A stretch of 64,000 nucleotides of DNA from a virus (Duplodnaviria; Caudoviricetes): positions 13,935 to 77,934 of IMG/VR virus record IMGVR_UViG_3300037448_000016; one strand, written 5' to 3'. A program made the translations under genes and the position numbers. Positions within the stretch are counted from its first letter, which is position 1. Each line of letters begins with the position of its first letter. The notes beneath the pieces are model-generated. The model was given only the letters and a program-made list of their open reading frames with translations. It searched no databases and had not been told where the DNA came from. Shown here piece after piece: positions 1-64,000 of this stretch.

Positions 1-97
1 CCGCGTTGCGCGGGGCCTCGTCGATCCACCGGCTGATCGCCACCAAGGACGTGGCGGCAACCGTCGCGGGGGCCTGGTCATACGTCGGGTAGTTCAT
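1..97 (-). CDS. Hypothetical protein (N-terminal part; runs off window)
   Basis: ATG at 95-97 overlaps the stop of the upstream gene (ATGA); reads MNYPTYDQAP... Confidence 0.5.
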   Translation of the reverse strand, partial: MNYPTYDQAPATVAATSLVAISRWIDEAPRNA

Positions 98-327
98 GGT
101 CGTCCTCCTAGGTACGGGGTGAGGCTGACGTCCACTCCGCTGTTGTCCGCCCGGCGGCGAGCCTGCTCGGTGATGAACTGGACTTGATCGAGTTGATCTG
201 GCGTGCTGTCGCTGGAGATCGTCAGGTAATCGGCGATCTCCCGGTCGGTTATCCCTGGAGAGAACTCTCGGTGACCATCCAGCCATCGAGCAGCCGCCCG
301 CAGTAGGTCGATCCGTTCGGGCGTCAT
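94..327 (-). CDS. Hypothetical phage protein
   Basis: 77-aa ORF coupled by ATGA overlaps on both sides. Confidence 0.65.
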   Translation of the reverse strand: MTPERIDLLRAAARWLDGHREFSPGITDREIADYLTISSDSTPDQLDQVQFITEQARRRADNSGVDVSLTPYLGGRP

Positions 328-527
328 TCGTCCTCCAACGGTCCGTACAGGTCAGGGAACTCGCGCCGGTTGCGCTCGTTATCGGGTCTGGTCTCCAGCC
401 ACATCTGTCCCAGACGCTGCTCCATCGCGGCCTGGTTCCAGAGGACCCGGATGGGGGTCTCCTCGGCGAGGCGAACCGCGTCTTCCAGCATGGCATTGTC
501 GATGTACTCGGTGGTTGGGTCGCTCAC
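324..527 (-). CDS. Hypothetical phage protein
   Basis: GTG start at 527 overlaps the nuclease stop (GTGA); 67 aa. Confidence 0.6.
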   Translation of the reverse strand: MSDPTTEYIDNAMLEDAVRLAEETPIRVLWNQAAMEQRLGQMWLETRPDNERNRREFPDLYGPLEDE

Positions 528-1705
528 AGGACGACACCTCCATTGTCCATCGCGTTGCAAATGGTGCTGGCGTATTTCAGCAGCGCGCCGTCGTTGTCCG
601 TCCAGTCCGGGACCGGGTGCTGACGGTACAACTGGCGGATCTGATCGGACGTCGTGCAGGCGTCGATCATCTGGTACAGGTCCGGCGCCGGGGTGAACGG
701 GGACAGCCAGTTCTTGATGTTGCGGTGGTCTTTCACGGCTGGGACTGTCTCCACGGCGGCCTTGTACCCCTTGGCGATGTCGGTCCAGATCGCCTGGCCA
801 TGACCGGTACCGGCCGGGAGCGAGAGAGTGATGGCCAGGTGCGGGCAGACGTCAGGGATGTCGTACCGGGTCGCGCCGAGACCATCAGCCCACGGAACGT
901 ACTGCTTGCCGTGTGCGTAGATCGCTTCCTGCACACCCCACGACGCACCGTTCCACTGCACGGACTCGTTCTTTCCGGACTTCAGGTCACCGACGTAATG
1001 CCGCCGTCCGCACTGCTCGCCGGTCTTCTCGTTGATCACCATCAGGCACGGCCTGTACTTCCACAGCCGGTCGAATGTCCCTGCGAGCCGGACGTGATCG
1101 TGGTAGCCCCACTTGTTCAACAGTGGGCTGCCATCCTTGTCGAACCGGGGCTCGTCGAACGCGACGAAGCATTCCACTCCCGGCCGCCCGTCCGGCATGG
1201 TGGCGATCTCGAAGTACTGGGTGAGCCGCTTCCACGCTTCCAGGTCCGCCCGGAAGTCGTCACCCGGATCGACGGGCAGGCCGAGATCCCAGCGCTCGGT
1301 GATCGTGTGCAGCGCGGTGCCGACCCGGTCGGCCGAACTCACGATGCCCTTAGCCTTCTCGTACAGTTCGTTGTGCTTGCGCTTGGAGTCGCTGTCCTGT
1401 TCGGACGGGCCCAGCGCGGACCGCTCGGCTCGCAGCGCCTTGGACTGGTCACCGTAGTCGAGCATCGCCGAAACCACCATGCGCACCTCCCATTTGGAGA
1501 GGTTCGTGGTGTCCTCGACTTTCTTGCCGTGCGAAGAGGGACGACCGTAGAAGATCGCCTTGGAGCCGTCCGGCAGCCAGATCTTCGGCCGCCCGTCTTT
1601 CGGGTTGCGATGGACCGTGATCGAGTCTTCCACCCGGGGTGGCCGCTCGTATCCGTTCACCTGGGAGGCCGTAGCGTTGTCCCAGTCGTCGCGCAGTTTT
1701 GTCAT
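524..1705 (-). CDS. PD-(D/E)XK (Cas4/RecB-like) phage exonuclease
   Basis: VGTALH, LAGTFDRL, VGDLKSG and Q-x-x-x-Y (VQEAIYAHG) motifs. Confidence 0.8.
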   Translation of the reverse strand: MTKLRDDWDNATASQVNGYERPPRVEDSITVHRNPKDGRPKIWLPDGSKAIFYGRPSSHGKKVEDTTNLSKWEVRMVVSAMLDYGDQSKALRAERSALGPSEQDSDSKRKHNELYEKAKGIVSSADRVGTALHTITERWDLGLPVDPGDDFRADLEAWKRLTQYFEIATMPDGRPGVECFVAFDEPRFDKDGSPLLNKWGYHDHVRLAGTFDRLWKYRPCLMVINEKTGEQCGRRHYVGDLKSGKNESVQWNGASWGVQEAIYAHGKQYVPWADGLGATRYDIPDVCPHLAITLSLPAGTGHGQAIWTDIAKGYKAAVETVPAVKDHRNIKNWLSPFTPAPDLYQMIDACTTSDQIRQLYRQHPVPDWTDNDGALLKYASTICNAMDNGGVVL

Positions 1706-1717
1706 AGGCTCATTGTC

Positions 1718-2128
1718 TCACTGACCGCCGACAATCGGCATCGATCCGGTCTCGGCGAAAGGGTCACGTCCCGCTACTCGCGCAAGGTATTCCGCTTCGC
1801 GTACCCGCTGCTCGTCGTGGGTCCGCCACGCCGTGGAGGACAGATGCGCGACGTCGATCCAGTGCTTCTCCCCCTCCATTTCCACGAGGGTCCGGCGGCG
1901 GAATTCGGCGAGCGTCCAGATGCGCATCACGCCCCTCCGGTTGCCCCGCAGCCAGAGTTCGGCACCTTCGTAGTGCCGGAATTTTGCCACGATCCGCAGG
2001 CCGATCGGGTAGGCGTCCTCCACCACGACCCAGGTGCGATGGGCGTCATCCTTGAACGCCTGCAAGGCATCGACCCAGCGGTGCCAGTAGACACGGTGCT
2101 TCACGTGCTGCCTCCACAGGAGCCTCAT
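1718..2128 (-). CDS. Hypothetical phage protein
   Basis: 136-aa ORF in operon with a 4-nt overlap. Confidence 0.6.
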   Translation of the reverse strand: MRLLWRQHVKHRVYWHRWVDALQAFKDDAHRTWVVVEDAYPIGLRIVAKFRHYEGAELWLRGNRRGVMRIWTLAEFRRRTLVEMEGEKHWIDVAHLSSTAWRTHDEQRVREAEYLARVAGRDPFAETGSMPIVGGQ

Positions 2129-2418
2129 CCTTTCAGCCCCAGTCTGCGGCGGACCTTCTGGAGCGCTGTCCAGCGTTCGATGCCGACGTTCCTGTGGTTG
2201 CTGTAGTCCTCCAGCATGGAGATGGCCAGCGCGTCGGCCGTGCGGAAGTCGTTGAAGTCAGTGACCATCTTGGTCACCGCCTCGGTGCTCATCGAGACGG
2301 ATTCGGGCTGCGTCTCAGGCCAGATGATCCGCAACTGGCCGGTGTCGGTGTTGCGCTGGATGATCGGCGTGCCGTCCGGCGGAACCTCGGGGGGAGGCTT
2401 GTTCTTTCGCGTTGTCAT
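2125..2418 (-). CDS. Hypothetical phage protein
   Basis: Start MTTRKNK with GGAG RBS, downstream of the promoter at 2459-2488. Confidence 0.6.
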   Translation of the reverse strand: MTTRKNKPPPEVPPDGTPIIQRNTDTGQLRIIWPETQPESVSMSTEAVTKMVTDFNDFRTADALAISMLEDYSNHRNVGIERWTALQKVRRRLGLKG

Positions 2419-2458
2419 CGGCTGCTCCAATGGGGTGGACACGGATCGTCGAGACTCC

Positions 2459-2490
2459 ATTGTCCACCCCTTGACAGCAAGTTGTCAACT
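2459..2490 (-). promoter_or_regulatory. Sigma70-type promoter of the repeated family
   Basis: TTGACA-18 bp-GACAAT on the minus strand. Confidence 0.6.
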
Positions 2491-4763
2491 CACGTGGCGT
2501 ACGGTTCCGGCACCGGATCGGCAGCGTTCCGGACGCCACCACCCTTGATCTTCAGTCCCACCACGAACCACGTTCCGGACGACTTCACCCGATGGAAGCC
2601 AGCGTTTTCCAGGCGGGAGTAGAACTCCCCGGCTCTCAGGCGGCCGTTCCCGTTGCGGTCGGCCCACATCTTGTAGGTCGAGTAGCAGGTGGTCTGTAAC
2701 TCCCGGTGGTCTTCGGTGAGCGTGCATTCCTCTTCGACCCACTGCCGAACCTGGTCTATCTTCGTAGCGAAATCCGCCTCGCCCTGGGCCACTTCGCCTT
2801 CGGACTTGAAGTTACGCCGGACCATCAGGACCCGGAGCGCCTCCACGGCGCGGGCGGCGACGGCCGGGAGTTCGGCGGCCAACTTGTCGTCCAGATCGGG
2901 ATCGACTTCGGAGTCGGTGATCTGGCGGTCGAACTTGATGATCTTCCAGCGGCGCAGGTAGCCGAATGACGTGTCGGCCGAACCCGGGGCCTTGTTCGCG
3001 CTGAACATCGGTACGGCCCAGCACGTGTAGCGGAACGACTGACGGTGTTTCTCCTCAGCGTCGAGCATGTCGCCGCCGGTGAGTTTCTTGAACTTGCCGG
3101 TGTTCTCCTGGAACGTGGGGTCGATGTCCCCGGCCAGGTTGGCGATCCGGCCGAACAGGCTGGCAGCGGCGAACCGGTTGTTCGACAGCGAGTCCAGGTC
3201 CACGGCGGCGCAGTTCGCCGGGCCGAGCATGTGCTCGATCACCCGCATCAGCGTGCCTTTCCCGTTGCGCCCGTTGCCCAGCAGCATGAACGCCACCTGA
3301 AGCGGGTTGCCCGAGAACAGCATGTAGCCGAGCATTTCCCAGGTGTACTCGATGTAGTCGGGGGAGAGGATCTGGGACAGGAACTTGTCGAACAGCGGGG
3401 TGTCCTTGTCGCCCGTCCAGGCGAGCGGGAACTGCACGGTGGAGCCGAAATGCGGGGCGTGGTCGATGAGTTCCCCGGTACGCCAGTCCAGCATCCCGTT
3501 CGTGAAATTCATGTAGTCCGCGATCGGCTCGACGTTGATCTCGCCGGTGTAGTGCCGGACCATCGTGGCCGCGTTGGAGGCGTGGTTGCCCCGGAAGCGC
3601 GGGCCGAGCAGCCGGACGGTGCGGGCCTCGACGACGTGCGGGTCGGACTTCCAGACGCCGTTCTTGTACGACCAGAACCCGCCGTCGCGTCCCCACAGCA
3701 GCGGGCCCATGTCCATCGCGTCGCGGGCCAGCAGTTCGGCGTCGATCCCTTCCTTGCCGAAGTACTCGTCAGGCCGCCGTGGAGGCTGCCAGGACGTCGT
3801 CACGCTCACCGGCGCCGTGGTCTGCACGCTGGCTTTCTGGGCGGCGTCCTTGGCTGCGAGCCGCCCCTGCACCTCAGCCTTGCGCTTGACCGGATCGGTG
3901 GCCAGCGCCTGCGAGACGGCCCAGGCGATGACCCCCTTGAACTCGTTGCGGGGGAACCGGTCCCCGGCCATGTACGCCTCGAAATCCTGCCACAGACCGT
4001 CGATCACGGACTGGGCCGGGTAGTACCCGGCGCGGGCCTCGCGCATCCCCCAGACCGCTGCCCGGACCAGCGCCTCGTGCCGCGAGCCCCGGGCGTCGGT
4101 GCAGTCGTCCACGAACTTGGCCAGTACCGGCTTCAGCAGGTGGGCCATCTCGGAGTGGTTGTTCTCCGCGATGAAATCGGCCACCGTCTTGTCGTCGGCC
4201 ACGTCTTCGGCCCGCTGGCCGTTCGGGAGTTTCGATGAGATCTCCGGCGGCAGAACGGGAACCTCACCGGTGCGCACCCAGTGGTAACGCCCGTGGTCCT
4301 TGGTGTGGGCCGAAGGCGCGACGACGATGATGCCGTTGGTGCCGCGCACCTCACCGAATGCCTGCCCGAGTTCGCCCCGCCCGTTGCCGAGGACGCGCCC
4401 TTCCGGGACGGTGAAGATGTAGTGGCCCCGGCGCGGGTCGTTGTCCCGGGTGGACTGGAACGGCGCTGAGAGCAGGTGCGGAACAAGATCTTTCGGGAAG
4501 TCGTCCGGCGAGTCGACGTCCAGTGCCACGGCGCCGGACCGGCCGACGTGCAGGGCGAGCATCAGGTTGGTGCCCGCGAACCAGTCCGCGATCTCCATCG
4601 GATCGTTGGACGTCTTGTGCTGCCACTTGTTCCCGAGGATTTTCGCCGGGCGCTTCGTGTCGGGCTCGACGGGAAGCACGTACCAGCCAGCCCGCGCGTA
4701 AGCGATTGCGGCGGTGATGATATCGGCGTCGTCTGTGACCTCGGGAATGCGCAACGCTGTCAC
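2490..4763 (-). CDS. Bifunctional primase/polymerase (Prim-Pol) fused to D5/P4-type SF3 helicase
   Basis: N-terminal AIAYARAGWYVLPV...VALDVD...GHYIF...GIIVVAPSAH; C-terminal Walker A GNGRNGKG, KKLTGGD and AEEKH; winged-helix-like tail. Confidence 0.9.
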   Translation of the reverse strand: MTALRIPEVTDDADIITAAIAYARAGWYVLPVEPDTKRPAKILGNKWQHKTSNDPMEIADWFAGTNLMLALHVGRSGAVALDVDSPDDFPKDLVPHLLSAPFQSTRDNDPRRGHYIFTVPEGRVLGNGRGELGQAFGEVRGTNGIIVVAPSAHTKDHGRYHWVRTGEVPVLPPEISSKLPNGQRAEDVADDKTVADFIAENNHSEMAHLLKPVLAKFVDDCTDARGSRHEALVRAAVWGMREARAGYYPAQSVIDGLWQDFEAYMAGDRFPRNEFKGVIAWAVSQALATDPVKRKAEVQGRLAAKDAAQKASVQTTAPVSVTTSWQPPRRPDEYFGKEGIDAELLARDAMDMGPLLWGRDGGFWSYKNGVWKSDPHVVEARTVRLLGPRFRGNHASNAATMVRHYTGEINVEPIADYMNFTNGMLDWRTGELIDHAPHFGSTVQFPLAWTGDKDTPLFDKFLSQILSPDYIEYTWEMLGYMLFSGNPLQVAFMLLGNGRNGKGTLMRVIEHMLGPANCAAVDLDSLSNNRFAAASLFGRIANLAGDIDPTFQENTGKFKKLTGGDMLDAEEKHRQSFRYTCWAVPMFSANKAPGSADTSFGYLRRWKIIKFDRQITDSEVDPDLDDKLAAELPAVAARAVEALRVLMVRRNFKSEGEVAQGEADFATKIDQVRQWVEEECTLTEDHRELQTTCYSTYKMWADRNGNGRLRAGEFYSRLENAGFHRVKSSGTWFVVGLKIKGGGVRNAADPVPEPYAT

Positions 4764-5278
4764 TGGCCCTCCAGGGGGTAAGCGAAGGGAGCCACTGAGT
4801 GGAACTGGCGGGCCATCCGGATCGTCTGCCAGGTTCCGGAGCGCGCCGACTTCGGGTGGGCCTCAGGGTACTCCGGGAAGCCACAGAGCACGTTCGACCA
4901 GCGCACGATCTCCAGGTTGCGGTCGGCGTACGTCGTCCCTGGCGGCATGAACCGCACGGTGATCTTGGTGTCGTCCGGAACGGCGTCGCTTTCCCACCAC
5001 CGGATGACCCGGCTGATGCCGCTAGGCACCAGGATCAGGTGCGGCACGTGCGGGAAGACCTGGCTTAGCCAGAAACCGACGCGGTAGTCGATCCCGATGC
5101 AGGCTCCGGTGACGAAGCCTTTCGGGGTGCGCGGCAGCAGGGTGAGCCGGGCCTGGACGATCGCGGCGTGCTGCTCGTTCCTCAGGGGATCAAGACGTGA
5201 CCCACTCCACCCGATAATCAGGTCTCGTGGTGGGGGCCAGGCTTGACCACTAGATGTGGGGTCGTCAATACTACTCAC
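4760..5278 (-). CDS. SLOG/YspA-like (DprA-related Rossmannoid) protein
   Basis: IIGWSGSR, GFVTGACIGID, RNLEIV and RSGTWQTIRMA pattern. Confidence 0.6.
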   Translation of the reverse strand: MSSIDDPTSSGQAWPPPRDLIIGWSGSRLDPLRNEQHAAIVQARLTLLPRTPKGFVTGACIGIDYRVGFWLSQVFPHVPHLILVPSGISRVIRWWESDAVPDDTKITVRFMPPGTTYADRNLEIVRWSNVLCGFPEYPEAHPKSARSGTWQTIRMARQFHSVAPFAYPLEGQ

Positions 5279-5402
5279 AGCGGCTCCTCACAAGCCAAGC
5301 GGACCCTCATCAACCGGCAGGTGATGGGGGTCCGTACTTTTGTCCGGTCGGATGAACATACACCCGACCGGACCGACCAGGGATCCCTAGCGCATACTTT
5401 TC

Positions 5403-5675
5403 CTACGCGAGGACACCGTCCTGCTCGACCGGCTCCGGGACGTCTTCGCCGGTCATCAGCGCGACGCCAGCCGCGACCAGTTCGTCAAAGGTCTTGCCGC
5501 GCGGCACCTCGCCGTCGTTCGCACCCTGGGTCAAGCCGAAGGTGTGGTTGATCGCGAACCGCATGACAGCGGCCTTGGAGATGCCGAGTCGCTGGTCGAG
5601 CGCGTCGACCAGTTCGGTCTGGGTCTCAGTGCCCACGTAGGGGCGCTGGCTGGGGTAACGGCCACCGATAGCCAT
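5403..5675 (-). CDS. Ribbon-helix-helix-like DNA-binding protein
   Basis: AGGAGG RBS before MAIGG; beta strand YVGTET followed by LVDALDQRLGISKAAVMRFAI. Confidence 0.65.
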   Translation of the reverse strand: MAIGGRYPSQRPYVGTETQTELVDALDQRLGISKAAVMRFAINHTFGLTQGANDGEVPRGKTFDELVAAGVALMTGEDVPEPVEQDGVLA

Positions 5676-5721
5676 GTTGTCCTCCTGTGGACAGAGCGTT
5701 GTCGAGTGCTTGCAGGTCACA

Positions 5722-5757
5722 CCATAGTTGACGTCATGTCAACCTGTCAACTAGACT
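5722..5757. promoter_or_regulatory. Overlapping divergent promoters
   Basis: Minus: TTGACA-18-TATGGT. Plus: TTGACG-18-TAGACT. Confidence 0.7.
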
Positions 5758-5785
5758 GCACCTACGACGACACGAGGAGATGCAT

Positions 5786-5932
5786 ATGGACCCGAACGCC
5801 TGCCTGAAACGGCTGCGAGACGCCGTGAGCAACAGCGACAGCGAGGAGGCCGCCGAACTGCGCGCCGCCCTGCGCACCTGGGTGGGCCTCGGCGGCTTCG
5901 AGCCGTCCGACCGCACCTGGAGGGACGCCTGA
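5786..5932 (+). CDS. Small phage protein, MDPNA family (48 aa)
   Basis: GAGGAG RBS; MDPNACLKRLR...WVGLGGFEPSDRTWRDA; absent from the ORF track. Confidence 0.75.
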   Translation: MDPNACLKRLRDAVSNSDSEEAAELRAALRTWVGLGGFEPSDRTWRDA

Positions 5933-6090
5933 TGACCACCCTTCAGCGCGTCAACCGGTTGCTCCGCCAGGTCAAGGAAGCCCGCGCCAAGGGTCTCCAC
6001 AGCGAAGGTGACGCGCGGATGCGCGAACTGCATGACGTGGTCGAGGAGACCGGCGTCGAGCCCACCGACATCTACTGGAGGAAGGCATGA
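5932..6090 (+). CDS. Small hypothetical protein (52 aa)
   Basis: GGAGG RBS, TGATG overlap; ends EPTDIYWRKA. Confidence 0.7.
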   Translation: MTTLQRVNRLLRQVKEARAKGLHSEGDARMRELHDVVEETGVEPTDIYWRKA

Positions 6091-6236
6091 CCCCTGACGA
6101 GACCCTGGTCGAGATCCGCTGGTCGATGAAGGAAGGCTTCTTCGACTCCGCCGCGAACTTGCGGCGCATCCTGCGCGAAGGCGTCGAGTCCGGCGCGCTG
6201 CCCGAGCCGTCCGACCCCACCTGGAGGGAAGCGTGA
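6087..6236 (+). CDS. Small hypothetical protein (49 aa)
   Basis: GGAGG RBS, ATGA overlap; ends EPSDPTWREA. Confidence 0.7.
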   Translation: MTPDETLVEIRWSMKEGFFDSAANLRRILREGVESGALPEPSDPTWREA

Positions 6237-6547
6237 CCTTCCACAGCGCCGCCCAGGACATCCGCTCCAGCACGATCGTCCAACTGGACTACCAGACCCG
6301 CACGCTGATGAACGACCCCGATGCGGGTGAGTTCGTCGGCGGCAACAGTCCGGCCGTCGTCCAGACCGGACTGTCGGTGCTCAATGAGACGATGGACTGG
6401 TACGAGAAACTGGTGACCCAGACGCACAACGGCCGCCTTGCGCCGTATGCCGCACGCGACCTGCCGGAAGACGAGCAGGATGCTTACAAGAACGCCAAGC
6501 ACCAGTTGAAGGTGCTGAACGCACTGTACGGCCCGCAGAAAGCCTGA
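6233..6547 (+). CDS. Hypothetical phage protein
   Basis: 104-aa ORF, GTGA overlap, GGAGG RBS. Confidence 0.7.
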   Translation: MTFHSAAQDIRSSTIVQLDYQTRTLMNDPDAGEFVGGNSPAVVQTGLSVLNETMDWYEKLVTQTHNGRLAPYAARDLPEDEQDAYKNAKHQLKVLNALYGPQKA

Positions 6548-6583
6548 CCCAACGAGAGCCCAAAAGGCACAGGGAGCACGAAT

Positions 6584-7627
6584 ATGACTACCACTCGCAC
6601 CGAGAACCAGATCGACCACATCGCGCTCGTGGTCGATGCCTCCGGCTCCATGAGTCACCTGGCCCGCGACGTGATCAAGGTCGTGGACAACCAGATCGCC
6701 TACCTCGCCAGCCGTTCCAAGGATCTGGACCGCGAGGTGCGGGTCAGCGTCTACACCTTCGACGACACGGTGAAGTGCGTGATCTTCGACAAGGACGTGC
6801 TGCGGATGCCGTCTATCCGCGACCTCTACCGGATCGGCGGCATGACCGCGCTGATCGAGGCCACGATGAAGTCGCAGGAAGACCTGGCTACCACCAGCAC
6901 GATCTACGGTGATCACGCCTTCCTCACCTACGTCATCACGGACGGCGCCGAAAATGCCAGCCGTCATCGTCACGCCAGCCAGATGCGCTCCATGCTGGCC
7001 GGTCTCGCCGACAACTCGACGCTGGCCACGCTCGTGCCGGACCACCAGGCTGTCGATCGGGCCGTCCGGCTGGGTTTCCCGGCGGACAACATCGAGGTCT
7101 GGGACGCTTCATCCACGGCGGGGCTGGTGCGGGCTGGAAGCCGGATCCAGCAGGCGACCGACACCTGGATGGACAACCGCAGCAAGGGAATCCGCTCCAC
7201 GAAGACCCTGTTCTCCACCGGCCCAGAGGTACTGAACAAGGCCACCGTGACCGCCGCACTGACCCCGCTGCCGATGGACAAGTACTCGCTGATCCCGGTC
7301 ATGCCGGACGGCGTCCAGAAAGGCGACAAGGTCCGGGTCGACAAGTTCATCCGGGAAGACTGCGGCATGACCTTCAGGCTCGGCACGGTGTACTACGAGT
7401 GGAGCAAGAAGGAGACGGTGCAGCCGCAGAAGCGCCTGGCCGTCGTCCAGAAGTCCACGGGCAAGGTGTTCGTCGGCACCGGCGACGAGGTCCGGCAAAT
7501 GATCGGCCTGCCGTCCCTGAACACCCGCGAGGCTCCCAAGGCGAACCCGGACTTCACCGTGTTCGTCCAGTCGACCGCCCCGAACCGCAACCTGGTTCCG
7601 TTCACCAAGGTTCTGGTGATGCTCTGA
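6584..7627 (+). CDS. von Willebrand factor A (vWA) domain protein
   Basis: MIDAS motif HIALVVDASGSM, GMTAL and VITDGAEN. Confidence 0.85.
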   Translation: MTTTRTENQIDHIALVVDASGSMSHLARDVIKVVDNQIAYLASRSKDLDREVRVSVYTFDDTVKCVIFDKDVLRMPSIRDLYRIGGMTALIEATMKSQEDLATTSTIYGDHAFLTYVITDGAENASRHRHASQMRSMLAGLADNSTLATLVPDHQAVDRAVRLGFPADNIEVWDASSTAGLVRAGSRIQQATDTWMDNRSKGIRSTKTLFSTGPEVLNKATVTAALTPLPMDKYSLIPVMPDGVQKGDKVRVDKFIREDCGMTFRLGTVYYEWSKKETVQPQKRLAVVQKSTGKVFVGTGDEVRQMIGLPSLNTREAPKANPDFTVFVQSTAPNRNLVPFTKVLVML

Positions 7628-7791
7628 TGGCCAGCGAGTTGGCCTGGCAGGTCGCGGAACTGGAAGCGATCAAGCAGGCGACCGCCGTCGTCCGCAGCAA
7701 GATGACCCAGATCCGTCAGCGCAACTCAGGTGCCGACCCGATCAAGGTCAAGGTCGTTGACGTCGAACTGGATGTCCAGGTGGCCGGATGA
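7627..7791 (+). CDS. Small hypothetical protein (54 aa)
   Basis: TGATG and ATGA coupling; MASELAWQ... Confidence 0.6.
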   Translation: MASELAWQVAELEAIKQATAVVRSKMTQIRQRNSGADPIKVKVVDVELDVQVAG

Positions 7792-8291
7792 CCAAGGTGC
7801 ATTGGGCGACCGTCCAGATCGGAGACATTCTCCGGCTGGGCGGTTTCGCCTATGAGGTGATGGCCGAGGATCGCGTGGCCAACACGGTGACGGTGCGCAA
7901 GCCGGACGGCAGCCTGTTCACGAACGCCCGGCCTGACGCGCTGGTGGAGCGGATCTTCTCCGCCGAGGAGGCCATGTCGAACGCCGAGTCGGTCATCGTG
8001 ACCCGGCTCGGCGGGGTGGTGTCCGGCCGCCAGCGCGCCGACGGCTCGTGGACCATGCCGGAGTCGTACCCTGAGCCGGGTAGCCTGCTCGCGCACCTGA
8101 TGATCGGCCACGGGATCACCGAGTGGTCGGAGATCGATCCGGACGACGGTGGCACCGAGAGCCTGCGGGCCGTCACGAAATACCACGCCAGGAAGCACGA
8201 TCCGGGCGCCAAGCAGGGCGAAGGCTACCTGCCTCACGTCCACGACCCGCTATTCCTAGGGAGCACAGAACATGTCCGTCAGTCATCCTGA
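7788..8291 (+). CDS. Hypothetical phage protein
   Basis: 167-aa ORF in operon. Confidence 0.65.
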   Translation: MTKVHWATVQIGDILRLGGFAYEVMAEDRVANTVTVRKPDGSLFTNARPDALVERIFSAEEAMSNAESVIVTRLGGVVSGRQRADGSWTMPESYPEPGSLLAHLMIGHGITEWSEIDPDDGGTESLRAVTKYHARKHDPGAKQGEGYLPHVHDPLFLGSTEHVRQSS

Positions 8292-8559
8292 GTACGGGGC
8301 GCCGCCGATCGAGCGGCCCAACATGGAGAAGATCTGGGACAAGGCGCGGGCCGACGCGCGGGCGGAGGGTGCTCAGGAACGAGCCACCCTCCGCCGCGAA
8401 CTCCATCACCAGACGCTGACCTGGCTGGAGACGACCTTCCCCAAGACGAAACTCACGGTCGCTCAGAAGGATTCTCTGGCTGAGGTGTTCGGGCTGGGTC
8501 CAGTACCAGCCGGACTGAGCCCGGACTCAGACCCAGCAGGGCAATCTCGGCTTCCGTAA
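8272..8559 (+). CDS. Hypothetical phage protein
   Basis: 95-aa ORF with GGGAG RBS. Confidence 0.55.
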   Translation: MSVSHPEYGAPPIERPNMEKIWDKARADARAEGAQERATLRRELHHQTLTWLETTFPKTKLTVAQKDSLAEVFGLGPVPAGLSPDSDPAGQSRLP

Positions 8560-8782
8560 AGCCGTACTCCCGCAGGAACTTGCGCGCCCTGCCGGACACC
8601 TGACGTTTCGGGCAGCCGCCCTCGTGGATCGCCACGAGGGCGGCTGTTTTTTCTGCCTGGGCCACGGCGAGCCGGGCCTTCGCTTTCAGCACGGACAGTG
8701 CCGCAGCGGACAGCCGTTCCATCGGGCTCTGCTCGATCGGCCGGGTCGCGAAGTGTGGCGGTGGGGGCATCTTGTCGACCAT
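8453..8782 (-). CDS. Hypothetical protein, possible HTH; last gene of the T4SS operon
   Basis: TAGGAG RBS before MVDKMP; C-terminal FTEAEIALLGLSPGSVRLVL is HTH-like. Confidence 0.55.
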   Translation of the reverse strand: MVDKMPPPPHFATRPIEQSPMERLSAAALSVLKAKARLAVAQAEKTAALVAIHEGGCPKRQVSGRARKFLREYGFTEAEIALLGLSPGSVRLVLDPARTPQPENPSERP

Positions 8783-8790
8783 GGGTGCTC

Positions 8791-9744
8791 CTAGTGCTTC
8801 ACTGAGACGTGGACGTGGTTGACGTGGTCGAGCGTGTCGCTGTGCCCACCGGAAGGGTGGGCGTAAGGGCGCCATTGCCCGGTCTCGCTGGTGAAGATCC
8901 GCTTGTTGAAGATGACGTAGTGCCCACCGACCTGGGCCAGGTTCGCGGCCCAGTAGTCCGCTATCTCCTGTCCGAGGTCGTGCTTGTCGGCGGATCGGTA
9001 GTCGCTGCCCAGCATGATGTCCACGGCGTTTCCGGTCGCGTGGTCGGACAGCGTGCCGGTGCCAGCGATCGTGCGGTAGGCGTACCCACCGATCGAGGAG
9101 ATGCACGGCGGCGGGTTCGTGGCGCAGCCCCAGTCTTTCAGCGTCAGGGCTTTGATGTTCTCCGCGCGGGGGCGTAAGCCGTCGCCCCCTTGCGGTCCAC
9201 TCCCCGGATCGGACAGCGCTCCGTCCGCCACGGCGTTGCAGTCCAGACCGAGCCCGTCGACCGCCTCCTGAGCCGCCCCGATGAACTGCCGGTACGATCC
9301 TGACCAGAACGTGACCCAGGGAGAGAAACCATGCGCATCGGTCCATATCTGGAAGGCCACCGAGGCATTGAAGGCTGGATCGTGCCAGTCGCCGTGCGCC
9401 AGAAGGGCCGCGTGTACCGAGTTGATCTGCCACAGGCCGTAATCCGTGGACCCGTTGGTGTTCAGATTCGTGATATTTGCGTTCCATCCGGACTCCGCGT
9501 GCGCAATGGCCACAGCAGTGACCAGGTTGTCTCCGCGAAATCCAGCGGCCAGCGCGGCTTTCGCTACGGCAGCACCATCGCTGGCCGCGTGCCCCGTGAT
9601 GGAGCACGCCTGGCTGGCCGGACCGCCGCCGAGAGCCAGCGATGGAACCGGCGGAGCGCCGCCGCCCGGCAGGCCCGTGAACAGGACCGCCAGGACGGCA
9701 AGGGCCGCCGCACCGGCCAGCGCTAGGCGCTTCAATCCGCCCAC
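8791..9744 (-). CDS. VirB1/TcpG-like cell-wall hydrolase: lytic transglycosylase plus C-terminal M15-like Zn-peptidase domain
   Basis: N-terminal TM/signal; AVAIAHAESG...DYGLWQIN (SLT); SDHATGNAVD...HVNHVHVS. Confidence 0.8.
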   Translation of the reverse strand: MGGLKRLALAGAAALAVLAVLFTGLPGGGAPPVPSLALGGGPASQACSITGHAASDGAAVAKAALAAGFRGDNLVTAVAIAHAESGWNANITNLNTNGSTDYGLWQINSVHAALLAHGDWHDPAFNASVAFQIWTDAHGFSPWVTFWSGSYRQFIGAAQEAVDGLGLDCNAVADGALSDPGSGPQGGDGLRPRAENIKALTLKDWGCATNPPPCISSIGGYAYRTIAGTGTLSDHATGNAVDIMLGSDYRSADKHDLGQEIADYWAANLAQVGGHYVIFNKRIFTSETGQWRPYAHPSGGHSDTLDHVNHVHVSVKH

Positions 9745-10208
9745 GTCAGGCCGGTGCAGAGCCAGTCGCCGGAGACGACGTCCATCGTGACGAGCAGCGC
9801 GCCCCGGTTGGTGGGTACGCTGATCTCCTGCTCGGTCGGGCCGTCTTTCGACACGGTGGCCGAGCCGGTGATCACGGCATCCTTGGGCGCCTCGTTCGTC
9901 GTCAGGTCTTCCAGCACCGGCGGGGAGTACAGGTCGTCGTTCATCACGCCCCGGAACCAGCCGTCAACGGCGCTGATGGCGTCAGGGACGGCCGATCCGT
10001 GGGCGGGCCAGGTGAACGGGTCGGTGCCGGACGGCGATGGCGTCTGCGGGGTGTAGACGGGCGGCCGGGGCCCGGCCGTCGTGGTCGGGCTCGCTTCGGT
10101 CTTCGGGCCGGGCAGGTGGCTGACCGACCGGGCGATGTTGAACCCGGCCAGCACAGCGATCACGGTGAGCAGGGCGGCGATGGTGATTCTCTGGCGGTTG
10201 TTGTTCAT
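9732..10208 (-). CDS. Bitopic conjugation protein, VirB8/TcpC-like (inferred)
   Basis: One N-terminal TM, P/T linker, C-terminal VPTNRGALLVTM...GDW beta-rich domain; operon position. Confidence 0.5.
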   Translation of the reverse strand: MNNNRQRITIAALLTVIAVLAGFNIARSVSHLPGPKTEASPTTTAGPRPPVYTPQTPSPSGTDPFTWPAHGSAVPDAISAVDGWFRGVMNDDLYSPPVLEDLTTNEAPKDAVITGSATVSKDGPTEQEISVPTNRGALLVTMDVVSGDWLCTGLTWAD

Positions 10209-12082
10209 GGCGTGCCTTCCGGGTCGCTGGTGCTGGTGTCGAACATCTGACGGTGCCTGTTCTGCGCGGCTTTACGCGCTTCCTCCCGGTCCTGCTCGGC
10301 GGCCATCCGGGCGTATTCCTCACGGACCACGTCCAGCGGCCGGGTGTAGAACTCGGTCTGCGTGTTGGCCGGTGGCGGTACCGGGTCCGGAACGAACTCC
10401 TCACCGGCCTGGGACGGCCGGTACAGCACCGCGCCGGGCGCCTCCGAGCCCTCGTCGTCGCTGGGCTCGGAGGCGGGTGCGGCCTGAGCCGAGGTGAGGT
10501 AAGACGTGACGTGGGCGTGGGCGTCACGGACCCGCTCCATCCGCTCCTCGTGCTCCTCCTCGCTCTCCCGCGCCCCGGCGGCGGCGCCCTTGCTGACGGC
10601 CCAGGCCATGGCGCCGATGCCGGTGACCTTGCCGACCACGTGCCGGACCAGCCTGCCGTGCCCGCGTATGCGACCGGCGCTCATCAGCGCGAGCGCTTTC
10701 CGGTCGGGCCGCAGCGCCGTCCAGAAAATGAAGACACCCAGGCCCATCAGCAGGAAAGACACCCACGTCGGCCAGCCCGGCTGCATCACGGCCTCGGTGT
10801 AGACGGTATAGAGCCAGGTCCCGATCGCTGCGGTCACCACGATGCCGAGCGCCTGCGACGTGGTGTCGAGCAGCCCCTTGCCCGTCCGGTGCCCCTGCGG
10901 AGTGACCAGCCACGGCGAGGCGAGCAGCCAGACGATCCCGAGGATGGCCAGCAGCAGGATGCACATGATCATCAGGAGGTTGGCGAAGATCCGGAAGAAC
11001 GCCACCGTCAGCGCGAACGCCATCTCGTACAGCGCCGGGCCCGACCCGGCGGCCTGCTCACCGGTCAGCCACCGGTACGCCGCCGGGTCGGAATCTTTCA
11101 CCTCACCAGCGATCTTCTTAAACGCATCCGACTTCTCTTTCAGCAGCGCCTGGCGATCCTTGATCCGTTCCTCGCGATCGGCCTTGTCCTTGGCGAGCGC
11201 CGGGTCGGTGGCCTGGGCTTGGGCCCAGGTGATCCGGGTGGCGGCCAGCAGCGCCGGGCCGTACGTGCGGGCGGTGTCAGACTCGTCGGTGCCGAACGTC
11301 CGCCGCAGCCAGCCGTCGTAGTGGATGGCCTCCATCGCCCGGTCGGTCGCGGCCTGGGCCGGGGAGGCGCCTTCGTACAGCGACGAGGTCACCGCACCGA
11401 CTCCGGCCTGCGTGCTGGTCGCCACCTTCGTCGGGGCCATGATGACGAAACCACCGATCAGCAGGACGATCATGACCCAGGTGATCTGGCTCATCACACC
11501 CGCCGTGTCGCCGCGCTTGGCGCGCCGGAACAGCATGACGGTGCAGAACAGCAGCCCCAGACCCAGGAACGGCAGCAGGATCCGCTTGGAGATCACCGTG
11601 ATGGCCTTGTTCGCCAGCGTGCCGAGCAGTTTCGTCACCCAGGACGGATCGAACGCGAACCGGCTGGTGGCGTCCGCCGCCGCCGTGGAGGCTTGCCCGA
11701 TGCCGACCAGTTTCCTGGCCAGCGACTCGTCACCCCAGGCGTTCAGGTGCTTGCCCCAGTTCGTCACGTTGATCGAGCAGCCCAGGTCGTAGGTGAACGG
11801 CGACATTCCGGAGAAGCCGCTGGTCTCGTACAGGTGCGCGGGGTCGACCGGCTTCTCCCCGACGTCCGGCGGGTCACTGGGCCGGTCGGCGAACAGGCCG
11901 GGCACGCCGACGCTGGGCAACTGCGGTACGGGCGCGGACGGCTGGCAGACCCCCGGCAGGGCCTTCTCCACGGCGAGGGGCTCCGCCGCCTGGGCCCGGG
12001 AGCCGAGCGCGATGCTGAGCAGTACCGCGAGCAGCAGCACGCCGGAAGCGATCCGGCCGATGGTGGACTTCAGGATCCTCAT
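10205..12082 (-). CDS. Polytopic membrane protein, VirB6/TrbL/TcpH-like
   Basis: Signal peptide, several TM segments, acidic/Pro C-tail; ATGA overlap with VirB4. Confidence 0.7.
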   Translation of the reverse strand: MRILKSTIGRIASGVLLLAVLLSIALGSRAQAAEPLAVEKALPGVCQPSAPVPQLPSVGVPGLFADRPSDPPDVGEKPVDPAHLYETSGFSGMSPFTYDLGCSINVTNWGKHLNAWGDESLARKLVGIGQASTAAADATSRFAFDPSWVTKLLGTLANKAITVISKRILLPFLGLGLLFCTVMLFRRAKRGDTAGVMSQITWVMIVLLIGGFVIMAPTKVATSTQAGVGAVTSSLYEGASPAQAATDRAMEAIHYDGWLRRTFGTDESDTARTYGPALLAATRITWAQAQATDPALAKDKADREERIKDRQALLKEKSDAFKKIAGEVKDSDPAAYRWLTGEQAAGSGPALYEMAFALTVAFFRIFANLLMIMCILLLAILGIVWLLASPWLVTPQGHRTGKGLLDTTSQALGIVVTAAIGTWLYTVYTEAVMQPGWPTWVSFLLMGLGVFIFWTALRPDRKALALMSAGRIRGHGRLVRHVVGKVTGIGAMAWAVSKGAAAGARESEEEHEERMERVRDAHAHVTSYLTSAQAAPASEPSDDEGSEAPGAVLYRPSQAGEEFVPDPVPPPANTQTEFYTRPLDVVREEYARMAAEQDREEARKAAQNRHRQMFDTSTSDPEGTP

Positions 12083-14667
12083 ACCAGTTCCCCTTCGCGG
12101 TAGGCCCATCCTTCGGCACCGGCCGGGGTGGGGTTGGTCAGGACGACGTTACGCAGCGCCTGGTGATAGTCGACGTCGACTTTCAGGCCGCCGACTCGCC
12201 CGTCCGCGTCCAGGTGGACGAACTCGCCGGGGCGTCGGGTCGAAAGTTCCATCAGCACACGGGCATACGACTTGTCCTCGATGTGGAGGATCGACAGCAT
12301 CGCCTCGGCTGGTTCCGGGTTGGCCATCCGGCCGACGAACGCACCGGCCAGGAAGTTGCGCAGTTCGCCACCCATCATCTCGTCGGTGACGTTTTTCAGC
12401 CCGAGGTACACCGCGATGTTCCACTTGGAGTGGTCACGGCCCAGACGGTTCAGTTGCCCGCGCCCCGTTCCAGTGTCGAGCAGGTCCTCGGCTTCGTCGA
12501 AAATGCCGATGGCCCGTTCGTGGCGCGGCTTGCTGAACAGCAGCCGGTCCGTGTAGAGCGACGTCAAAAGGAGGATCGGGTCGGCGGCGTGCTCCGTCGC
12601 CGTCCAGTCGACCCGGTCCGAGGAGTCCGGCGCCCGGCGGATCCCGGGGGTCGAGATCACGGTCAGACCGGAGTATGACGCCGGAGAAAAGTCGTCGGTC
12701 GACTTCTCCGGGGGGAACAGCAGGCGGAACAGCGGCATGTCGGCAGCGTCCCGCAGCGCGGCCGAGACCTGGTCGGCGTGCTCGTCGCCCAGGGTCTCCA
12801 GCCCGTTGATCAGGTCCCACATCGTCGCGTACTGCGTCCAGCGGGTCAGGCCAGCCGCCCGGCGCAGCGCCCCGAAGGTGGCGGGGTGCCCGTACAGGTC
12901 GGGGGTCAGGCACCGCCGGGCCACATCGATCGTCAGGGCCCGGCGCTGGGCCAGCGCCTCGTCCTCCGACGTCGCCGAATCCGAGTCGTAGCGGATCAGG
13001 CTCGGCGGGTTCAAGATGCCGCGCTCGCCTTCGAGCAGGTTCAGCGAGCGGCTGATCCCCCGCAGTTCCGGCATCTGGCACAAGGCCATCATCGGGCCGG
13101 ACGGGTCACGGGCGACCACCCGGCCACCGCGCCGGGCGCCGTGGTAGGCGATCGACTCCAGCAGCACCGACTTGCCGCCGCCGAGGGTGGACACGACCGC
13201 CCACATGTTCTGCGAGCGGCCCAGTTCTCCCCGGCCTTCGGTGGCGTACCACGGGTCGTGCATGACCGGGCGCCGGGCGGCCCCAAGCGTGAAGCCGATG
13301 TACGGGCCCCGGCCGTCCCCGATGGCGCTGGACACGTTCGGCATCCCGGCGGCCAGGTAGGACAGCCGGACCTGACGCTGGTAGCCGCTGGTGTCGTAGG
13401 ACTCGCCGGGGACCGTTTCCCGCAGTCGCATCGCCTGGCCGTGCGCGGCGGTGAAATCCATCCGCATCGCGCCGGAGCCGTACAGCCGCCGGAAGGCGTC
13501 GGCCCGCTCCTCACAGGACTGCTCGGCCGACTTGACCACCCGCCCGTCCCGCTCGCGCGTCTCCTCACCGACGATGATCGCGTTGATCGTCCCGACGAAC
13601 CGGGCCGCGTACCGGGGCTGGCCGGTGGTGACCTGGTCGCGGATCTCCTTGGCCAGCGAGATACCCCGCTCGGTGTACTCGGGCGGCAGTTCGTCGAACA
13701 GCCGGTAGGTGTCGTTGATGTTGATGGCCTTGTTCAGGTCGAGGGTGGCCTGCTTCGCCAGTTCCTCGCCGGAGCGGATCCGGCCCTGCAACGACCACTC
13801 CACGGCGATGGGGGAGCCGTCCGAGTCGACCAGACGCTCGGCGAACGCCTGCCACGGCTCCAGCCCGTTCTCCGGGTAGTGCAGGTCGGCCAGCCGCGCG
13901 GCGGTCAGCACCTGCACGTGCCGGGTCTGCTGCACGCCGTCACGCCATGCCGTGACCTCGACCGTGCGGTCGAAGCGTGACTCGGCCCACCGCACGTCGT
14001 TGGACAACTCGGGAAGGTCACGCACGTCCCAGCCGGTCTCGGCTGCACGCATGGGGGCGGGCATTCCGGGGGCCAGCGAGCGCTCGTGGATCCAGCCCTG
14101 CTCGCGCTCGGTCATGCGTACGGCACGCCACCCGGTCACGGCGTCATGCACACGCTTCTCCTCCGCCAGAAGCGTGCCGACCTCCGCCGACACGGGCGTG
14201 CCCGTGCGTGCGTGCGTGAGGATCTCGCCCCGCACGTCACGGCCGGGCTCCACCGTGCCGACCGTGAACCAGCGGAAGACGATCTTGTCTTCCATGCCGG
14301 ACGCCCCGATCCGCCGCTGCATCCGCACCAGGTAGTCGTCCCAGGTCTCCCCGTCCACATCCGGTACGGGAGCCGGGGTGCGCCGGTCCAGGTCGGCGGC
14401 CCAGGCCGCAACGGGGTGCGGGCGGTTCGTGACGCGCTCCCTGAAGTCCCGGCCCGCCAGTTCGGCCCAGACGTCGGCCGACGCCTCAATGAGCCCGCTA
14501 CGGGCCTCCAGAGGCATGAAGTCCCAGCGGGACGCCCCGATCCGGTACCCGGCCCAGACCCGGCCGTCGCTGGCCACCACCAGATTGGAGACGATCTGCC
14601 GGACACCCGGGGCGATCTGAGCGTGCATCGGAGCCGAAAGGTCGGCTTTCGCCTTACGCCAGATCAT
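12079..14667 (-). CDS. virB4: VirB4/TcpF-like T4SS ATPase
   Basis: About 862 aa; Walker A STLGGGKS, VVARDPSG, Walker B IGIFDEAEDLL, RDHSKWNIAVYL, GEFVHLDADGRVG. Confidence 0.88.
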   Translation of the reverse strand: MIWRKAKADLSAPMHAQIAPGVRQIVSNLVVASDGRVWAGYRIGASRWDFMPLEARSGLIEASADVWAELAGRDFRERVTNRPHPVAAWAADLDRRTPAPVPDVDGETWDDYLVRMQRRIGASGMEDKIVFRWFTVGTVEPGRDVRGEILTHARTGTPVSAEVGTLLAEEKRVHDAVTGWRAVRMTEREQGWIHERSLAPGMPAPMRAAETGWDVRDLPELSNDVRWAESRFDRTVEVTAWRDGVQQTRHVQVLTAARLADLHYPENGLEPWQAFAERLVDSDGSPIAVEWSLQGRIRSGEELAKQATLDLNKAININDTYRLFDELPPEYTERGISLAKEIRDQVTTGQPRYAARFVGTINAIIVGEETRERDGRVVKSAEQSCEERADAFRRLYGSGAMRMDFTAAHGQAMRLRETVPGESYDTSGYQRQVRLSYLAAGMPNVSSAIGDGRGPYIGFTLGAARRPVMHDPWYATEGRGELGRSQNMWAVVSTLGGGKSVLLESIAYHGARRGGRVVARDPSGPMMALCQMPELRGISRSLNLLEGERGILNPPSLIRYDSDSATSEDEALAQRRALTIDVARRCLTPDLYGHPATFGALRRAAGLTRWTQYATMWDLINGLETLGDEHADQVSAALRDAADMPLFRLLFPPEKSTDDFSPASYSGLTVISTPGIRRAPDSSDRVDWTATEHAADPILLLTSLYTDRLLFSKPRHERAIGIFDEAEDLLDTGTGRGQLNRLGRDHSKWNIAVYLGLKNVTDEMMGGELRNFLAGAFVGRMANPEPAEAMLSILHIEDKSYARVLMELSTRRPGEFVHLDADGRVGGLKVDVDYHQALRNVVLTNPTPAGAEGWAYREGELV

Positions 14668-15631
14668 CGATCTCCCCCTGCCGGACAGCGGCCTCTTCGG
14701 CAACGGACACCATGGCTTCGTACGCCTGACCGAACTCCGAGCGCTGCACGCAGAACACGCTCCCGGTCTCGGTGTTGAACACGACGACCGTGCCGTCTTC
14801 GAGCGGCACGCCGTTGGCCGTGACCGCTGCACGCACGAGCACCTCCGTGCCCGTGCCGTCCGCGTGCAGCACGCGCTTCATCTGCACGCGCGTGACCTGC
14901 ACGCTGGCCCCCCGGTCACGCAACCACACCAGCACGTGCTGGCCGAGGCGCTCGTCGCGTGCAGTGGAGTCGAACAGCATCGCCTCCACCACGGGCCTGC
15001 GTTCCCTGTACTTGATCACCATGATGTCCTCCGGGTCGTAGTCGTTCAGGCTGGCCATGAAGTCGAGCAGGACCTGGTCGGCCTGCTCCGTGTCGAGAAC
15101 GAGGGGAAGGACCTCCACGGCGAGGGGGGTCCGCAGCGGGGCGACACCGCGCCACTGCTCCGGCAGCGTGCGCAGCCAGAAGGTCACCGGCCGGTTCCCG
15201 TCGATGAACGGGCGGGCCTGGCGCACCAGCAGGAACGCGACCAGCACGGCCAGCGGCCCGGCGGCCCAGAACGGCGACGGGAAGATCCACTTCGCCGGAT
15301 TCGGGACGATCACGAGGCCGAACAGCACCGCCACCCCAGCGATGACCACCTGGCCCCGCCTGCGGGCCGCTGCGGGCCTGGAGAAGGTCAGGCGGGCCAA
15401 GTGGTCCAGGGCCATCCCGTTGGCCGCCCAGCGGCCGAACAGGGCCGCGCTGAGGCCGACGATGCCGCCTACCGGGACCACCAGCCACAGCAGGGCGAAC
15501 AGCACCGGCACCGACAGCAGGCCGATCGCCCACTCGGTGTACGTCGCGTCGAACGGCCAGCGCCACGCACCGGTCGGCCCCAGCCACGGCGAGCGCAGAT
15601 TGCGCGAGGCGTCCTCGCTGCGCTGGATCAC
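14654..15631 (-). CDS. TcpE/VirB3-like conjugation membrane protein with C-terminal extension
   Basis: N-terminal WLGPTGAWRWPF, four TM segments, PFIDGNRP; directly upstream of virB4. Confidence 0.6.
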   Translation of the reverse strand: MIQRSEDASRNLRSPWLGPTGAWRWPFDATYTEWAIGLLSVPVLFALLWLVVPVGGIVGLSAALFGRWAANGMALDHLARLTFSRPAAARRRGQVVIAGVAVLFGLVIVPNPAKWIFPSPFWAAGPLAVLVAFLLVRQARPFIDGNRPVTFWLRTLPEQWRGVAPLRTPLAVEVLPLVLDTEQADQVLLDFMASLNDYDPEDIMVIKYRERRPVVEAMLFDSTARDERLGQHVLVWLRDRGASVQVTRVQMKRVLHADGTGTEVLVRAAVTANGVPLEDGTVVVFNTETGSVFCVQRSEFGQAYEAMVSVAEEAAVRQGEIDDLA

Positions 15632-15723
15632 CGCCACAACCACCGATCGAACGCCTCCACCGCGACGAGCCCGGCCAGCACGGCACCGGCCAGCACCCCC
15701 GCCACGAACAGCACGGGCCTCAC
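15628..15723 (-). CDS. 31-aa single-TM peptide
   Basis: GTGA overlaps at both ends; MRPVLFVAGVLAGAVLAGLVAVEAFDRWLWR. Confidence 0.55.
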   Translation of the reverse strand: MRPVLFVAGVLAGAVLAGLVAVEAFDRWLWR

Positions 15724-16118
15724 TCCGGCTGCCCGTCGCGCGACGGCTCCGGGCCGAACCCGGCCGACGTGAGCACCTGCTGGAAGGCGTCGAGCGCTGA
15801 ACCGCTCGTGAGCGGCCGGTTGAGCGCTGGCGCCCCGATCCGGGCGAATCGGATCTCCAGGTTCATGAGCCCGTGGCTGACGAGGTGGTCGACCTCCACG
15901 TTGGACAGCGTCCACACCGTGGCGATCGGCTCGGCGAAGAAATGCGCCTTCAGCGCGTCCGCGATCCCGTCCGGCAGGACGCTGGCCGGGACACGCCTGG
16001 GGAGGGACGGCCGGTCTCGTTCCGGGCCGCCCTCGCTGAACGTCAGGGTGACGTCGTCGATGTAGTTGCCTTCCACCTCCCGGCGGAAGTGGCTGAGGTG
16101 GTACTTCAGGTCGCTCAC
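15720..16118 (-). CDS. Hypothetical soluble protein in the T4SS operon
   Basis: 132-aa ORF with GTGA coupling. Confidence 0.6.
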   Translation of the reverse strand: MSDLKYHLSHFRREVEGNYIDDVTLTFSEGGPERDRPSLPRRVPASVLPDGIADALKAHFFAEPIATVWTLSNVEVDHLVSHGLMNLEIRFARIGAPALNRPLTSGSALDAFQQVLTSAGFGPEPSRDGQPE

Positions 16119-16414
16119 TTGCTCAGGAAGGGGACGGACCAGCCGAGGAACGCGGCGGCGAAGGCCAGGCCGGTACCGGCGATCCCGATCGCGCCGGGGA
16201 TGAGCGCGAGCAGGGTGGCGCCGACGATGTCGAAGATCTTGCGGGTGTTGCCCTTGCGGGCGTGCCCGGCGAGCGCTGCGAGCGTGATCCAGATCAGAAC
16301 GAGGCTGATCCCGAGCAGCAGCAGCGCGCGGGCCTTGTTCAGAGTGCTGTTCGGCGTGAAATCGCCGGTGGCGGCCAACTCGGTGGCGGCCTGGAGAGCC
16401 TGCACGTGGGTCAT
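16115..16414 (-). CDS. Small two-TM protein, VirB2/TcpD pilin-like (inferred)
   Basis: 99 aa; two hydrophobic helices around a basic loop HARKGNTRK; first gene of the operon; GAGGGG RBS. Confidence 0.55.
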   Translation of the reverse strand: MTHVQALQAATELAATGDFTPNSTLNKARALLLLGISLVLIWITLAALAGHARKGNTRKIFDIVGATLLALIPGAIGIAGTGLAFAAAFLGWSVPFLSK

Positions 16415-16440
16415 GGCTTAACCCCTCTCGCTAGTGGGCT

Positions 16441-16475
16441 ATCAACATAACACGTGTAGTCAGGCCGTTGTCAAC
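16441..16475 (-). promoter_or_regulatory. Promoter/operator of the T4SS operon (repeated family)
   Basis: GTTGACAACGGCCTGAC...TATGTT. Confidence 0.7.
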
Positions 16476-16513
16476 CCGCCGTACGCGGTGCGTAACCGTC
16501 ACAGGGCGCGGAA

Positions 16514-16720
16514 CCAGGGATTTTTTGGCAGGGACAGGGAAATTCAAAACACAGGCTCTATGGGCACATAGGAGCAAATAGTTTCTGGAGTCCCTAGAGA
16601 CCCTCTGAGCACGAAAAAAATCCCTGGCAGGGAGAAAACTTCCCTAGCCGGACGGCGCCAGCGGCGCACCCGCTACGCCGCGGAGGCAGTCCGCTACCCA
16701 CTGCGACGGCAGGGAGAAAT
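16514..16720. repeat. AT-rich AGGGA/TCCCT A-tract boxes, site 1
   Basis: CCAGGGATTTTTT (16514) and AAAAAATCCCTGG (16615) form an inverted pair; AGGGAGAAAACTTCCCT at 16629. Confidence 0.75.
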
Positions 16721-16721
16721 G

Positions 16722-16759
16722 CGAAAGGGGCCAGGATCGAAAAATCCCTGGCCCCTTCG
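16722..16759 (-). terminator. Hairpin after the holin gene
   Basis: GAAAGGGGCCAGG...CCTGGCCCCTTCG stem. Confidence 0.65.
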
Positions 16760-16769
16760 TCACGCTCGG

Positions 16770-17135
16770 TTACCGGGTTGCGGTGTGCCCGAGCACCCGA
16801 ACGCCGTAGTGGTCAGCCACGTTGGCCACGGTGCCGACCTGGATGGCGCCGACGAACGCGATCAGGATGGCCGCCCGCTCCGCAGGGGAGATCACGCCGT
16901 CCGTCCAGGCGTCCACTACGGCCAGCACGACCGCCGTGAAGATGGCGATGGCCTCCTTGGCGTTGGGCTGGGTGACGGTGTTGGCCTTGAAGTACACCGC
17001 CAGCGCGCCCAGGAACGTCACCACGGCGCCGATGACCACCGGCCGGGTAAAGTCCCCGGCGATGAGCGCGGCGGCCCCAGTGGAGCCCAGGACGGCGATG
17101 AGCGCGTACTGAATTGCTTTCGCTGCGTAATCCAT
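16770..17135 (-). CDS. Holin (multi-TM)
   Basis: 121 aa, four hydrophobic segments, directly after the endolysin. Confidence 0.7.
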   Translation of the reverse strand: MDYAAKAIQYALIAVLGSTGAAALIAGDFTRPVVIGAVVTFLGALAVYFKANTVTQPNAKEAIAIFTAVVLAVVDAWTDGVISPAERAAILIAFVGAIQVGTVANVADHYGVRVLGHTATR

Positions 17136-17158
17136 TGCTTACTCCTACGTCGCCCGGC

Positions 17159-17881
17159 TCAGCCGGTCCACTTGATGCCGAGGGCCTTGCAGGTGAGCGG
17201 GCCCACGGCGGGATTCCTGTGATCCGCCCGCAGCGCGGGGGATGGTGAGTGCAACTTGAACGACTGCACCGCAGCCGTCGTCTTCGGGCCGAAGTCGCCG
17301 TCTGCGGTCAGCCGTGCCTTGGCCACCGCGTTCAGCGTCTTCTGGAGCAGGATGGTCGAGCGGTGATGGGACGTACCGGGCACCAGCACGAACGAGATCG
17401 ACTTCGTCGGGGTCTTCGCTTCACGGGCCACGCGGATCTTCTTGGCCAGCGCGGCGACCGCTGCCTTACCCGCGTTGATCTCGAAGTGCATCTCGTCCTT
17501 GCGGGAGGTGTAGTGCCCGCCCCAGCGGACCACACCGTCGCAGAAGTCGAGGATCTTGTCGATCGCCGCGACCTGTTTCGTGGTGAACGTGCCCCGGGCC
17601 GCCAGCGGGTGCTGGGGGGCGTTCAGATCGATCGCCGTACCGCTGGCGTGGTTGGAGATGGCCGTGGAACTGCCCCGGATCGTGCGGGCCGCGTAGCCCC
17701 AGCAACCGGGGACGACCAGGCGCTCAACGGTCTTGTTGAACTCGTCCGCGACGTAGATCAGCACGGTGGCGACGTCGCCGGGCAGGATCGGCAACTTCAC
17801 GGTGGTGGCGCCGGGCACGATGAAGGTGGCGATGTCGGCACGAGCGACGACCGGCCACCCGTTCTGGCTGTGATCGGTCAT
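17159..17881 (-). CDS. Endolysin: M15-family peptidase plus peptidoglycan-binding domain
   Basis: SQNGWP, WGYAAR, SNHASGTAIDLN, DEMHFE; LQKTLN...DGDFGPKT. Confidence 0.9.
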   Translation of the reverse strand: MTDHSQNGWPVVARADIATFIVPGATTVKLPILPGDVATVLIYVADEFNKTVERLVVPGCWGYAARTIRGSSTAISNHASGTAIDLNAPQHPLAARGTFTTKQVAAIDKILDFCDGVVRWGGHYTSRKDEMHFEINAGKAAVAALAKKIRVAREAKTPTKSISFVLVPGTSHHRSTILLQKTLNAVAKARLTADGDFGPKTTAAVQSFKLHSPSPALRADHRNPAVGPLTCKALGIKWTG

Positions 17882-17985
17882 CAGTCATCCACCCCTTCAG
17901 GGAACTCGTCGGGGTCGGCGTAGTCATCCGGCTCGACGGCGGTGTCGTCCGGGTCTGTCACTTCCTCGCTCGGCTGGGTGCTCAT
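17881..17985 (-). CDS. 34-aa acidic micropeptide
   Basis: Overlap-coupled to both neighbours; MSTQPSEEVTDPDDTAVEPDDYADPDEFPEGVDD. Confidence 0.45.
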   Translation of the reverse strand: MSTQPSEEVTDPDDTAVEPDDYADPDEFPEGVDD

Positions 17986-18368
17986 GGTGTGTGGTCTCCT
18001 AGGCTCGGGCGCTCCTTCAGATGGCGCACCTGTTCCAATAATGACTCGTATCGCCGGGCAAAATCGTCCCGCTCTGCCCGAATTTGCGCTTCCAGACGAT
18101 TGATGTCGCTTATGTACCGCTGGCGCTCGGCATTGAACTGGGCCCGCTCCTCCGCGAGAGTCGTCCTCAGCCGGGCGTTATCCTCCGCGAGTTCGTCCCG
18201 GGCCCGCGCGATCGTGGCGATCGAGGCGTCCACGAAAGTATTTTGCGTGATCTCCTTGGGCGGGCGGTTCTTCCAGTCCTTATAGGTCTCGTAGGCGTAC
18301 TTGGCGCCACCACCGGTCATGAGGACGGTGGCGATAGCGACCCAGGGGTCTGGCGTCGAATTAGGCAT
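17982..18368 (-). CDS. Membrane-anchored coiled-coil protein (lysis cassette)
   Basis: N-terminal TM (WVAIATVLMTGGG) followed by a long coiled coil. Confidence 0.7.
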   Translation of the reverse strand: MPNSTPDPWVAIATVLMTGGGAKYAYETYKDWKNRPPKEITQNTFVDASIATIARARDELAEDNARLRTTLAEERAQFNAERQRYISDINRLEAQIRAERDDFARRYESLLEQVRHLKERPSLGDHTP

Positions 18369-18783
18369 CAGTTGTTCCCGAGGTCCGTTCCATCTCCTTG
18401 ACCAACGCCGACTCGCGATCCTTAAGCCACCACCCCCTCAGGAGGCAGACGGCCGACAGCATTGCGAGGAGCCCGGCGACTGCTCCGCCCCGGCTCCAGC
18501 CCGACGTCCCGACCACGGTGGCCGCGTACGCGACCATTGTGGCTGAGAACAGATACATCCCACGGGCAACGGTTCGGTACCGCTTCTTCCAGAAGATCCC
18601 GCTCATCACCGAAACCCCGGCGATCAGCATCAGGACGCCCAGCCCCATCATGACCGCCGGGGGCAGGCCCCTCAGCGAACTGCTCGGCGGCTGCCCCAGA
18701 ATCACCTCGACGGCGATGTAGAGACCCCATGCCGTCATGCCGCTCTCCAGAGGGAACTCGGCAAGGTTCCGGGGGAACGTCAT
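18361..18783 (-). CDS. Four-TM membrane protein (lysis cassette)
   Basis: Starts MTFPRN; four hydrophobic helices. Confidence 0.65.
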   Translation of the reverse strand: MTFPRNLAEFPLESGMTAWGLYIAVEVILGQPPSSSLRGLPPAVMMGLGVLMLIAGVSVMSGIFWKKRYRTVARGMYLFSATMVAYAATVVGTSGWSRGGAVAGLLAMLSAVCLLRGWWLKDRESALVKEMERTSGTTDA

Positions 18784-18838
18784 CAGCAGGATCTTCCGTT
18801 GCAGACGGGCGCGGGCGGTAATCAAAAGAGGCTCCAGT

Positions 18839-19594
18839 TCACAGGATTCGCACGATGTACGGCAGCGAAAGGTAGGGCGGCATGTTGTTGTGCGCCGTGC
18901 CGGACCCCACAGATGAGTGAGTGTGCCCGCCGTTCGCGCTGGAGGTGTTCGAGCCGGACGGGGTCGGCAGGAGCGTGCCGAACAGGTCAGCCGTCTTCGA
19001 GCGGTTGTCCGTGACGTACGACTGCACAGTGTGCGTATGGTCGCCCACCCCTCCGTGATCATGGGCGGGCAGGTTGGCCACGGTCAGCGTGGCGGTCTCG
19101 GCCCCGCCGGTGGTGGCCTGCGCGTGGCTGGCCGACACGCCGAGCGGGAACTTGCCTCGCAGGTCCGGCAGGTTGAAAGTGGTTGACCCGTCGCCGGTCC
19201 CGTACGCGGTTCCCATCGTGGCGAACGCGACCGGGTAGTCCGTCCGGCTGATCGCTGAACCGTCGCAGACGGCCCACCCGGCAGGCGCCGTGGAGCCAGC
19301 GAACGGCATGATGGCCCCGATCGGGTTGGCGCTCGACTCGCCGGACAGCCGACCCCCGACGATCCATACTGATGAGTATTGAAGCAACCACACACGGTCA
19401 CCAACATGGAGGAAGGTGTCTTCGGAGCGCGACACCCAGCCGGTACCGGTCTCCGACGTCTGCACCTTGCCGCCCGCCCCCGCGTCCACTGCCGTGATGG
19501 TGGCGAATCGCATGGTCAGCGGGCGATCTCCCGACGTCGACAACTGGTCGGCCAGTTTCTCGATCGCGGTGGCGTTCGCCGATGAGTCAGCCAT
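18839..19594 (-). CDS. Tail fibre/minor tail protein with tail-collar domain
   Basis: PIGAIMPFAGSTAPAGWAVCDG...TTFNLPDLRGKFPLG; HNNMPPYLSLPYIVR. Confidence 0.88.
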   Translation of the reverse strand: MADSSANATAIEKLADQLSTSGDRPLTMRFATITAVDAGAGGKVQTSETGTGWVSRSEDTFLHVGDRVWLLQYSSVWIVGGRLSGESSANPIGAIMPFAGSTAPAGWAVCDGSAISRTDYPVAFATMGTAYGTGDGSTTFNLPDLRGKFPLGVSASHAQATTGGAETATLTVANLPAHDHGGVGDHTHTVQSYVTDNRSKTADLFGTLLPTPSGSNTSSANGGHTHSSVGSGTAHNNMPPYLSLPYIVRIL

Positions 19595-20711
19595 TGCTGG
19601 TGAAGCCTCCCAGGCCGATCTGCTGGCAGAGCAGCCGGACGTGATCACCTTGGGTGTTGATGATCGGAATGGTGCCGGACTTGATCAGGTAATCGGCGTT
19701 GATCTTGGTCCGGGGATCGATGATGGTGATCACGTCCCCGACGTCGTGCTGCGGCCCGCCGCGCGTGAAGATCTCGACCCTCTGCGGCATGTTGGTGACC
19801 CGGGGGAACAGGCCGTTGGCGATGTCGAGAGCCTGCGCGGACGTCGTGATGAACTCGCTGTAGTACCCGTACGGACGGCGGCCGAACGGCCCCAGGGAGT
19901 ACGTCGGGCTGGCCGGGTTGACGTCCCAGACGGCCACGGCGAACGAGGTGTGGTCCGGGTTGGCGCCTTTCACGATGACCCCGGAGTTGACGTCGGTGTT
20001 GTCCCACGTCTGCTCACTGGAGATCAGCAGGCCGTTCGGCCCCGTCGCGTAGGTGATTCCGGTGCGCTCCTCGGTGAACGGCTCGATGACCGCCGTCCCC
20101 AGCGGGTCGAAGTAGAACACCATGTTCGTCGCCTTGCAGATGTCGGAGATCCCGTCCCATGGGGAAGACAGTTGCGGCAGAATGGTTTCGCTGAGCACGT
20201 ATGCCGAAGGCGTGACCCGGACCGGAACGGTGGGCAGCCGGTCCGCCATGATCATCGCCAGGCCGGTCGAAGCCAGCGTTCCGGCCGGGATGACGAACGG
20301 GGTCTCGAACTGAAGCGCCCGCAGGTGGTCGAGCCGGTCGAATCCCTTGACCTCGATCTTGGTCCCGGCCTCGTTCGCCCGCGTCGCCGGGGAGACCAGA
20401 CCGAACACGCCCATCGGGACGTACTCGTAGTCACCGATGCTCGGGATGTAAAGCCCCCGGTAGATACGGATCTCGGTACCTTTCGGCGCCAGCAGGTCAG
20501 TGGCCTGGCTCGGCGTCAGCACACCGTCCGCGTCCACCAGGGTGAAGTGGGCTTCCCGCCGGACCGCGACGTTGTCCAGGCTGACGTACCCCTGCACGAT
20601 GACGTCCAGCGCGGTGACGATCTCGTTGCCGAAAATCACCTCGATGTACGTCTTCCACCGGCGCGAGTTCGAGAGCAACTGTTCCTTGTAGAGTTCCGAA
20701 ACCGCCCACAT
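19587..20711 (-). CDS. Minor tail protein (baseplate hub-like)
   Basis: Position in tail cluster; YEYVPMGVFG and RRPYGYYSEFIT. Confidence 0.75.
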   Translation of the reverse strand: MWAVSELYKEQLLSNSRRWKTYIEVIFGNEIVTALDVIVQGYVSLDNVAVRREAHFTLVDADGVLTPSQATDLLAPKGTEIRIYRGLYIPSIGDYEYVPMGVFGLVSPATRANEAGTKIEVKGFDRLDHLRALQFETPFVIPAGTLASTGLAMIMADRLPTVPVRVTPSAYVLSETILPQLSSPWDGISDICKATNMVFYFDPLGTAVIEPFTEERTGITYATGPNGLLISSEQTWDNTDVNSGVIVKGANPDHTSFAVAVWDVNPASPTYSLGPFGRRPYGYYSEFITTSAQALDIANGLFPRVTNMPQRVEIFTRGGPQHDVGDVITIIDPRTKINADYLIKSGTIPIINTQGDHVRLLCQQIGLGGFTSNG

Positions 20712-20712
20712 A

Positions 20713-23700
20713 TCAGATCACTTCGACATAGTCGACGTCGATCTGGCGGTGCCGCTGCTGGTACACGTTGTACTGCCTCCGGATGAGCCGCGCCTTGAAG
20801 GTCTTCCCGTTCGGCTGCTGGACGATGAAGATCGACGTGGAGCGCAGCACGGAGACGACCGCCTCGATGTCGGTCGCGTAGGTGAAGATCGTGATGGTGC
20901 CGGTCGCGGCCTGCTCGCCCTCGGTATCCACGATCGGGTACTCGCGTCCCGAAGGGTGGCTGATGCTGGACTGCTCGTCGTCGATCCGGTGGTGGTTGGT
21001 CACCAGGGCGTACAACTCGTTGTCCGGCACGCTCAGGTCCCGGATCCCCCAGCGGTCGGCATCGATCGTCAGCGTGGCGACCAGGCTGACGGCGCTCTCC
21101 ACGGCGGAGCCGCCACCGGCGTCCACGTCGGTGAAACCCCGGTAGGAGACTTCCGTGTTGAACGGCATGTACCGGTCGATCGCACTGGCCTGCTGCGCCA
21201 GGGTCGGCTTCACCCGGTCCAGGATCTGGGTCCAGGTCAGCCCGCCGTCGTCCGAGCGCTCCACCCGTACCGTCTGCGTAGCGGAGTAGCCGCCTGGCTG
21301 CCAGGCCACGGTCCGGCCTGGGTGGAACGAGGGGAACGCGCTGTAGAAGATCTCTCCACCGGCCGTCGCGCCCAGGATCTCGAACACGACGCGGGCCAGC
21401 ACGGCGCCGACCGGCGCCACGTCGGTGACGAACGCCTGGACGTAGAACGTCGAATTGATGGTGAACTGGTTGCCGACCGACTCGCTGATCAGCGTGCCGG
21501 TGCCATCGTCGGCGTCGTACCAGCGGATCCTCACTCGCGCCGACCGGCTGGCCGACGCACAGCGCAGCGAGGAGAGCGCGGTGTACGCGACCCCCGCCAC
21601 CACGGGGAACGACAGCGGCCCGTTCGGCTGGACCTGACCGTACGGTGCCAGCGGGGGCGAGCCCGGCTTCGTCCGCACGCCGACGAGCCCCGCCGCCACG
21701 GAGGTGATCTTCACGCCCTGGTACAACTGGTTGACCGAGTCCGAAACCTGCTGCACGACAGTCGAATTAGCGTCGTTCTCCCAGCCGTCCGAACCGTCGT
21801 TCTGCGCTGTCGTCAGGAACGACGACTGGGCCAGGATGCTCAACTGGGTGAACGGGGCCTGGGTCAGGAAGTCGACACCGTCGATCGTCTCGATCAGCGG
21901 GCCGGACGGCGGCGTGATCGAGATCGAGAACTGGGTGTAGACCCAGGCCGACTGCACTCCGGTCGCGCTGGTCGAGCGGACGTACGCCCGGTACGTCGCC
22001 CCGTTGGTCAGCGGGACGCCAGTGCGGGTGGAGCGGGCGATGGCCGAAGACACCACGCCGGAATCCCACGTCGCCGTGGTGACGTCGGGGTCGATGCTGG
22101 CCTGCTCAAGGATGATCTTCACCTGGTAGTCCCGCTGCGCGTCCAGGCTGGTGTACGTCCAGCCGACCAGCGGGGTGGAGTCACCGAACACCAGCCCGGA
22201 GGGCGACGTCGGCGTGACGGCCGGGGCCGTGGTGGCGACCACGGTGCGCCCCGTGGCGAAGGCGCTGTTCGAGCCGGTGGACGATTTGGTGCTGACCGAC
22301 CACACGTACGTGGTGCCGGTCGTCCACTTCCCGGCCGGGAAGATGGCCTGCGTCGGCGTGGCCGGTACGGTCGTGTTGTAGACGACCCCGGCCTGCCACG
22401 CCTGCGTGCTGACGTTCCAGTACTCGGTGGTGCTGGAGTAGATCCGCCGGAAAGCCCACGCCTGCTGGGTGTCCCCGGGGGAGACCGGGTTGTAGGTCCA
22501 GGAGAAGACCTGGCCGACCGCGAGGTCGGCGCTCGCCCCCGACGCGGGGGAGACCAGCACCGGAGCGCTCGGGGCGCGCACGAGCGCGACCAACTGCTGG
22601 TAGTAGATCTGCCACGTCGTGCCGCCGCCCTGGGCGTAGATCATGTCCACGCTGTCACGGCTCGGGTGCCGGACCAATTGGATCTTGCCATCGTCGCCGG
22701 TGCTCGGCGGGGCCTGCGATACCGCGACGGCCCAGGCCGACCAGGTTGTCGTGGCGCGGGTGAACTTCGACCAGCGGATATCGCCGTCCGTGGCGTCGTA
22801 GTAGGCCAGGTAGACGTCACCGGTGGTCGGGTCGCACGACAGCGACAGGCCCAGCACGTTGCCGGTCCCGCCGGGCGCGGCCGGAGGGTTGCGTGCGGTG
22901 GGTGCCGCGACGCCGTCCCATTCGTAGACGTTGATCGTGGCCGACGTCTTGCTGTAGGCCACCATCAGCCGGGAGCCGTCCCAGACGGACGCCAGCGCGG
23001 TGTTCACCAGGTCGCCGGTGTCGACAGTGACCGGCGCGTCCCAGGTCCAGGTGCCGCCGGAGTAGACCGCCCGGTTGAGCCGGATCGGGGCGCTACTGGC
23101 CTGCACGCCGGTGGTGAAGAAGATGTGAGGGGCGGCGGACGGCGTCCGGCCGTCACCGTTGTGCGCGAACTCCAGGGTGCCGTACTGATTGGCCTGAAGC
23201 CCGCTGGACGGGCCGGTGGCGGTCGTGACGACGCTCAGGGCACCCGAGGCACTGACGGCCACCCGTGAGACCTGTGAGCCACCCGTGGGGCCCTGGGTGA
23301 ACTCGACGAACGCGACCCAGCCGGTGCCGTTGCGGAACGCCACGACGTCGGACTCGACACCGAGCCGCCCCGCCGCCGGGGAGATCGTCAGCGTGGTCCA
23401 GGACCAGCCTGGCGACGTCGTGCTGGTACCGGTCGGCGTGCCCCGGGCGTAGATGACCACCTGGGGGTTGTTGGACCAGACGATCCACGAGAGGTGCGCG
23501 TAACCGTCCGCGTCGATGAAGAACGACGGCACGGCGGTTGGCTGATTTAGGCCCAGGTCACTCGTCCCGGCGTAGGCCCACGAGTTGCCGCCGTCCACCG
23601 AGCGGAAGAACTTCGCCATGCCGACCGTTCCGGCCGCCACGATGCAGGCCCACATCGACCCGTCCGGGGCGAGGTCGAGCCGTTTCTCCGGGGAGCCCTG

Positions 23701-23742
23701 GAGCGAGTCGCCGTGGTTGCCATCCGTGATCTTGGTGGCCAC
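20713..23742 (-). CDS. Large minor tail protein (beta-propeller-like N-terminus, Fn3/Ig-like repeats, carbohydrate-binding-like segment)
   Basis: 1009 aa, S/T/W-rich beta content, immediately after the TMP. Confidence 0.75.
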   Translation of the reverse strand: MATKITDGNHGDSLQGSPEKRLDLAPDGSMWACIVAAGTVGMAKFFRSVDGGNSWAYAGTSDLGLNQPTAVPSFFIDADGYAHLSWIVWSNNPQVVIYARGTPTGTSTTSPGWSWTTLTISPAAGRLGVESDVVAFRNGTGWVAFVEFTQGPTGGSQVSRVAVSASGALSVVTTATGPSSGLQANQYGTLEFAHNGDGRTPSAAPHIFFTTGVQASSAPIRLNRAVYSGGTWTWDAPVTVDTGDLVNTALASVWDGSRLMVAYSKTSATINVYEWDGVAAPTARNPPAAPGGTGNVLGLSLSCDPTTGDVYLAYYDATDGDIRWSKFTRATTTWSAWAVAVSQAPPSTGDDGKIQLVRHPSRDSVDMIYAQGGGTTWQIYYQQLVALVRAPSAPVLVSPASGASADLAVGQVFSWTYNPVSPGDTQQAWAFRRIYSSTTEYWNVSTQAWQAGVVYNTTVPATPTQAIFPAGKWTTGTTYVWSVSTKSSTGSNSAFATGRTVVATTAPAVTPTSPSGLVFGDSTPLVGWTYTSLDAQRDYQVKIILEQASIDPDVTTATWDSGVVSSAIARSTRTGVPLTNGATYRAYVRSTSATGVQSAWVYTQFSISITPPSGPLIETIDGVDFLTQAPFTQLSILAQSSFLTTAQNDGSDGWENDANSTVVQQVSDSVNQLYQGVKITSVAAGLVGVRTKPGSPPLAPYGQVQPNGPLSFPVVAGVAYTALSSLRCASASRSARVRIRWYDADDGTGTLISESVGNQFTINSTFYVQAFVTDVAPVGAVLARVVFEILGATAGGEIFYSAFPSFHPGRTVAWQPGGYSATQTVRVERSDDGGLTWTQILDRVKPTLAQQASAIDRYMPFNTEVSYRGFTDVDAGGGSAVESAVSLVATLTIDADRWGIRDLSVPDNELYALVTNHHRIDDEQSSISHPSGREYPIVDTEGEQAATGTITIFTYATDIEAVVSVLRSTSIFIVQQPNGKTFKARLIRRQYNVYQQRHRQIDVDYVEVI

Positions 23743-23751
23743 GTCGTCCTC

Positions 23752-26700
23752 CTACCTCCGCTGAATTGCGTTCAGCAACTTGTCTGCCAGTTGGTCACCA
23801 GCGCCCGAGATGGCCGCCTGCACCTGGACAGCGGAGGCGTTGTCGCCCACAGTGACCTGGACCGCTCCGGAGGCTACCTGAATGGTAGCCGCCCCGGCCC
23901 CGCTGGCTGGCCGGACGCTGCTCAGCCCGGCGTTGGCGATCTGATCGAACGCCGCCGAACCGTTCAACTGGAGGGTCATCAGGTCAGCGATGTCCTTGGC
24001 CGCTGTGGCGATGGCCGGAGTCGAGTTGGCGATACCGGCGGCCAGGTCCTCACTGAAGTGCTGGCCACGGATCTGCGTCCAGCCCTGCCCGGACAATGGG
24101 CCGGTCACGGCGGGCGAGCCTGGCAGCAGGTCGGTGATCTTTTTGACCGCGCCTTTCACGGCGTCCAGTGCCGAGCCCAGCCCGGACAGAATCCCCTTGG
24201 CGAAATCCTCCATCAGCGCCCGGCCTGCCGACAGGAAGCGGCCCGCCGAGCCGGTAATCGCTGAAACCATCCGGCCGATCCCAGAGGAGACCGCCGAGAC
24301 GGTACTGGAGAAGCCAGATTTCACGGCCGACACGATGTTGCTCATCCCGGTCCGCACCGCCGACACCATGTTCGACCAACCGCTGCGGACAGCGCTGACG
24401 ATGCTGGACAGAACGCTGGTGAACGTCGAGTGAATCGCATTCCAGGTCGAACTGATCACCGAGTGGATCGCTGACATCGCGGCCGAGATGAGGCTGCGCA
24501 TGGTGGACCAGGCCGAACTCACCCCGGCCACGATCGCGTTCAGCGCGGCGGTGAAAATCGCCCTGATAGCGGCCCAGGCGCTCGACAGGATCGACTTCCA
24601 GGTGTCGGCCGCCGCCGTCAGCCCGGAAACGATGAGCGACCAGGCGGCTTTCAGCAGGGCGACGATGGCATCCCACGTAGCCTTGCTCAGCGAGACGATC
24701 GTCTTCCAGGCCGCCGTCAACCCGGCCACGACCGCGTTCCATCCGGCGACGAAAATGGCGATCACTGCGGCCCAGAAAGCATTGATCCCGGCCTGGATCG
24801 CGTTGACCGCACCGGTGAAGATGCTCGTGATCAGGTTCCACGCCGCCGTGACGCCAGAAGTGATGAGAGACCAGGCGGTCTGTGCGGCGGTTTCCAGCCC
24901 GGCCCACATGGCGGCCCAGACCTGAAGCAGCACGGCGCCGAAGGCCACGACGATACCGATGACGACCTCCACGGCGGCGCGCAGCAGGCCGAAGATGATC
25001 GTCCAGACGCCCTGGAGGATCAGGACGATCCCGTTCCACATCGCGGACCAGTCACCGGCCAGCAGGGCGCCGAAGAAGGTGATGATCCCCTCGATGATCA
25101 GGATCGCCCCGGAGATCACCGCCTTGATGGCGTCCCAGACGCCCTGAAGGATGATCAGCATCCCGGGCCAGATCGTGCTCCACAGGCCCGTGATGAACGC
25201 CAGCCCGGCCTGGAAGATGGCCGATATGACCGTCCAGGCGGCGGAGAAGAACGTGACGATGTTGTTCCAGGCGGCCTGGAAGGTGCCCGCGTTCTTGCTG
25301 GCCCAGTCCCGGATCTGGTTGAACTGCTCGATGACGAAGCCGACCACGGTGGCGACCACCGGGCCGAACGTGCTGCTCAGCCAGGCAGCGACCGCCCCCA
25401 GCCCGCCGACGATCGCGGTGAAGACGGTGGATGCGAACGCCAGGACCGCACCGGCGACCGCGTCCACGACGGTACGGAACGTCTGAAAATGACCGTAGGC
25501 GTAGATAATCGCTGCCGCCAGGGCGACCACCGCGAGCACCACCAGGGTGATGGGCGAGGTGATGAGCGCCAGAGTCGAGGCGAACAGTCCGGCGCCGACT
25601 TCCGCCACACCGAACGCGACCGCGATCGACTCGACCAGGCCGATGACCGCCGTGATGGGGCCCACCACGGCGAGGAACGCCGCCGCGAGCCCGGTCGACA
25701 GGAACGCTATGGCCACCAGGTGGGGCGCGATGTCGGACGCCACCTTGATGAGATCGAAGATCCGGGAGACGACGAAGACGATCCCCTCACCGACCGGCGC
25801 CAGCGCCCGGACGAGGGAGACGAACCCCTGGGCGAACGCCCCGATCAGCGCGAGCACGGCCGGGGTCTGGTCACGGATGTACTGCACGAAGTCCTGGAAC
25901 GACGTGTTCGTGGCCAGGTTCGTGGCCCACTCGGCGAACCTGGCCGTCATAGCCTCCAGCCCGCCGGAGAACGAGACGGACAGCGGCATGAAGCCACTCA
26001 CCAGACCGGCGAACGCCTTCAGAAGGTTGCCGATCGAGCGGCCCAGCGACTCCAGCATCGGCTTCGCCTGGCTGCCGACCATGCTGATGAACCCCTGCCA
26101 GAACGGGCCGGTCAGCGCGGACACCGCCGAGCGCTCCAGGTCCAGGAAGGCGTCGGCCGCGCCTTTCACGATCGGGGCCAGCGACGGCAGGAGCCCGCCG
26201 AGGCCGCGTAGCCCTTCCTGCGCGATCTGGAAGATCTCCGGCTGGAACTGGGCCGCGAACGTGTGCCAGGCCGCCTGAAACGCCTGGATCGACTTCACCA
26301 TCTGCTGCTGCGCCGGGGTAAGGGAATCCATGATCCCCTTCAACTTGGTCAGCGCGGCGTCCCGTTGCGCGTCGGTGGTGGCCTGGTTGTACTGCAACTG
26401 CGCGGCCTTCATCTTGGTCAGCGCCTGAGTGACCGGCGAGAAGACCGACACTGCAACGGCGCCGAACAGTCCGGCCGCCACGCCCGCGACGGTAAGTTCG
26501 GCGGCGAGCGCGGCGATCCCACCGACCGCGACCGCACCGATCGGGATCAGCGCCGGGGCCAGCAGCAGAACGGCGGCGACCAGCCCGCGCATGTTGCCTG
26601 ACGCCCGGTTCGACGTCGTGCCGAGCCGGTCCATGGACTGCTCGGCCTCATCGATCGGCCCCCGGTTGATATCCACGTCGATGTCGATGCTTTCGGCCCG

Positions 26701-27300
26701 CACCCGATCGATCTCGGCCTGGAGACGGGCGATGGCGGCAGCCGCGTCGAAGTCGACGTCGATCACCACGTCCTCTTCGCCGAGGCGATTGACTTCCTCG
26801 TCCAGCGCCGCGACATCAGCCTCAGCCGCCGCCGTGTCGACGTCGACCTCAACGTCCACATCGTTGAGTTCGTCGAGATTCTCACGTAGATCATCGATCT
26901 CCGCCGTGGCCTCGCCGGTGTCGACGTCGACCTCAACGGTCTCGTCCGACAGGTCGTTGAGTTCCTGCTCGATCTCATCGAGCGCGGCCCGCGCCTCATC
27001 GGTGTTCAGGTCGATGTCGACTTCTTCGTCCGACAGGTCGTTGAGTTCCTGCCGGAGTTCGTCCAGCGCCGCTTCGGCCGGTTCGATATCGGCGTCGACT
27101 TCCACGTCCTCGTTACCGAGGGCTTCGAGTTCGGCTTCCAGTTCGTCGATCGCGGCCTGGGCCTCGGACGTGTCCGCGTCGATGTCGACCTCGGGGTTCT
27201 GCCCCTCCAGTTCCCGGATCAGTGCGTCCAGGCGCAGGATCGTCTCAGTCGCGTCGTCTTTAGCGTTGATCTGAACGTCGAGTTCAGCGACTGTCGGCAT
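23752..27300 (-). CDS. Tape measure protein
   Basis: 1182 aa, Ala/Gly/Trp-rich 11-residue repeats, follows the tail assembly chaperones. Confidence 0.93.
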   Translation of the reverse strand: MPTVAELDVQINAKDDATETILRLDALIRELEGQNPEVDIDADTSEAQAAIDELEAELEALGNEDVEVDADIEPAEAALDELRQELNDLSDEEVDIDLNTDEARAALDEIEQELNDLSDETVEVDVDTGEATAEIDDLRENLDELNDVDVEVDVDTAAAEADVAALDEEVNRLGEEDVVIDVDFDAAAAIARLQAEIDRVRAESIDIDVDINRGPIDEAEQSMDRLGTTSNRASGNMRGLVAAVLLLAPALIPIGAVAVGGIAALAAELTVAGVAAGLFGAVAVSVFSPVTQALTKMKAAQLQYNQATTDAQRDAALTKLKGIMDSLTPAQQQMVKSIQAFQAAWHTFAAQFQPEIFQIAQEGLRGLGGLLPSLAPIVKGAADAFLDLERSAVSALTGPFWQGFISMVGSQAKPMLESLGRSIGNLLKAFAGLVSGFMPLSVSFSGGLEAMTARFAEWATNLATNTSFQDFVQYIRDQTPAVLALIGAFAQGFVSLVRALAPVGEGIVFVVSRIFDLIKVASDIAPHLVAIAFLSTGLAAAFLAVVGPITAVIGLVESIAVAFGVAEVGAGLFASTLALITSPITLVVLAVVALAAAIIYAYGHFQTFRTVVDAVAGAVLAFASTVFTAIVGGLGAVAAWLSSTFGPVVATVVGFVIEQFNQIRDWASKNAGTFQAAWNNIVTFFSAAWTVISAIFQAGLAFITGLWSTIWPGMLIILQGVWDAIKAVISGAILIIEGIITFFGALLAGDWSAMWNGIVLILQGVWTIIFGLLRAAVEVVIGIVVAFGAVLLQVWAAMWAGLETAAQTAWSLITSGVTAAWNLITSIFTGAVNAIQAGINAFWAAVIAIFVAGWNAVVAGLTAAWKTIVSLSKATWDAIVALLKAAWSLIVSGLTAAADTWKSILSSAWAAIRAIFTAALNAIVAGVSSAWSTMRSLISAAMSAIHSVISSTWNAIHSTFTSVLSSIVSAVRSGWSNMVSAVRTGMSNIVSAVKSGFSSTVSAVSSGIGRMVSAITGSAGRFLSAGRALMEDFAKGILSGLGSALDAVKGAVKKITDLLPGSPAVTGPLSGQGWTQIRGQHFSEDLAAGIANSTPAIATAAKDIADLMTLQLNGSAAFDQIANAGLSSVRPASGAGAATIQVASGAVQVTVGDNASAVQVQAAISGAGDQLADKLLNAIQRR

Positions 27301-27304
27301 CCTG

Positions 27305-27511
27305 CTACACCTTCGTTCTCGTTATCCCGTGGCCATTTTCGACTCCTTGCGCTGCCAAGGCCCACCGCATCCACACGACTGGCTTCTCGGCCAGATCCCA
27401 GGGCGGCACGCCGAGGTAACGTGCCGCCTGGATCAGCGAGAACCACATGGGCACCTCACCCATCGTGCCGTCGGTGGCCGCCCACCGGCGGAGGGCCTTC
27501 AGGCTTCCCCC
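27305..27511 (-). CDS. Tail assembly chaperone, -1 frameshift extension (gpGT-like)
   Basis: Open -1 frame GSLKALRRW...AARYLGVPPWDL...TKV* after the slippery site. Confidence 0.8.
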   Translation of the reverse strand, partial: GGSLKALRRWAATDGTMGEVPMWFSLIQAARYLGVPPWDLAEKPVVWMRWALAAQGVENGHGITRTKV

Positions 27512-27810
27512 GGCGAGTTGTCCTCCCGGATCGCGGTCGTGATCTTGTTGTAGATCGAGATCGGGACGTCCATCATGGCCTCGGCGTCCGCGATGTCGAT
27601 CGGCTCGCCGCTGTTCCCCGTGAGATCCCAGGCCACCAGCAGACCCTGCATCTGCGCGACGACCCGGCGGATGTTCTTCTCGTCCGCCTTCATCGCCTCG
27701 ATCTCACGGGGCGTCCAGTTCGGGGGCCGGTACTGAACATTCAGCACGCCCCCACCGTCGAACTCGATCTTCAGGTCTTTCGGGTCACCGAGTGCTTCAT
27801 TGATCCGCAT
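27499..27810 (-). CDS. Tail assembly chaperone (gpG-like)
   Basis: Lies between the major tail gene and TMP; LLVAWDL motif. Confidence 0.85.
   Translation of the reverse strand: MRINEALGDPKDLKIEFDGGGVLNVQYRPPNWTPREIEAMKADEKNIRRVVAQMQGLLVAWDLTGNSGEPIDIADAEAMMDVPISIYNKITTAIREDNSPGEA
27505..27511 (-). other. Programmed -1 frameshift site GGGGGAA
   Basis: Slippery heptamer at the end of the chaperone ORF (CCG GGG GAA GCC TGA). Confidence 0.85.
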
Positions 27811-27844
27811 GGTTCTTCCTTGCCGACGAGGAGTTGTTGACGGA

Positions 27845-28858
27845 TCAGAGCGTAGCGGTCGTGGTCACGACCTCCGCGTGGAACGCCTTGGCCCACGTCG
27901 GATCGTAGACGCCACTGAAGGTCCACTCCACGGCGAAGACTCCGTCCTCGTCGCTCATGGTGCCCACGTCGGTGATCTGACCGGCCACGTCCAGGGTGAC
28001 CTTGTGGTTGACGATCAGCGGGGTTCCGCCGGTGCCGGTGTAGATGTTCGGGCCAACGCCTTCCAGCCGCATGAACACGGTGGAACCGGCCCGCAGCGCG
28101 ACCAGGCTGGCCATGCCCTGGGCGTCGGCCTCCTGCGTCACCTTCATCTCGATCGTCGGCTCGGTCTCCACCGTGGCCACGAACGAGGTCTGAGCCGCGT
28201 CCACGACCCATAGTGGGTCGTACCGATCTCCGATCGTCAGTTCACCTTTCAGCGTCCGGAGCATCTTGGTGGTGCCCAGCGACGCCGCCGTGGAGTCCAT
28301 GTAGAAGGACAGTTCGGACGGCCGGACCGGCAACTGGGCCAGGATGGTCGGGCTCGCGGTGAGGGTGACGCCGTCCTGGAGAGACTTCCCGAAGACCTTC
28401 CCACCGAGTTCGATCTTGTCCCGGCTCCACTTCCAGGAGTACTCCTGGAAGATCATCCCGGCCGCGCGGTGCGCACGGAACGAGGAGCCCTGCTCGATGG
28501 TGAAGGTCTTCGGGGTGTCGTCGTTGAAGTTGGCCGAGTCGAAAGCCCACTTCGTGGCCCCGGTCGGCGTGGCGCCGTCCGTGATCCCGGTGACCACCGG
28601 CGAGTTGATTACCGAGGACAGCGCGTATGGCAGTTCCGGGTAGACGGGCATCCCCGACAACTTGCCCTCGACCCACTCCTTGCCGACGATCTGCGCGTTG
28701 GCGTATTTCTGGCCGTCGGGCTTCAGGGCGTTGACGTCGATCGAAGGCCCGATCTCGAACCCCATCGACCCGAGCCGCTTGTTGGCGGCGACGGCGGTGC
28801 CCGGCGTGGTCTCCACGCCAATCTGCGCCGCCTGAGTGATACTTGACCTCTCTGCCAC
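27845..28858 (-). CDS. Major tail (tube) protein
   Basis: 337 aa; QIGVETTPGT N-terminus; position. Confidence 0.85.
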   Translation of the reverse strand: MAERSSITQAAQIGVETTPGTAVAANKRLGSMGFEIGPSIDVNALKPDGQKYANAQIVGKEWVEGKLSGMPVYPELPYALSSVINSPVVTGITDGATPTGATKWAFDSANFNDDTPKTFTIEQGSSFRAHRAAGMIFQEYSWKWSRDKIELGGKVFGKSLQDGVTLTASPTILAQLPVRPSELSFYMDSTAASLGTTKMLRTLKGELTIGDRYDPLWVVDAAQTSFVATVETEPTIEMKVTQEADAQGMASLVALRAGSTVFMRLEGVGPNIYTGTGGTPLIVNHKVTLDVAGQITDVGTMSDEDGVFAVEWTFSGVYDPTWAKAFHAEVVTTTATL

Positions 28859-28932
28859 TTCAACTCCTAGGTGTGATCGTTATGCGTTCGGCCGAGTGAC
28901 AGAGAGCGTTGACACTCACTGCGGCGAGTCTA

Positions 28933-30546
28933 CTAGGCCGCCGCCAGCCCGAGGCTGGCGAAGTACTGCGCCCGCGTGAGCGGGTTGTTGGAAATCAGAT
29001 CCGAGACGATGTAACTGTTCGGGTCATCGAAGTAGGTCTCGTACGCCAGATCGCCAGCGTGCAGGGCGAAGTAGGCGATGTACCGCTTGACGTACTCGGC
29101 ATCGTCACCGCCCGCGTTGCCCTGCCACTGGCAGCCGGACACACTGCACGCCACGCCCCACTCCGGTACTGACCACTTCTTGCCGTTGGCCAGCGCGTAG
29201 GTGCGGGATTCGTCCAGCCGGTTGAAGGCCGTCAGGTGCGAGTTCCAGCCGGAGCCGGACGACGTCACCGGCGGCCAGGCGTCGTAGGTGTCGACCCCGA
29301 AGATGTCGACGTTCGCCTTGACCGCCTGGAACGCCCGGCGCGAGCAGTAGTTCGGCGCCGCATACGTGCCGCTGCTGCAACCGGTGGTCTGGTCCCCGCC
29401 TTCGTTCGGGTTGAAGTCGACCCGCAGGCCGGGGCAGCCCGCTTTCAGGCCGGTGGCGACCGCCTTGAACCGGGCGACCCAGGCGGTGTAATTGGCCGCC
29501 GTCAACGCGGCGCCGTTGGATCCGGCGCCGTCCGAGAGGTTCATCTCCCAGTCGAGCCGGACGATCGGCGTGGTGGCGTCTACCGAGCAGACGCTGGCAC
29601 CGATGGTTTGACCTTGCGCCTGCGTCATGAACGCGCCGTCACTGGTCCACGTGGTCAGCGCGAGGACAAGGTCCTGACGAAACCCGTTGAAATTGGTCGG
29701 CAGGCTGGCTTTCCACTGCGCCGGGGCGTTCTCCGTCGCAACGGTGTTGCGGGTGGCGTAGACCAGCACGTTGTCGAGCGCGCGGCCCTGCCGGACGATG
29801 GAGGTGAAGTTGTTCTCCAGCGTCGGATCGTTGTCGGCCCAGACTCCGGAGGACCAGGGCAGTCCGGAGACCCGGCCGGTGACCGGGGCGCTCGTCGTGG
29901 TCGCTGGCACCGTCGTGGTCGGCGGGGCGGTTGTGGTCGGCGGCGGAGTCGCGGCGGCGGCCGGGATGACGGTGGTTGACACCTGCTTGTTCCCGCTGGC
30001 GTAGACGGCCTGGACGAAGACGGTGTACGCCGTCCCGTTGATCAACTTGTCCAGGGTGACGCTCAGCGTGGTGACCGGCTGCACCTCGGAAGTGAAGGCG
30101 CCGTAACCGGTGCTGTCGACACCGTTTCGGCCGTAGACGTACCCGGTCGGTGTGCCGCTCACCGGCTTCGCCCACGTCAGGACGATTTTCTGATCACCGG
30201 CCGTGGCGCTAAAACTGGACGGCAGCGTTCCGTCCGTGGTCGGAGTAGGGCTCGCGGTGGTCGGTACCGGGTCAGCCGTCGTGGTGACCGGCGGCGGCGT
30301 CGGGCTGATCGTCGGTGTTGCGGTCTGCGTCGGGCTTGCCGTGGTAGTGGCCACCGGAGGCGTGGTGGCATCCGGGTGGGAAACGATGTAGTTGCGTACC
30401 GTTTCGTTGGCGTCCAGGGCCTGCTGCTGGGTCGGGTCGGTGATGGCCGTGCTGGGCTCCACGGCGAAGGCGACGCCGCCGACGAGCGCGGCGGTGGCCG
30501 CGACGGCGATCACCGCACTCCACGGGCTGATCTTCCTCATGCTCAC
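28933..30546 (-). CDS. Secreted GH26-like glycoside hydrolase with Fn3 domain and P/T linkers
   Basis: Signal peptide; Fn3 (VLTWAKP...LINGTAYTVFVQA); RLDWEMN, DIFGVDTYD and WSVPEWGV. Confidence 0.75.
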   Translation of the reverse strand: MSMRKISPWSAVIAVAATAALVGGVAFAVEPSTAITDPTQQQALDANETVRNYIVSHPDATTPPVATTTASPTQTATPTISPTPPPVTTTADPVPTTASPTPTTDGTLPSSFSATAGDQKIVLTWAKPVSGTPTGYVYGRNGVDSTGYGAFTSEVQPVTTLSVTLDKLINGTAYTVFVQAVYASGNKQVSTTVIPAAAATPPPTTTAPPTTTVPATTTSAPVTGRVSGLPWSSGVWADNDPTLENNFTSIVRQGRALDNVLVYATRNTVATENAPAQWKASLPTNFNGFRQDLVLALTTWTSDGAFMTQAQGQTIGASVCSVDATTPIVRLDWEMNLSDGAGSNGAALTAANYTAWVARFKAVATGLKAGCPGLRVDFNPNEGGDQTTGCSSGTYAAPNYCSRRAFQAVKANVDIFGVDTYDAWPPVTSSGSGWNSHLTAFNRLDESRTYALANGKKWSVPEWGVACSVSGCQWQGNAGGDDAEYVKRYIAYFALHAGDLAYETYFDDPNSYIVSDLISNNPLTRAQYFASLGLAAA

Positions 30547-30980
30547 TCCTGATGTCCCGCGCTGGCGCGGATGCGGAAAATGCCGCCAAGGTGGCGGTAC
30601 TGCACGCCTTCGTCAATCTCCGGGTAGGAAACGACACGCTCCCTGATGCTGGAGAGCGAGCCGCCCCCCAGCGTCACCACCGTGTTGGGCAGGTGGAACA
30701 ATGCGTCGATCCGGTTGGCGGCAGCACGCACATCGTCCCATGATCCGCTGGCCGCCACCGCCTTGATCACGTACAGGTTCTCGGTGGAGATCCGGTCCCC
30801 ACCGGCCGCCGTGATGACGTCGACCGTCGAATTCATCAGGAAGGTGACGTACGGCGGGGTGAGCGGAGTGGCCGACAGCGTGCCGGAGATCGAGTCCACG
30901 CCGACCAGCGCGAGGATCTGTGAGTCGCTGGCCAGCCGGTCGTAAATCCAGGGCTCGACCATGTCGACGGTTTCGATCAC
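30543..30980 (-). CDS. Tail terminator / completion protein
   Basis: WIYDRLASD...PPYVTF...YRHLGGIFRI; position. Confidence 0.75.
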   Translation of the reverse strand: MIETVDMVEPWIYDRLASDSQILALVGVDSISGTLSATPLTPPYVTFLMNSTVDVITAAGGDRISTENLYVIKAVAASGSWDDVRAAANRIDALFHLPNTVVTLGGGSLSSIRERVVSYPEIDEGVQYRHLGGIFRIRASAGHQE

Positions 30981-31330
30981 TGGGCGTCACACGCCTCGGA
31001 CACGGCCTGGCTCATTTCCTCGATGTAGCGCGGCCGGAACACTTCCGACGTCGGCCCAACGATCGGCCGGGCCGCCTGCTTGATCGTCCCCCACTCCTGA
31101 AACCGCGAGTAGAAGCCATGGCCTCGGTTGTAACCGATCCATACCTCAGCGTGAAGATGTCTGCGCCCGGCGTCCGTGGTGACCCGGCGGACCATGCCCG
31201 TGTCGACCCAGAGGATGCCTTTCAGGATCAGCGCCAGCCCTTCTGCGGCCTCACCGACCGCGTCGTCCATCCGGCGCGGCAGTTCCTCACCGATCGCGCC
31301 GAGGTGGTTGTACCGCACCGTCCAGCCCAT
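30977..31330 (-). CDS. HK97 gp10-like tail completion protein
   Basis: VDTG, FQEWGT...ARPIVGP. Confidence 0.8.
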   Translation of the reverse strand: MGWTVRYNHLGAIGEELPRRMDDAVGEAAEGLALILKGILWVDTGMVRRVTTDAGRRHLHAEVWIGYNRGHGFYSRFQEWGTIKQAARPIVGPTSEVFRPRYIEEMSQAVSEACDAQ

Positions 31331-31705
31331 TCAGATCACCTCCTGTGCGATGCCGTACCGGCACACCGTGGCGATCTCGGACGGCGGCGTGATGTTGCGG
31401 ACGATCCGCCACAGCCCGGCCTGAGTCAGGTTGCGGACCCGGTCGCCTTCCGCGAAGTCGTCCGCCCCGACGGCGACCTCCAGGATCAACTCGATCCGGC
31501 CGAACACCGAGTCGAGTTGCAGGCTCGGGTCGTTGTCCTTGGGCTGGACGAACCGGCACTTCAGGTCGGTGTTCCGCTCGGTGAACGTCTCCTTCTTACC
31601 GCCGGTCGAGTCCTTGACGATGGCCCGGTCCTGGATCCGGCACACGTCAAGCAGGGTCGTGCCGACAAGGCGACGACCCGAGTTGACGATCGACCGGATG
31701 CTCAT
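31331..31705 (-). CDS. Head closure / head-tail adaptor
   Basis: DSTGGKKE, GDRV; position. Confidence 0.7.
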   Translation of the reverse strand: MSIRSIVNSGRRLVGTTLLDVCRIQDRAIVKDSTGGKKETFTERNTDLKCRFVQPKDNDPSLQLDSVFGRIELILEVAVGADDFAEGDRVRNLTQAGLWRIVRNITPPSEIATVCRYGIAQEVI

Positions 31706-31708
31706 GGA

Positions 31709-31873
31709 TCAGTCCTTGGGCAGAGGGATGTTGTTCTCGGCGAGGAAGGCTCGGTGCTTGTCACTGATCGCCTCGCTGTACGGCCGGGCCGGGGGCGCGT
31801 CCGCCATGTAATCGACCTCGGTCTCAGTGGGGACCGGCGTCTCGTCTTTCGCCTGCTTACCAACGGTGGCCAT
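31709..31873 (-). CDS. Small hypothetical protein (54 aa)
   Basis: AAGGAG RBS; MATVGKQAKD... Confidence 0.55.
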   Translation of the reverse strand: MATVGKQAKDETPVPTETEVDYMADAPPARPYSEAISDKHRAFLAENNIPLPKD

Positions 31874-31882
31874 CGGAACTCC

Positions 31883-32182
31883 TTAGTGGGTTGGGATGAA
31901 ACTGGGCTGGACGTCGACGATGTACTCGTTGACGGCGTCGACGATCCCCACGCCTTCGGCGCGGAACGCCCACTGGCCGGGCTCGTTCACCAGCACCGAA
32001 CCCTCGTAGGCGCCGGTGCTCCGCCGGGTGTACGTGGCCGCAGGGTAGGTGAGGGTCGACACCACCCCGGACGGCGAACTGGCCGTCAGGGTGACGATGT
32101 TGGGGTCCTGCGGAACGCCGTTGAGACGGAAGATCGTTTCGATCAGCACGCGCTGGCCGACGAAGGTGGGGAAGTAGGCCAT
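31883..32182 (-). CDS. Small Ig-like virion-associated protein (99 aa)
   Basis: Starts MAYFPTF; beta-strand pattern with STGAYE and GQWAFRAEG. Confidence 0.6.
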   Translation of the reverse strand: MAYFPTFVGQRVLIETIFRLNGVPQDPNIVTLTASSPSGVVSTLTYPAATYTRRSTGAYEGSVLVNEPGQWAFRAEGVGIVDAVNEYIVDVQPSFIPTH

Positions 32183-33255
32183 CAGTCTCTCCTGTGCCGG
32201 ACGGTGACGGTGGCGCGCTGAAGCAGTTGCATCGCAACGAGACCGGGGCGGCCGAAGACGCGCCCGACGTTGACAGCGACGAGCGCACCGGCCGGGGCGA
32301 TCGCACCGGACATCTTCCGGATTCCACTCCGGATCATGTTGGCGCCGGGCGTAGCGGCACCGGCGAAATTCTTCCGGGCCTGCTTCAGCAGGGTGGCGGC
32401 CGGGGTGATGGTACCGGCGAACGCCTTCGGGACGACCTTTTTCAGCGCGCCAGCCGGGGTGATGGCACCGGCGAATGCCCGGGTGACGACCCGGAGCGCT
32501 ACGAGCGCCCCGGTCGGCGTGGTGGCGCCGGTGAACTTCTTGCCCGCCACCTTCACCAGCGTGGCGCTCGGCGTGATCCCGCCCGCCGCCGCGAGCGTCG
32601 CCTGCGACGGCGTCTCGGTGTCGTGCAGGTCCACGTTGTCGATGAAGAAGTTCTTCGATCCGGTGCTGCCGGAGTTGGTCGTGAAACCCCAATACCCGGC
32701 CGTGTTCACGGTGTGGGTGTCGGTGGTGTTGATCTGCCAGGAGGACGTCGGCTCCGAGCCGCTAGCCAGCCACGTGCGGGCCTTTAGCGTCTTCGTGCCG
32801 GTGCCGCCGAACACCGCGATCCGGGTCCGGACCGTAGTGCCAGCGGTGAAACCATGGGTGTAGGTGACCAGGTCGTGGCCGGAGTAGGTCGAGGTCGTCT
32901 CGGTGTATGACAAGGTCATGTCGCCGGACGCGAGCGTGAACGCATACCCGGACGCGGTGTCGACGGCCGTGGGCGTCCGGGCCCAGACGGCGGGGAACTG
33001 GTCGTTCAGCACCGGAACGACCCAGTCGAACACGATCTCGCTGTTCAGCAGGGCCGACGTCAGCAGCCGGACCGACGTCCGGTTGCCGGTCACCGTGCCA
33101 GTGGCGATGCGGCCCTGGTTGCCCTGGATCGTCGCACCGCCACCGGTGCCCTGGTTCAGGGCGATGGTCCAGTTGGTCGAGTTCCAGGCCGCGCCGTTGG
33201 AGCCGGTGAACGTGTCCGGCACGGCACCGTTGGGCATCAGGTCAGTACCGGTCAC
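32182..33255 (-). CDS. Putative virion structural protein (lectin-like N-terminus, repetitive C-terminus)
   Basis: GGAGG RBS; DTFT...W motif; repeated AGxITPxGAL units. Confidence 0.6.
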   Translation of the reverse strand: MTGTDLMPNGAVPDTFTGSNGAAWNSTNWTIALNQGTGGGATIQGNQGRIATGTVTGNRTSVRLLTSALLNSEIVFDWVVPVLNDQFPAVWARTPTAVDTASGYAFTLASGDMTLSYTETTSTYSGHDLVTYTHGFTAGTTVRTRIAVFGGTGTKTLKARTWLASGSEPTSSWQINTTDTHTVNTAGYWGFTTNSGSTGSKNFFIDNVDLHDTETPSQATLAAAGGITPSATLVKVAGKKFTGATTPTGALVALRVVTRAFAGAITPAGALKKVVPKAFAGTITPAATLLKQARKNFAGAATPGANMIRSGIRKMSGAIAPAGALVAVNVGRVFGRPGLVAMQLLQRATVTVRHRRD

Positions 33256-33302
33256 GATTCACCTCCGATCGGATCGACAACGGATTGACAACGAGTTGTT
33301 GC

Positions 33303-34034
33303 CTAACCTCCGGCCGTAATCGTGAAATCGTATGTGGCCTGCAATGACTCGCCGCTGGCCAGGTTGACGGCCGAGAACAGTGTGCGGTCCAGCATGGTGC
33401 CGCCAGCGACTGCGGCCTGGCTGAAGATCCCGTGCTCGGTCAGCGCGACGGTGGCCGACACCGAGATCGTCGCTGCGGTCTCGAAGACGTTCGAGTTACC
33501 GGCCTGCTCACCGAGCGATCCGGTGGGGCGCGTGTTCGCGGAGGCGTACTGCGTGGTCAGTTCGGTGACCAGCGCGGTCTGGCTGCTCGCCTCCGCCGTG
33601 GTGCCCGTACCGACCCCGTGGTACTTCAGATTCTCCAGTTCCGTCAGGTTCTGGAAGGCGTCCACGATGAAGTTGACCCCAGCCGTGGTGACGACCCGGC
33701 ACCCGGCCAGGCCGAGATCCTGTTGACGCCCGTCCCGGTCGACGGTGGCCAGCCAGAGATGGCCGACGATGCTCAGGGCGCCACCACGCCGGGCATCCTC
33801 CACGGCGGCCTGTGCGGCGAGCGAGCGCTCGAAGATCTCCGCGTTCGCTTCCTGCCACTCCAGCCTGCGCCGGACCGGTCCGGGCCGCAGGAAGCCGGGC
33901 AGGGCCAGGCCGAGCCCCTTGGGACCGCCACCGTAGTGCAGCGCGTCGTCCACCGTCTTGATGGCCGGACGCTTCAGCAGCGCGGGGATACGCGCCGTGC
34001 GCAGGCCGCCGGAAGGGATCATCTCGTTGTTCAC
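33303..34034 (-). CDS. Putative virion structural protein
   Basis: TAGGAG RBS and GTG start; VTTAGVN...YHGVGTGTTA...TAL. Confidence 0.65.
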   Translation of the reverse strand: MNNEMIPSGGLRTARIPALLKRPAIKTVDDALHYGGGPKGLGLALPGFLRPGPVRRRLEWQEANAEIFERSLAAQAAVEDARRGGALSIVGHLWLATVDRDGRQQDLGLAGCRVVTTAGVNFIVDAFQNLTELENLKYHGVGTGTTAEASSQTALVTELTTQYASANTRPTGSLGEQAGNSNVFETAATISVSATVALTEHGIFSQAAVAGGTMLDRTLFSAVNLASGESLQATYDFTITAGG

Positions 34035-34042
34035 TGCTACTC

Positions 34043-34504
34043 CTATGCCCAAGGCCAGGGCGTGCGCCGGTACGGGGTGGACGTAATCAACTGCCGGGAC
34101 TTGACTCTGGTCGGGATGTAGCCCTCGGACTCCAGCACGGCTGCGTCGATGGCGTCGAGGTCGGCCTGGTCGATGTAGATGCCGGAACCGGCATCCGTGT
34201 CGAACGAGACGCCGACCGAGCCATCCGCGCCGATCTGCTGCTGGGTGTTCACGTCGGGATTGCGCATGAAGCGGATGACGGCTTCGCACATGGCGATCTT
34301 GATCAGCGATTCAAGGTCGGCGTGCTGCTGGATGTGCGGCGCGGTGTCGACCGGCATGGCGTCCAGGAACGCTTCCAGTTTCGGGCGCAGGATGCGCATC
34401 TTCACCTGCGCCTGGGCCAGCCGCGTTGCCGCGACCGGAGTTTCGTCATCGTCAAGGGGACGCCACATCGCCACGATGTCGGCGGTGCTCACATCGAACG
34501 ACAT
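34043..34504 (-). CDS. Head-to-tail adaptor (Gp19/Gp15-like)
   Basis: DIVAMWRPL...EAVIRFMRNPD. Confidence 0.8.
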   Translation of the reverse strand: MSFDVSTADIVAMWRPLDDDETPVAATRLAQAQVKMRILRPKLEAFLDAMPVDTAPHIQQHADLESLIKIAMCEAVIRFMRNPDVNTQQQIGADGSVGVSFDTDAGSGIYIDQADLDAIDAAVLESEGYIPTRVKSRQLITSTPYRRTPWPWA

Positions 34505-34529
34505 GGCGTCCCCTCTCGGACTTCTCGGG

Positions 34530-34898
34530 TTACTTGCTGGTGGGCGTGTGGACGACGGTCTCCGGGTTCGGAGTACCGGCGTTCACCCCGGCCAGCGTGT
34601 AGGCCGAGTTCGGGACGGCCTTCGCGCCACGTGCGCCCCGGAAGCCCTGCTCGGTCTCTTTGGCGATGCGCTCGTGGACCGACTTCTGCGCGGCGGCCAT
34701 GCTCGGCTCGTCCGCGATGTGGTCGGCGGGCAGTTCGTCCACGCCCCGGGGCGGGTTGGTGGACAGGATGCCGGTGACGGTCTGGTTGGGCTGGAGGTAG
34801 CGCGGGTCGACCGGAGCCACCTCCGGGCCGTTCGCGGTCACGCCGTCTGCCGGGGAACCGGCCTGCGGCTCAGTGGGCTTGCGGGGTGTCGTAGCCAT
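34530..34898 (-). CDS. Hypothetical head-region protein
   Basis: Starts MATTPRKP; GGAGG RBS; TGATG coupling. Confidence 0.6.
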   Translation of the reverse strand: MATTPRKPTEPQAGSPADGVTANGPEVAPVDPRYLQPNQTVTGILSTNPPRGVDELPADHIADEPSMAAAQKSVHERIAKETEQGFRGARGAKAVPNSAYTLAGVNAGTPNPETVVHTPTSK

Positions 34899-35296
34899 CA
34901 GTCGTTCCTCCCGAAGGTGACGTCGATCTTTCCGCCCGGGTCGACCAGGCCGGTGCCGCCGACTGCGGCGGACCGGAACTCCAGTTCGTCCCCGGCGGCC
35001 ACGACCAGATCGCTGGCTGTGGCGGAGTTGGTGAGCGTCTTCTCGTCGAATGCGACGAGGTTGACGCCGGACACCAGCGCCAGACTGGCGACCACCGTGG
35101 TGCCGGTGCCGTCCTGCTTGCGGTTGACGAGGCTCAGCGTCCGGCTGGCGGGGCTGGCGGCGCCGGTGACGGCCGCAACCGGTGTGTAGGTCACGCTGAC
35201 CACGACACCGGTGTACGGAGCCTCCACGATGACGCTGGAGGTGGCCAGGATGGTGCTGGCCGGGATGGTCTCGCTCTTGACGTTCTGCTGCGGCAT
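34898..35296 (-). CDS. Capsid decoration / head-fibre-like protein
   Basis: 132 aa, beta-rich, directly after the major capsid gene. Confidence 0.6.
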   Translation of the reverse strand: MPQQNVKSETIPASTILATSSVIVEAPYTGVVVSVTYTPVAAVTGAASPASRTLSLVNRKQDGTGTTVVASLALVSGVNLVAFDEKTLTNSATASDLVVAAGDELEFRSAAVGGTGLVDPGGKIDVTFGRND

Positions 35297-35299
35297 GAC

Positions 35300-36328
35300 T
35301 CAGGCTCCCAGGGTGCGCAGGTACCCGACCGGGTAGCGGGTGCTGCCGTCCGGGTTGTCGTTGTTGATGGTGTTGGCCACCTGCCAGCCGATCCGGAACT
35401 TGAGCCGGAGCGCCTGCATGTCCTGCTGCGGCAGGTTGTAGACGATGTTGTTCTGGTCGTCGGTGATGACGCCCTCGGTGATCAACTTGTACTCGATCCC
35501 CGACTTCACGCCGATCACGAACTGCGACCAGTCGCCACCCATCAGGGCCACGCCGTTCACGCCCGCGCCACCGGCAGCGGGCCACAGGCCACGCATCGGG
35601 TAGAGGATCGGAACGCCGTCCACGGCGAGCAGGTTGCCCGCCACCCGGCCCTCGTCCAACTTCCGGCCCTGGGTGTCACGAGCCGAGCGGAACCGGGCTC
35701 GGGTGGTGATCGGAGAGAGGTAACCGGTGATGTCGTACCCGTCCTCTTCCACCTTGCTGATCAGCGCGTCCAGGTCGCCCATGAACCCACCGGCGGCAGT
35801 GGCGTGCGAGCCGACGTCGATGTAGTTCCCGGCCGCAGCGGCAGCCGCAGCGATGTTGGTGGGGAAGGACGACGGGGCGTTGGCGCCGAAGAACACGGCC
35901 GAGTCGAGCACCCGAGCGAACGCCTCCACGATCAGCGGCTGCGCCTCGTCCCAGATGTTGACCGAGATGTCGTCCATGACGTTGTCCGCAACGGGCATGA
36001 TCACGGCGATCTCTTCGATGGTCAGGTACTTGTTCGACCAGGCCATCTCAGTGGTCTGCTTCAGACCGGTGTCGCCGGACACCCAGTACGCGATCGGCAG
36101 CGCGGTGAGGATCGGGAAGCGCATCGCGTTGCCCTGGACCGGGATCGGGCGGAACATGCTCAGCACCGCCGACCCCTGCGTGGCCTTGCCGAGCATCTCG
36201 TTGGAGACCTGCTCGGGAATCAGGGCCTGGACGTCGGAGCGGGTGGTGAGGCTGTCGAAAGCGCCCCCCGAGAAGCCGAAAATCGGCCGCCCATCGGAGC
36301 GGAAGCCCAGGGGCTTGGAGTGGTTCAC
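35300..36328 (-). CDS. Major capsid protein (HK97 fold)
   Basis: ALIPEQVSNE, AYWVSG..LKQTT, IAVIMPV and GDWSQFVIG. Confidence 0.92.
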   Translation of the reverse strand: MNHSKPLGFRSDGRPIFGFSGGAFDSLTTRSDVQALIPEQVSNEMLGKATQGSAVLSMFRPIPVQGNAMRFPILTALPIAYWVSGDTGLKQTTEMAWSNKYLTIEEIAVIMPVADNVMDDISVNIWDEAQPLIVEAFARVLDSAVFFGANAPSSFPTNIAAAAAAAGNYIDVGSHATAAGGFMGDLDALISKVEEDGYDITGYLSPITTRARFRSARDTQGRKLDEGRVAGNLLAVDGVPILYPMRGLWPAAGGAGVNGVALMGGDWSQFVIGVKSGIEYKLITEGVITDDQNNIVYNLPQQDMQALRLKFRIGWQVANTINNDNPDGSTRYPVGYLRTLGA

Positions 36329-36372
36329 TGCGTCTCCTACGGAGGTCAGGCGACCCCCGGACGGAGGCCGCG

Positions 36373-37053
36373 TCAGCCGCGCTTGTTGCGCGAGGCGCTG
36401 CGGAGGAAGTTGTCCATCGACGGCTTGCCGGTCGCGGTCTGACGCGCGCCCAACTCGAAGTCGGTGTCACCTTCCTTCTTCTTCACCCAGTGACGCTTCA
36501 GATCGGCCAGCACACGCAACTCACGGTCGATGTGCTTGACGTCGGGCCTGCCGTCGTCTCCCACGAAATCGTCCGCCTGGTCCCGGAAGTAAGCCACGAC
36601 GTCGTCCGGGTCCTCGAAGATCCCGGCGGCGCGAGCCTCCACCTTGGCCAGAGCGATCATCCGGTTGGCCTGAGTCGTCGCTTTCGACTCGGCTTCCTTG
36701 GTGATCTTGGCGAGGTCGATCTGCTGGTCACCTGAAGCGGAGCCGTTGCCCTTGCCCTTGGTGCTGAGAATGTCTTTCAGCGCGTCCAGGCTGGTCACTC
36801 CGGCTTCACGCATCGCGACCTTGTACCCACGCGCTTCAGCGCGGGCCGCCTTGTGCGCTTCGCGCTCTGCTGCGAGAGCCTTCTGCACCTTGGCCAGGTC
36901 GGTCTCCGGCTTGTCGTCCGCGTCCTTATCGTCCGCGTCCTTGTCGCCGTCGTCGTCGCCCCCACCGTCCCCATCGCCTTCAGCGCCGGACATACCCCAG
37001 ATCGGGCGTCCGTCGAGCCGAAAACCGAGTGGGTAGACAAGTTCGATCGACAT
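36373..37053 (-). CDS. Scaffolding protein
   Basis: AAGGAG RBS before MSIELV; acidic N-region, coiled coil, FEDPDDV; upstream of the capsid gene. Confidence 0.85.
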   Translation of the reverse strand: MSIELVYPLGFRLDGRPIWGMSGAEGDGDGGGDDDGDKDADDKDADDKPETDLAKVQKALAAEREAHKAARAEARGYKVAMREAGVTSLDALKDILSTKGKGNGSASGDQQIDLAKITKEAESKATTQANRMIALAKVEARAAGIFEDPDDVVAYFRDQADDFVGDDGRPDVKHIDRELRVLADLKRHWVKKKEGDTDFELGARQTATGKPSMDNFLRSASRNKRG

Positions 37054-37163
37054 GCGTTGCTCCTTGGGTGTCGACGGCCTCACGCCGTCCGATCTGGTCC
37101 GTGGGCATCATGCCTACGAAGTTGGTAGGACATCACGTCCTGTCAAGGTGAAATATAGCGCAC

Positions 37164-38216
37164 CTACCTGGCCGGACCTCCAGTGATGTATCCGAAGCGG
37201 CGCAGCAACTCGATCGCCTTGTCCTGGTCGCCGTCCGCTTCCTGATAGATCTGATACGGCGTCGGACGGCGAGACTGCTCACTGCGGTACCCGTACCCGC
37301 CGTTCTTACGGGCCAGTTCCATCGTGTACCGGCCGCCGTCCGCGATGTACGTCGCGCCGCCGCGCTGAGCGTTGATGACCCGGTCGATCGCCGCTCCGTC
37401 GCGGACGGCCTGGGCCTGCGGGCCACCGAAGTACCGGTTCTGCTCGGCCTCGGTCAGCGAGTTGAAGTAGATCATCGGGTCGGTGAGAATGTCGCTGGCG
37501 TTCGCCTCGGAAACGCCTATGTGACGGCAGTCACAATTTGGATGTCTATAGAAGCCCTCGTTCCAGCGGAAGAACTTCCCGGCCAGCGCTACGCAGCGCC
37601 CGCACGACGGCGGATTGAGCACGCGGATCCAGCCCAGTGCGACGTCCTTGCCGTTCTGGTCCCTGGGCCCGGCCACCACGATGCTGACCTGCTCGGCCTC
37701 CCGCGCGGCATCGGCCGCCTGGGTCTGGGTGACCATCCGCAGCCAGTCGGCTCCACGGCGGGAGCCTTCGGCTGGCGGCCTGCCCTCACGCTCGGCCCGG
37801 CGCAGCGCCACCACAGCGCCAGCCAGCAGCGACTCCAGATCGCGCCCGTCACTGGCCCGGCCCGCGAACTTGAGCGGATCCAGGTCGGGACCGGTGTACG
37901 TCAGCCCCTGGAGCGCCATGACCTGCCGGACGTAGGTGTTCGAGTGCCGGGCCATCAACTCCTGGAGCATCGACACCAGGACGTAGATCTTCTCCCCGAT
38001 GCCGGACTTCCACGACGCGATGGCCTTGCCGGTCTCGATCGTTGCCCAGGCTGCGAGGACGCTGGCGATCATCGCCGCTGTCGCGGCCTGCTGCTCAGCG
38101 ATGTACTGGGTGCTGGTGGCCAGGATTTCCGCGCTGCCCGGCCGCTTCAGGGCCGCGCCCGGATTGACCGGCGGCGTCTCGGCCCCGCCCGGCCGGGCCA
38201 GCGGCTGAACGGTCAC
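37164..38216 (-). CDS. MuF-like minor capsid / head morphogenesis protein
   Basis: GWIRVLNPPSCGRC...HPNCDCRH; position after the portal gene. Confidence 0.75.
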   Translation of the reverse strand: MTVQPLARPGGAETPPVNPGAALKRPGSAEILATSTQYIAEQQAATAAMIASVLAAWATIETGKAIASWKSGIGEKIYVLVSMLQELMARHSNTYVRQVMALQGLTYTGPDLDPLKFAGRASDGRDLESLLAGAVVALRRAEREGRPPAEGSRRGADWLRMVTQTQAADAAREAEQVSIVVAGPRDQNGKDVALGWIRVLNPPSCGRCVALAGKFFRWNEGFYRHPNCDCRHIGVSEANASDILTDPMIYFNSLTEAEQNRYFGGPQAQAVRDGAAIDRVINAQRGGATYIADGGRYTMELARKNGGYGYRSEQSRRPTPYQIYQEADGDQDKAIELLRRFGYITGGPAR

Positions 38217-39895
38217 GTCGTCGCGGGCTTAGGGGCGTTCGGGCGGCGCTTGGCCGCGCTCGCGCTGGACTGGCCGCCGGACTGGCCGCCCGGGTTCGGG
38301 TTGCCCGCTGGTTTCTTCCTGGCCGGGGCCTGCGGCTGGCCGGTCTGCGTGCCGGTCGGCCCGCCACCGGCCGGGGCCGGGCCAGCCACCGTCGCGGCAG
38401 CCTGCCGGAACCGGTCCGCGAGCACCACGGTGGCGTCACCGGCGGCGGCGCGGGCCATCTTGTCCTCCAACATGTCCTTCCAGCGCTCCACCTCGACCGG
38501 GCTGGCGCCCCAGCGCTCCCAGAGCGCTTCCTCCGGCACGCCCAGGTCGGCCATCTTCAGCAGGGCGTCGACCAGTTCGCCCTCGGTGCGGAACTCCGGG
38601 TTGCGCCACATCGGCTCGTAGTACTGCTGGGTGTTTTTCAGGTCGCCCAGCCCGGCCAGTTTCCGGACCTGCGTGGCGCTGCCGACCAGCCCGCCCTTGT
38701 GCCCGCGCTGGCGCTGCTTCACCTTCGCCACCAGGCCGGACTCGCTGGCCTTCAGGGTGTCGCCGTTGACGTTGTTCATCTCGCCGAGGAGGTACTGCGC
38801 TGGGGTCCGGCTGCGGGAGGCGATGTCCTTGACGTCTTCGGGCTTGGCATTGATGTAGCCCTGAAGGTCGGCCGCCGAGAACTGACCGAACCGTGTCTCG
38901 ACAACCTCGGTGGTGACCATCCGGTCGCGGCCCACCTCGATCGGGGGCGTCGGGTTGCCGGAGGCGTCCTCTTCCGGCCAGCCGGTCGCCCACTTCTGCG
39001 GGAACGCGCCGTAGTCCTGCGTCATCAGCCGGTCCGCGATCGTCTTGACGATCCGGTCCTGGCTGTCGGTCAGGTCGTACAGTTCGGACTGGCCGCCGGT
39101 CAGCAGCCGGGGGTTGTTCGGCAGTTCCCAGAACGGGACGATGCCCTGCGTGTTCGGGCTGGCCGAAGCGTCCTGGTTCTGGTTACGGAACTCCCACACC
39201 GGCGACACGATCTCGGACAGGCCACCGAACTGGCTGGGGATCACCGGCATCCGGTGCTCGGAGCCGTCCGTCTGGAACTTCCAGAGCACCTTGTCCAGGT
39301 AGAGCGTGGCGAACACGACGCCGGTCCACTCGTCCTGGAAGACCTTCAGCGCCGCGCGGGCCTTGCGCCGGTTGGTGCCCGGCACGAACGCCATGATCGT
39401 CTGGCTGGAATGCTCCACCGTCCAGATCGGCGTGCTGGAGTCCTCGGGGTTCGGCGCCACCGCGACGTAGGAGACGCCAGTGATCGCGGCCTCCAGGAAT
39501 CCCATGTCCATCTGAGAGTCCATCTCGTTGGCTTCCCAGATGCGCAGCAGTTCGTCGTCCACGATCGGCATGTCCGCGTCCTCGGAGTCCGCGTCCGGTG
39601 CGATCGACCCCTGCCCGGCCGGGCCGCTGCGCCGGGTCGACAGCCGGAAACCGTCGATCGCCATCCGCTCGCACTGCGCGTCGATGACCAGGCCCATGTA
39701 GTTCGCTCGCGCCATCTTCAGGATCCGGCGGAACTCCTCGGCGGCCTGCGGCGCGAGCCACGGGAGCGGGAAGTCGCCCCGGTAGTAGTCGTCCCACTTG
39801 TTGATGAGTGGACGACGGTTGAGCAACTCCTGATACAGCCGATTGACCCACCAGACAGGCTGACCAACCTTGTAGGCATCGAGGCTGATCGCCAT
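38213..39895 (-). CDS. Portal protein (SPP1 gp6-like)
   Basis: DDYYRG, ANYMGLVID, VPFWELPNNPR, PQKWATG and SGLVAKV. Confidence 0.92.
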   Translation of the reverse strand: MAISLDAYKVGQPVWWVNRLYQELLNRRPLINKWDDYYRGDFPLPWLAPQAAEEFRRILKMARANYMGLVIDAQCERMAIDGFRLSTRRSGPAGQGSIAPDADSEDADMPIVDDELLRIWEANEMDSQMDMGFLEAAITGVSYVAVAPNPEDSSTPIWTVEHSSQTIMAFVPGTNRRKARAALKVFQDEWTGVVFATLYLDKVLWKFQTDGSEHRMPVIPSQFGGLSEIVSPVWEFRNQNQDASASPNTQGIVPFWELPNNPRLLTGGQSELYDLTDSQDRIVKTIADRLMTQDYGAFPQKWATGWPEEDASGNPTPPIEVGRDRMVTTEVVETRFGQFSAADLQGYINAKPEDVKDIASRSRTPAQYLLGEMNNVNGDTLKASESGLVAKVKQRQRGHKGGLVGSATQVRKLAGLGDLKNTQQYYEPMWRNPEFRTEGELVDALLKMADLGVPEEALWERWGASPVEVERWKDMLEDKMARAAAGDATVVLADRFRQAAATVAGPAPAGGGPTGTQTGQPQAPARKKPAGNPNPGGQSGGQSSASAAKRRPNAPKPATT

Positions 39896-39909
39896 GCCGT
39901 CCTCCAGTT

Positions 39910-41592
39910 TTAGTACGCGCGGGCCTTACCCTTGGCTCTGGTGAGGCGCCGGGCCGGTCGCCATGCGTCAGGACCGATGGCGTGAAGATCGGCGGCTGCC
40001 TCGTGGGCCAGGGTATCCGCCATCGCGATGTCAATCTTCTGGTGTGCGCTGGGCTTGCCCAGGATGTACTTGTCGCCCGGCTTGGCCACCTTCCGCGCTG
40101 AGGAGATGTGCAGCGCGGCCACCGCGTCCGCGTCGTGCGTGCTGCGGCCCGATTTCAGGTCGTTGAAGGCCCGTTTCAGCGCGAGGAACATGGCATCGAT
40201 GCGCCAGGTGTTCCACTCGAAGACCTCCTCCTCGCCGTACGCCAGGGCCCAGTCACCGATCTCCGAGCGCCAGTCCCTCGGGTCGCAGTAGAAACGCCGC
40301 AGCCGGTATCGCGTGGCGATCTCGTCCACGCACGCCTGCACTTCGCCGCGCGGGATGGAGCCGCCCCACTCGGCCGGGTTCCAGTAGGCCGGGCGCCGGT
40401 CGGGGCCGTAGTGCGGGGTGAAGCGGTAGCCGTCCTGCGTCTCCAGCCGGATCGCGGTCCAGTCGTCGTTCTCTGAGCCGTCGAAGCCACCGGCGACCGC
40501 CGTGCCGTCCGGCGGCTCGGGGCGGGTCTTGTCCTCGTGAGCCTCCCAGAGCGCGTCCTCGATCCACTGGCCGAGGCCCGCCACGATCCGGTTGCCGTAG
40601 AACCGCTCGGCCATGCCCGGGTCGGTCAGGATGATCTCTTCGGCCTCCGCGTTGACTGCGGACAGGTCGACCCACCACGAGCCCCGGTAGACGTGCCGCA
40701 GGATGCGCATCCGCTCGCGCTTGTCGGTGAACGACAGGTGCGCGGGGGCGAGCCGGTGCAGCCGGAAGATGTCCTTCTTCACCCGGCTGGACAGTTCGGT
40801 CTGCTGGGCCACCGAGTTCTCGGACGGATCCCAGCCGTTGGTCGTCTCCACCACGCGCCCGGCCATACCGGAGACACCACGGCGCTGGGTCTGCGCGACC
40901 TTCACCATGTTGCCGCCCTTGCCGTCTTTCGACATCGGCAGCCACAGGCCGACCTCGTCCTGCGGGACGAACGTGACGCGCTGGCCGAGCCGGGACTGGT
41001 TGTTGCTCGTCACCCGGTCGATCCGGCCGTCTTCCGGCAGCCGGATGAACTCCTCACCGGTGCGGGGGATGACGTTGGTCAGCGGGCCTTTCTCGATCAT
41101 CGGGCGCAGCGCGTCCCAGACGTTCCCGGCCTGTTCCTCGGAGAAGGCGGTGATCTGGATCAGCGGCGTCGGCCGGACGGCGCCCATCGGCTCGCCGCGC
41201 TCGTACTCGTACTCCCAGCCGCACGGGCAGCCGTTGTCGTCGCAGCGGTAGACCTCGCCGCCTTCGGCCCAGCCCGCGAACATGCTCGGGCCGACCGCTT
41301 CCAGGCAGCACTGAGCCGCCGTCATCGGGCCCTTGCCCGCCTTCTGCGGCATGACGACCTGCGAGCGCCGGTACCAGAACGCCGGGGCCCCCACCGCCGG
41401 GGAGCGGGTCAGACGCGCCGTCGGCTTCACCCGGTAGTGGTTGAGGAAAAACCACTCCTGCCAATCGGCCAGAAGATACGGCTCACCGGCCGAAAACTGG
41501 TCCGGGATAACGCAGTGCGCTTCCACCCAGTCGACCGTGATGAACATCGTCGGCCATTCGACGACGAACTGGTCCGGGTCTTGCGGCGGCAT
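39910..41592 (-). CDS. terL: Terminase large subunit
   Basis: PQKAGKG, IQITAFSEEQ, QDEVGLW, GFDGSENDDWT and KIDIAMA. Confidence 0.92.
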   Translation of the reverse strand: MPPQDPDQFVVEWPTMFITVDWVEAHCVIPDQFSAGEPYLLADWQEWFFLNHYRVKPTARLTRSPAVGAPAFWYRRSQVVMPQKAGKGPMTAAQCCLEAVGPSMFAGWAEGGEVYRCDDNGCPCGWEYEYERGEPMGAVRPTPLIQITAFSEEQAGNVWDALRPMIEKGPLTNVIPRTGEEFIRLPEDGRIDRVTSNNQSRLGQRVTFVPQDEVGLWLPMSKDGKGGNMVKVAQTQRRGVSGMAGRVVETTNGWDPSENSVAQQTELSSRVKKDIFRLHRLAPAHLSFTDKRERMRILRHVYRGSWWVDLSAVNAEAEEIILTDPGMAERFYGNRIVAGLGQWIEDALWEAHEDKTRPEPPDGTAVAGGFDGSENDDWTAIRLETQDGYRFTPHYGPDRRPAYWNPAEWGGSIPRGEVQACVDEIATRYRLRRFYCDPRDWRSEIGDWALAYGEEEVFEWNTWRIDAMFLALKRAFNDLKSGRSTHDADAVAALHISSARKVAKPGDKYILGKPSAHQKIDIAMADTLAHEAAADLHAIGPDAWRPARRLTRAKGKARAY

Positions 41593-41894
41593 TACCGGCT
41601 CAACGCGGCGGCGCGCTCCGGGTCGAACGAGTTCGGCACGTCAACGGTCCAGCGGCTGGCCACCAGCAGGTAGTCGCCACCCTCCACCAGATCGGAGCCG
41701 CGCCGGATGTAGAACTCCGGCGGACGGTCCAGACGCAGCCGCCCACCGACCTCGCGTGCGACCTGCTCGGCCTTCACCCGGCACCGCTCGACAACGTCCG
41801 CAGCCAATGCGTTCTTCCTCGCCGTGGAGAAGAGGTTCTCGGCCAGCATCGCCTCGTTGATCGCCAGTTCGACGTCCATCTTCACGGTCTTCAC
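41592..41894 (-). CDS. Hypothetical protein
   Basis: GGAG RBS, GTG start, 100 aa. Confidence 0.55.
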   Translation of the reverse strand: MKTVKMDVELAINEAMLAENLFSTARKNALAADVVERCRVKAEQVAREVGGRLRLDRPPEFYIRRGSDLVEGGDYLLVASRWTVDVPNSFDPERAAALSR

Positions 41895-41896
41895 GG

Positions 41897-42193
41897 TTAC
41901 TCCAGGGTGAGCGGTGGCATCGGCCACAAGGGGATCGGCACGGCAGCCGACTGCCGGGCTCGCTGGTCCCCCACCGGCAGGATAGCGACATTGGCCCAGC
42001 GCACCGTCGTGTGACCACCGTGGCCGTGGACCGCTCGGGCCTGGTCGATCGAATCCCAGAGCGCCGTGGAGGGGGTCGCGGTCAGCCAGCGCAGCGCCAC
42101 GCGCCCGTCCGTGAACTCCACCCCCTCCGCGACGATCCCCGTGCCGGACACGCCGCTGACGTCGACCTCCCTCACCAGATGGAACGGTCGCAT
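41897..42193 (-). CDS. Small protein of a type I recognise from actinophages
   Basis: MRPFHLVREVDVSGVSGTGIVAEGVEFTDGRVALRW. Confidence 0.75.
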   Translation of the reverse strand: MRPFHLVREVDVSGVSGTGIVAEGVEFTDGRVALRWLTATPSTALWDSIDQARAVHGHGGHTTVRWANVAILPVGDQRARQSAAVPIPLWPMPPLTLE

Positions 42194-42777
42194 CAGAAGG
42201 GGATATCTCCTTCGGGCTCCTGCTCGTCGCCGTGCTCGTCGGTCTTCGGCAGGTCCTCGTCGGCCGTGGGCGGCACGACGGTGAACTTGTTCCGGCTGCC
42301 CTTGGGGCGGCCGACCGGTCGGCCGGTGGGCACGTAGTTGCTCGGCGGGGCGCCGGAGCGGATCGCCGAATCGAGCAGTTCCGCTTCCCGCGTGCCGTCG
42401 ATGACGTACCGGCCGCTGGCCAGCGCCGCCGGGGTGAGGAACAGGTCGTTCGACAACTGCCGGACGAACATCCGGGCCTGCGCACCGGCCTTGGGGTTCA
42501 TCGCCTCCAGGTAGGTGCGGACGTAGAACGCCACCAGGTCGTTGGAGCGGTCCATCTCCCAGACCAGCGCCTGGGGGAGCGTCCACACCTCGCGCCACTT
42601 CAGCAGTTCGTCCTCGTTGGGCTCCGGAACGGCAGCGGGCCACTCCGGAGCCTCAGCGAGGCGCCCCGCCGCAGGGAGTTTCGTCCACTCCTTGCCGTCC
42701 CGGTTGCGCTTCAGTGCCTGCATGTCCGGCGCCGGTCCGCTACGGACTCGTGCGCCGCCTGATCCTGGTCCGCCCAT
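42193..42777 (-). CDS. terS: Terminase small subunit
   Basis: MGGPGSGGAR..SGPAPD, LPAAGR..PEWP and W..VW..PQA..W. Confidence 0.8.
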   Translation of the reverse strand: MGGPGSGGARVRSGPAPDMQALKRNRDGKEWTKLPAAGRLAEAPEWPAAVPEPNEDELLKWREVWTLPQALVWEMDRSNDLVAFYVRTYLEAMNPKAGAQARMFVRQLSNDLFLTPAALASGRYVIDGTREAELLDSAIRSGAPPSNYVPTGRPVGRPKGSRNKFTVVPPTADEDLPKTDEHGDEQEPEGDIPF

Positions 42778-42786
42778 CCCCCCAGA

Positions 42787-43791
42787 CTAGCGCCGCAGGT
42801 CGAAGACCTGGTTCTTGATGACCAGGGGCTTATCCTCGGGGCCGCGAACGTGGTCGTTGATCCAGATTCGCTTGCGCTCTTTCCGGCCTTCACCGTGGGC
42901 CTGCCAGCGCCAGAACCCGCGTACCAGCCAGCGGTGCGACCACTCCACGGCGCTGCCTTCGGCCTCGTCGGGCCGCTTGGCGTACCGGTGCTTGCGCAAC
43001 TCCACGACGGTCACCTTGGAGTCTTTCGGCATCCGGGCCTTCTTGAGGCCAGGCTTCACGCTGGGGTGAGGCCGCTGCGTGCTGACCACGGTGATCTGCT
43101 GGTCGATCATCAGCCAGAAGGCGTGCAGCAGCCGGGCCGTATTCGTGACGGGCATCTCCGCGATGTTGCCGCTGATCTCGACCGGATCGTGAGCGTCGCC
43201 CCGGCTGACGTATTCAGGCAGCACGGACGGCCCGAGCGACAGACCGTTGGGCCGGGAGACGATCTGGGTCCAGCGCCACCGGCCGAACACCTTCTGGCTC
43301 ACGCTGGACGCCACCGCCGTGGTCACGCCTTCCTCAGGCCGGTCGACGGCGTCCATCATCAGGATGTAGGTCACTCCGGTTGCGCCAGCCCGCCAGAGGA
43401 TCCAGTCGACCCAGGTATCGATCTCGCCCACGATGATGCGCAGACCGCCGTCGAACCGGACCAGCCCCGACGACGACGGCGCGAGCGCCGCATTGGTCAC
43501 GTCGGACTCGTCGAGTCCCTCGGCGGCGTGCTGGATCACCTTGGTCATGTCGGCGGACACGTGGAACGCCTCAGCGTTGCGAGCGATGACGCTGGTGTCA
43601 TGGGCCAGTTCGGCAGCGATGCGGAGTTTCTCCCGCTCCTGGATCGGGAGCAGCACACCACTGAGCCGTTCCCTCGTCGCGGTCTGGTAGAAGAACCGCG
43701 CGGTGTAGATCATGAATTCGTCGTCCTGGAAGCGGCGGAGCAGATCCGCCTGCGCTTCAAGGACTTTCGCCGGTGCCATCTTCGTCGCCAT
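42787..43791 (-). CDS. Hypothetical phage protein
   Basis: C-terminal WSHRWLVRGFWRWQAHG...IWINDHVRGP; leaderless after a strong promoter. Confidence 0.7.
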   Translation of the reverse strand: MATKMAPAKVLEAQADLLRRFQDDEFMIYTARFFYQTATRERLSGVLLPIQEREKLRIAAELAHDTSVIARNAEAFHVSADMTKVIQHAAEGLDESDVTNAALAPSSSGLVRFDGGLRIIVGEIDTWVDWILWRAGATGVTYILMMDAVDRPEEGVTTAVASSVSQKVFGRWRWTQIVSRPNGLSLGPSVLPEYVSRGDAHDPVEISGNIAEMPVTNTARLLHAFWLMIDQQITVVSTQRPHPSVKPGLKKARMPKDSKVTVVELRKHRYAKRPDEAEGSAVEWSHRWLVRGFWRWQAHGEGRKERKRIWINDHVRGPEDKPLVIKNQVFDLRR

Positions 43792-43796
43792 GGTTC

Positions 43797-43828
43797 ATTG
43801 TAAGCGTCCAGTCAGTGACTTGTCAACT
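43797..43828 (-). promoter_or_regulatory. Near-consensus promoter (repeated family)
   Basis: TTGACA-AGTCACTGAC...-18 bp-TACAAT, 5 nt before ATG. Confidence 0.85.
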
Positions 43829-43987
43829 ACTGGACAAATAGAGAGAGGCCGATCGCATGGCCTCTTCAGGCGTTTGCGTTCGGCCCCTCTCGGCGGCGGC
43901 CAACCCTGGGATGAGGTTTGACGACGACGACCCAGTTTCGCAGCACCGCTGTGGTCAACTATGGGCGATGGTCAGCCCGTTGTCAAC

Positions 43988-44302
43988 CTAGACGCGCGAG
44001 GTCGGCTCACCAGCCGACACCACGATCTCGGTCACCTCGCCGGTCACGACGTCAATCGCCAGGCTGCCCTGGAAATTGACCGTGCCGTCGCCGTCCGGGT
44101 CGTCGTTCACGGTCACGACGGCGGTGCCGAGGGTTCCCGTGGTGACGACCAGCGCGGTGCCGTCGCCGTTGTCGGTCAGGGTCAGGATCGACTCGTCGTC
44201 CACCGTGAACGCCAGGCCGGTCGGCTGGATCGGTACCGGGTTGCCAGCGGCATCCACACCGGAAACGGACAGGGTGACCTGCTGGGAATCGAGCAGTTGC
44301 AT
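43988..44302 (-). CDS. Ig-like domain protein (104 aa)
   Basis: TAGGAG RBS; VTLSVSGVDAAGNPV...TDNGDGTALV. Confidence 0.65.
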   Translation of the reverse strand: MQLLDSQQVTLSVSGVDAAGNPVPIQPTGLAFTVDDESILTLTDNGDGTALVVTTGTLGTAVVTVNDDPDGDGTVNFQGSLAIDVVTGEVTEIVVSAGEPTSRV

Positions 44303-44912
44303 GGTGACGTCTCCTAGGTGAGCGGAACTCGCCGGGCGGTGCTTCCGCTTCCGGCGGTGAGGGTTTCCAGAGAGTGGGCGGCTGGTGACAGGACCGATCG
44401 TCCAATGCACCCCTCCACGGCGAGGCGGGCCCGCGAGCGGGACAGCGGTCGTCGTGGTGGTCACCGTCCAGCCGAGCGGGAATTGGCTCGACAGGTCCAT
44501 GAGTGGCAATTCGATGACGCACCTCCCGGTAGCGAAATCAGGGTGCCACAGCAACGGCCGAACGGGCGAGTACGGACACAGAAACGGCCCACCGGGGTCG
44601 AGTCCGGTGAGCCGTCCTGCCAGACAGATAACACGCTGTCAACCGTGGCGTTTACCGGCCGCTCGCCCTGTCCGCCGTGCGGCTACGATCCAGTCATTGA
44701 CCGGGCGCGATGTCGCAACGGTTTCCAGATCTGGGATCCTACACCGGATGGTGCCCGGAGCGCACCCCGCCGGGCCGGGTGGAACGACGGATCTGGAGCA
44801 CCACTCCATCACCGTCGAGTGCTGGGCCGCGATCCGGGTTCCACCCCGGGCCGACCGTATGGCGCTCAGTTCGCAGTCTCTGGCCTTGCGGCGTAGTGCT
44901 GCTCACCTTCTG

Positions 44913-45008
44913 CGTGCCCCTGCCGGTCTCGAACCGGCTCGACGGGTGCTCCACCGTCTTTAACCTAATGGGCGCGTCCGCCCGGGGCTTGCGACCGGCG
45001 GTAGGCAC
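44913..45008 (-). ncRNA. tRNA-like element (long variable arm, degenerate anticodon arm)
   Basis: GTGCCT/GGGCAC acceptor-like stem; T-arm GCCGG-TTCGAGA-CCGGC; GACGG/CCGTC arm. Confidence 0.55.
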
Positions 45009-45072
45009 CGGGAGGAACCGAAGTCCCCCATCGGGGAGACGCTATGCGCCCCGAACCCATACCACCGGCCCA

Positions 45073-45149
45073 CCAGGCACTGCCGTCCTCGGTCTCCGGG
45101 TCTGGAACCAGGTTCCTTTACGGCTGGACCTACACGCGGCAGTGCTTGG
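45073..45149 (-). ncRNA. Structured RNA with a long closing helix
   Basis: GCACTGCCG/CGGCAGTGC perfect 9-bp stem extended by CCA/TGG. Confidence 0.45.
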
Positions 45150-45150
45150 C

Positions 45151-45207
45151 TGGTGGAGCCCCAGGGAATCGAACCCCAGTCGGTTTCCGCCGAGATAACT
45201 CGGCCCC
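45151..45207 (-). ncRNA. Mini tRNA-Ala / tmRNA-TLD-like RNA (57 nt)
   Basis: 5' GGGGCC and 3' GGCTCC-A-CCA with G3:U70; T-loop TTCGATT. Confidence 0.6.
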
Positions 45208-45217
45208 CTGCTGCCAG

Positions 45218-45296
45218 CGTGCCCCTTGACCCTCAGCGTCCGCCGGAGGATCGCTCCAACGCTGCGAGGGTACAGCCGGTTGGGGCTGCGAGACAC
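45218..45296 (-). ncRNA. Multi-stem structured RNA with an acceptor-like stem
   Basis: GTGTCTC/GGGGCAC, CAGCC/GGCTG, CCCTC/GAGGG, AGCGT/ACGCT and GGAG/CTCC stems. Confidence 0.45.
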
Positions 45297-45333
45297 AGTC
45301 TTCCACGCTTGACTGGACGCTGTCAAGGTTTTG

Positions 45334-45840
45334 TCAATTGCCAATGCGGTCTCGCTTGTCCAGGTTGCAGCCCAAATGAGCCAGTTGGACATTGGCCAGC
45401 ACGTGCTTGCCACCGCGCGAAATCGGGAACCGGTGATCGAGGCTTTTGCTCGCTCGATCCGGATACTCCAGCGTCATATCCACCAGTCCGCCGCAGAGAC
45501 GGCACGTCCAGCCGTCGCGGCGGGCGACCTCCGTCAGCAGGATGCGCTCACCGGAGTCCATCTGTGCTCGGCGCCGGTGGTAGGCATCGCGGCGCCGGTC
45601 ATTCCAGCCACCAGCCGATTCGTACTCGGCCGCGTAGTCCCGAGGCGGACGTGACTCTTTCAGGTGGGTGTTGCAGAGACCTTTCGCGCGATGCGGCCGG
45701 TTGCAGGATTTCCGCGAGCAACGGCGGGGGTTCGCTCGCTCCTGGCATTGCTTGCAGCAGTACAGCCTGGGGCGGCCAGATCCGGTACGGAATGGGAGCA
45801 AATTGGCGCATGGAAAGGCTTGACAGGTCGTTGTCGTCAC
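45334..45840 (-). CDS. HNH endonuclease with N-terminal Zn-finger
   Basis: RDGWTCRLCG, SLDHRFPISRGG and NVQLAHLGCN. Confidence 0.9.
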   Translation of the reverse strand: MTTTTCQAFPCANLLPFRTGSGRPRLYCCKQCQERANPRRCSRKSCNRPHRAKGLCNTHLKESRPPRDYAAEYESAGGWNDRRRDAYHRRRAQMDSGERILLTEVARRDGWTCRLCGGLVDMTLEYPDRASKSLDHRFPISRGGKHVLANVQLAHLGCNLDKRDRIGN

Positions 45841-46616
45841 GGCTTCAGCCTACCAGTTCACGCTCCCCCGTGCGACGCCCCGACAATCAACTGACAACTG
45901 ACTATTTGAACCAACTTGTGGAAAAAGTGCTCTCCCCCTTAGGTCCAGGCGCGCGAGGCGGGGAGGGGGCGCCCCCCAGGGTGGGGCCCGAGCCGAGCCG
46001 GAGCCGCAGCCCCGAGGCGCCCTGTGGTCAGCCGCTTGACAAGCCGTGGTCAGCCGTGAGAGGGTGGCCCCATGCCGCAGTGAGGGGCACCCGGAAGGGG
46101 CTCGCACAGCAGCAGCAGCACCCCCGCTGCACCCCTGCACCGCACGGAGCCTCGCTCCCTCTGCACAGCACGGGTCCGGAGGGGCAGGCACCACAGCACG
46201 GCAAGGCAGGCTTGACAAGCCCCTGACAAGGGCTGGTAAGGTACGACCAGCACCACCGAGGACCGCACTACATGCAAGAGCCGTGTGCCGAAGGCGCCCG
46301 TGAGCGGACCCCCTGCGACAGGACCCCCTTGTCGCTAGCAGGGACCTACGCTCCGAGCCACGCTAGGCCGTACGGAGGGTGAGGGTTCCCAACGCTGAAA
46401 CGCGGGAACGCCGTAACCGACCACAGGGGAGTCCTGTGGGAGGGGCGTTCAAACCGGGCGGACGGAACGCGATCCACCCCCCCGGACCTACGGAACACGG
46501 TAGGCGGGCTGCGAGAGCCGCCGGGGGGGCTAGTCAACGGCTTGACAAGCCGCTGACAAGCACGCTAAGGTTCCACCACGACGACGACGCACCGACACCG
46601 CCCCTGGAGGCAACCA

Positions 46617-47156
46617 GTGAAGTACCGCCGCACCCGGACCACTCGCACGGCCAAGATCGTGATCGGCCTTGCCGCAGCAGCAACGGCGATCGTGAGTCAG
46701 ACACAGCACGCCGAAGCCGCCACTACCGACAGCGTGGCCTGGGGCAAGGCGCTCACGCTCTGCCAGACCGTGAAAGCGTATGGACCGCACGAAGAGTGCG
46801 TGGTCGGCGCCACCGTGAACGCCACGGGGAGGGTGCTGACCGGCGACGACTATCACATGAGCAAGACGGGGCTGGTCCTGGACCACGCCACCCGGCCGAT
46901 CACGTCAACGGTGAGCAAGCCGACCACGGCGGACAGGGCTCGCATGGTGACGGCGAACGCCGAGTGCAAGAGCGTGCCGAACCATACCGTCAAGTGGTCA
47001 GCATGCATCACGGGCAGTGCGAACGCCAACGGTGGTGACACGGCTTTCGTGACGTCGGCTGACTGGTTCGCCATCCGGGTACGTCAGCACGTGGGGTACA
47101 CATGGAAGGCGTACGCCGTCCACCACGCTCACGCTCTGGTCACGCCCCTGCCGTAA
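46617..47156 (+). CDS. Secreted or membrane-anchored hypothetical protein
   Basis: GGAGG RBS; basic N-terminus, hydrophobic core and AEA cleavage-like site; four Cys. Confidence 0.7.
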   Translation: MKYRRTRTTRTAKIVIGLAAAATAIVSQTQHAEAATTDSVAWGKALTLCQTVKAYGPHEECVVGATVNATGRVLTGDDYHMSKTGLVLDHATRPITSTVSKPTTADRARMVTANAECKSVPNHTVKWSACITGSANANGGDTAFVTSADWFAIRVRQHVGYTWKAYAVHHAHALVTPLP

Positions 47157-47162
47157 GGCACA

Positions 47163-47211
47163 GGCCGGAGGACCGCGAACACGGCGGTACGGCTCGACAC
47201 CTCCTCCGGCC
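47163..47211 (+). repeat. Three-way-junction RNA motif, copy 1
   Basis: GGCCGGAGG-ACCGC(GAACACG)GCGGT-AC-GG(CTCGACA)CC-T-CCTCCGGCC. Confidence 0.8.
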
Positions 47212-47245
47212 ACTCGACCCACCAACGACGAAAGCGAGGCGCGAC

Positions 47246-47536
47246 ATGAGCGAACGGGTCAGCACGGGACGTGTCCGGCACCTGCTCAGCGAGGAGGTGG
47301 AACGGGCCGTCACGGAAGCGATCGAGTACGGCAAGGTACCGAGCAACGCCGTGGCTGCCACGATCGCATCGTGGTACCAGACGCCAGGGGGCCATGGGCT
47401 CACGTTCGCCCTGCTCCAACAGGGCAGCGAGGTGCTCCGCGAAGACCTGAGCGACGCCATCACGTCCGAGAGCGCCGAGAGCGCCGAGCACGACCGCCAC
47501 ATGTGGACTCTGAGCATGTGGATGGAAAGCCGCTGA
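47246..47536 (+). CDS. Hypothetical protein
   Basis: GAGG RBS; starts MSERVST. Confidence 0.65.
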   Translation: MSERVSTGRVRHLLSEEVERAVTEAIEYGKVPSNAVAATIASWYQTPGGHGLTFALLQQGSEVLREDLSDAITSESAESAEHDRHMWTLSMWMESR

Positions 47537-47596
47537 CAGCGACTTGACAACGCACTGACCAGCACGGTACGGTTCAACCACCGACGACAACGAGGA

Positions 47597-47884
47597 GTGA
47601 CCGTGAGCCACAGGTACGTGATGGACTTCCATCCACACGACGGAGCGCCGACCGGGCCGATGATGGAAGAGGTCAGCGAGAGCGAGGTTCTCGCCGGACG
47701 GTCCGGATCGGGTGAGGAGTTCCGCCGCCGGACCCGCAACGAAGGCGAGGAAAAGCCGCCCGTGGACGGCGGATCATGGGCCGACCTGTACGACGCCGAA
47801 GCGTGGGACGGCGTGTCCTACGGCTACCCGGTCTACCGGCTCACCTGGAACCGGAACCGATCGATCCACATCGAATCCCACTGA
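47597..47884 (+). CDS. Hypothetical protein
   Basis: GAGGAG RBS after a promoter. Confidence 0.65.
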   Translation: MTVSHRYVMDFHPHDGAPTGPMMEEVSESEVLAGRSGSGEEFRRRTRNEGEEKPPVDGGSWADLYDAEAWDGVSYGYPVYRLTWNRNRSIHIESH

Positions 47885-47890
47885 ACCCCA

Positions 47891-47941
47891 GCCTCTGGCA
47901 GCGCACCTCGACGGCGCTACGGCTCGAATCCGGCCAGGGGC
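47891..47941 (+). repeat. Three-way-junction RNA motif, copy 2
   Basis: GCCTCTGGC-AGCGC(ACCTCGACG)GCGCT-AC-GG(CTCGAAT)CC-G-GCCAGGGGC. Confidence 0.8.
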
Positions 47942-47973
47942 ACGCACACCACTCCGACAACGAAAGGCCCATC

Positions 47974-48189
47974 GTGATCAAGGTCATCGACTCCATCGTT
48001 CGGCTCAGGAGTTCCGTCAACGGAAACCCGCGCTACGAAATCACGTTCACCGACGGCACGGTTGCCCGTACTGCTTCCGATCACCAGTTCGCTACCTTCG
48101 TCGAGAACCAGGGAATGCGGAACGGCGACACGGTGCGGGTCGAGATCAACGGTAAGGGCACGATCTCGCACATGGAGCCGAAGTCCTGA
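47974..48189 (+). CDS. Small hypothetical protein
   Basis: GAAAGG RBS; SVNGNPRYEITF. Confidence 0.65.
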   Translation: MIKVIDSIVRLRSSVNGNPRYEITFTDGTVARTASDHQFATFVENQGMRNGDTVRVEINGKGTISHMEPKS

Positions 48190-48218
48190 CCACGGCAGCC
48201 GCCCCGACGACGAAAGGC

Positions 48219-48353
48219 ATGGCGATGCAACGGTATGACGTGCTAGACGACAATGGAGACGTCTTGGAGTCGTTCGATTCCTGGGCCCTGGCGAACATCA
48301 AGGCGCGAGAGCACAGATTCACGGTCCGCGACAACATGCCGGATGAGGACTGA
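48219..48353 (+). CDS. Small hypothetical protein (44 aa)
   Basis: GAAAGG RBS; MAMQRYDVLDD... Confidence 0.5.
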   Translation: MAMQRYDVLDDNGDVLESFDSWALANIKAREHRFTVRDNMPDED

Positions 48354-48424
48354 CCAGCAGTTGACAACGGACTGACCAGCACGGTACGGTTCAACCACCG
48401 ACGACGACGAAACGAGGCCACACA

Positions 48425-48739
48425 GTGAGAATGCATTTCGACAACGTCCGAGAGCGTGACCTGCGGGAAGCGTTCCAGGAAGCCGACATCCCGCACGCTT
48501 CGCTCACCATCAAGGGTGAGCATTCCAGCCGCTCGCACCGGACGGCTTTCGAGGTCCGGCTCACGGGTGACGGCATCTCCAACGGCCGGAAGACCCAAGA
48601 CGGGCAGGACTACGCCGCGACGTACGACGAGTGGGGCGAGTTCATCTCGCGGCTCTACGACCGCGACGTCACCGCGAAGATCGGCCCGTACACCTCCCGG
48701 GCCGACTTCCAAGACCGAACCGGCAGCCGGTACACCTGA
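48425..48739 (+). CDS. Hypothetical phage protein
   Basis: GAGG RBS after a promoter; AATYDEWG. Confidence 0.65.
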   Translation: MRMHFDNVRERDLREAFQEADIPHASLTIKGEHSSRSHRTAFEVRLTGDGISNGRKTQDGQDYAATYDEWGEFISRLYDRDVTAKIGPYTSRADFQDRTGSRYT

Positions 48740-48745
48740 AACCCG

Positions 48746-48794
48746 GCCTCTGGCACCGCGAACACGGCGGTACGGCTCGAATCCAGCCAGAGGC
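48746..48794 (+). repeat. Three-way-junction RNA motif, copy 3
   Basis: GCCTCTGGC-ACCGC..GCGGT-AC-GG(CTCGAAT)CC-A-GCCAGAGGC. Confidence 0.8.
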
Positions 48795-48851
48795 ACGCAA
48801 GGCAAGAGCGGAAGTCCTTGCCTCCCACCCCAACTCACCCAGGAGAGCACC

Positions 48852-49094
48852 ATGCGCTCACTGTCCAGCATTGCCAACGAGATCGAAATCCTATGGTCCG
48901 CGAAAGGTTCCGGCGTCAACTACGCGGCACGCCCCTACCTAGACGCCATGAAGACCCTGACCACGGTCGATGACCGGTACTACGACGACTCTGCCAAGTC
49001 GATCGTCCTCTACTTCCTGAGCAACGCTTCAGGGTTCCGGGGCGAACGCGCCAAGGAGATTAAGGCCGAACTGAAGTCCATGATCGGCAAGTAG
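48852..49094 (+). CDS. Small phage protein (80 aa)
   Basis: AGGAG RBS; ARPYLDAM...DSAKSIVLYFLSNA..FRGE.AK.IK.ELK. Confidence 0.75.
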   Translation: MRSLSSIANEIEILWSAKGSGVNYAARPYLDAMKTLTTVDDRYYDDSAKSIVLYFLSNASGFRGERAKEIKAELKSMIGK

Positions 49095-49100
49095 AACTCA

Positions 49101-49149
49101 GCCTGGCGGACCGCGAACACGGCGGTACGGCTCGACACCGCTGCCAGGC
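49101..49149 (+). repeat. Three-way-junction RNA motif, copy 4
   Basis: GCCTGGCGG-ACCGC..GCGGT-AC-GG(CTCGACA)CC-G-CTGCCAGGC. Confidence 0.8.
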
Positions 49150-49181
49150 ACGCACACCACCCCGACGACGAAAGGCGCATC

Positions 49182-49337
49182 ATGACCGAACAGGGCAAGT
49201 GGATCATGTGGGCCGATCCCAAGCGCGGCACTCAGCCGCTGGGAACGATCCTGTCCAGCGACGACGACACCATCACGTACCAACCGCGTTTCGGGCGGCC
49301 GATCACGGTCAAGCGGGCCGAAGTGAAGATCCGCTGA
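49182..49337 (+). CDS. Small hypothetical protein (51 aa)
   Basis: GAAAGG RBS; MTEQGKW... Confidence 0.55.
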   Translation: MTEQGKWIMWADPKRGTQPLGTILSSDDDTITYQPRFGRPITVKRAEVKIR

Positions 49338-49471
49338 TGCCACGTCCAGCCGGATCATTGGCCACGTGCCCGACCTGCAACGCCATCGTGCTGATTACGC
49401 CCAAGGGCGTGGTCAAGCATTTCCCGGGAGCGACCGACTGCCCCACCGAGGGCACTACGCTTAACCAGTAG
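49337..49471 (+). CDS. Small Zn-ribbon-like protein (44 aa)
   Basis: TGATG coupling; CPTC...H...C. Confidence 0.55.
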   Translation: MPRPAGSLATCPTCNAIVLITPKGVVKHFPGATDCPTEGTTLNQ

Positions 49472-49507
49472 TTGACAACTCCCTGACAACTCCGATAGCC
49501 TCCCATC

Positions 49508-50155
49508 ATGACGACGACGAAAGGTGCTCCCGTGGCAACGCTGGCCGACATCCTCCCCTCCGAGACTGCGATGGTCCGGAACATCCTGAAGGTCTACCGT
49601 TCCGCCACCGACGCGCAACGAGGCCAGGGAATGGCCTGGTACGACGAGGCGCACAGCCTGGCGGTTGCGCTGGACCCGGAGAACCCGATGCGAGCAGCCG
49701 GTGTCATCTCGGCGCTCTCCCCTCGGATCCAGTGGTCGTACAACCAGAAGTTGGCCATCCGGCTGTACGCCGACGGCGTGCTGACCGGCGGCTGCCTGCC
49801 TGCGAACTACACGAAGGCGAACAAGATCTTTAACGGGGCCGACGTGATGGCCACGCTGAAAGCACCCAAGACGCAAGCGTTCGCCGCGACCATTGCCAAT
49901 CCGGCAGGCGATCACGCTCCCGTGATCGACCGTCACGCTTTCAGCGTTGCCGTCGGATACGCCAGTACCGACGACGACACGTCGATCCTGGGACGCAAGG
50001 GGGCGTACGACCTGTTCGCCGGGGCGTACCGGAAGGCAGCGAAGCGGGCCGGGATCAGCCCGAGCCAGATGCAGGCCGTGACCTGGGTCGTGTGGCGCCA
50101 GACCGCGATCCGATACTCCGCTTCCATCCTCCGCGAGGAAACGGTTGCTGCCTGA
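49508..50155 (+). CDS. Phage protein with HhH-GPD/glycosylase-like features
   Basis: GMAWY, AAGVISALSP, KTQAF, PVIDRHA and QMQAVTW. Confidence 0.65.
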   Translation: MTTTKGAPVATLADILPSETAMVRNILKVYRSATDAQRGQGMAWYDEAHSLAVALDPENPMRAAGVISALSPRIQWSYNQKLAIRLYADGVLTGGCLPANYTKANKIFNGADVMATLKAPKTQAFAATIANPAGDHAPVIDRHAFSVAVGYASTDDDTSILGRKGAYDLFAGAYRKAAKRAGISPSQMQAVTWVVWRQTAIRYSASILREETVAA

Positions 50156-50445
50156 TGGTGGACGTCACTAAACCCGAAGGGTACCGGCTGGTCATCGACC
50201 ACCCGAAGCCCCAGGCCGAAGATCAAAACCAGTACGTCGTGGTCCTGCGACGTGACCGGCCCGGGGCGAAAGCCGTCCGGATCGGCAAGGAACCGCTGAC
50301 GAAGCGGAGCAAGCGTGCCAGACGACGTCAGGCCATCAGGATCGGTACCGCGATCGTGATGGCCGACAAGGAAGCACGGATCAGGGTAATCAAGGCGACG
50401 ATCGCCAGTCTGTCGGTCGTGCCTGACATCGACAGAGCGGAGTGA
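50155..50445 (+). CDS. Basic hypothetical protein
   Basis: TGATG coupling, 96 aa. Confidence 0.55.
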   Translation: MVDVTKPEGYRLVIDHPKPQAEDQNQYVVVLRRDRPGAKAVRIGKEPLTKRSKRARRRQAIRIGTAIVMADKEARIRVIKATIASLSVVPDIDRAE

Positions 50446-50702
50446 TCATGAGCGCACGCTTCAAGGTGAAGCACCACGACACCTGGTACGACGTGAAAGA
50501 CGTCGGCAAGGAGGAGGCATTCGACAGGGGGTGTCCGGACGCAACGGTCAAGTTGACCGGCCGCCATGAAACCACTTACGGCACCATGACCGGGATGCGC
50601 GACGAGGTCCGGGTGCCGGGCACATCCGACGGATTGCGTGGATACCCACGCACCTTCCATGGGTTCGATTCGGGCCCGCTGGAGGGGTACTACATCCCCT
50701 GA
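50442..50702 (+). CDS. Hypothetical protein
   Basis: GTGA overlap, 86 aa. Confidence 0.6.
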   Translation: MIMSARFKVKHHDTWYDVKDVGKEEAFDRGCPDATVKLTGRHETTYGTMTGMRDEVRVPGTSDGLRGYPRTFHGFDSGPLEGYYIP

Positions 50703-50708
50703 CCGACA

Positions 50709-50770
50709 GACCGGAGGACCGCGAGCCAGTTCACTGGCTCTGGCGGTACGGCTCGAAACCTCCTCCGGTC
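50709..50770 (+). repeat. Three-way-junction RNA motif, copy 5 (P2 loop replaced by an extra hairpin)
   Basis: GACCGGAGG-ACCGC-GAGCCAG(TTCA)CTGGCTC-TG-GCGGT-AC-GG(CTCGAAA)CC-T-CCTCCGGTC. Confidence 0.8.
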
Positions 50771-50841
50771 ACGGGTGATCGGATCGGCCGATCACCATCC
50801 AGCAGTTGACAACTCGTTGACCACTATGGAAAGATGGAGCC

Positions 50842-51327
50842 ATGACGACGACACAGGCAATCACCATCGTGAGCAAGCAGTGCGGCAAGTTCCGGGGGCA
50901 CCCTGGATCGTGCGACGACACGATCGAGTTCACCAGCCCGCACGCCGAAGATCAGTGCGTGGTCGGCATCCCGGTACTGAAGCACAATGACCGGGTGCTG
51001 ATCGACGGCATGGCCAATGGCTACGCGGTCCGCGCCGTGGTCACCACGCTCGGCGGGTACGGCGCCAGCAACCGCTCGTACGAGGGGCCGGACGGAATGG
51101 CCCGGTACCTGAAGGCGCTGGAGCGCAACGAGAAGCACGGCGGTGCGTGGATCAGCGTCGAGGCCACCGTGATCTCGGCCTACCGCGAAGCAGAGAGGCC
51201 GCGCACGATCGTCAAGATCGGCGGCCTGGTCCGGATCGTCTCGGACGTGCCGGGTGAAGGCGGCATCTACCGGCTGGAGTTTTACAGCCAGTGGGACCAC
51301 CACAACGTGCTCCTGGTCCGCGCCTGA
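50842..51327 (+). CDS. Hypothetical protein
   Basis: 161 aa, downstream of the promoter at 50806. Confidence 0.65.
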   Translation: MTTTQAITIVSKQCGKFRGHPGSCDDTIEFTSPHAEDQCVVGIPVLKHNDRVLIDGMANGYAVRAVVTTLGGYGASNRSYEGPDGMARYLKALERNEKHGGAWISVEATVISAYREAERPRTIVKIGGLVRIVSDVPGEGGIYRLEFYSQWDHHNVLLVRA

Positions 51328-51423
51328 ACCATCTCGCTCCCGCTGGCCATCGACCCCGAGTCGGTGGCCAGTGGTACTTAACCACAACTTGACAACTCGT
51401 TGACAAAACGGAAGGATGAGGAC

Positions 51424-52791
51424 GTGAAAGAACCCAGGCCGTACCAGAACGAAGCGGTGTGCTCGCTCGACACCGGCTGGACCGAAGGGTGGTTACGCCA
51501 GGTTCTGCTCCTGCCGACTGGGACCGGCAAGACGTTCGTCGGCGGCCTGGTCATCGGATCGCACGACTTCAGCCTCGGGGTGGTGGTGTTCCTGGCCCAC
51601 AGGGCGGAGTTGATCAATCAGACCGTCGCCATGATCCAGGAGAATCTCCCACACCTGCGGGTCGGCGTGGTCAAGGCCGAACGACACGAAGTCCAGAACG
51701 TGGACGTGATCGTGGCCAGCGTGCAGACGCTCGGCCTGTCGCCGCTGAAACGCGCCAGCATCGGCAAGGTCGGCCTGCTGATCATCGACGAGTGCCACCA
51801 CGCCGCCGCTCGCACGTACAAGGACGTCGTGACCGACTTCGGCGGATTCGAGGGCACCCGAGTGGTCGGCCTGACCGCGACCCTGGTGCGCAACGACAAG
51901 TTGGGCCTGGGTGACGTCTGGCAACGGGTGGCATTCGAGCGCTCGATCAAATGGGCTGAGGACAACTGCTTCCTGGTCCGGCACGACGAAGACGTGATCA
52001 TCGTTCCGTCCTTGCGGCTGGAGGACGTGCCGCAGGTCAAGGTCAACGCGGACGAGGACGACAGCACCGAGGACGGCAGGGACTACTCAGCCCGCAGCCT
52101 CGGCAAGCAACTGGTCGACCTGGACGCCGGTCCGATCCTGGCCAGTAAGTACCTGGCGAAAGCGGGCAAGCGGCAGGGGATCGTGTTCGCGCCGACGGTC
52201 GCGGCTGCGGTCCACATCCTTGACGCCTTCAACGCGGCCGGGATCCGCTCGGCACTGATCACGGGCGAAACGGAAGTCGAAGACCGGGAACTGATCTTCA
52301 AGATGATCCGCAACCATGAGTTGCAGGTGATCGTCAACGTGATGGTGCTGACCGAAGGGTTCGACCTTCCGCAACTGGAGGTCGCGGTCATCGCCCGGAT
52401 CACGAAGTCGAAGTCCCTGAAGGTGCAGATGGTCGGCCGGGTGAAACGCCTGTCCGAGGAGACCGGCAAGACCCGGGCCCTGGTGCTGTACGTATCCGGC
52501 GAGACAGCGGCGGTGTCGACGAAGAACCTGGTCGACCTGAAACGCACCGGCTCGGCCGGGGCGCCGCTGGAGAAAGTGAAGGCCAAGCCGCGCAAGCCGC
52601 GCGAGAAGATCCCGGTCGCTTCGTACAAGGCCACGATCGTCGGCAAGACGGTGATCGTGGTCCGCACGATCGGCACCGAGCACCTGGAGGTGGCCCGGTT
52701 CACACTGAAGAAGACGGCCAGCGCGGCCGACCTGCACAAGGCCGCCACCCTGCTGATCAAGCGCGATCAGATCATGCGGGGCAAGAGGTGA
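51424..52791 (+). CDS. SF2 DExH helicase (ResIII/UvsW-like)
   Basis: LPTGTGKT, IIDECHH, GLTAT, VLTEGFD and QMVGR. Confidence 0.92.
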   Translation: MKEPRPYQNEAVCSLDTGWTEGWLRQVLLLPTGTGKTFVGGLVIGSHDFSLGVVVFLAHRAELINQTVAMIQENLPHLRVGVVKAERHEVQNVDVIVASVQTLGLSPLKRASIGKVGLLIIDECHHAAARTYKDVVTDFGGFEGTRVVGLTATLVRNDKLGLGDVWQRVAFERSIKWAEDNCFLVRHDEDVIIVPSLRLEDVPQVKVNADEDDSTEDGRDYSARSLGKQLVDLDAGPILASKYLAKAGKRQGIVFAPTVAAAVHILDAFNAAGIRSALITGETEVEDRELIFKMIRNHELQVIVNVMVLTEGFDLPQLEVAVIARITKSKSLKVQMVGRVKRLSEETGKTRALVLYVSGETAAVSTKNLVDLKRTGSAGAPLEKVKAKPRKPREKIPVASYKATIVGKTVIVVRTIGTEHLEVARFTLKKTASAADLHKAATLLIKRDQIMRGKR

Positions 52792-52822
52792 GTCCTCGCC
52801 GGAGCGGCAGAGGACTCACCTT
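52786..52822. terminator. Hairpin between convergent genes
   Basis: AGGTGAGTCCTC...GAGGACTCACCT inverted repeat. Confidence 0.7.
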
Positions 52823-53430
52823 CAGCCCTTGAATGCTCCTGAGGCCACCAGGAAGCCGACGACCAGCACCACGCTGGCCAGGAAGCCCGCCAGGGCGTAG
52901 ACGCCGGAGATCGTCTCCCGTCCGCCCTGGCGGATGCTTTCCACCTTCCCGACACGCTCTTTCAGGTCATCGATCTTGTCACCGAGCCCTGCGCCCGTGG
53001 TGTTCAGCAGGGCGGTCAGGTTGCGGATGGTCTCGCTGGTGGCGATCTCCGACTTGCCGATCGCTTCGGCGTTGGCCTTGTTCTGGGCGGCGGCCTGCTT
53101 CTCCTGTGCGGCGAACGCGGCATCGACGGCCAACTTGTTGTCGCGCGCTTCCCGCTCCTGCCGGGTGTCCCGCTCGGCGAACTGAAGCCCGATGGACCGC
53201 AATCGCTCATCCATCAGACCGGTCAGGTGGGACACTTCGCGCTGCACGTCGGTCGGCACACGGTTGACCGTCTCGTTGAGCAGCCGGGTGGCGACATCGA
53301 TCGCGTGCAGCCTCTGCTCCAGCACGGCGACCCGGCCGTCGACGTAGTCACGCTCGGCGTTCACCGCGCGGATCAGCGCCTCGGTGGTGAGCACTGTGGG
53401 GTCGGGCGTCGGCGTGCTGTCGTCGGCCAT
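52822..53430 (-). CDS. Coiled-coil protein with C-terminal TM anchor
   Basis: Long helical region; C-terminal VYALAGFLASVVLVVGFLVA. Confidence 0.7.
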   Translation of the reverse strand: MADDSTPTPDPTVLTTEALIRAVNAERDYVDGRVAVLEQRLHAIDVATRLLNETVNRVPTDVQREVSHLTGLMDERLRSIGLQFAERDTRQEREARDNKLAVDAAFAAQEKQAAAQNKANAEAIGKSEIATSETIRNLTALLNTTGAGLGDKIDDLKERVGKVESIRQGGRETISGVYALAGFLASVVLVVGFLVASGAFKG

Positions 53431-53502
53431 CCCGCCAGGCTATGCGCCATCAACACTGACAGGGTATTGACAACTCGCTGACCACAGGAGTACGATCGGG
53501 TC

Positions 53503-53643
53503 ATGGACGATGACAAGAAAATCGAGATGCTCTACTGCGACACCGCGCGGTGCCGGGTCAACACCTTCGAGCACGGTCCCAGCGGCCGGTGCCCGGGATG
53601 CGGCTGGGACGGCGTGCCGATCCCGGAACGGGACGGGCGATGA
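53503..53643 (+). CDS. Small Zn-finger protein (46 aa)
   Basis: Leaderless after TTGACA-18-TACGAT; CDTARC...CPGC. Confidence 0.6.
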   Translation: MDDDKKIEMLYCDTARCRVNTFEHGPSGRCPGCGWDGVPIPERDGR

Positions 53644-53864
53644 GCGGGAGGTATCGCAACATGGCCGAAGACCTGCGCAACGAGACTCTCGGCACGCCCG
53701 CCGACTTCGCCACCTGGGAGGACAAGGTGGCCGCGATGCTCTCGGATCCCGACCAGTTCGCCTACCTCTGGTCCGAGATCAAGGACGAAGTGGAAGACGT
53801 CGACGCGATCCGATGGGAGATCAACCGCTGGGCCGACGCCCGGCCGTACGCCCCCCGAGCCTAG
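53640..53864 (+). CDS. Small hypothetical protein
   Basis: ATGA overlap; starts MSGRYRN. Confidence 0.6.
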   Translation: MSGRYRNMAEDLRNETLGTPADFATWEDKVAAMLSDPDQFAYLWSEIKDEVEDVDAIRWEINRWADARPYAPRA

Positions 53865-53983
53865 GAGGTTGGTGGACGTCCGGGGCTCTTGCTTCCTGCG
53901 ACCCCAGGCCGGGAGTTGACCGCACCACAAGCAGGGGGTCCACAGCCCCGCTACCCCGATCGGGTGGCGGGGCTTCCGTCTGC

Positions 53984-54523
53984 CTACCGGTCTCCACGGC
54001 GTGGCGCTAGCCGCGCTACGCGCTTCAAGGGCCGCCGCGCGGGCGAGGCCGAAGGCCGCAAGCCTTCCGGAGCGTCCGGCTTGAAGGATGCAGGGCGTAG
54101 GCGCCGTTCTGCGGGCCTAGGGGGCGGCGCGGGTACCTCTGGCCGGACCGGGTCCTGATCGCCGCTGGGAGGCACCACAGCGCGCCGCTGAGCGAGGGTC
54201 GCGGCTCCAGCCTTACCCGCCGCCTCGACGTTGCAGTGGGCGTGCTCCGGACCCATGATCGTCTCGCCCTGGTGCCCGAGGTGCCAGGTCTGCCCGCGTG
54301 GGATGGCCTCACCGCAGCGCCAGCACACCAACCGCTGGCCTTTTGCCTCGCGTTTCTCCCACACCCGGCGGGCCCGGTCGAACTCCGGGCCGTATCCCCG
54401 CTCCTGCCGGGTTCCGCGTGCGGCGTCCACCTCTTGCAGGTGACCGGCACACAATCCGTCACGTGAGATCGCCAAGTGGCAATTCGCCCTGCGACATACT
54501 CCCGCCGCTCTCGGCAAGTGCAT
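53984..54523 (-). CDS. HNH-like endonuclease (second copy)
   Basis: RGYGPEF..AR, CWRCGE, WHLGH and GPEHAHCN. Confidence 0.75.
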   Translation of the reverse strand: MHLPRAAGVCRRANCHLAISRDGLCAGHLQEVDAARGTRQERGYGPEFDRARRVWEKREAKGQRLVCWRCGEAIPRGQTWHLGHQGETIMGPEHAHCNVEAAGKAGAATLAQRRAVVPPSGDQDPVRPEVPAPPPRPAERRLRPASFKPDAPEGLRPSASPARRPLKRVARLAPRRGDR

Positions 54524-55013
54524 TCACCTCCGCCATGAAATCCTTCACCGCTTTCGCGGTGGAATGCGCGCGCAATCCTTCACCGCGAACATACGTGAAA
54601 CCAGAATCCCATTTCCCGTCGACCCACAGCCCGGCCGCGAAGAATGAGGAAGAAGTTTCGTTGCCGAAACTCTTCCCACACCGCACGAGCCACGACGGCA
54701 CGGAGTCACGCGGCACGTACCCGGTCACGGCCATGGCCGCACGCCCACTGGGTGTCTCCTCGCCGGTCGGCTCCCGCACGGCCGTGCGTGCCTCCTCGCC
54801 GTCCAGCGTGACTTCCCACCCGAGGGCGTAGGTCACGTGCGTGACCCATCCGGCTGCACGTGCGGCGTGCAGCCATGTGCGTGCTGCACGCGGCATGTCA
54901 GCCTCGCCCGGCACGGAGTCACGGGTCACGGCCTGCGAGCGCACGAGTGGGGCACGCACGACCGGCGGCACGTACGCCGGGTGCGGCATGCCACCGACCG
55001 TCGTGATGCTCAC
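54459..55013 (-). CDS. Hypothetical protein
   Basis: 184 aa, coupled to the upstream gene. Confidence 0.55.
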   Translation of the reverse strand: MSITTVGGMPHPAYVPPVVRAPLVRSQAVTRDSVPGEADMPRAARTWLHAARAAGWVTHVTYALGWEVTLDGEEARTAVREPTGEETPSGRAAMAVTGYVPRDSVPSWLVRCGKSFGNETSSSFFAAGLWVDGKWDSGFTYVRGEGLRAHSTAKAVKDFMAEVNALAESGGSMSQGELPLGDLT

Positions 55014-55126
55014 CGCGTCACCCAGTGAGCCAGGAGGGGAGCGCCGAGCAGGCAGAGCACTCCGAGCCCGGCCAGGTTGATGCTGACGACCAGAGTCGCC
55101 AGCCGCCGCCGCCCGAGGTCACTCAC
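55010..55126 (-). CDS. Small TM peptide (38 aa)
   Basis: GTG start; LATLVVSINLAGLGVLCLLG. Confidence 0.5.
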   Translation of the reverse strand: MSDLGRRRLATLVVSINLAGLGVLCLLGAPLLAHWVTR

Positions 55127-55553
55127 CGCGTGCCCGACCCTCGCAGTAGCGGTAGAACGCCTCGGTGTCCACGACTTCGTTGGGATCGGGGCGCCCGGAC
55201 GGCTGGACGTGGGTCGGCGGCCGGTGCAGGCGGCCGAGGCGGATCTCGTTGACGATCGCACCATCATTCATCGGCTCGCGGTAGTTCTCGCCCGCATCGA
55301 TCCATCGACCCCCCTTGTGGATCCACTTCTTCATCGAGCCACGACCACATCGGTGGCGGCTGGTTGCTACCGCCACCAGCACTGGCTTGCCGTTGCTCAT
55401 CGTGTTCGGCAACACCCAGTACGCACGCCCGATGCCGGGTAACGCTGGCGCGGGGGCCCAGACCTCTCCACGGCGGGGCTTCTCCAGGCCCGCCGTGATG
55501 ATGTCGATCCACGCGATCTGGTCGCCTGGCTTGTAGTCCTTCGCGGTCGTCAT
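55119..55553 (-). CDS. Hypothetical protein
   Basis: 144-aa ORF starting MTTAK. Confidence 0.55.
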   Translation of the reverse strand: MTTAKDYKPGDQIAWIDIITAGLEKPRRGEVWAPAPALPGIGRAYWVLPNTMSNGKPVLVAVATSRHRCGRGSMKKWIHKGGRWIDAGENYREPMNDGAIVNEIRLGRLHRPPTHVQPSGRPDPNEVVDTEAFYRYCEGRARGE

Positions 55554-55600
55554 GAAGACAGCCTACCACGGCTTGACAACGCGCTGACTGGAAGATCGTT

Positions 55601-55828
55601 TAGGGATTTTTTTTCTTCCCTAGCCTTTACGAATCGCATGTGCAGGTAAAGGCTATATATTTTCTCCCCAAAATTTCCCTGTGGGTACGTTTCCGCAGGT
55701 CAGACCCAGGGACAAAAAATCCCTAGGGAAATTTTTCTCCCTGATTCGACCCTCCGACCGCCTCCGGCGCGCATCCGCGAAGATCCACATCCGACCCTCC
55801 GGGCGGTCCAGGGAGAAAAAATCCCTGG
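55601..55828. repeat. AT-rich AGGGA/TCCCT A-tract boxes, site 2
   Basis: Boxes at 55601, 55708, 55725 and 55808; TAGCCTTTAC/GTAAAGGCTA inverted repeat. Confidence 0.8.
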
Positions 55829-55904
55829 ATGTTGATCATGGAATGGAACACTCACCATGAGGTCGAGGTTGAGGGTTTCGACACCGGAGAGGAGGATCTT
55901 CGCC

Positions 55905-56228
55905 ATGAGTGAACGACTGGACGTCGCACCGGCGCGGCCGACCCTGGAACGGGCCGACCGGGTGGGTCAGTTCGCTCCGCTCCGGGGCCGGGCGGTGGTC
56001 CTCCTGAACGAGTCCGGCTCGCACCGCGATTACCGTGCGTGGTCGGATCTGGAGGTGGACGACACGGGCGCCTGGGTCGCGGTGGTCCGCGAGCGGCACT
56101 GGTGGATCTGGGTGCTGACCTACAGCCAGCCCCGGGTGATCCGCTGGCCCGCCGGGGCGGTGTGGGTGATGGAGTGGGATGAGGTGCCCGGTACCGCCCC
56201 TGAGGAGACCGGCCAGCCGGGGCGGTAG
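55905..56228 (+). CDS. Hypothetical protein
   Basis: GAGGAGG RBS before MSERLD. Confidence 0.65.
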   Translation: MSERLDVAPARPTLERADRVGQFAPLRGRAVVLLNESGSHRDYRAWSDLEVDDTGAWVAVVRERHWWIWVLTYSQPRVIRWPAGAVWVMEWDEVPGTAPEETGQPGR

Positions 56229-56476
56229 ACCTCGCCGTGGAGGACCATCGCGGCGCGCTGTCCCTCGGCTCACGCTCGCCGTCCCGGCCTGGTGGCTTCA
56301 CGGGCTGGACCGCTGGCGTCGCGGCCTGCGAGCCTGGCCCGGCCCGGCTTCGCTGGCTCGCTTGAACGAAGACGCTCGGCCAGCGTACCGCCCCTGTCAA
56401 GACTCTCGACCTCTACCTTAGGGTGAGTCCTCCCGCCCCCGTCTGGTCCGTCTCCCGGGGGCGGGATCCGGGCGGG

Positions 56477-56665
56477 CTACCTGGCGCTAATCCAGGAGCC
56501 GATCACGCTGGCCAGCCCGGCGCACCAGAAAATCAGCGCGAGCCGGTTGAGGCTGCGCGCCCGAGGCCTGGTAAGGGGGTCGAGGGCGGTCAACCACGCG
56601 GTCAGGGCCAGCGCGAGCAGGATCATGGCGCTCAGCGCCAGTACGAGGCTCATCACGCCGACCAC
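56477..56665 (-). CDS. Two-TM small membrane protein
   Basis: 62 aa, hydrophobic. Confidence 0.55.
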   Translation of the reverse strand: MVGVMSLVLALSAMILLALALTAWLTALDPLTRPRARSLNRLALIFWCAGLASVIGSWISAR

Positions 56666-56943
56666 GGGTCCGCCGCGATGGACTCGCGGTTGATGTACCA
56701 GTTGTGGGCGCCGTGCCCCGGCAGGGTGCCGGTCAGGATCTCCCAGCCGTTGCGCCGGGTCAGGTGGATGTCGGTCAGCCGGTCCATGAGGCTCAGGGAG
56801 CCGCTGAGGGTCCGCCCCGTCACGGTGTCCGGCGAGCCGATCAGCCCGTCCCGCCCGTTGTTGTTCGCACTCATCCGCAGCAGATTTTTCGCCTGCACGC
56901 GCGTGCAGGGCACGGTCTCGGTCACGGTCTCGTTCGTCGTCAT
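56653..56943 (-). CDS. Hypothetical protein
   Basis: Leaderless after TTGACA-18-TAGGAT. Confidence 0.65.
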   Translation of the reverse strand: MTTNETVTETVPCTRVQAKNLLRMSANNNGRDGLIGSPDTVTGRTLSGSLSLMDRLTDIHLTRRNGWEILTGTLPGHGAHNWYINRESIAADPWSA

Positions 56944-57000
56944 GCCCCGATCCTACCGGAGTTGTCAGTCTCTTGTCAACCCGTCATCCACTCCCCCGCG

Positions 57001-57152
57001 TACGTGCCGTGCAGCGTGCCGACCCCGTGCCGCACACACGCCGACCGCGTGCCGAGCCCGTGCGTGCAGGCGTGCCGAGCCCGGCACGCACGTGCCGCAC
57101 GTGACCGGCACGGCGTGCGGCACGGCTGCACGCCGACCCCGGCACGCACACG
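57001..57152. repeat. Non-coding GCACG/CGTGC-dense tract
   Basis: About 17 copies of the pentamer in about 150 bp (hand count). Confidence 0.7.
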
Positions 57153-57182
57153 AAAAAGGCCGTCCCGAAGGACGGCCGGTTT
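57152..57182 (-). terminator. Intrinsic terminator
   Basis: GGCCGTCC-TTCG-GGACGGCC followed by TTTTT on the minus strand. Confidence 0.85.
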
Positions 57183-57202
57183 CGAGCGGGAAAAGGGATC
57201 GC

Positions 57203-57928
57203 TTACGGATTGAGGTGAAGTTCTGTCTGCTGAGGCCCGCCGGTGTACGGCCGGGCGGTGGTGACTAGGAATCGTGCCCGCTCCAGTGCGTTCTGAGAGG
57301 TGAAGACTCCGATCTCGATTTTCTGATCGCCTTCCTCCACGTACATCAGAATGGCGACCGGCTTGCCGTCCGCATTCCGGATCACGTCGTCGCCGGTGGT
57401 GCCCTGAATGGTGCCGTCGTCAATGTCCATACCCTTACCCTCCTCCCATTGACTACGAGTTGTCAAGACGGGAGCCGGGCGGAACATGTTCGGCCAGCGC
57501 CGCGACAGCGCGAGGTAGTCTCCCCACGCCAGCGCGAGCGCGGTTCGTGCCGCGACCATCCGGTCCGAGTTCGCGATCATCGGCCCCGGCACGGTCTCGC
57601 GGCCCGGAGTCCGGCTGGCCGCCTGAATCCTGAACTCCTCTTCCAGCGCGGAAAGGTACCCCTCCTCGATCGTGTCGTGCCCGATGCAGTCGCTGTGCCA
57701 CAAATCCATCAGGATGGCCACCCCGCCGCGCCCGATCATCACCTCGCCCGCCTGCCGGTGCGTTTCCTGCACCATCCGCATCCGTAGAGTGGAGATCGCA
57801 CTGGCCTCTTCGGTGTCCGCCTCCCGGCGCTGGTTGAGCAGCGCCTTCCGCGTGCCGTCCAGCAGCAGCATCACGTCCACGGGATGCATCCGGTACCAGA
57901 CCGGCTGATGCGGCGGCTGCTTCATCAC
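57203..57928 (-). CDS. Hypothetical protein (possible second internal start at MDIDDG)
   Basis: 241-aa ORF; internal GGAGGAGG RBS near 57440. Confidence 0.55.
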   Translation of the reverse strand: MMKQPPHQPVWYRMHPVDVMLLLDGTRKALLNQRREADTEEASAISTLRMRMVQETHRQAGEVMIGRGGVAILMDLWHSDCIGHDTIEEGYLSALEEEFRIQAASRTPGRETVPGPMIANSDRMVAARTALALAWGDYLALSRRWPNMFRPAPVLTTRSQWEEGKGMDIDDGTIQGTTGDDVIRNADGKPVAILMYVEEGDQKIEIGVFTSQNALERARFLVTTARPYTGGPQQTELHLNP

Positions 57929-58251
57929 ATGCTCCTTCTGAAGTCGAGGTCTCCGGCCATCGCCGCGAAGCGGGCGAGGTTCATTCCGTCTGGGTGGCCA
58001 GCGACCACGGCATCGATCGCTGCCCGCATCAGCCGGTCTTCCGAGGAGTGTGCGGCCTCGTCGTCACCGGCGATGGCCAGGCCGCGAATGGTCATGTACA
58101 ACTCGGCCGCCTCGGGCAGCGTCATCGGGTCGCGGCGCCCGTCGTTCATCAGCATCTCGACCGTCTGCGGCGCCGCCGCCATCGCCGCCTGCATGGCCTC
58201 CACGGCGAGGGGGTGATCGAGCCGTGGCTTCTCGTGCTTGTTCGTCGTCAT
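57925..58251 (-). CDS. Hypothetical protein
   Basis: Leaderless after TTGACA-18-TAGGAT; HSSEDRLM...HPD. Confidence 0.7.
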   Translation of the reverse strand: MTTNKHEKPRLDHPLAVEAMQAAMAAAPQTVEMLMNDGRRDPMTLPEAAELYMTIRGLAIAGDDEAAHSSEDRLMRAAIDAVVAGHPDGMNLARFAAMAGDLDFRRSM

Positions 58252-58312
58252 GCCCGAATCCTACAGGAGTGGTCAACAAGTTGTCAACGACTGGACAAGG
58301 CGGGACGGATCC

Positions 58313-58501
58313 TCACCGGTGCTCGTACCCGTAGGGGCTGCCGTACCGGTACGTCATGACCACCAGCGAGCAGCGGCCGAACCGGTCCAGGAACCGCCCG
58401 CACGCGCCGCACTTGGTCTGCCCGTTCCGCCCGCGCCACGGCGGCGGAGCCGACCAGCCCGCAGGCTGATCGGCGTCCGCTTCCTCCAGTTCCCAGTCCA
58501 T
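58313..58501 (-). CDS. Small Zn-finger-like protein
   Basis: KCGACGRFL...C. Confidence 0.55.
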   Translation of the reverse strand: MDWELEEADADQPAGWSAPPPWRGRNGQTKCGACGRFLDRFGRCSLVVMTYRYGSPYGYEHR

Positions 58502-58737
58502 CAGAACTGGGCCTGCCCCGGCCGCTGGCAGGTCGCGTGGACCTCGGTGCCGCCGTACGGCGAGTAGGGGATCGAGTCGTTCCGCCCGTCCCGGTTGAAC
58601 CGGCGCCCGCTCTCGACCACGATCATGGTCTTGGTGACCCGCTTGATCACCGAGTGCCGATGCACCGGCCGGTCGGTCCCCTGTCCGGTGATGCAGACCC
58701 GCTGGCCGACCACCTGCTTCTCCTGCTCGATCATCAT
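58501..58737 (-). CDS. Small hypothetical protein
   Basis: ATGA overlap with the ArdC-like gene; IKRVTKTMIVV. Confidence 0.6.
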   Translation of the reverse strand: MMIEQEKQVVGQRVCITGQGTDRPVHRHSVIKRVTKTMIVVESGRRFNRDGRNDSIPYSPYGGTEVHATCQRPGQAQF

Positions 58738-59597
58738 GCCCCTTCGATCTGCGCGATCAGCGCCTTGGCTGTCCGCTGGACCCGCTGCCCGGCGGCCATG
58801 ACCTTGTCGACGCCGCCCCAGTGCGCGACGTAGGAGAAAGACGACGTGCCCATTTCCATCCCGAGCACCCGTCCGACCACGTACGCCACCGATTCGGCCT
58901 CCACTTCGGCCTCGCCCCGGTGCTGCTGGTACGAGTAGTCCTCCGCGAGGTGGCCGAGCATCACGTGTGCGATCTCGTGCAGCAGGGTGGCCACGGTCTG
59001 CGGCTCGTCCCCGGCGAACCGCGAGGAGATCACGATGTTTTTCAGCACGCCGTCGGTGTGCCCGTCTGCCGTGCCCGAGTCGCCGTAGGCCCACGGGTAA
59101 CCGGTCCCGGCCGCGATCCCGGCCAGCGTGACCAGCAGACCTTCCGGCACGGACGTCGCCACGGTGCCGTGGTCGACCGTGGGCAGCGGCTCGCCGTCGG
59201 TCTGCGAGACGTCGAACACGGTGGCCATCTTCCAGCCGACCAGTTTCGTGGCCTTCGGGTCACCGTTGGCCCGCTTAACGTCGTCCGGCACGATGACCGG
59301 CGCGAGCACCTTGAAGCCGGTCGATCCTTTGATCACGTTCCGGCCCGCCTTCTTCCAGACGCCGAAACCGGCGAACCGGGTGACCTCCATGTTGCGGATC
59401 GCGGCCTGCCGCAGCAGGAACAGGACGTTGCCGAACGAGTAGGAGTGGAACTGGGCGCTGAAGTCCAGCACGCGGACCCAGTCCTCGGAGGAACGGATTT
59501 CGGCCACCTGCGCCGCAATGGCGTTGTGGGCCTCGTCGAGCCGGGCGGCCTTCTCTTCGGCGCTCAGCGGGGTGTATGCCTTCGTTTTCGTCGTCAT
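58734..59597 (-). CDS. ArdC-like ssDNA-binding / antirestriction protein with HExxH metalloprotease-like domain
   Basis: YSFGNVLFL, FAGFGVWKKAGRNVIKG, VFDVSQTDG, LLHEIAH and EVEAESVAY. Confidence 0.8.
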   Translation of the reverse strand: MTTKTKAYTPLSAEEKAARLDEAHNAIAAQVAEIRSSEDWVRVLDFSAQFHSYSFGNVLFLLRQAAIRNMEVTRFAGFGVWKKAGRNVIKGSTGFKVLAPVIVPDDVKRANGDPKATKLVGWKMATVFDVSQTDGEPLPTVDHGTVATSVPEGLLVTLAGIAAGTGYPWAYGDSGTADGHTDGVLKNIVISSRFAGDEPQTVATLLHEIAHVMLGHLAEDYSYQQHRGEAEVEAESVAYVVGRVLGMEMGTSSFSYVAHWGGVDKVMAAGQRVQRTAKALIAQIEGA

Positions 59598-59968
59598 ACC
59601 TGGAGGTTACAGGAGTGGTCAACAAGTTGTCAACCCCTGGACAAGAAAATGGGCACCCGCTCGGAACAGGCCCGGTCGTCTCTGGCAGGAGACGTACCAA
59701 CCGATGGCCGCTCACGAGCGGGCGCCCCTTCAGTGCGCTGGCCGGATCAGCGGGAGAGATTAGTCCCCTAGCCGACCATCCTTCCGTGCTCCCAGGAGAA
59801 TGAGTGGCCCTGGGCGGTGAGGTTGACGCGAAAACTATGCGGTACCACAGTCCCTCTTGCAGGCCCGCCGAATCAAGGCGATCCACCGGTTGGCCAGTGG
59901 GTGACCTGAGGCCAGCCACTCCCGGATCAGCCCGGAGTGAGTCTCGCAGCAGCCGATCGCCGCCCCGG

Positions 59969-60268
59969 TCATGATCGCATCACGTCCTCGTAGTTCATCC
60001 CGGAGCCGAGCCGCATGATCACGTTCACCACCTTGGCCCGGCCGCCCTGGATCCGGTCGCGGCCCCAGTCGTAACCGACCGCAGCGAACACCGAGTCGAG
60101 GTCACCGTTCACCCGGAAGAACAGGTCCATCACGTACTGGGGACCGCCGAGCGGCGCGTCCGGCAGCGGCCTGACCTTGATGGTCAGTCGCCGTTTCGTG
60201 AACGCGGTGATCTCCCAGCCCTGCTCGACCGCATAGTCCGAGAGGATCTGGCGACTGGTCGTCATCAT
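59969..60268 (-). CDS. Hypothetical protein
   Basis: Starts MMTTSRQ; ATGA overlap. Confidence 0.55.
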   Translation of the reverse strand: MMTTSRQILSDYAVEQGWEITAFTKRRLTIKVRPLPDAPLGGPQYVMDLFFRVNGDLDSVFAAVGYDWGRDRIQGGRAKVVNVIMRLGSGMNYEDVMRS

Positions 60269-60495
60269 GACGCCGCCAGCACTGCGAGCAGGGTGTCCCA
60301 CGTGGCGATCGTGATCGTGGTGGTCTCCCCGCCGGTCCGCCGGTAGGCGATGGTGAAGGTGTCGTCGTTCCGCCCGGACCACAGCACGTTGATCCGGACC
60401 CCGTCCCGCTCGAACTTCATCGAGCGTGTGTCGAGGCCCTGAACAGACCAGCCGTTCTTGTGGCCCCACTGGATGATGCCCTGTCTCGTCGTCAT
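60265..60495 (-). CDS. Hypothetical protein
   Basis: Leaderless MTTRQG after a divergent promoter. Confidence 0.6.
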   Translation of the reverse strand: MTTRQGIIQWGHKNGWSVQGLDTRSMKFERDGVRINVLWSGRNDDTFTIAYRRTGGETTTITIATWDTLLAVLAAS

Positions 60496-60570
60496 GGGGT
60501 AACCCTCCCACACTCGACAAGCCGCTGTCAACACCTTGACAACGCGACGACCAGGGTGCAGACTTCAACC

Positions 60571-60894
60571 ATGCAGACGAACGAGACCATCAAGTCCCTC
60601 AGCACCACTCAGGTGCTGGCCTACAACGACTTCTGTGCGAAGTGCATCCGCGCCGGGATGAGCAAGATCCCGGCCATCGGCGCACTGCGCGCCGCCCACG
60701 CCGGTATCACCGGCGAGCCGATGAGCCTGCGGGTCGCGAAAGACATCGTCGACCACGGCTACCAGGTGCGCACCAACGTGATCGTGATGGAGGAACTGCC
60801 CCGCGCCCTCCGGCACCAGGCCACCAGCCTCATCGTCGTCCTGGCCACCCAGCGCGACTTCCTGTTCCGTCTCGGCCTGGAGGTGCGGCTCTGA
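60571..60894 (+). CDS. Protein with ribosomal L7/L12 CTD-like motif
   Basis: KIPAIGALR...SLRVAKDIVD. Confidence 0.55.
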   Translation: MQTNETIKSLSTTQVLAYNDFCAKCIRAGMSKIPAIGALRAAHAGITGEPMSLRVAKDIVDHGYQVRTNVIVMEELPRALRHQATSLIVVLATQRDFLFRLGLEVRL

Positions 60895-61154
60895 TGACCA
60901 GGGAAATCGACAAGGCCGAAGCGAAGCGCCTCCTCGACATCACCGACGAGAACAACCAGTTCGACGGCATCGCGCGGCCCCAGATGATGCTGAAGCAGAG
61001 CCGTTACTTCGCCTACGAGGAGATCGACCAGGCCACCACCATCTGCATCACCGACGACGGATACCGGGTCGTCCTGCACGCTGCTGTCGACGGCCGGATC
61101 GCTTCCTGGTACGTCGATACCGAACTGAACCCCTACCGGAACGAAGAGGATTGA
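60894..61154 (+). CDS. Hypothetical protein
   Basis: GGAGG RBS, TGATG coupling. Confidence 0.65.
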   Translation: MTREIDKAEAKRLLDITDENNQFDGIARPQMMLKQSRYFAYEEIDQATTICITDDGYRVVLHAAVDGRIASWYVDTELNPYRNEED

Positions 61155-61325
61155 GCCATGACCCCCGAAGAGTACGACGCCTTCCGCGCGGGCCCTGGTG
61201 GAGCAGACCGACCCGGCTTCTGGGTCCGCTGACCACGACTTGACAACGCACTGACCACAGCGTAGAGTTTCACCAGGCCCGAACGAGTCGGGCCTTCCAC
61301 ACCGAATCGCCTCCAGGAGGCCGAG

Positions 61326-61499
61326 ATGTCCCGCACCGCCCGCACCGAGCCCACCGACGACGTCCAGCGTGCTCGCGTCAGCCGGATCCAGAACCTGCGG
61401 CGCTCCAATGCCGCCGGACCGCAGCCGCTGAAAACCCGCCGGGTGCGCGGCGGCCGACAGGGCGTCCGCGTGGCGCTCGCCAAGGGGGTGCTGGTCTGA
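61326..61499 (+). CDS. Small basic actinophage-type protein (57 aa)
   Basis: AGGAGG RBS; LRRSNAAG motif. Confidence 0.7.
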   Translation: MSRTARTEPTDDVQRARVSRIQNLRRSNAAGPQPLKTRRVRGGRQGVRVALAKGVLV

Positions 61500-61678
61500 T
61501 GGATCCCGAAGACGTCGCCAACACCATCGCTGACCTGATCGACGTCAGCGATCCGCAGACCCTCACCGTCGACGAGGCCGGAGTCGAGGAGAACGCCCGC
61601 ACCGGCGGAGCGTTCTTCCAGATCCGTGACAGGCTCGGCCACACCTTCACCGTCGAGATCACAAGGAATGAGTTCTGA
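61499..61678 (+). CDS. Small hypothetical protein (59 aa)
   Basis: TGATG coupling on both sides. Confidence 0.6.
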   Translation: MDPEDVANTIADLIDVSDPQTLTVDEAGVEENARTGGAFFQIRDRLGHTFTVEITRNEF

Positions 61679-61938
61679 TGGGCCTTGTCACCGAGATCGA
61701 GCGCCAGCGTGAACCGGACGTCGGGCCGCAGGGTGTCCTGAAGGCCGTTCAGAAGGCGCTTTTCGACGAGAAGCCGAAAGACTTCTGGCAGGCATCGGAG
61801 ATCGCCCGCCGGGAGATCCTGAACGCGAAGTGGACGCCCGGTCACGATTTCGGTCAGGGCCGTCAGTACGTCTGCGAGATTACGTCAGCGTCTGGGACAT
61901 TCATTCTGCGCGCCGTCATCCCGGAGGCGTCCCGGTAA
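61678..61938 (+). CDS. Hypothetical protein
   Basis: 86-aa coupled ORF. Confidence 0.6.
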   Translation: MGLVTEIERQREPDVGPQGVLKAVQKALFDEKPKDFWQASEIARREILNAKWTPGHDFGQGRQYVCEITSASGTFILRAVIPEASR

Positions 61939-61951
61939 CAGAACCTCCACG

Positions 61952-61984
61952 GCGCCCCCGTTCCAGTTCCGGAGCGGGGGCGTT
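61952..61984 (+). terminator. GC-rich hairpin
   Basis: CGCCCCCGTT/AGCGGGGGCG. Confidence 0.6.
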
Positions 61985-62066
61985 CCTGTGTCTACAACGA
62001 CTTGACAACGCATTGACCGGTGCGGGATGCTGTTCCCGGCAACGACACTCACCCCTTGGAGAATCC

Positions 62067-62675
62067 ATGACCAACATCGAACTCGACGACGACCAGGCCC
62101 AGCGGGCGCTCATCGTCCAGTTGGTGGCCAGCGCTCTGGCCGCCAAGCCGTCCGGTCTCGCCGGTGGCAGGCCCGCCCCGGCCGACGACGTCCTGAAAGT
62201 CGCTGAGTGGGTCTACAGCGGCGAGGTGGGCGAGGACAGCGTCGCGATCGACGAGGACCAGGATTTTCTCAAGGACGTAGGCCAGATGATCCAGCGCGCC
62301 CGCGAGCAGTCGTTCGCCGACCTGCTGAAAAACCTTACGCGGAAGGCGCCGCCCACCGACCAGCGGATCGAGAAGTTCATGGTCGACTGGGGCAAGACCG
62401 AGGCCGACACCCCCGAGGCCATCGCCACCGAGGTTTTTCACCCGACCCGGCCCGACGAGGTGCTGCCCGGTTTCATGACCGCTCAGTGGCGGATCACGAA
62501 GGTGGACCAGGCGGACAGCGACGTCACGTTGGAGTACGTCAGCCGCGAAACCGGCGACGCCGGTGTGGTCACCCTGGACGCGAGGGCGGAGGAACTCCAG
62601 ATCGTCTGCGGCGCCTGCACCGAGCAGTACCGCATCCTGAACGCCAAGGCCGAGCAGGCTGCCGCTGGTCGGTAA
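62067..62675 (+). CDS. Hypothetical protein
   Basis: GGAG RBS; starts MTNIEL; C-terminal CxxC. Confidence 0.65.
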   Translation: MTNIELDDDQAQRALIVQLVASALAAKPSGLAGGRPAPADDVLKVAEWVYSGEVGEDSVAIDEDQDFLKDVGQMIQRAREQSFADLLKNLTRKAPPTDQRIEKFMVDWGKTEADTPEAIATEVFHPTRPDEVLPGFMTAQWRITKVDQADSDVTLEYVSRETGDAGVVTLDARAEELQIVCGACTEQYRILNAKAEQAAAGR

Positions 62676-62692
62676 CGATTCCCGCTCCGCCG

Positions 62693-62722
62693 AACCCCGC
62701 ACCGAAGTGCGGGGTTTCGTCG
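62693..62722 (+). terminator. Intrinsic terminator
   Basis: AACCCCGCAC-CGAA-GTGCGGGGTT followed by TCGTCGTT. Confidence 0.75.
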
Positions 62723-62792
62723 TTCATCAGTGAGTTGACAAGACACTGACAACCCATATAGAGTCGAGGCAACGACGACGACGGAGGACGGC

Positions 62793-63413
62793 ATGAACAA
62801 GGCACAGATCCTGAAGGCCATCAAGACCGGCCAGCACGTGGCGTTCGGTAAGCGCGACTCCTACGCCGCACCGCGCAAGGTCATCGTGCTGGGTGAGGAG
62901 AAGATGCCAATCAACGTCTACGGCCGCCTCGCCCCCGAGCACGACTGGCCGCTGCGCTGGAAGGTGCAGCAGGTCGAGGACGTGAGGCACAACGGCTCGC
63001 TGACCTACGAGGCCGGTAGCACCACGTTCGCCAAGTCTCAGGAGTTGCTCGGTGATTGGGACGTGGTCGAGGCTGAGCGCACCGCCGAGCGTGAGCGCGG
63101 TCAGATCGAGGCCAAGCGCAAGGCCGACGCGCACCAGGCCCAGAAGGACGCCGGTGCGAAGATCAAGGAACTGTTCGCTGCGGTCGGCAGCACCACCTAC
63201 ATCGACGACTGGGGCGGCGAGATCCGCATCCGCCCCACGGACCTGTACGACTTCCTGGAGCGTCTCGGCAAGACCACGGCTCGCACCCTGGCCGCCGACG
63301 CCCGCGAGCACTTCGCCCCGGATCTCACCAACGACGCCGCCGCAGGGTTCGACGAAGGGTTCAGCAGCGGCATCGAAGCAGCCATCGGCTACATCGAGGA
63401 GAGCGCCAGATGA
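62793..63413 (+). CDS. Hypothetical protein
   Basis: GGAGG RBS, 206 aa. Confidence 0.7.
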   Translation: MNKAQILKAIKTGQHVAFGKRDSYAAPRKVIVLGEEKMPINVYGRLAPEHDWPLRWKVQQVEDVRHNGSLTYEAGSTTFAKSQELLGDWDVVEAERTAERERGQIEAKRKADAHQAQKDAGAKIKELFAAVGSTTYIDDWGGEIRIRPTDLYDFLERLGKTTARTLAADAREHFAPDLTNDAAAGFDEGFSSGIEAAIGYIEESAR

Positions 63414-63928
63414 CCACCAGCCACCCCGTTTTCGAGACGAACACCGGCCGGGACCACAAGAACGCGGCCGGGTCCAGCCAGTCGGCTGACCGCGACCGCG
63501 CCGAACGAGCGGCCGGAACCGTCGAGGCCCGAAAGGCGATGATCGTGGCGCTGGTCCGGGATGCAGGCTTGATCGGCATGACCTGGAAAGAGGTCAGCGA
63601 CGTCACCGGCCTGCCGCACCAGAAAGTCACCCCGGCGCTGTCTAACCTGCACCAGGACGGCGTGCTGGTCGCGCTACGACACGACAAGCGCAACGGCTCC
63701 GGTGTCTACGTGACCCCCGAGCACGTGGCCAGCCGGATCGTGCGCACCTTCCGGCACAACAACTCCGGCAACACCGAGGCCCAGCGCCCCCGGCTGACGG
63801 CCGAAGAGGTCACCAGGATTGCCGACATCCGCGCCGGTCTGGCTCAGCAGTCCGACCAGCCGGTGATCCGCATCCGGCGCGAGACGCTCCGGCTGCTGCT
63901 GGCGGCCATTGAGCGGCTGAACAAGTAA
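63410..63928 (+). CDS. Winged-helix DNA-binding-like protein
   Basis: GMTWKEVSDVTGLPHQKVTPALSNL...RNGSGVY. Confidence 0.6.
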   Translation: MTTSHPVFETNTGRDHKNAAGSSQSADRDRAERAAGTVEARKAMIVALVRDAGLIGMTWKEVSDVTGLPHQKVTPALSNLHQDGVLVALRHDKRNGSGVYVTPEHVASRIVRTFRHNNSGNTEAQRPRLTAEEVTRIADIRAGLAQQSDQPVIRIRRETLRLLLAAIERLNK

Positions 63929-64000
63929 TGTCCCGCAGGTCGACGTCCCGGCCGGGCTCGTACGGCGCGACCGCGAATCAGGCACTGCGGGGGACGGTCG
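63928..64000 (+). CDS. Hypothetical protein (N-terminal part; runs off window)
   Basis: TAATG coupling. Confidence 0.4.
   Translation, partial: MSRRSTSRPGSYGATANQALRGTV

Follow-up and report, generated by a model that had tools for sequence, protein, structure and literature searches.

The window, by which we mean the whole 64-kb stretch of DNA analysed here, belongs to a 77,934-bp IMG/VR virus record that carries 127-bp direct terminal repeats, is rated 100% complete by CheckV and has a GC content of 66%. Its large terminase is ~55% identical to the terminases of Arthrobacter, Streptomyces and Gordonia phages, which identifies the source as an uncultured actinophage-like virus. Between positions 44303 and 45333 is a gap of ~1 kb without coding signal. 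On one side of the gap lies an HNH endonuclease gene (45334-45840, minus strand), and on the other the packaging and head module, which comprises, all on the minus strand, a small ORF and the genes for a 334-aa protein, the large terminase, the portal, the protease and the capsid. The element that is the subject of this analysis lies within the gap, on the minus strand.

Some 65-70 nt upstream of the element is a promoter-like site, a variant of a motif with ~22 occurrences across the genome. A scan with the consensus promoter did not call this variant, which is a putative promoter. The repeated motif itself reads TTGACAAC-N3-YTGAC, followed by a TAnnnT -10 element, and among its ~22 sites are those at window positions 46212, 47544, 49472, 56979 and 58287. 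In many cases just ~10 nt separate the motif from a start codon, after which come runs of GACGACG type; this arrangement suggests that early transcripts may be leaderless or have short leaders. The features of the locus, together with the evidence for each, are as follows (L numbers denote contigs carrying related loci, described below).

45297-45326, minus strand: promoter-like site (TTGACA, 18 nt, AAGACT), a variant of the phage's repeated promoter, kept in L124 and L125
45226-45290, minus strand: 5' leader, structured and conserved, with its end right at G1 of the 75-nt form; nearly identical in L124, similar in L125
45151-45225, minus strand: preferred extent of the RNA gene, 75 nt (72 nt plus CCA), anticodon-less and with alanine identity; from the minimum free energy (MFE) fold of the 75-mer, homology to L132 and L126, and the end of the leader
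45151-45207, minus strand: the 57-nt form of the original prediction, a nested alternative 5' end with the inner strand GGGGCCG; from the RF00023 and R2 alignments
45219-45225, minus strand: outer acceptor 5' strand GGGGCAC, with G3 opposite U70, an A6xG67 mismatch and C7:G66; from the sequence, with an identical heptamer in L132
45205-45218, minus strand: D-loop-like linker without a stem, 14 nt long and containing UGG-CAG; UGGGUAG stands at the same place in L132 and L126
45189-45204, minus strand: central hairpin of 6 bp with a 4-nt loop, at the position of an anticodon arm or of tmRNA helix 2, without a 7-nt anticodon loop; from predicted folds
45162-45178, minus strand: T arm with a 5-bp stem, two basal G-U pairs and the loop UUCGAUU; from the sequence, identical in L132 and L126
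45151-45161, minus strand: acceptor 3' strand GGGCUCC, discriminator A (45154) and encoded CCA (45151-45153); from the sequence

The original prediction had described a 57-nt mini-tRNA of alanine identity, a tmRNA-type tRNA-like domain lacking an mRNA part, and a reading of the letters bears out its anatomy. From 45207 to 45151 the minus strand gives the 5' strand GGGGCCG, 22 nt, a T stem UGGGG/CCCUG with the loop UUCGAUU, the 3' strand GGGCUCC, A and CCA. Acceptor pairs 1:72 to 6:67 are formed in this 57-nt form, G3:U70 included, and position 7:66 is G-G. The alanine identity set (G3:U70, A73 and CCA) is thus present on a tRNA-like element, and in 45151-45207 there is, as had been stated, no anticodon arm with its 7-nt loop and neither an mRNA part nor a tag frame. 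Having no anticodon loop, the element would be unable to decode. The acceptor 5' strand is separated from the T arm by 40 nt in the 75-nt form and by 22 nt in the 57-nt form, the 3' linker being 10 nt; G3:U70, A73 and the 3' end are common to both. In the 75-nt form the 5' linker carries a tRNA-type UGG-YAG motif, and between this D-loop-like linker and the T loop an elbow contact would be expected.

ARAGORN and Infernal had been proposed as checks. Standard settings were silent: ARAGORN called no tRNA and no tmRNA, standard or permuted, at the element, and Rfam returned 0 matches to it at gathering thresholds. Below threshold, however, the tmRNA family RF00023 aligns from end to end, with model positions 1-374 falling on exactly 45151-45207 at 26.6 bits (E 2e-10 per genome) or, on 121 nt, at 18.1 bits (E 5.5e-6), against a cut-off of 47 bits. 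In this cmscan alignment the positions of the tmRNA D-loop signature (GG..UUCGAC) and of helix 2a are deleted. At the corresponding positions the 75-nt form has a G-rich linker without a stem, followed by a hairpin; the signature is lacking. The tRNA family RF00005 has no match anywhere in the genome. Outside the clan, the top Rfam match is mascRNA-menRNA (RF01684), at 20.4 bits against a cut-off of 42.5 bits, and the T arm gives a partial match, of 13.6 bits, to Deinococcus_Y_RNA. Searches of cultured phages by blastn, with the element and with its L126 homologue, yielded either nothing or generic matches to T arms and 3' ends. Resemblance to the tmRNA tRNA-like domain accordingly stands; descent from tmRNA rather than from tRNA is not established, given the missing D-loop signature and the tRNA-type UGG-YAG linker.

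To what extent might such an arrangement arise by chance? By our own estimate, the chance that some pairing 5' strand occurs within 45 nt is p ~0.1-0.2, and in a scan of the locus three alternative 5' strands each formed 6 of 7 pairs; six acceptor pairs taken alone are weak evidence. The element as a whole is, nevertheless, significant beyond chance. A covariance model built from six look-alikes, the DS6A gene discussed below among them, with the window sequence left out (R2), scores the element at 45.0 bits (E 5.3e-7) as the sole significant match in the 64-kb window, the next match having an E of 0.18. A second model (R1), of which the window sequence is itself a part, scores the element at 73.8 bits and detects no further copy in the genome. 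Acceptor stem, hairpin and T arm make up the predicted fold of all seven look-alikes; in their alignment, covariation is seen at four of five T-stem pairs, and none of the seven lacks G3:U70. The central hairpins were not brought into register by structure-aware realignment, so that covariation in the hairpin is a matter of inspection and single-sequence folds and carries no count.

Folding distinguishes the two forms. The MFE fold of the 75-mer (-31.5 kcal/mol) consists of acceptor stem, central hairpin and T arm. For the 57-mer the tRNA-like fold, at -18.8 kcal/mol, lies 5 kcal/mol above the optimum of -23.8 kcal/mol, because GGGGCCG is also the 5' arm of a 6-bp hairpin, and its acceptor pairs have a probability of 0.12. 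The fold z-scores are weak (-0.8 to -1.0), and precursors longer than the 75-mer have a different predicted fold.

Several other identities were considered and rejected. With a lowered threshold ARAGORN reports a decoding tRNA-Pro(CGG) at 45151-45225, the cloverleaf of which, at -17.7 kcal/mol against the MFE of -31.5 kcal/mol, is 14 kcal/mol worse; at this setting the program makes 241 calls in 78 kb, which is noise. A permuted or two-piece tmRNA is at odds with the normal order of the 5' and 3' strands, and RF04321 scores just 11.9 bits. A 10-bp flank helix bracketing the 57-nt form (45221-45211 with 45132-45123) was dismissed on the grounds that flank pairing, here or in the homologues, is no better than in shuffled controls. 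A YrlA/Ro60 system was discarded because neither RF02553 nor PF05731 has a match in the genome.

Related loci were found by way of the neighbouring 334-aa protein and by searches with the 3' half of the element; one search of viral contigs with the neighbouring protein gave no matches. Two of the loci, both with the gene order of the window, carry homologues of the element itself. In L126 (184-254) the neighbouring protein is 43% identical. In L132 (6332-6267) the same-strand ORFs that follow correspond to large terminase, portal and protease in size and order, on which features alone, rather than on a protein-family search, they were matched. The 3' half, consisting of T arm, 3' strand and A (24-26 nt), is identical in the window, L132 and L126, and the flanks are unrelated. 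No pattern imposed the 5' side of the L126 element, and the search that led to L132 used the 3' half alone. The encoded CCA, present in the window as the original prediction had it, is peculiar to the window: both homologues read A-CGC instead, and this part of the proposed alanine set is not conserved. The 3' strand with its discriminator, GGGCUCC-A, also occurs in a true phage tRNA-Ala (L136).

The homologues bear on the position of the 5' end, and indicate that the 57-nt boundary originally proposed is probably wrong. The L132 element opens with GGGGCAC, the sole 5' strand available there, and the same heptamer is found in the window at 45225-45219, which places the start at 45225, 18 nt upstream of that first proposed. 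From this start the window, L132 and L126 align over their full length as 7-nt strand, linker, hairpin, an ACCG-R-C linker end, T arm and 3' strand. The hairpin itself varies: L132 has the same stem with a 6-nt loop, L126 has a different stem of 5 bp, and the loops range from 4 to 6 nt across the three. The leader provides a second indication, in that its alignment with L124 and L125 breaks down right after ...GGGUCAA; the copy in L124, an 87%-related contig, stops exactly at G1 of the 75-nt form. The homologues, the end of the conserved leader and the MFE fold together lead us to prefer 75 nt. In favor of the 57-nt form are the use of GGGGCCG as 5' strand in L126, L137, L139, DS6A and L001, and the fact that RF00023 and R2 both pick GGGGCCG. 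We judge the 75-nt form about twice as likely as the 57-nt form to be the true molecule, and GGGGCAC at 45225 is, to judge from the homologues, probably the ancestral 5' strand.

The element might be a non-functional remnant, either a decaying phage tRNA with scrambled D and anticodon arms or an old attP core with chance pairing on its 5' side. That the element had been recognised by no tool at default settings, that six acceptor pairs come easily by chance (witness the alternative strands), that the closest relative, L124, is without the element, and that true tRNA genes occupy the slot in relatives are all in keeping with such an origin, as is the existence of attP cores of this kind in other actinophages. 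Those cores provide a direct comparison: the true attP fragments of phages Milly and Niklas adjoin integrases, and score 22 bits or nothing with R1. In the complete genome studied here, tyrosine (PF00589) and serine (PF00239) integrases have no match. Among 185,579 species genomes, a 25-mer of the 3' half that includes the CCA has 0 matches; the 24-mer without CCA matches just the tRNA-Phe of a low-GC Clostridium MAG, in addition to low-GC tRNA-Phe genes of metagenome contigs, and no high-GC genome of that set contains the 3' half. An att relic, which the original prediction had itself put forward as the finding that would count against it, was rejected on these observations: there is no integrase, and no high-GC genome among the 185,579 matches the 3' half. 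Against a remnant of either kind stand also the fact that conservation in L132 and L126 extends to the 3' half and the 5' strand but not to the flanks, the retention of the central hairpin with a different sequence, and the leave-one-out R2 value (E 5.3e-7). We regard a remnant as very improbable. Judged by its sequence and conservation, the element is probably a real phage RNA gene, tRNA-shaped and under selection.

Relatives carry various genes or modules in the same slot. L124 has, in place of this element, a different tRNA-like gene (3788-3871) that scores 42 bits with RF00005, above the cut-off; it has G3:U70, A73 and a 17-nt anticodon loop, is output by ARAGORN as tRNA-???, and begins at the same base after the shared leader as does the 75-nt element. 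L125 has a positional homologue without alanine identity (406-479), a 74-nt cloverleaf-like module with a different and fully paired 7-bp acceptor stem, A3:U70 and G73. One of its hairpins is capped by UUCG and a second has a loop of 6 nt; a 7-nt anticodon loop is lacking, and the top Rfam match of the module, to tRNA-Sec, is below the cut-off at 24 bits. L126 and L132 have tRNA-Met in addition to the alanine-type element, and the more distant relatives L127, L130 and L140 have tRNA-Met alone. Three of the four non-decoding occupants possess alanine identity. The varied contents mark the slot as a position for accessory tRNAs or tRNA mimics.

Among published RNAs, the closest is the 'TLD only' (CDS-less) tmRNA of Mycobacterium phage DS6A (PMC4131195, PMC11915505), the gene for which we located at 28478-28560 of JN698994. 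Like the DS6A gene, the element is encoded by an actinophage (actinophage-like, in the case of the window virus), and has G3:U70, A73, the T loop UUCGAUU, a short hairpin instead of an mRNA part, no tag frame and the same predicted fold architecture. The 5' strand of DS6A, GGGGCCG, is the inner strand of the window element. Both align with RF00023 from end to end and below the cut-off, DS6A at 43.2 or 34.7 bits and the window element at 26.6 or 18.1 bits. The differences are that DS6A keeps a tmRNA-type D-loop (GG..UCGAC) and a helix-2a-like stem, the positions of which are deleted in the alignment of the window element; that its acceptor stem is perfect over 7 bp and its CCA is not encoded, whereas the window element encodes CCA; and that it precedes a DNA polymerase III gene, whereas the window element lies ahead of packaging genes. 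The element is in the same architectural class as the DS6A 'TLD only' tmRNA; such an RNA has so far been published for this one phage, and the window element is a further example.

With the tRNA-like domain of bacterial tmRNA (RF00023) the element shares an acceptor stem formed by the two ends of the molecule, a terminal CCA, the alanine identity, a T arm and a stemless D-loop (features as given in PMC3968760, where the AlaRS and RNase P determinants on this domain are also described); it differs in having no mRNA-like domain, resume codon, tag frame, pseudoknots or D-loop signature. CDS-less tmRNAs are also known from jakobid and oomycete mitochondria and from Mallomonadaceae plastids, the plastid cases being ~65 bp (PMC11915505). 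These organellar RNAs likewise consist of little beyond a tRNA-like domain and have no tag frame, but they differ from the window element in that they co-occur with imported SmpB and are of demonstrated tmRNA descent. Alanine minihelices have been used in studies of AlaRS. The window element has the same identity set as these and as tRNA-Ala, and differs from tRNA-Ala in lacking a D stem and a 7-nt anticodon loop. To mascRNA-menRNA the likeness is one of shape, that of a small tRNA-like module within a long non-coding transcript; mascRNA belongs to a vertebrate family, cut by RNase P from long RNAs, and the window element falls outside that family.

Searching IMG/VR by pattern revealed numerous further short elements whose acceptor stem is completely paired. 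Anticodon-less elements of alanine type occur on unrelated contigs at L086 914-976, L031 10175-10243, L014 6818-6879, L001 5501-5571, L137 2300-2372 and L139 3841-3910. That of L086 (63 nt) keeps the tmRNA D-loop signature and, at 63.4 bits, passes the Rfam tmRNA cut-off. On L137, ARAGORN gives a doubtful 'tmRNA*' of 649 nt, which begins close to the element and encloses a tRNA-Gly.

Which function could account for the maintenance of such an RNA? The original prediction had suggested that it could be an aminoacylatable decoy, an SmpB/EF-Tu sponge or a shield against tRNA-targeting defence toxins. The reading that we favor, tentatively and with a probability of about 0.45 in which the reality of the gene is included, is that of a tRNA-shaped, alanine-accepting, non-decoding RNA whose target is ribosome rescue, where it would compete with tmRNA or itself rescue without a tag. 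By analogy with what is established for tRNA and for the tmRNA tRNA-like domain (PMC3968760), the RNA would be processed and charged by host enzymes. It would be transcribed from the conserved promoter ~65 nt upstream, as part of the non-coding leader (~1 kb) that precedes the packaging genes; cleavage by host RNase P would occur at G1, and host enzymes would trim the 3' end to CCA. Host AlaRS would charge it by way of G3:U70 and A73, and EF-Tu would bind the acceptor/T-arm helix. More speculatively, the RNA could compete with host tmRNA for SmpB, AlaRS or EF-Tu; alternatively, and just as speculatively, it might enter stalled ribosomes with host SmpB and rescue them without a degradation tag. 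In E. coli a TLD-only molecule is described as strongly inhibiting tmRNA, perhaps by titrating SmpB (Mao et al. 2009, as cited in PMC4131195 and PMC11915505). Since neither the tmRNA D-loop signature nor helix 2a is aligned, SmpB binding is not implied by the sequence of the window element, and a search for a phage SmpB gene found none in the genome.

In favor of this reading as a whole we count the homologues L132 and L126, which stand in the same place upstream of the packaging genes, and the 87%-related L124, which has a different tRNA-like gene with G3:U70 and A73. Counted against it are a score below every curated threshold, the two nested 5' strands, the lack of conservation of the CCA, the lack of a phage SmpB, the A3:U70 and G73 of L125, and the distant relatives that have tRNA-Met alone.

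The same slot comparison lends itself to a different explanation, in which the tRNA shape serves to recruit RNase P and the 3' tRNA-processing enzymes and the alanine identity is inherited baggage. As a module of RNA processing, or 'punctuation', the element would cut the long leader and set stable ends for the late (packaging) transcript, as mascRNA does for MALAT1. Its place in a structured non-coding leader of ~1 kb, directly behind the conserved 5' leader, would suit such a role, and so would the readiness with which relatives exchange it for other tRNA-like modules, including that of L125, without alanine identity, and a plain tRNA-Met; the sub-threshold match to mascRNA-menRNA (20.4 bits) points the same way. 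The genome also contains five 49-nt T-loop-like three-way junctions located just past stop codons, and their A-CGCA tail is the trailer that follows the L124, L126 and L132 elements. A bare processing signal, however, has no need of a G-U wobble at 3:70 or of A73, yet these are kept in the window, in L132 and L126, and in the unrelated gene of L124. Moreover, 24-26 nt of the 3' half are identical although the neighbouring protein is just 43% identical, which points to sequence-specific readers (AlaRS, EF-Tu or T-loop enzymes). We consider a processing module unlikely, if the strongest of the alternatives to an action on ribosome rescue.

The five junctions deserve description in their own right. 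They lie on the plus strand, 5-10 nt past stop codons, at window positions 47163, 47891, 48746, 49101 and 50709, and consist of a covarying 9-bp outer stem, a 5-bp hairpin and a 2-bp hairpin with a T-loop-like loop of CUCGAAU type. In three of the five the junction is followed by ACGCA, the trailer found after the tRNA-like genes of L124, L126 and L132. The junctions may be tRNA-like processing sites.

Some toxins modify the acceptor ends of tRNAs, and some cell-envelope transferases depend on Ala-tRNA. An alanine-charged or CCA-ended RNA could accordingly act outside ribosome rescue, as bait for acceptor-end-modifying defence toxins (nucleotidyltransferase or acetyltransferase) or as a substrate supplied to Ala-tRNA-dependent cell-envelope transferases. 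The anatomy is as a decoy or supplier would have it, with an intact acceptor/T-arm minihelix, a CCA end and no decoding part, and many unrelated phage contigs have elements of this general class. Anatomy is the whole of what speaks for the element itself in this role: no partner gene or defence context was identified at the locus, the sequence points to no particular toxin, and the homologues have no encoded CCA. The case is a doubtful one, and we place it well below that for a processing module.

It is conceivable, although we give the idea a similarly small chance, that the swap-in slot for non-decoding tRNA mimics and the five 49-nt junctions are parts of one phage-wide system that combines 'tRNA punctuation' with a control dependent on charging. 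Polycistronic phage RNAs would be cut at the modules by host RNase P and 3' tRNA-processing enzymes, and the alanine-accepting mimic so freed would tune ribosome rescue in late gene expression.

To the single published case the locus adds a small family of homologues, which share a conserved place before the packaging genes. Close relatives offer a natural comparison between this RNA, a tRNA-like gene with alanine identity, a module without alanine identity, and tRNA-Met alone, by means of which the question of whether charging matters, or shape alone, becomes testable. Should the RNA block or divert trans-translation, it would represent a phage counter-measure or a device for takeover; trans-translation is, in addition, a drug target in mycobacteria.

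Two minor observations concern the leader and the slot. A second conserved leader module (44903-44995, minus strand) consists of GUUAAAG, a hairpin, a T-arm-like hairpin (GCCGG/CCGGC with the loop UUCGAGA) and the tail AGGGGCACGC; it has counterparts in L125 and L126, and its last part is also present in L124. The 10-mer AGGGGCACGC is repeated at 45227-45218, and the two copies bracket ~315 nt that are absent from L124. The tRNA-Met(CAT) that recurs upstream of packaging genes is located at L126 479-554, L127 555-628, L130 252-325, L140 644-720 and L132 6436-6509; the L127 and L130 copies have one unpaired acceptor position, which a reading of the strands puts at 1:72.

Follow-up and report, generated by a model that had tools for sequence, protein, structure and literature searches.

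What is the function of a branched RNA-like fold that stands, again and again, just behind the stop codons of a phage's early genes? The question is raised by a repeat of about 50 bases, present in five copies and one decayed copy in an uncultured soil actinophage; the only sequencing run that contains the DNA of this phage is a soil DNA run. The window, as used here, is the whole stretch of 64,000 nucleotides that was analyzed. Copies 1 to 5 all lie on its + strand within 3.6 kb and have a common layout: P1 of 9 bp, P2 (ACCGC/GCGGT), AC, the arm GG-CTCGAMW-CC, 1 nt and P1'. In copy 1 (47163-47211, +; MFE -28.0, z -3.4; 81 bits), P1 pairs 47163-71 with 47203-11, P2 pairs 47172-76 with 47184-88 around the loop GAACACG, and P3 pairs 47191-92 with 47200-01 around the loop CTCGACA. 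Copy 2 (47891-47941, +; 71.8 bits) carries a compensated C-G to G-C change in P2 (AGCGC/GCGCT) and a P2 loop of 9 nt, ACCTCGACG, with CTCGA inside. Copy 3 occupies 48746-48794 (+; 82.5 bits), and copy 4 occupies 49101-49149 (+; 82.2 bits; ensemble frequency 0.77), with a P1 of GCCTGGCGG/CTGCCAGGC that includes one G.U pair; up to 3 bp are possible in the P3 of copies 2 and 4. In copy 5 (50709-50770, +; MFE -41.1; 68.4 bits), a 20-nt insert takes the place of the P2 loop and folds into a separate 7-bp hairpin. P1 and P2 together amount to 14 bp in copies 1-4 and exceed 21 bp in copy 5 alone. The copies, their positions and their layout, with the exchange in copy 2 and the extra hairpin in copy 5, are all as the preliminary description had them.

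The outer stems of this fold are maintained by selection. A model built from the five window copies themselves (R1) scored these copies at 68-82 bits, while the best other site reached 16.7 bits within the window and 15.4 bits elsewhere in the genome, and GCGSTACGGCTCGA, with at most one mismatch allowed, was found at the five copies only. There are five distinct P1 sequences of identical length, in which both sides have changed in 7 of the 9 pairs with every cell still paired; P1 covariation is thus strong, as the earlier remark that its sequence varies while its pairing is kept had implied. P2 covaries weakly, at one pair only. Pairing is kept in 95 of 95 cells, and all measures fall once the partner strand is slid. 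The independent compensatory events are fewer than these cell counts imply, because only seven instances are known in total and the five window P1s group into three P1 types. P3 consists of two G-C pairs that never vary and so show no covariation; the third, T-loop-like arm is therefore a prediction. The covariation first proposed is accordingly strong in P1, weak in P2 and absent from the third arm. Between copies, P1 is about 50% identical, whereas the P2 stems reach 89% and J23, P3 and its loop together 91%: an invariant core is carried on a variable P1. All of the 6 good copies have a P3 loop of C-U-C-G-A-M-W, closed by a G-C pair, on a stem that is invariant at 2-3 bp.

The sixth copy (46477-46529, +; 9.9 bits with R1; MFE -35.9, three-way fold) has diverged. 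Its P1 is CCCCCCCGG/CCGGGGGGG, and its P2 (CCTAC/GTAGG) is unlike the others with the loop GGAACACG retained; P3 is GGC/GCC with the loop TGCGAGA (UGCGAGA in RNA) on a C-G pair. This copy is not 6 nt after any clear ORF stop, and the promoter at 46542 starts 12 nt downstream.

Placement is stricter in the five good copies of the window. All are on the coding strand, and exactly 6 nt separate P1 from the stop codon in each (TAA 47154-56, TGA 47882-84, TGA 48737-39, TAG 49092-94 and TGA 50700-02 for copies 1 to 5). The initial reading placed the copies correctly after stop codons, but its spacing of 5-10 nt was too loose. Folding is about equally good for either DNA strand, so energy leaves a DNA-level role possible. 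Given this, we infer that the repeat acts as RNA from the + strand because of its uniform orientation, its fixed distance from the stop codon and its 3 G.U versus 0 A.C pairs; every nuclease step considered below is likewise one that we infer.

Does the repeat end transcription? A sigma-70-like promoter (TTGACA, 18 nt, TAnnnT) is predicted from the consensus at 47544-47574 (+), and consensus matches of the same family, putative promoters, start at 46212, 46542, 48361, 49472, 50806 and 51389. Promoters and repeats alternate in the order promoter, gene, repeat, gene(s), promoter. Copies 1-4 are inside operons, and the genes that follow them have a shared leader and no match to the promoter family of the phage. 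The leader, CAC(G)CACC..CGACGACGAAAGG, with 32-34 nt between P1' and the start codon, was located at 47212-47245 (+) after copy 1, at 47942-47973 after copy 2 and at 49150-49181 after copy 4; the GACGACGA-AGG leader is also found downstream of promoters. Plain hairpins stand downstream of copies 3 and 5: one at 48797-48822, 2 nt behind copy 3, and one at 50773-50798, between copy 5 and the promoter at 50806. T-rich hairpins stand right before promoters in the same arm, behind the stop codons at 61938 and 62675. The flanks 3' of P1 (ACTCGACC, ACGCACAC, ACGCAAGG, ACGCACAC and ACGGGTGA) have no U-tract in any of the five copies, and a canonical intrinsic terminator was rejected on this count. Since four copies precede promoterless genes inside operons and the arm has T-rich hairpin terminators at other places, the repeat is not a strong terminator, in agreement with the first impression that an ordinary terminator was unlikely. 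Nor is it the usual terminator of this phage, because that place before promoters is taken by T-rich hairpins and separate hairpins follow copies 3 and 5.

A weaker effect on polymerase is conceivable. As a U-less partial terminator or attenuator, the repeat would stop polymerase sometimes, perhaps with NusG, NusA or Rho, and lower the amount of distal transcript. The position directly after stop codons is terminator-like, copy 5 and the sixth copy are just upstream of promoters, and a terminator scan of the + strand from 45.8 to 53.6 kb found no U-tract terminator. However, purified mycobacterial RNA polymerase requires a U-tract, and NusA and NusG do not rescue U-less hairpins (PMC3993855). 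A strong RNA-DNA hybrid is also expected from CACGCACACC after P1, and the genes after copies 1-4 require read-through. The T-rich hairpins and the second hairpins already described speak against attenuation as well, and it leaves unexplained an invariant side arm that is common to an unrelated phage. The I-shaped terminators of actinobacteria and actinophages, such as the early terminators of phiC31, resemble the repeat in being GC-rich, post-stop and without a U run; they differ in that the repeat is branched, bears this side arm and lies within operons, where termination would silence downstream genes. Attenuation is considered unlikely.

The unrelated phage is represented by a contig with a single copy (53 bits), located on the coding strand 7 nt after a stop codon. 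Its terminase suggests a different actinophage lineage for the contig, and protein similarity between the contig and this phage was not detectable. The two phages have a core of about 45 nt in common, and the outside copy adds compensated P1 and P2 changes. The check for covariation in homologues set by the preliminary description could draw on little more than this sole outside copy; in the two related phages with early regions, the repeat was not found. It was likewise not found in cultured phages, a metagenome scan revealed no real copies, and a pattern scan of 185,579 prokaryote genomes returned 41 pattern matches, 0 of which fold as the repeat. In their matching early regions, the relatives (G001 and G003) carry plain GC hairpins instead, U-less and a few nucleotides after stop codons; some of these precede a leader and gene, and others precede promoters. 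Such hairpins fit a generic post-stop hairpin role, of which the repeat would be an elaborated form; the repeat is a new motif within an already known kind of element. Because plain hairpins are what the relatives use, the invariant arm may have a purpose other than end protection.

Two classes of mobile or recombining DNA were tried and rejected. For an integron attC or cassette array, the tyrosine recombinase family PF00589 is absent from the complete genome (controls positive), the P1 ends vary between copies, and GTTRRRY is absent as read from the sequence. For a REP/RAYT-type repeat, the Y1 transposase family PF01797 is absent from the complete genome, and the pattern scan gave no real copies in prokaryote genomes. 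More broadly, the repeat could act at the DNA level, either as a hairpin recombination or cassette-boundary site or as a selfish miniature repeat that moves between phages. It punctuates an array of small genes, either strand folds, gene order varies among the relatives, and a core of this length in two otherwise dissimilar phages is what horizontal spread would produce. Like attC sites, it is a structure-conserved, sequence-variable hairpin after each promoterless array gene; unlike them, it has no R/L core boxes and no host-genome copies, the phage has no integrase, and conservation peaks in an internal arm, not at the ends. The recombination of single-stranded cassettes suggested at the outset likewise gains no support, both a tyrosine recombinase and a Y1 transposase being absent from the complete genome. 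The would-be terminal-repeat stems are unlike between copies, and the searches of prokaryote genomes, metagenomes and cultured phages yielded no real copy. In addition, the strict orientation, the exact stop distance and the G.U pairs match an RNA role better. A DNA-level element is therefore improbable.

The same conserved core admits a further explanation, in which the arm UACGGCUCGA, presented on a variable scaffold, binds a protein or RNA polymerase and acts in put- or nut-like antitermination, or represses or enhances translation of a neighboring cistron. The loop and junction are invariant on a stem that covaries freely, a second CUCGA occurs within the P2 loop of copy 2, and two of the three-way junctions directly precede hairpins that they could modulate. 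The HK022 put site, a two-stem cis RNA that acts on polymerase, was compared by placement alone, two of the five copies preceding a hairpin. Conservation across unrelated phages points to a host partner. Against this explanation, the two phages have no protein in common that could serve as a phage partner, five copies are more than a processive antiterminator would require within 3.6 kb, and the relatives do without the motif. Such a binding site is considered quite unlikely. A covarying scaffold with an invariant 12-nt arm in two unrelated phages suggests that a host factor reads the arm.

The reading tentatively preferred here, though somewhat short of probable, is that the repeat is a cis-acting RNA element between cistrons whose role is to define or protect mRNA ends, perhaps by mimicking a tRNA minihelix. 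The repeat would be transcribed from the sigma-70-like promoters within early polycistronic transcripts and would fold once the ribosome departs the stop codon 6 nt upstream. P1 stacked on P2 may form a GC-rich block to 3'-to-5' exonucleases, and an endonuclease may cut in the C-rich single strands that flank the repeat. The proximal cistron would become a separately stable mRNA while transcription runs on into the distal cistrons, so that the operon is split into promoter-proximal and distal segments through RNA-end definition and protection. The invariant arm UACGGCUCGA..CC would be the sequence-specific part.

Two known kinds of element can be compared with it. In the early region of coliphage T7, RNase III sites R0.3 to R1.3 lie between the genes of a host-transcribed polycistronic RNA, and cleavage at these sites yields separate mRNAs stabilized by 3' hairpins. 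Both systems place several copies of a conserved folded RNA between early genes; however, the T7 sites are irregular duplexes that contain an internal loop and span at least about 20 bp, whereas P1 plus P2 of the repeat gives 14 bp and a side arm is present. The sequences are dissimilar, and no link between the repeat and RNase III is apparent. Measured against the roughly two turns of duplex with a defined internal loop that mark a T7-type site, the geometry of the repeat is marginal. REP and intercistronic stabilizers, such as the malE-malF REP and those of Rhodobacter puf, are post-stop operon folds that prolong the life of the upstream segment. Like them, the repeat is folded, multiply present, post-stop and inside operons; REP elements, however, are spread over host chromosomes and tied to RAYT transposases, and neither feature was found for the repeat. 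The shaping of actinophage early transcripts and the U-less hairpins after actinobacterial stop codons are poorly known, and the repeat offers a compact, mutable test object. If its role is end protection or attenuation, it would be a portable insulator with which to tune operon expression in high-GC hosts.

In its most specific form, end definition would have P1 and P3 imitate the acceptor/T-arm minihelix, the structure recognized by RNase P and RNase Z. RNase P efficiently processes hairpins that consist of an acceptor stem, a T stem and a T loop, and it also cleaves phage RNAs and operon mRNAs (review PMC11143913). The stack comprises P1 (9 bp), one pair or mismatch, and P3 (2 bp), which would give 9 + 1 + 2 = 12 layers with a 7-nt T-like loop and a first G-C pair followed by A-C. 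For comparison, an RNase P minihelix substrate has about 12 stacked bp between the cleavage site and the T loop and an unpaired 3' end that is ideally RCCA, and a tRNA T arm has a 5-bp stem and the 7-nt loop U54-U55-C56-R57-A58, closed by G53-C61. It resembles the tRNA-like signals of mitochondrial punctuation, plant t-elements and mascRNA in these 12 layers, in an N-U-C-G-A-N-N loop of 7 nt on G-C, in the unpaired A-C after the first G-C pair, in lying between cistrons, and in an expendable arm at the position of the remainder of a tRNA. It differs in having C rather than U at loop position 1, a T stem of 2-3 bp rather than 5, no D-loop partner and no CCA; the flank after P1 is A-C-N-N, not ACCA, and CCA is found in no copy. 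The short, invariant P3, the C at the position of tRNA U54 and the deviating P3 loop of the sixth copy also count against a minihelix. Finders and models of tRNA or tRNA-like RNA did not recognize the copies, and the tRNA mimicry first suspected gained no ground from them: ARAGORN (default, relaxed and mitochondrial) called no repeat copy a tRNA, and Rfam cmscan of 46.5-51.5 kb with E up to 10, tRNA and tmRNA models included, gave no match. Rfam 15 at gathering thresholds also matched nothing in the whole window, consistent with a family that had not been recognized.

If the host factor is the tRNA-processing machinery, the repeat would give phages an equivalent of the tRNA punctuation seen in mitochondria. 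Host RNase P/Z would then excise the repeats, splitting operons as in mitochondria, and the excised RNAs of about 50 nt, together with modules at 44.9-45.2 kb, may be decoys for host tRNA-binding factors; this scheme is doubtful. A role for the excised RNA as the end product, in which early transcripts would supply five doses of a small tRNA-like sponge or decoy, is highly improbable. Multiple copies in the earliest transcripts, the minihelix-like geometry and the 44.9-45.2 kb locus would suit a decoy; however, the P2 loop is not retained in copies 2 and 5, which makes an anticodon-type decoy unlikely, excision is itself a prediction, and none of the programs used called the copies tRNA-like. 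The locus at 44.9-45.2 kb is non-coding and on the - strand, has sites called by ARAGORN in its relaxed and mitochondrial modes, and contains two modules that are better tRNA likenesses than the repeats. One module ends in GCUCC-ACCA, and one is a D-armless tRNA according to the mitochondrial mode of ARAGORN.

The repeat is a branched RNA fold of about 50 nt, and the five + strand copies claimed in the preliminary description were all found, at 47163, 47891, 48746, 49101 and 50709, folding as described. P1 is its outer stem (9 bp) and P2 its second stem (ACCGC/GCGGT); P3 is a 2-bp arm with a CTCGAMW loop, and J23 is the P2-P3 junction. A covariance model built from these copies scored them at 68-82 bits with filters off, and the best non-copy site reached 16.7 bits in the window and 15.4 bits across the genome's remaining 14 kb. 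Each copy had been placed 5-10 nt after a stop codon; the placement after a stop holds, but the range does not, as P1 starts exactly 6 nt past the stop in all five cases according to the ORF table. The 6-nt spacers themselves vary (GGCACA, ACCCCA, AACCCG, AACTCA and CCGACA). A sixth, decayed copy on the + strand (46477-46529; 9.9 bits with the same model) also has a three-way minimum-energy fold. Its 9-bp P1 has a sequence of its own, its P3 comprises 3 bp and the loop TGCGAGA, and a P2 stem unlike that of the other copies carries nearly the same loop (GGAACACG).

Pairs were counted on the six good copies after their alignment to the model, which tilts the alignment towards the structure; standard pairs filled 95 of 95 cells, and both sides had changed in seven of the nine P1 pairs and one of the five P2 pairs. 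The observed covariation score was reached by no shuffle, and pairing fell to 34-50% when the partner strand was shifted by 1-3 columns. Three types of P1 occur among the five window copies (copies 1 and 5, copies 2 and 3, and copy 4), and five distinct helices of 8-9 bp occupy the P1 place when the decayed copy and a copy in an unrelated viral contig are included. The three-way junction proposed earlier therefore stands in part: the outer stem covaries, whereas the third arm is unproven because P3 is invariant across the good copies, and a P1-P2 hairpin with a conserved 3' bulge would describe the P3 region equally well. When copies are compared, P1 is about 50% identical, the P2 stems 89%, and J23 with P3 and its loop 91%; P1 is thus conserved only as a helix, and the side arm as sequence. 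The two DNA strands fold about equally well, and the choice of strand by folding energy was therefore rejected. The RNA reading rests on the uniform gene-sense orientation, the fixed distance from the stop, and three G.U pairs against no A.C pairs. That the repeat acts at the DNA level or as a selfish element is quite improbable; the complete phage genome encodes neither an integrase nor a Y1 transposase.

Promoters of one family (TTGACA, 18 nt, TAnnnT) are spread along the + arm at 46212, 46542, 47544, 48361, 49472, 50806, 51389 and further on. Along the arm, a promoter and a gene precede repeat 1; a gene, a promoter and a gene separate repeat 1 from repeat 2; two genes, a promoter and a gene lie between repeats 2 and 3, and a single gene between repeats 3 and 4; two genes, a promoter and three genes lead on to repeat 5, after which come a hairpin and a promoter. 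The genes past repeats 1, 2 and 4 begin 32-34 nt from P1' and carry the same CGACGACGAAAGG leader as genes after promoters, without a family promoter, and must therefore be read through the repeat. This gene order excludes a strong terminator role. Hairpins with T-rich runs are found on the same arm directly before promoters, past the stops at 61938 and 62675, and a separate plain hairpin lies within 3 nt past repeats 3 and 5. Thus, the repeat is not the ordinary terminator of the phage, in agreement with the preliminary description. U-less hairpins do not halt purified mycobacterial RNA polymerase, even in the presence of NusA or NusG (PMC3993855). Attenuation, in which part of the transcripts would end at the repeat, is unlikely. 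The intercistronic repeat may set and protect RNA ends, which would uncouple the proximal cistron from the distal cistrons. Such uncoupling is brought about by RNase III sites in phage T7 and by stabiliser hairpins in bacterial operons. We hold this processing or stability reading, taken as a whole, with somewhat less than even confidence; that the repeat is instead released as a small RNA is very unlikely.

The purine-rich leader ACCACC..CGACGACGAAAGG is common to many early genes, lies 5-8 nt before the start codon, and follows either a promoter or a repeat (window 47226-47245, 47582-47602, 47955-47973, 48205-48224, 48399-48424, 49163-49181 and 49512-49532). It resembles the start-associated sequences of Cluster K mycobacteriophages. 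At 49472-49510 and 50806-50844, an ATG stands 6-7 nt past the -10 box (TAGCCT..ATG, AAAGAT..ATG), so transcripts from these promoters may be leaderless. In two promoters, the -10 region (47559-47581 and 48376-48398) reads CACGG-TACGGTTC-AACC and is similar to the repeat core CACGGCGG-TACGGCTCGAATCC, possibly by chance. No ORF longer than about 37 codons occurs at 46250-46480, the stretch that separates the promoter at 46212 from the decayed copy; it may encode a small peptide or give rise to a short non-coding transcript.

A copy outside the phage was found in a 19.5-kb viral contig, IMGVR_UViG_3300020045_008768 (G006; GC 57%), at L383:17193-17241 with 53 bits. It has the P2 stem of copy 2 with the loop ACACACG, matches copy 1 exactly in J23 and P3, and has a fully paired P1 of different sequence. 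This copy stands at the head of a small-gene array, 7 nt past the stop codon of an ORF of 77 codons, and no relatives of the adjoining gene were found. The contig and the window phage have no protein in common at E 1e-4, and the terminases closest to that of the contig belong to Microbacterium and Clavibacter phages. An invariant arm common to an unrelated phage without a common protein points to a putative host factor as its reader. RNase P accepts an acceptor/T-arm minihelix (PMC11143913), and the repeat is like this substrate in its 9 + 1 + 2 stacked layers, its 7-nt loop (CUCGAMW) closed by a G-C pair, and its first pair G-C followed by A-C. Unlike tRNA, however, it has C at loop position 54, and its copies are not recognised by tRNA programs; ARAGORN called no repeat in default, relaxed, mitochondrial or tmRNA mode. 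The specific RNase P/Z version of the processing reading is doubtful, and a regulatory RNA bound by a protein or by the polymerase is rather improbable.

The next intergenic region of the same contig (L383:17672-17725) also gives a three-way fold, with a z-score that is not significant; P1 is CCCCTA/TAGGGG, P2 has 4 bp, P3 has 6 bp with loop CUCGUGA, and P1 and P3 again sum to 12 bp. This fold and the repeat may be distantly related. The contig's terminase (L383:8457-11108) has a LAGLIDADG domain, which is probably an intein, and terminase matches in two relatives of the window phage (L139 and L140) are about 600 nt longer than others.

The window covers bases 13935-77934 of the 77,934-bp virus record, which has direct terminal repeats and is estimated complete in IMG/VR; GC content is 66%. 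Terminase, portal and capsid genes lie on a long - strand arm, and the small-gene arm runs on the + strand from about 44.7 kb; proteins around the repeats are small and without assigned function, except an SF2 helicase and a protein with DUF7178. Enzymes of RNA processing are not encoded. By its large terminase, the phage is an actinophage without close cultured kin: identity to cultured-phage terminases is at most 55%, and the nearest belong to Arthrobacter phages, followed by Streptomyces and Gordonia phages. The sole public sequencing run containing its DNA is a soil DNA run. The - strand also encodes an HNH endonuclease (window 45334-45840) and an ArdC-N-like protein with a possible anti-restriction role (window 58734-59597).

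Terminase relatives in IMG/VR show 65-89% identity, and the corresponding early region is present in two of them, G001 (80.7 kb, complete) and G003. The repeat is absent from these relatives, including both of the latter, and a helicase-based search found only distant phages, none with the repeat. G001 has a family of 10-11-bp GC hairpins with conserved loop and tail (GTAGCATCCAA; L165:1132-4700), which lie 5-6 nt past a stop in four of the five copies with the upstream flank shown and about 2 nt in the fifth; a leader and gene follow some, and a promoter others. G003 carries a separate set of simple GC hairpins, likewise past stops and with conserved loops and tails (L135:3026-5892). Thus, the feature conserved in this phage group is the post-stop hairpin, and the branched, invariant-armed form, found in the window phage and, independently, in G006, elaborates on it. 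Both relatives have promoter families of their own. The hairpin tail GTAGCATCC of G001 is similar to that phage's own -10 box (TAGCGT/TAGAGT), again possibly by chance, and G003 promoters are directly followed by ATGACGACGAC, which suggests leaderless mRNAs.

Folded repeats past stop codons between phage early genes are an already known kind of element. The present motif is new in having no Rfam family, no paper found and no cultured-phage carrier. Rfam gave no match to the repeat with the whole window at gathering thresholds or with two regions at E up to 10, in line with the preliminary description, and no published description was found in the literature. Among 50,697 phage records, megablast and blastn gave no real match to the region or to single copies, and a model search of Isolde, Lifes, CMP1 and Kromp, which are the closest four cultured phages, gave only a chance 18-bit intragenic match. 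Exact-core pattern scans, run five times on IMG/VR and once each on metagenome contigs and on prokaryotes with one genome per species, listed one true copy, that in G006, the other listed matches being chance ones in coding DNA; rarity is thus shown only for near-exact cores, and the known instances number seven.

Several other identities were rejected. As a sigma-70 promoter, the repeat has TACGGC without the final T and no -35 match at 17-18 nt; as an ECF-type promoter, it lacks GAAC in copies 2 and 5. The half-site spacing for a dimeric DNA operator varies (7, 9 or 20 nt), and a known self-cleaving ribozyme was discarded in view of the Rfam result and a junction almost without unpaired bases.

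On the - strand, the gene-free stretch at 44900-45230, downstream of - strand TTGACA boxes, contains a pair of tRNA-like modules, each with a canonical T arm (GGTTCGAGACC and GGTTCGATTCC); ARAGORN in default mode called neither. One ends in GCUCC-ACCA at its 3' end, with G.U as its third pair, and its best Rfam match is mascRNA (20 bits, E 0.8). The other was called a D-armless tRNA by ARAGORN in mitochondrial mode and is followed by GGGGC-ACGCA, which is the 3' flank of repeats 2-4.
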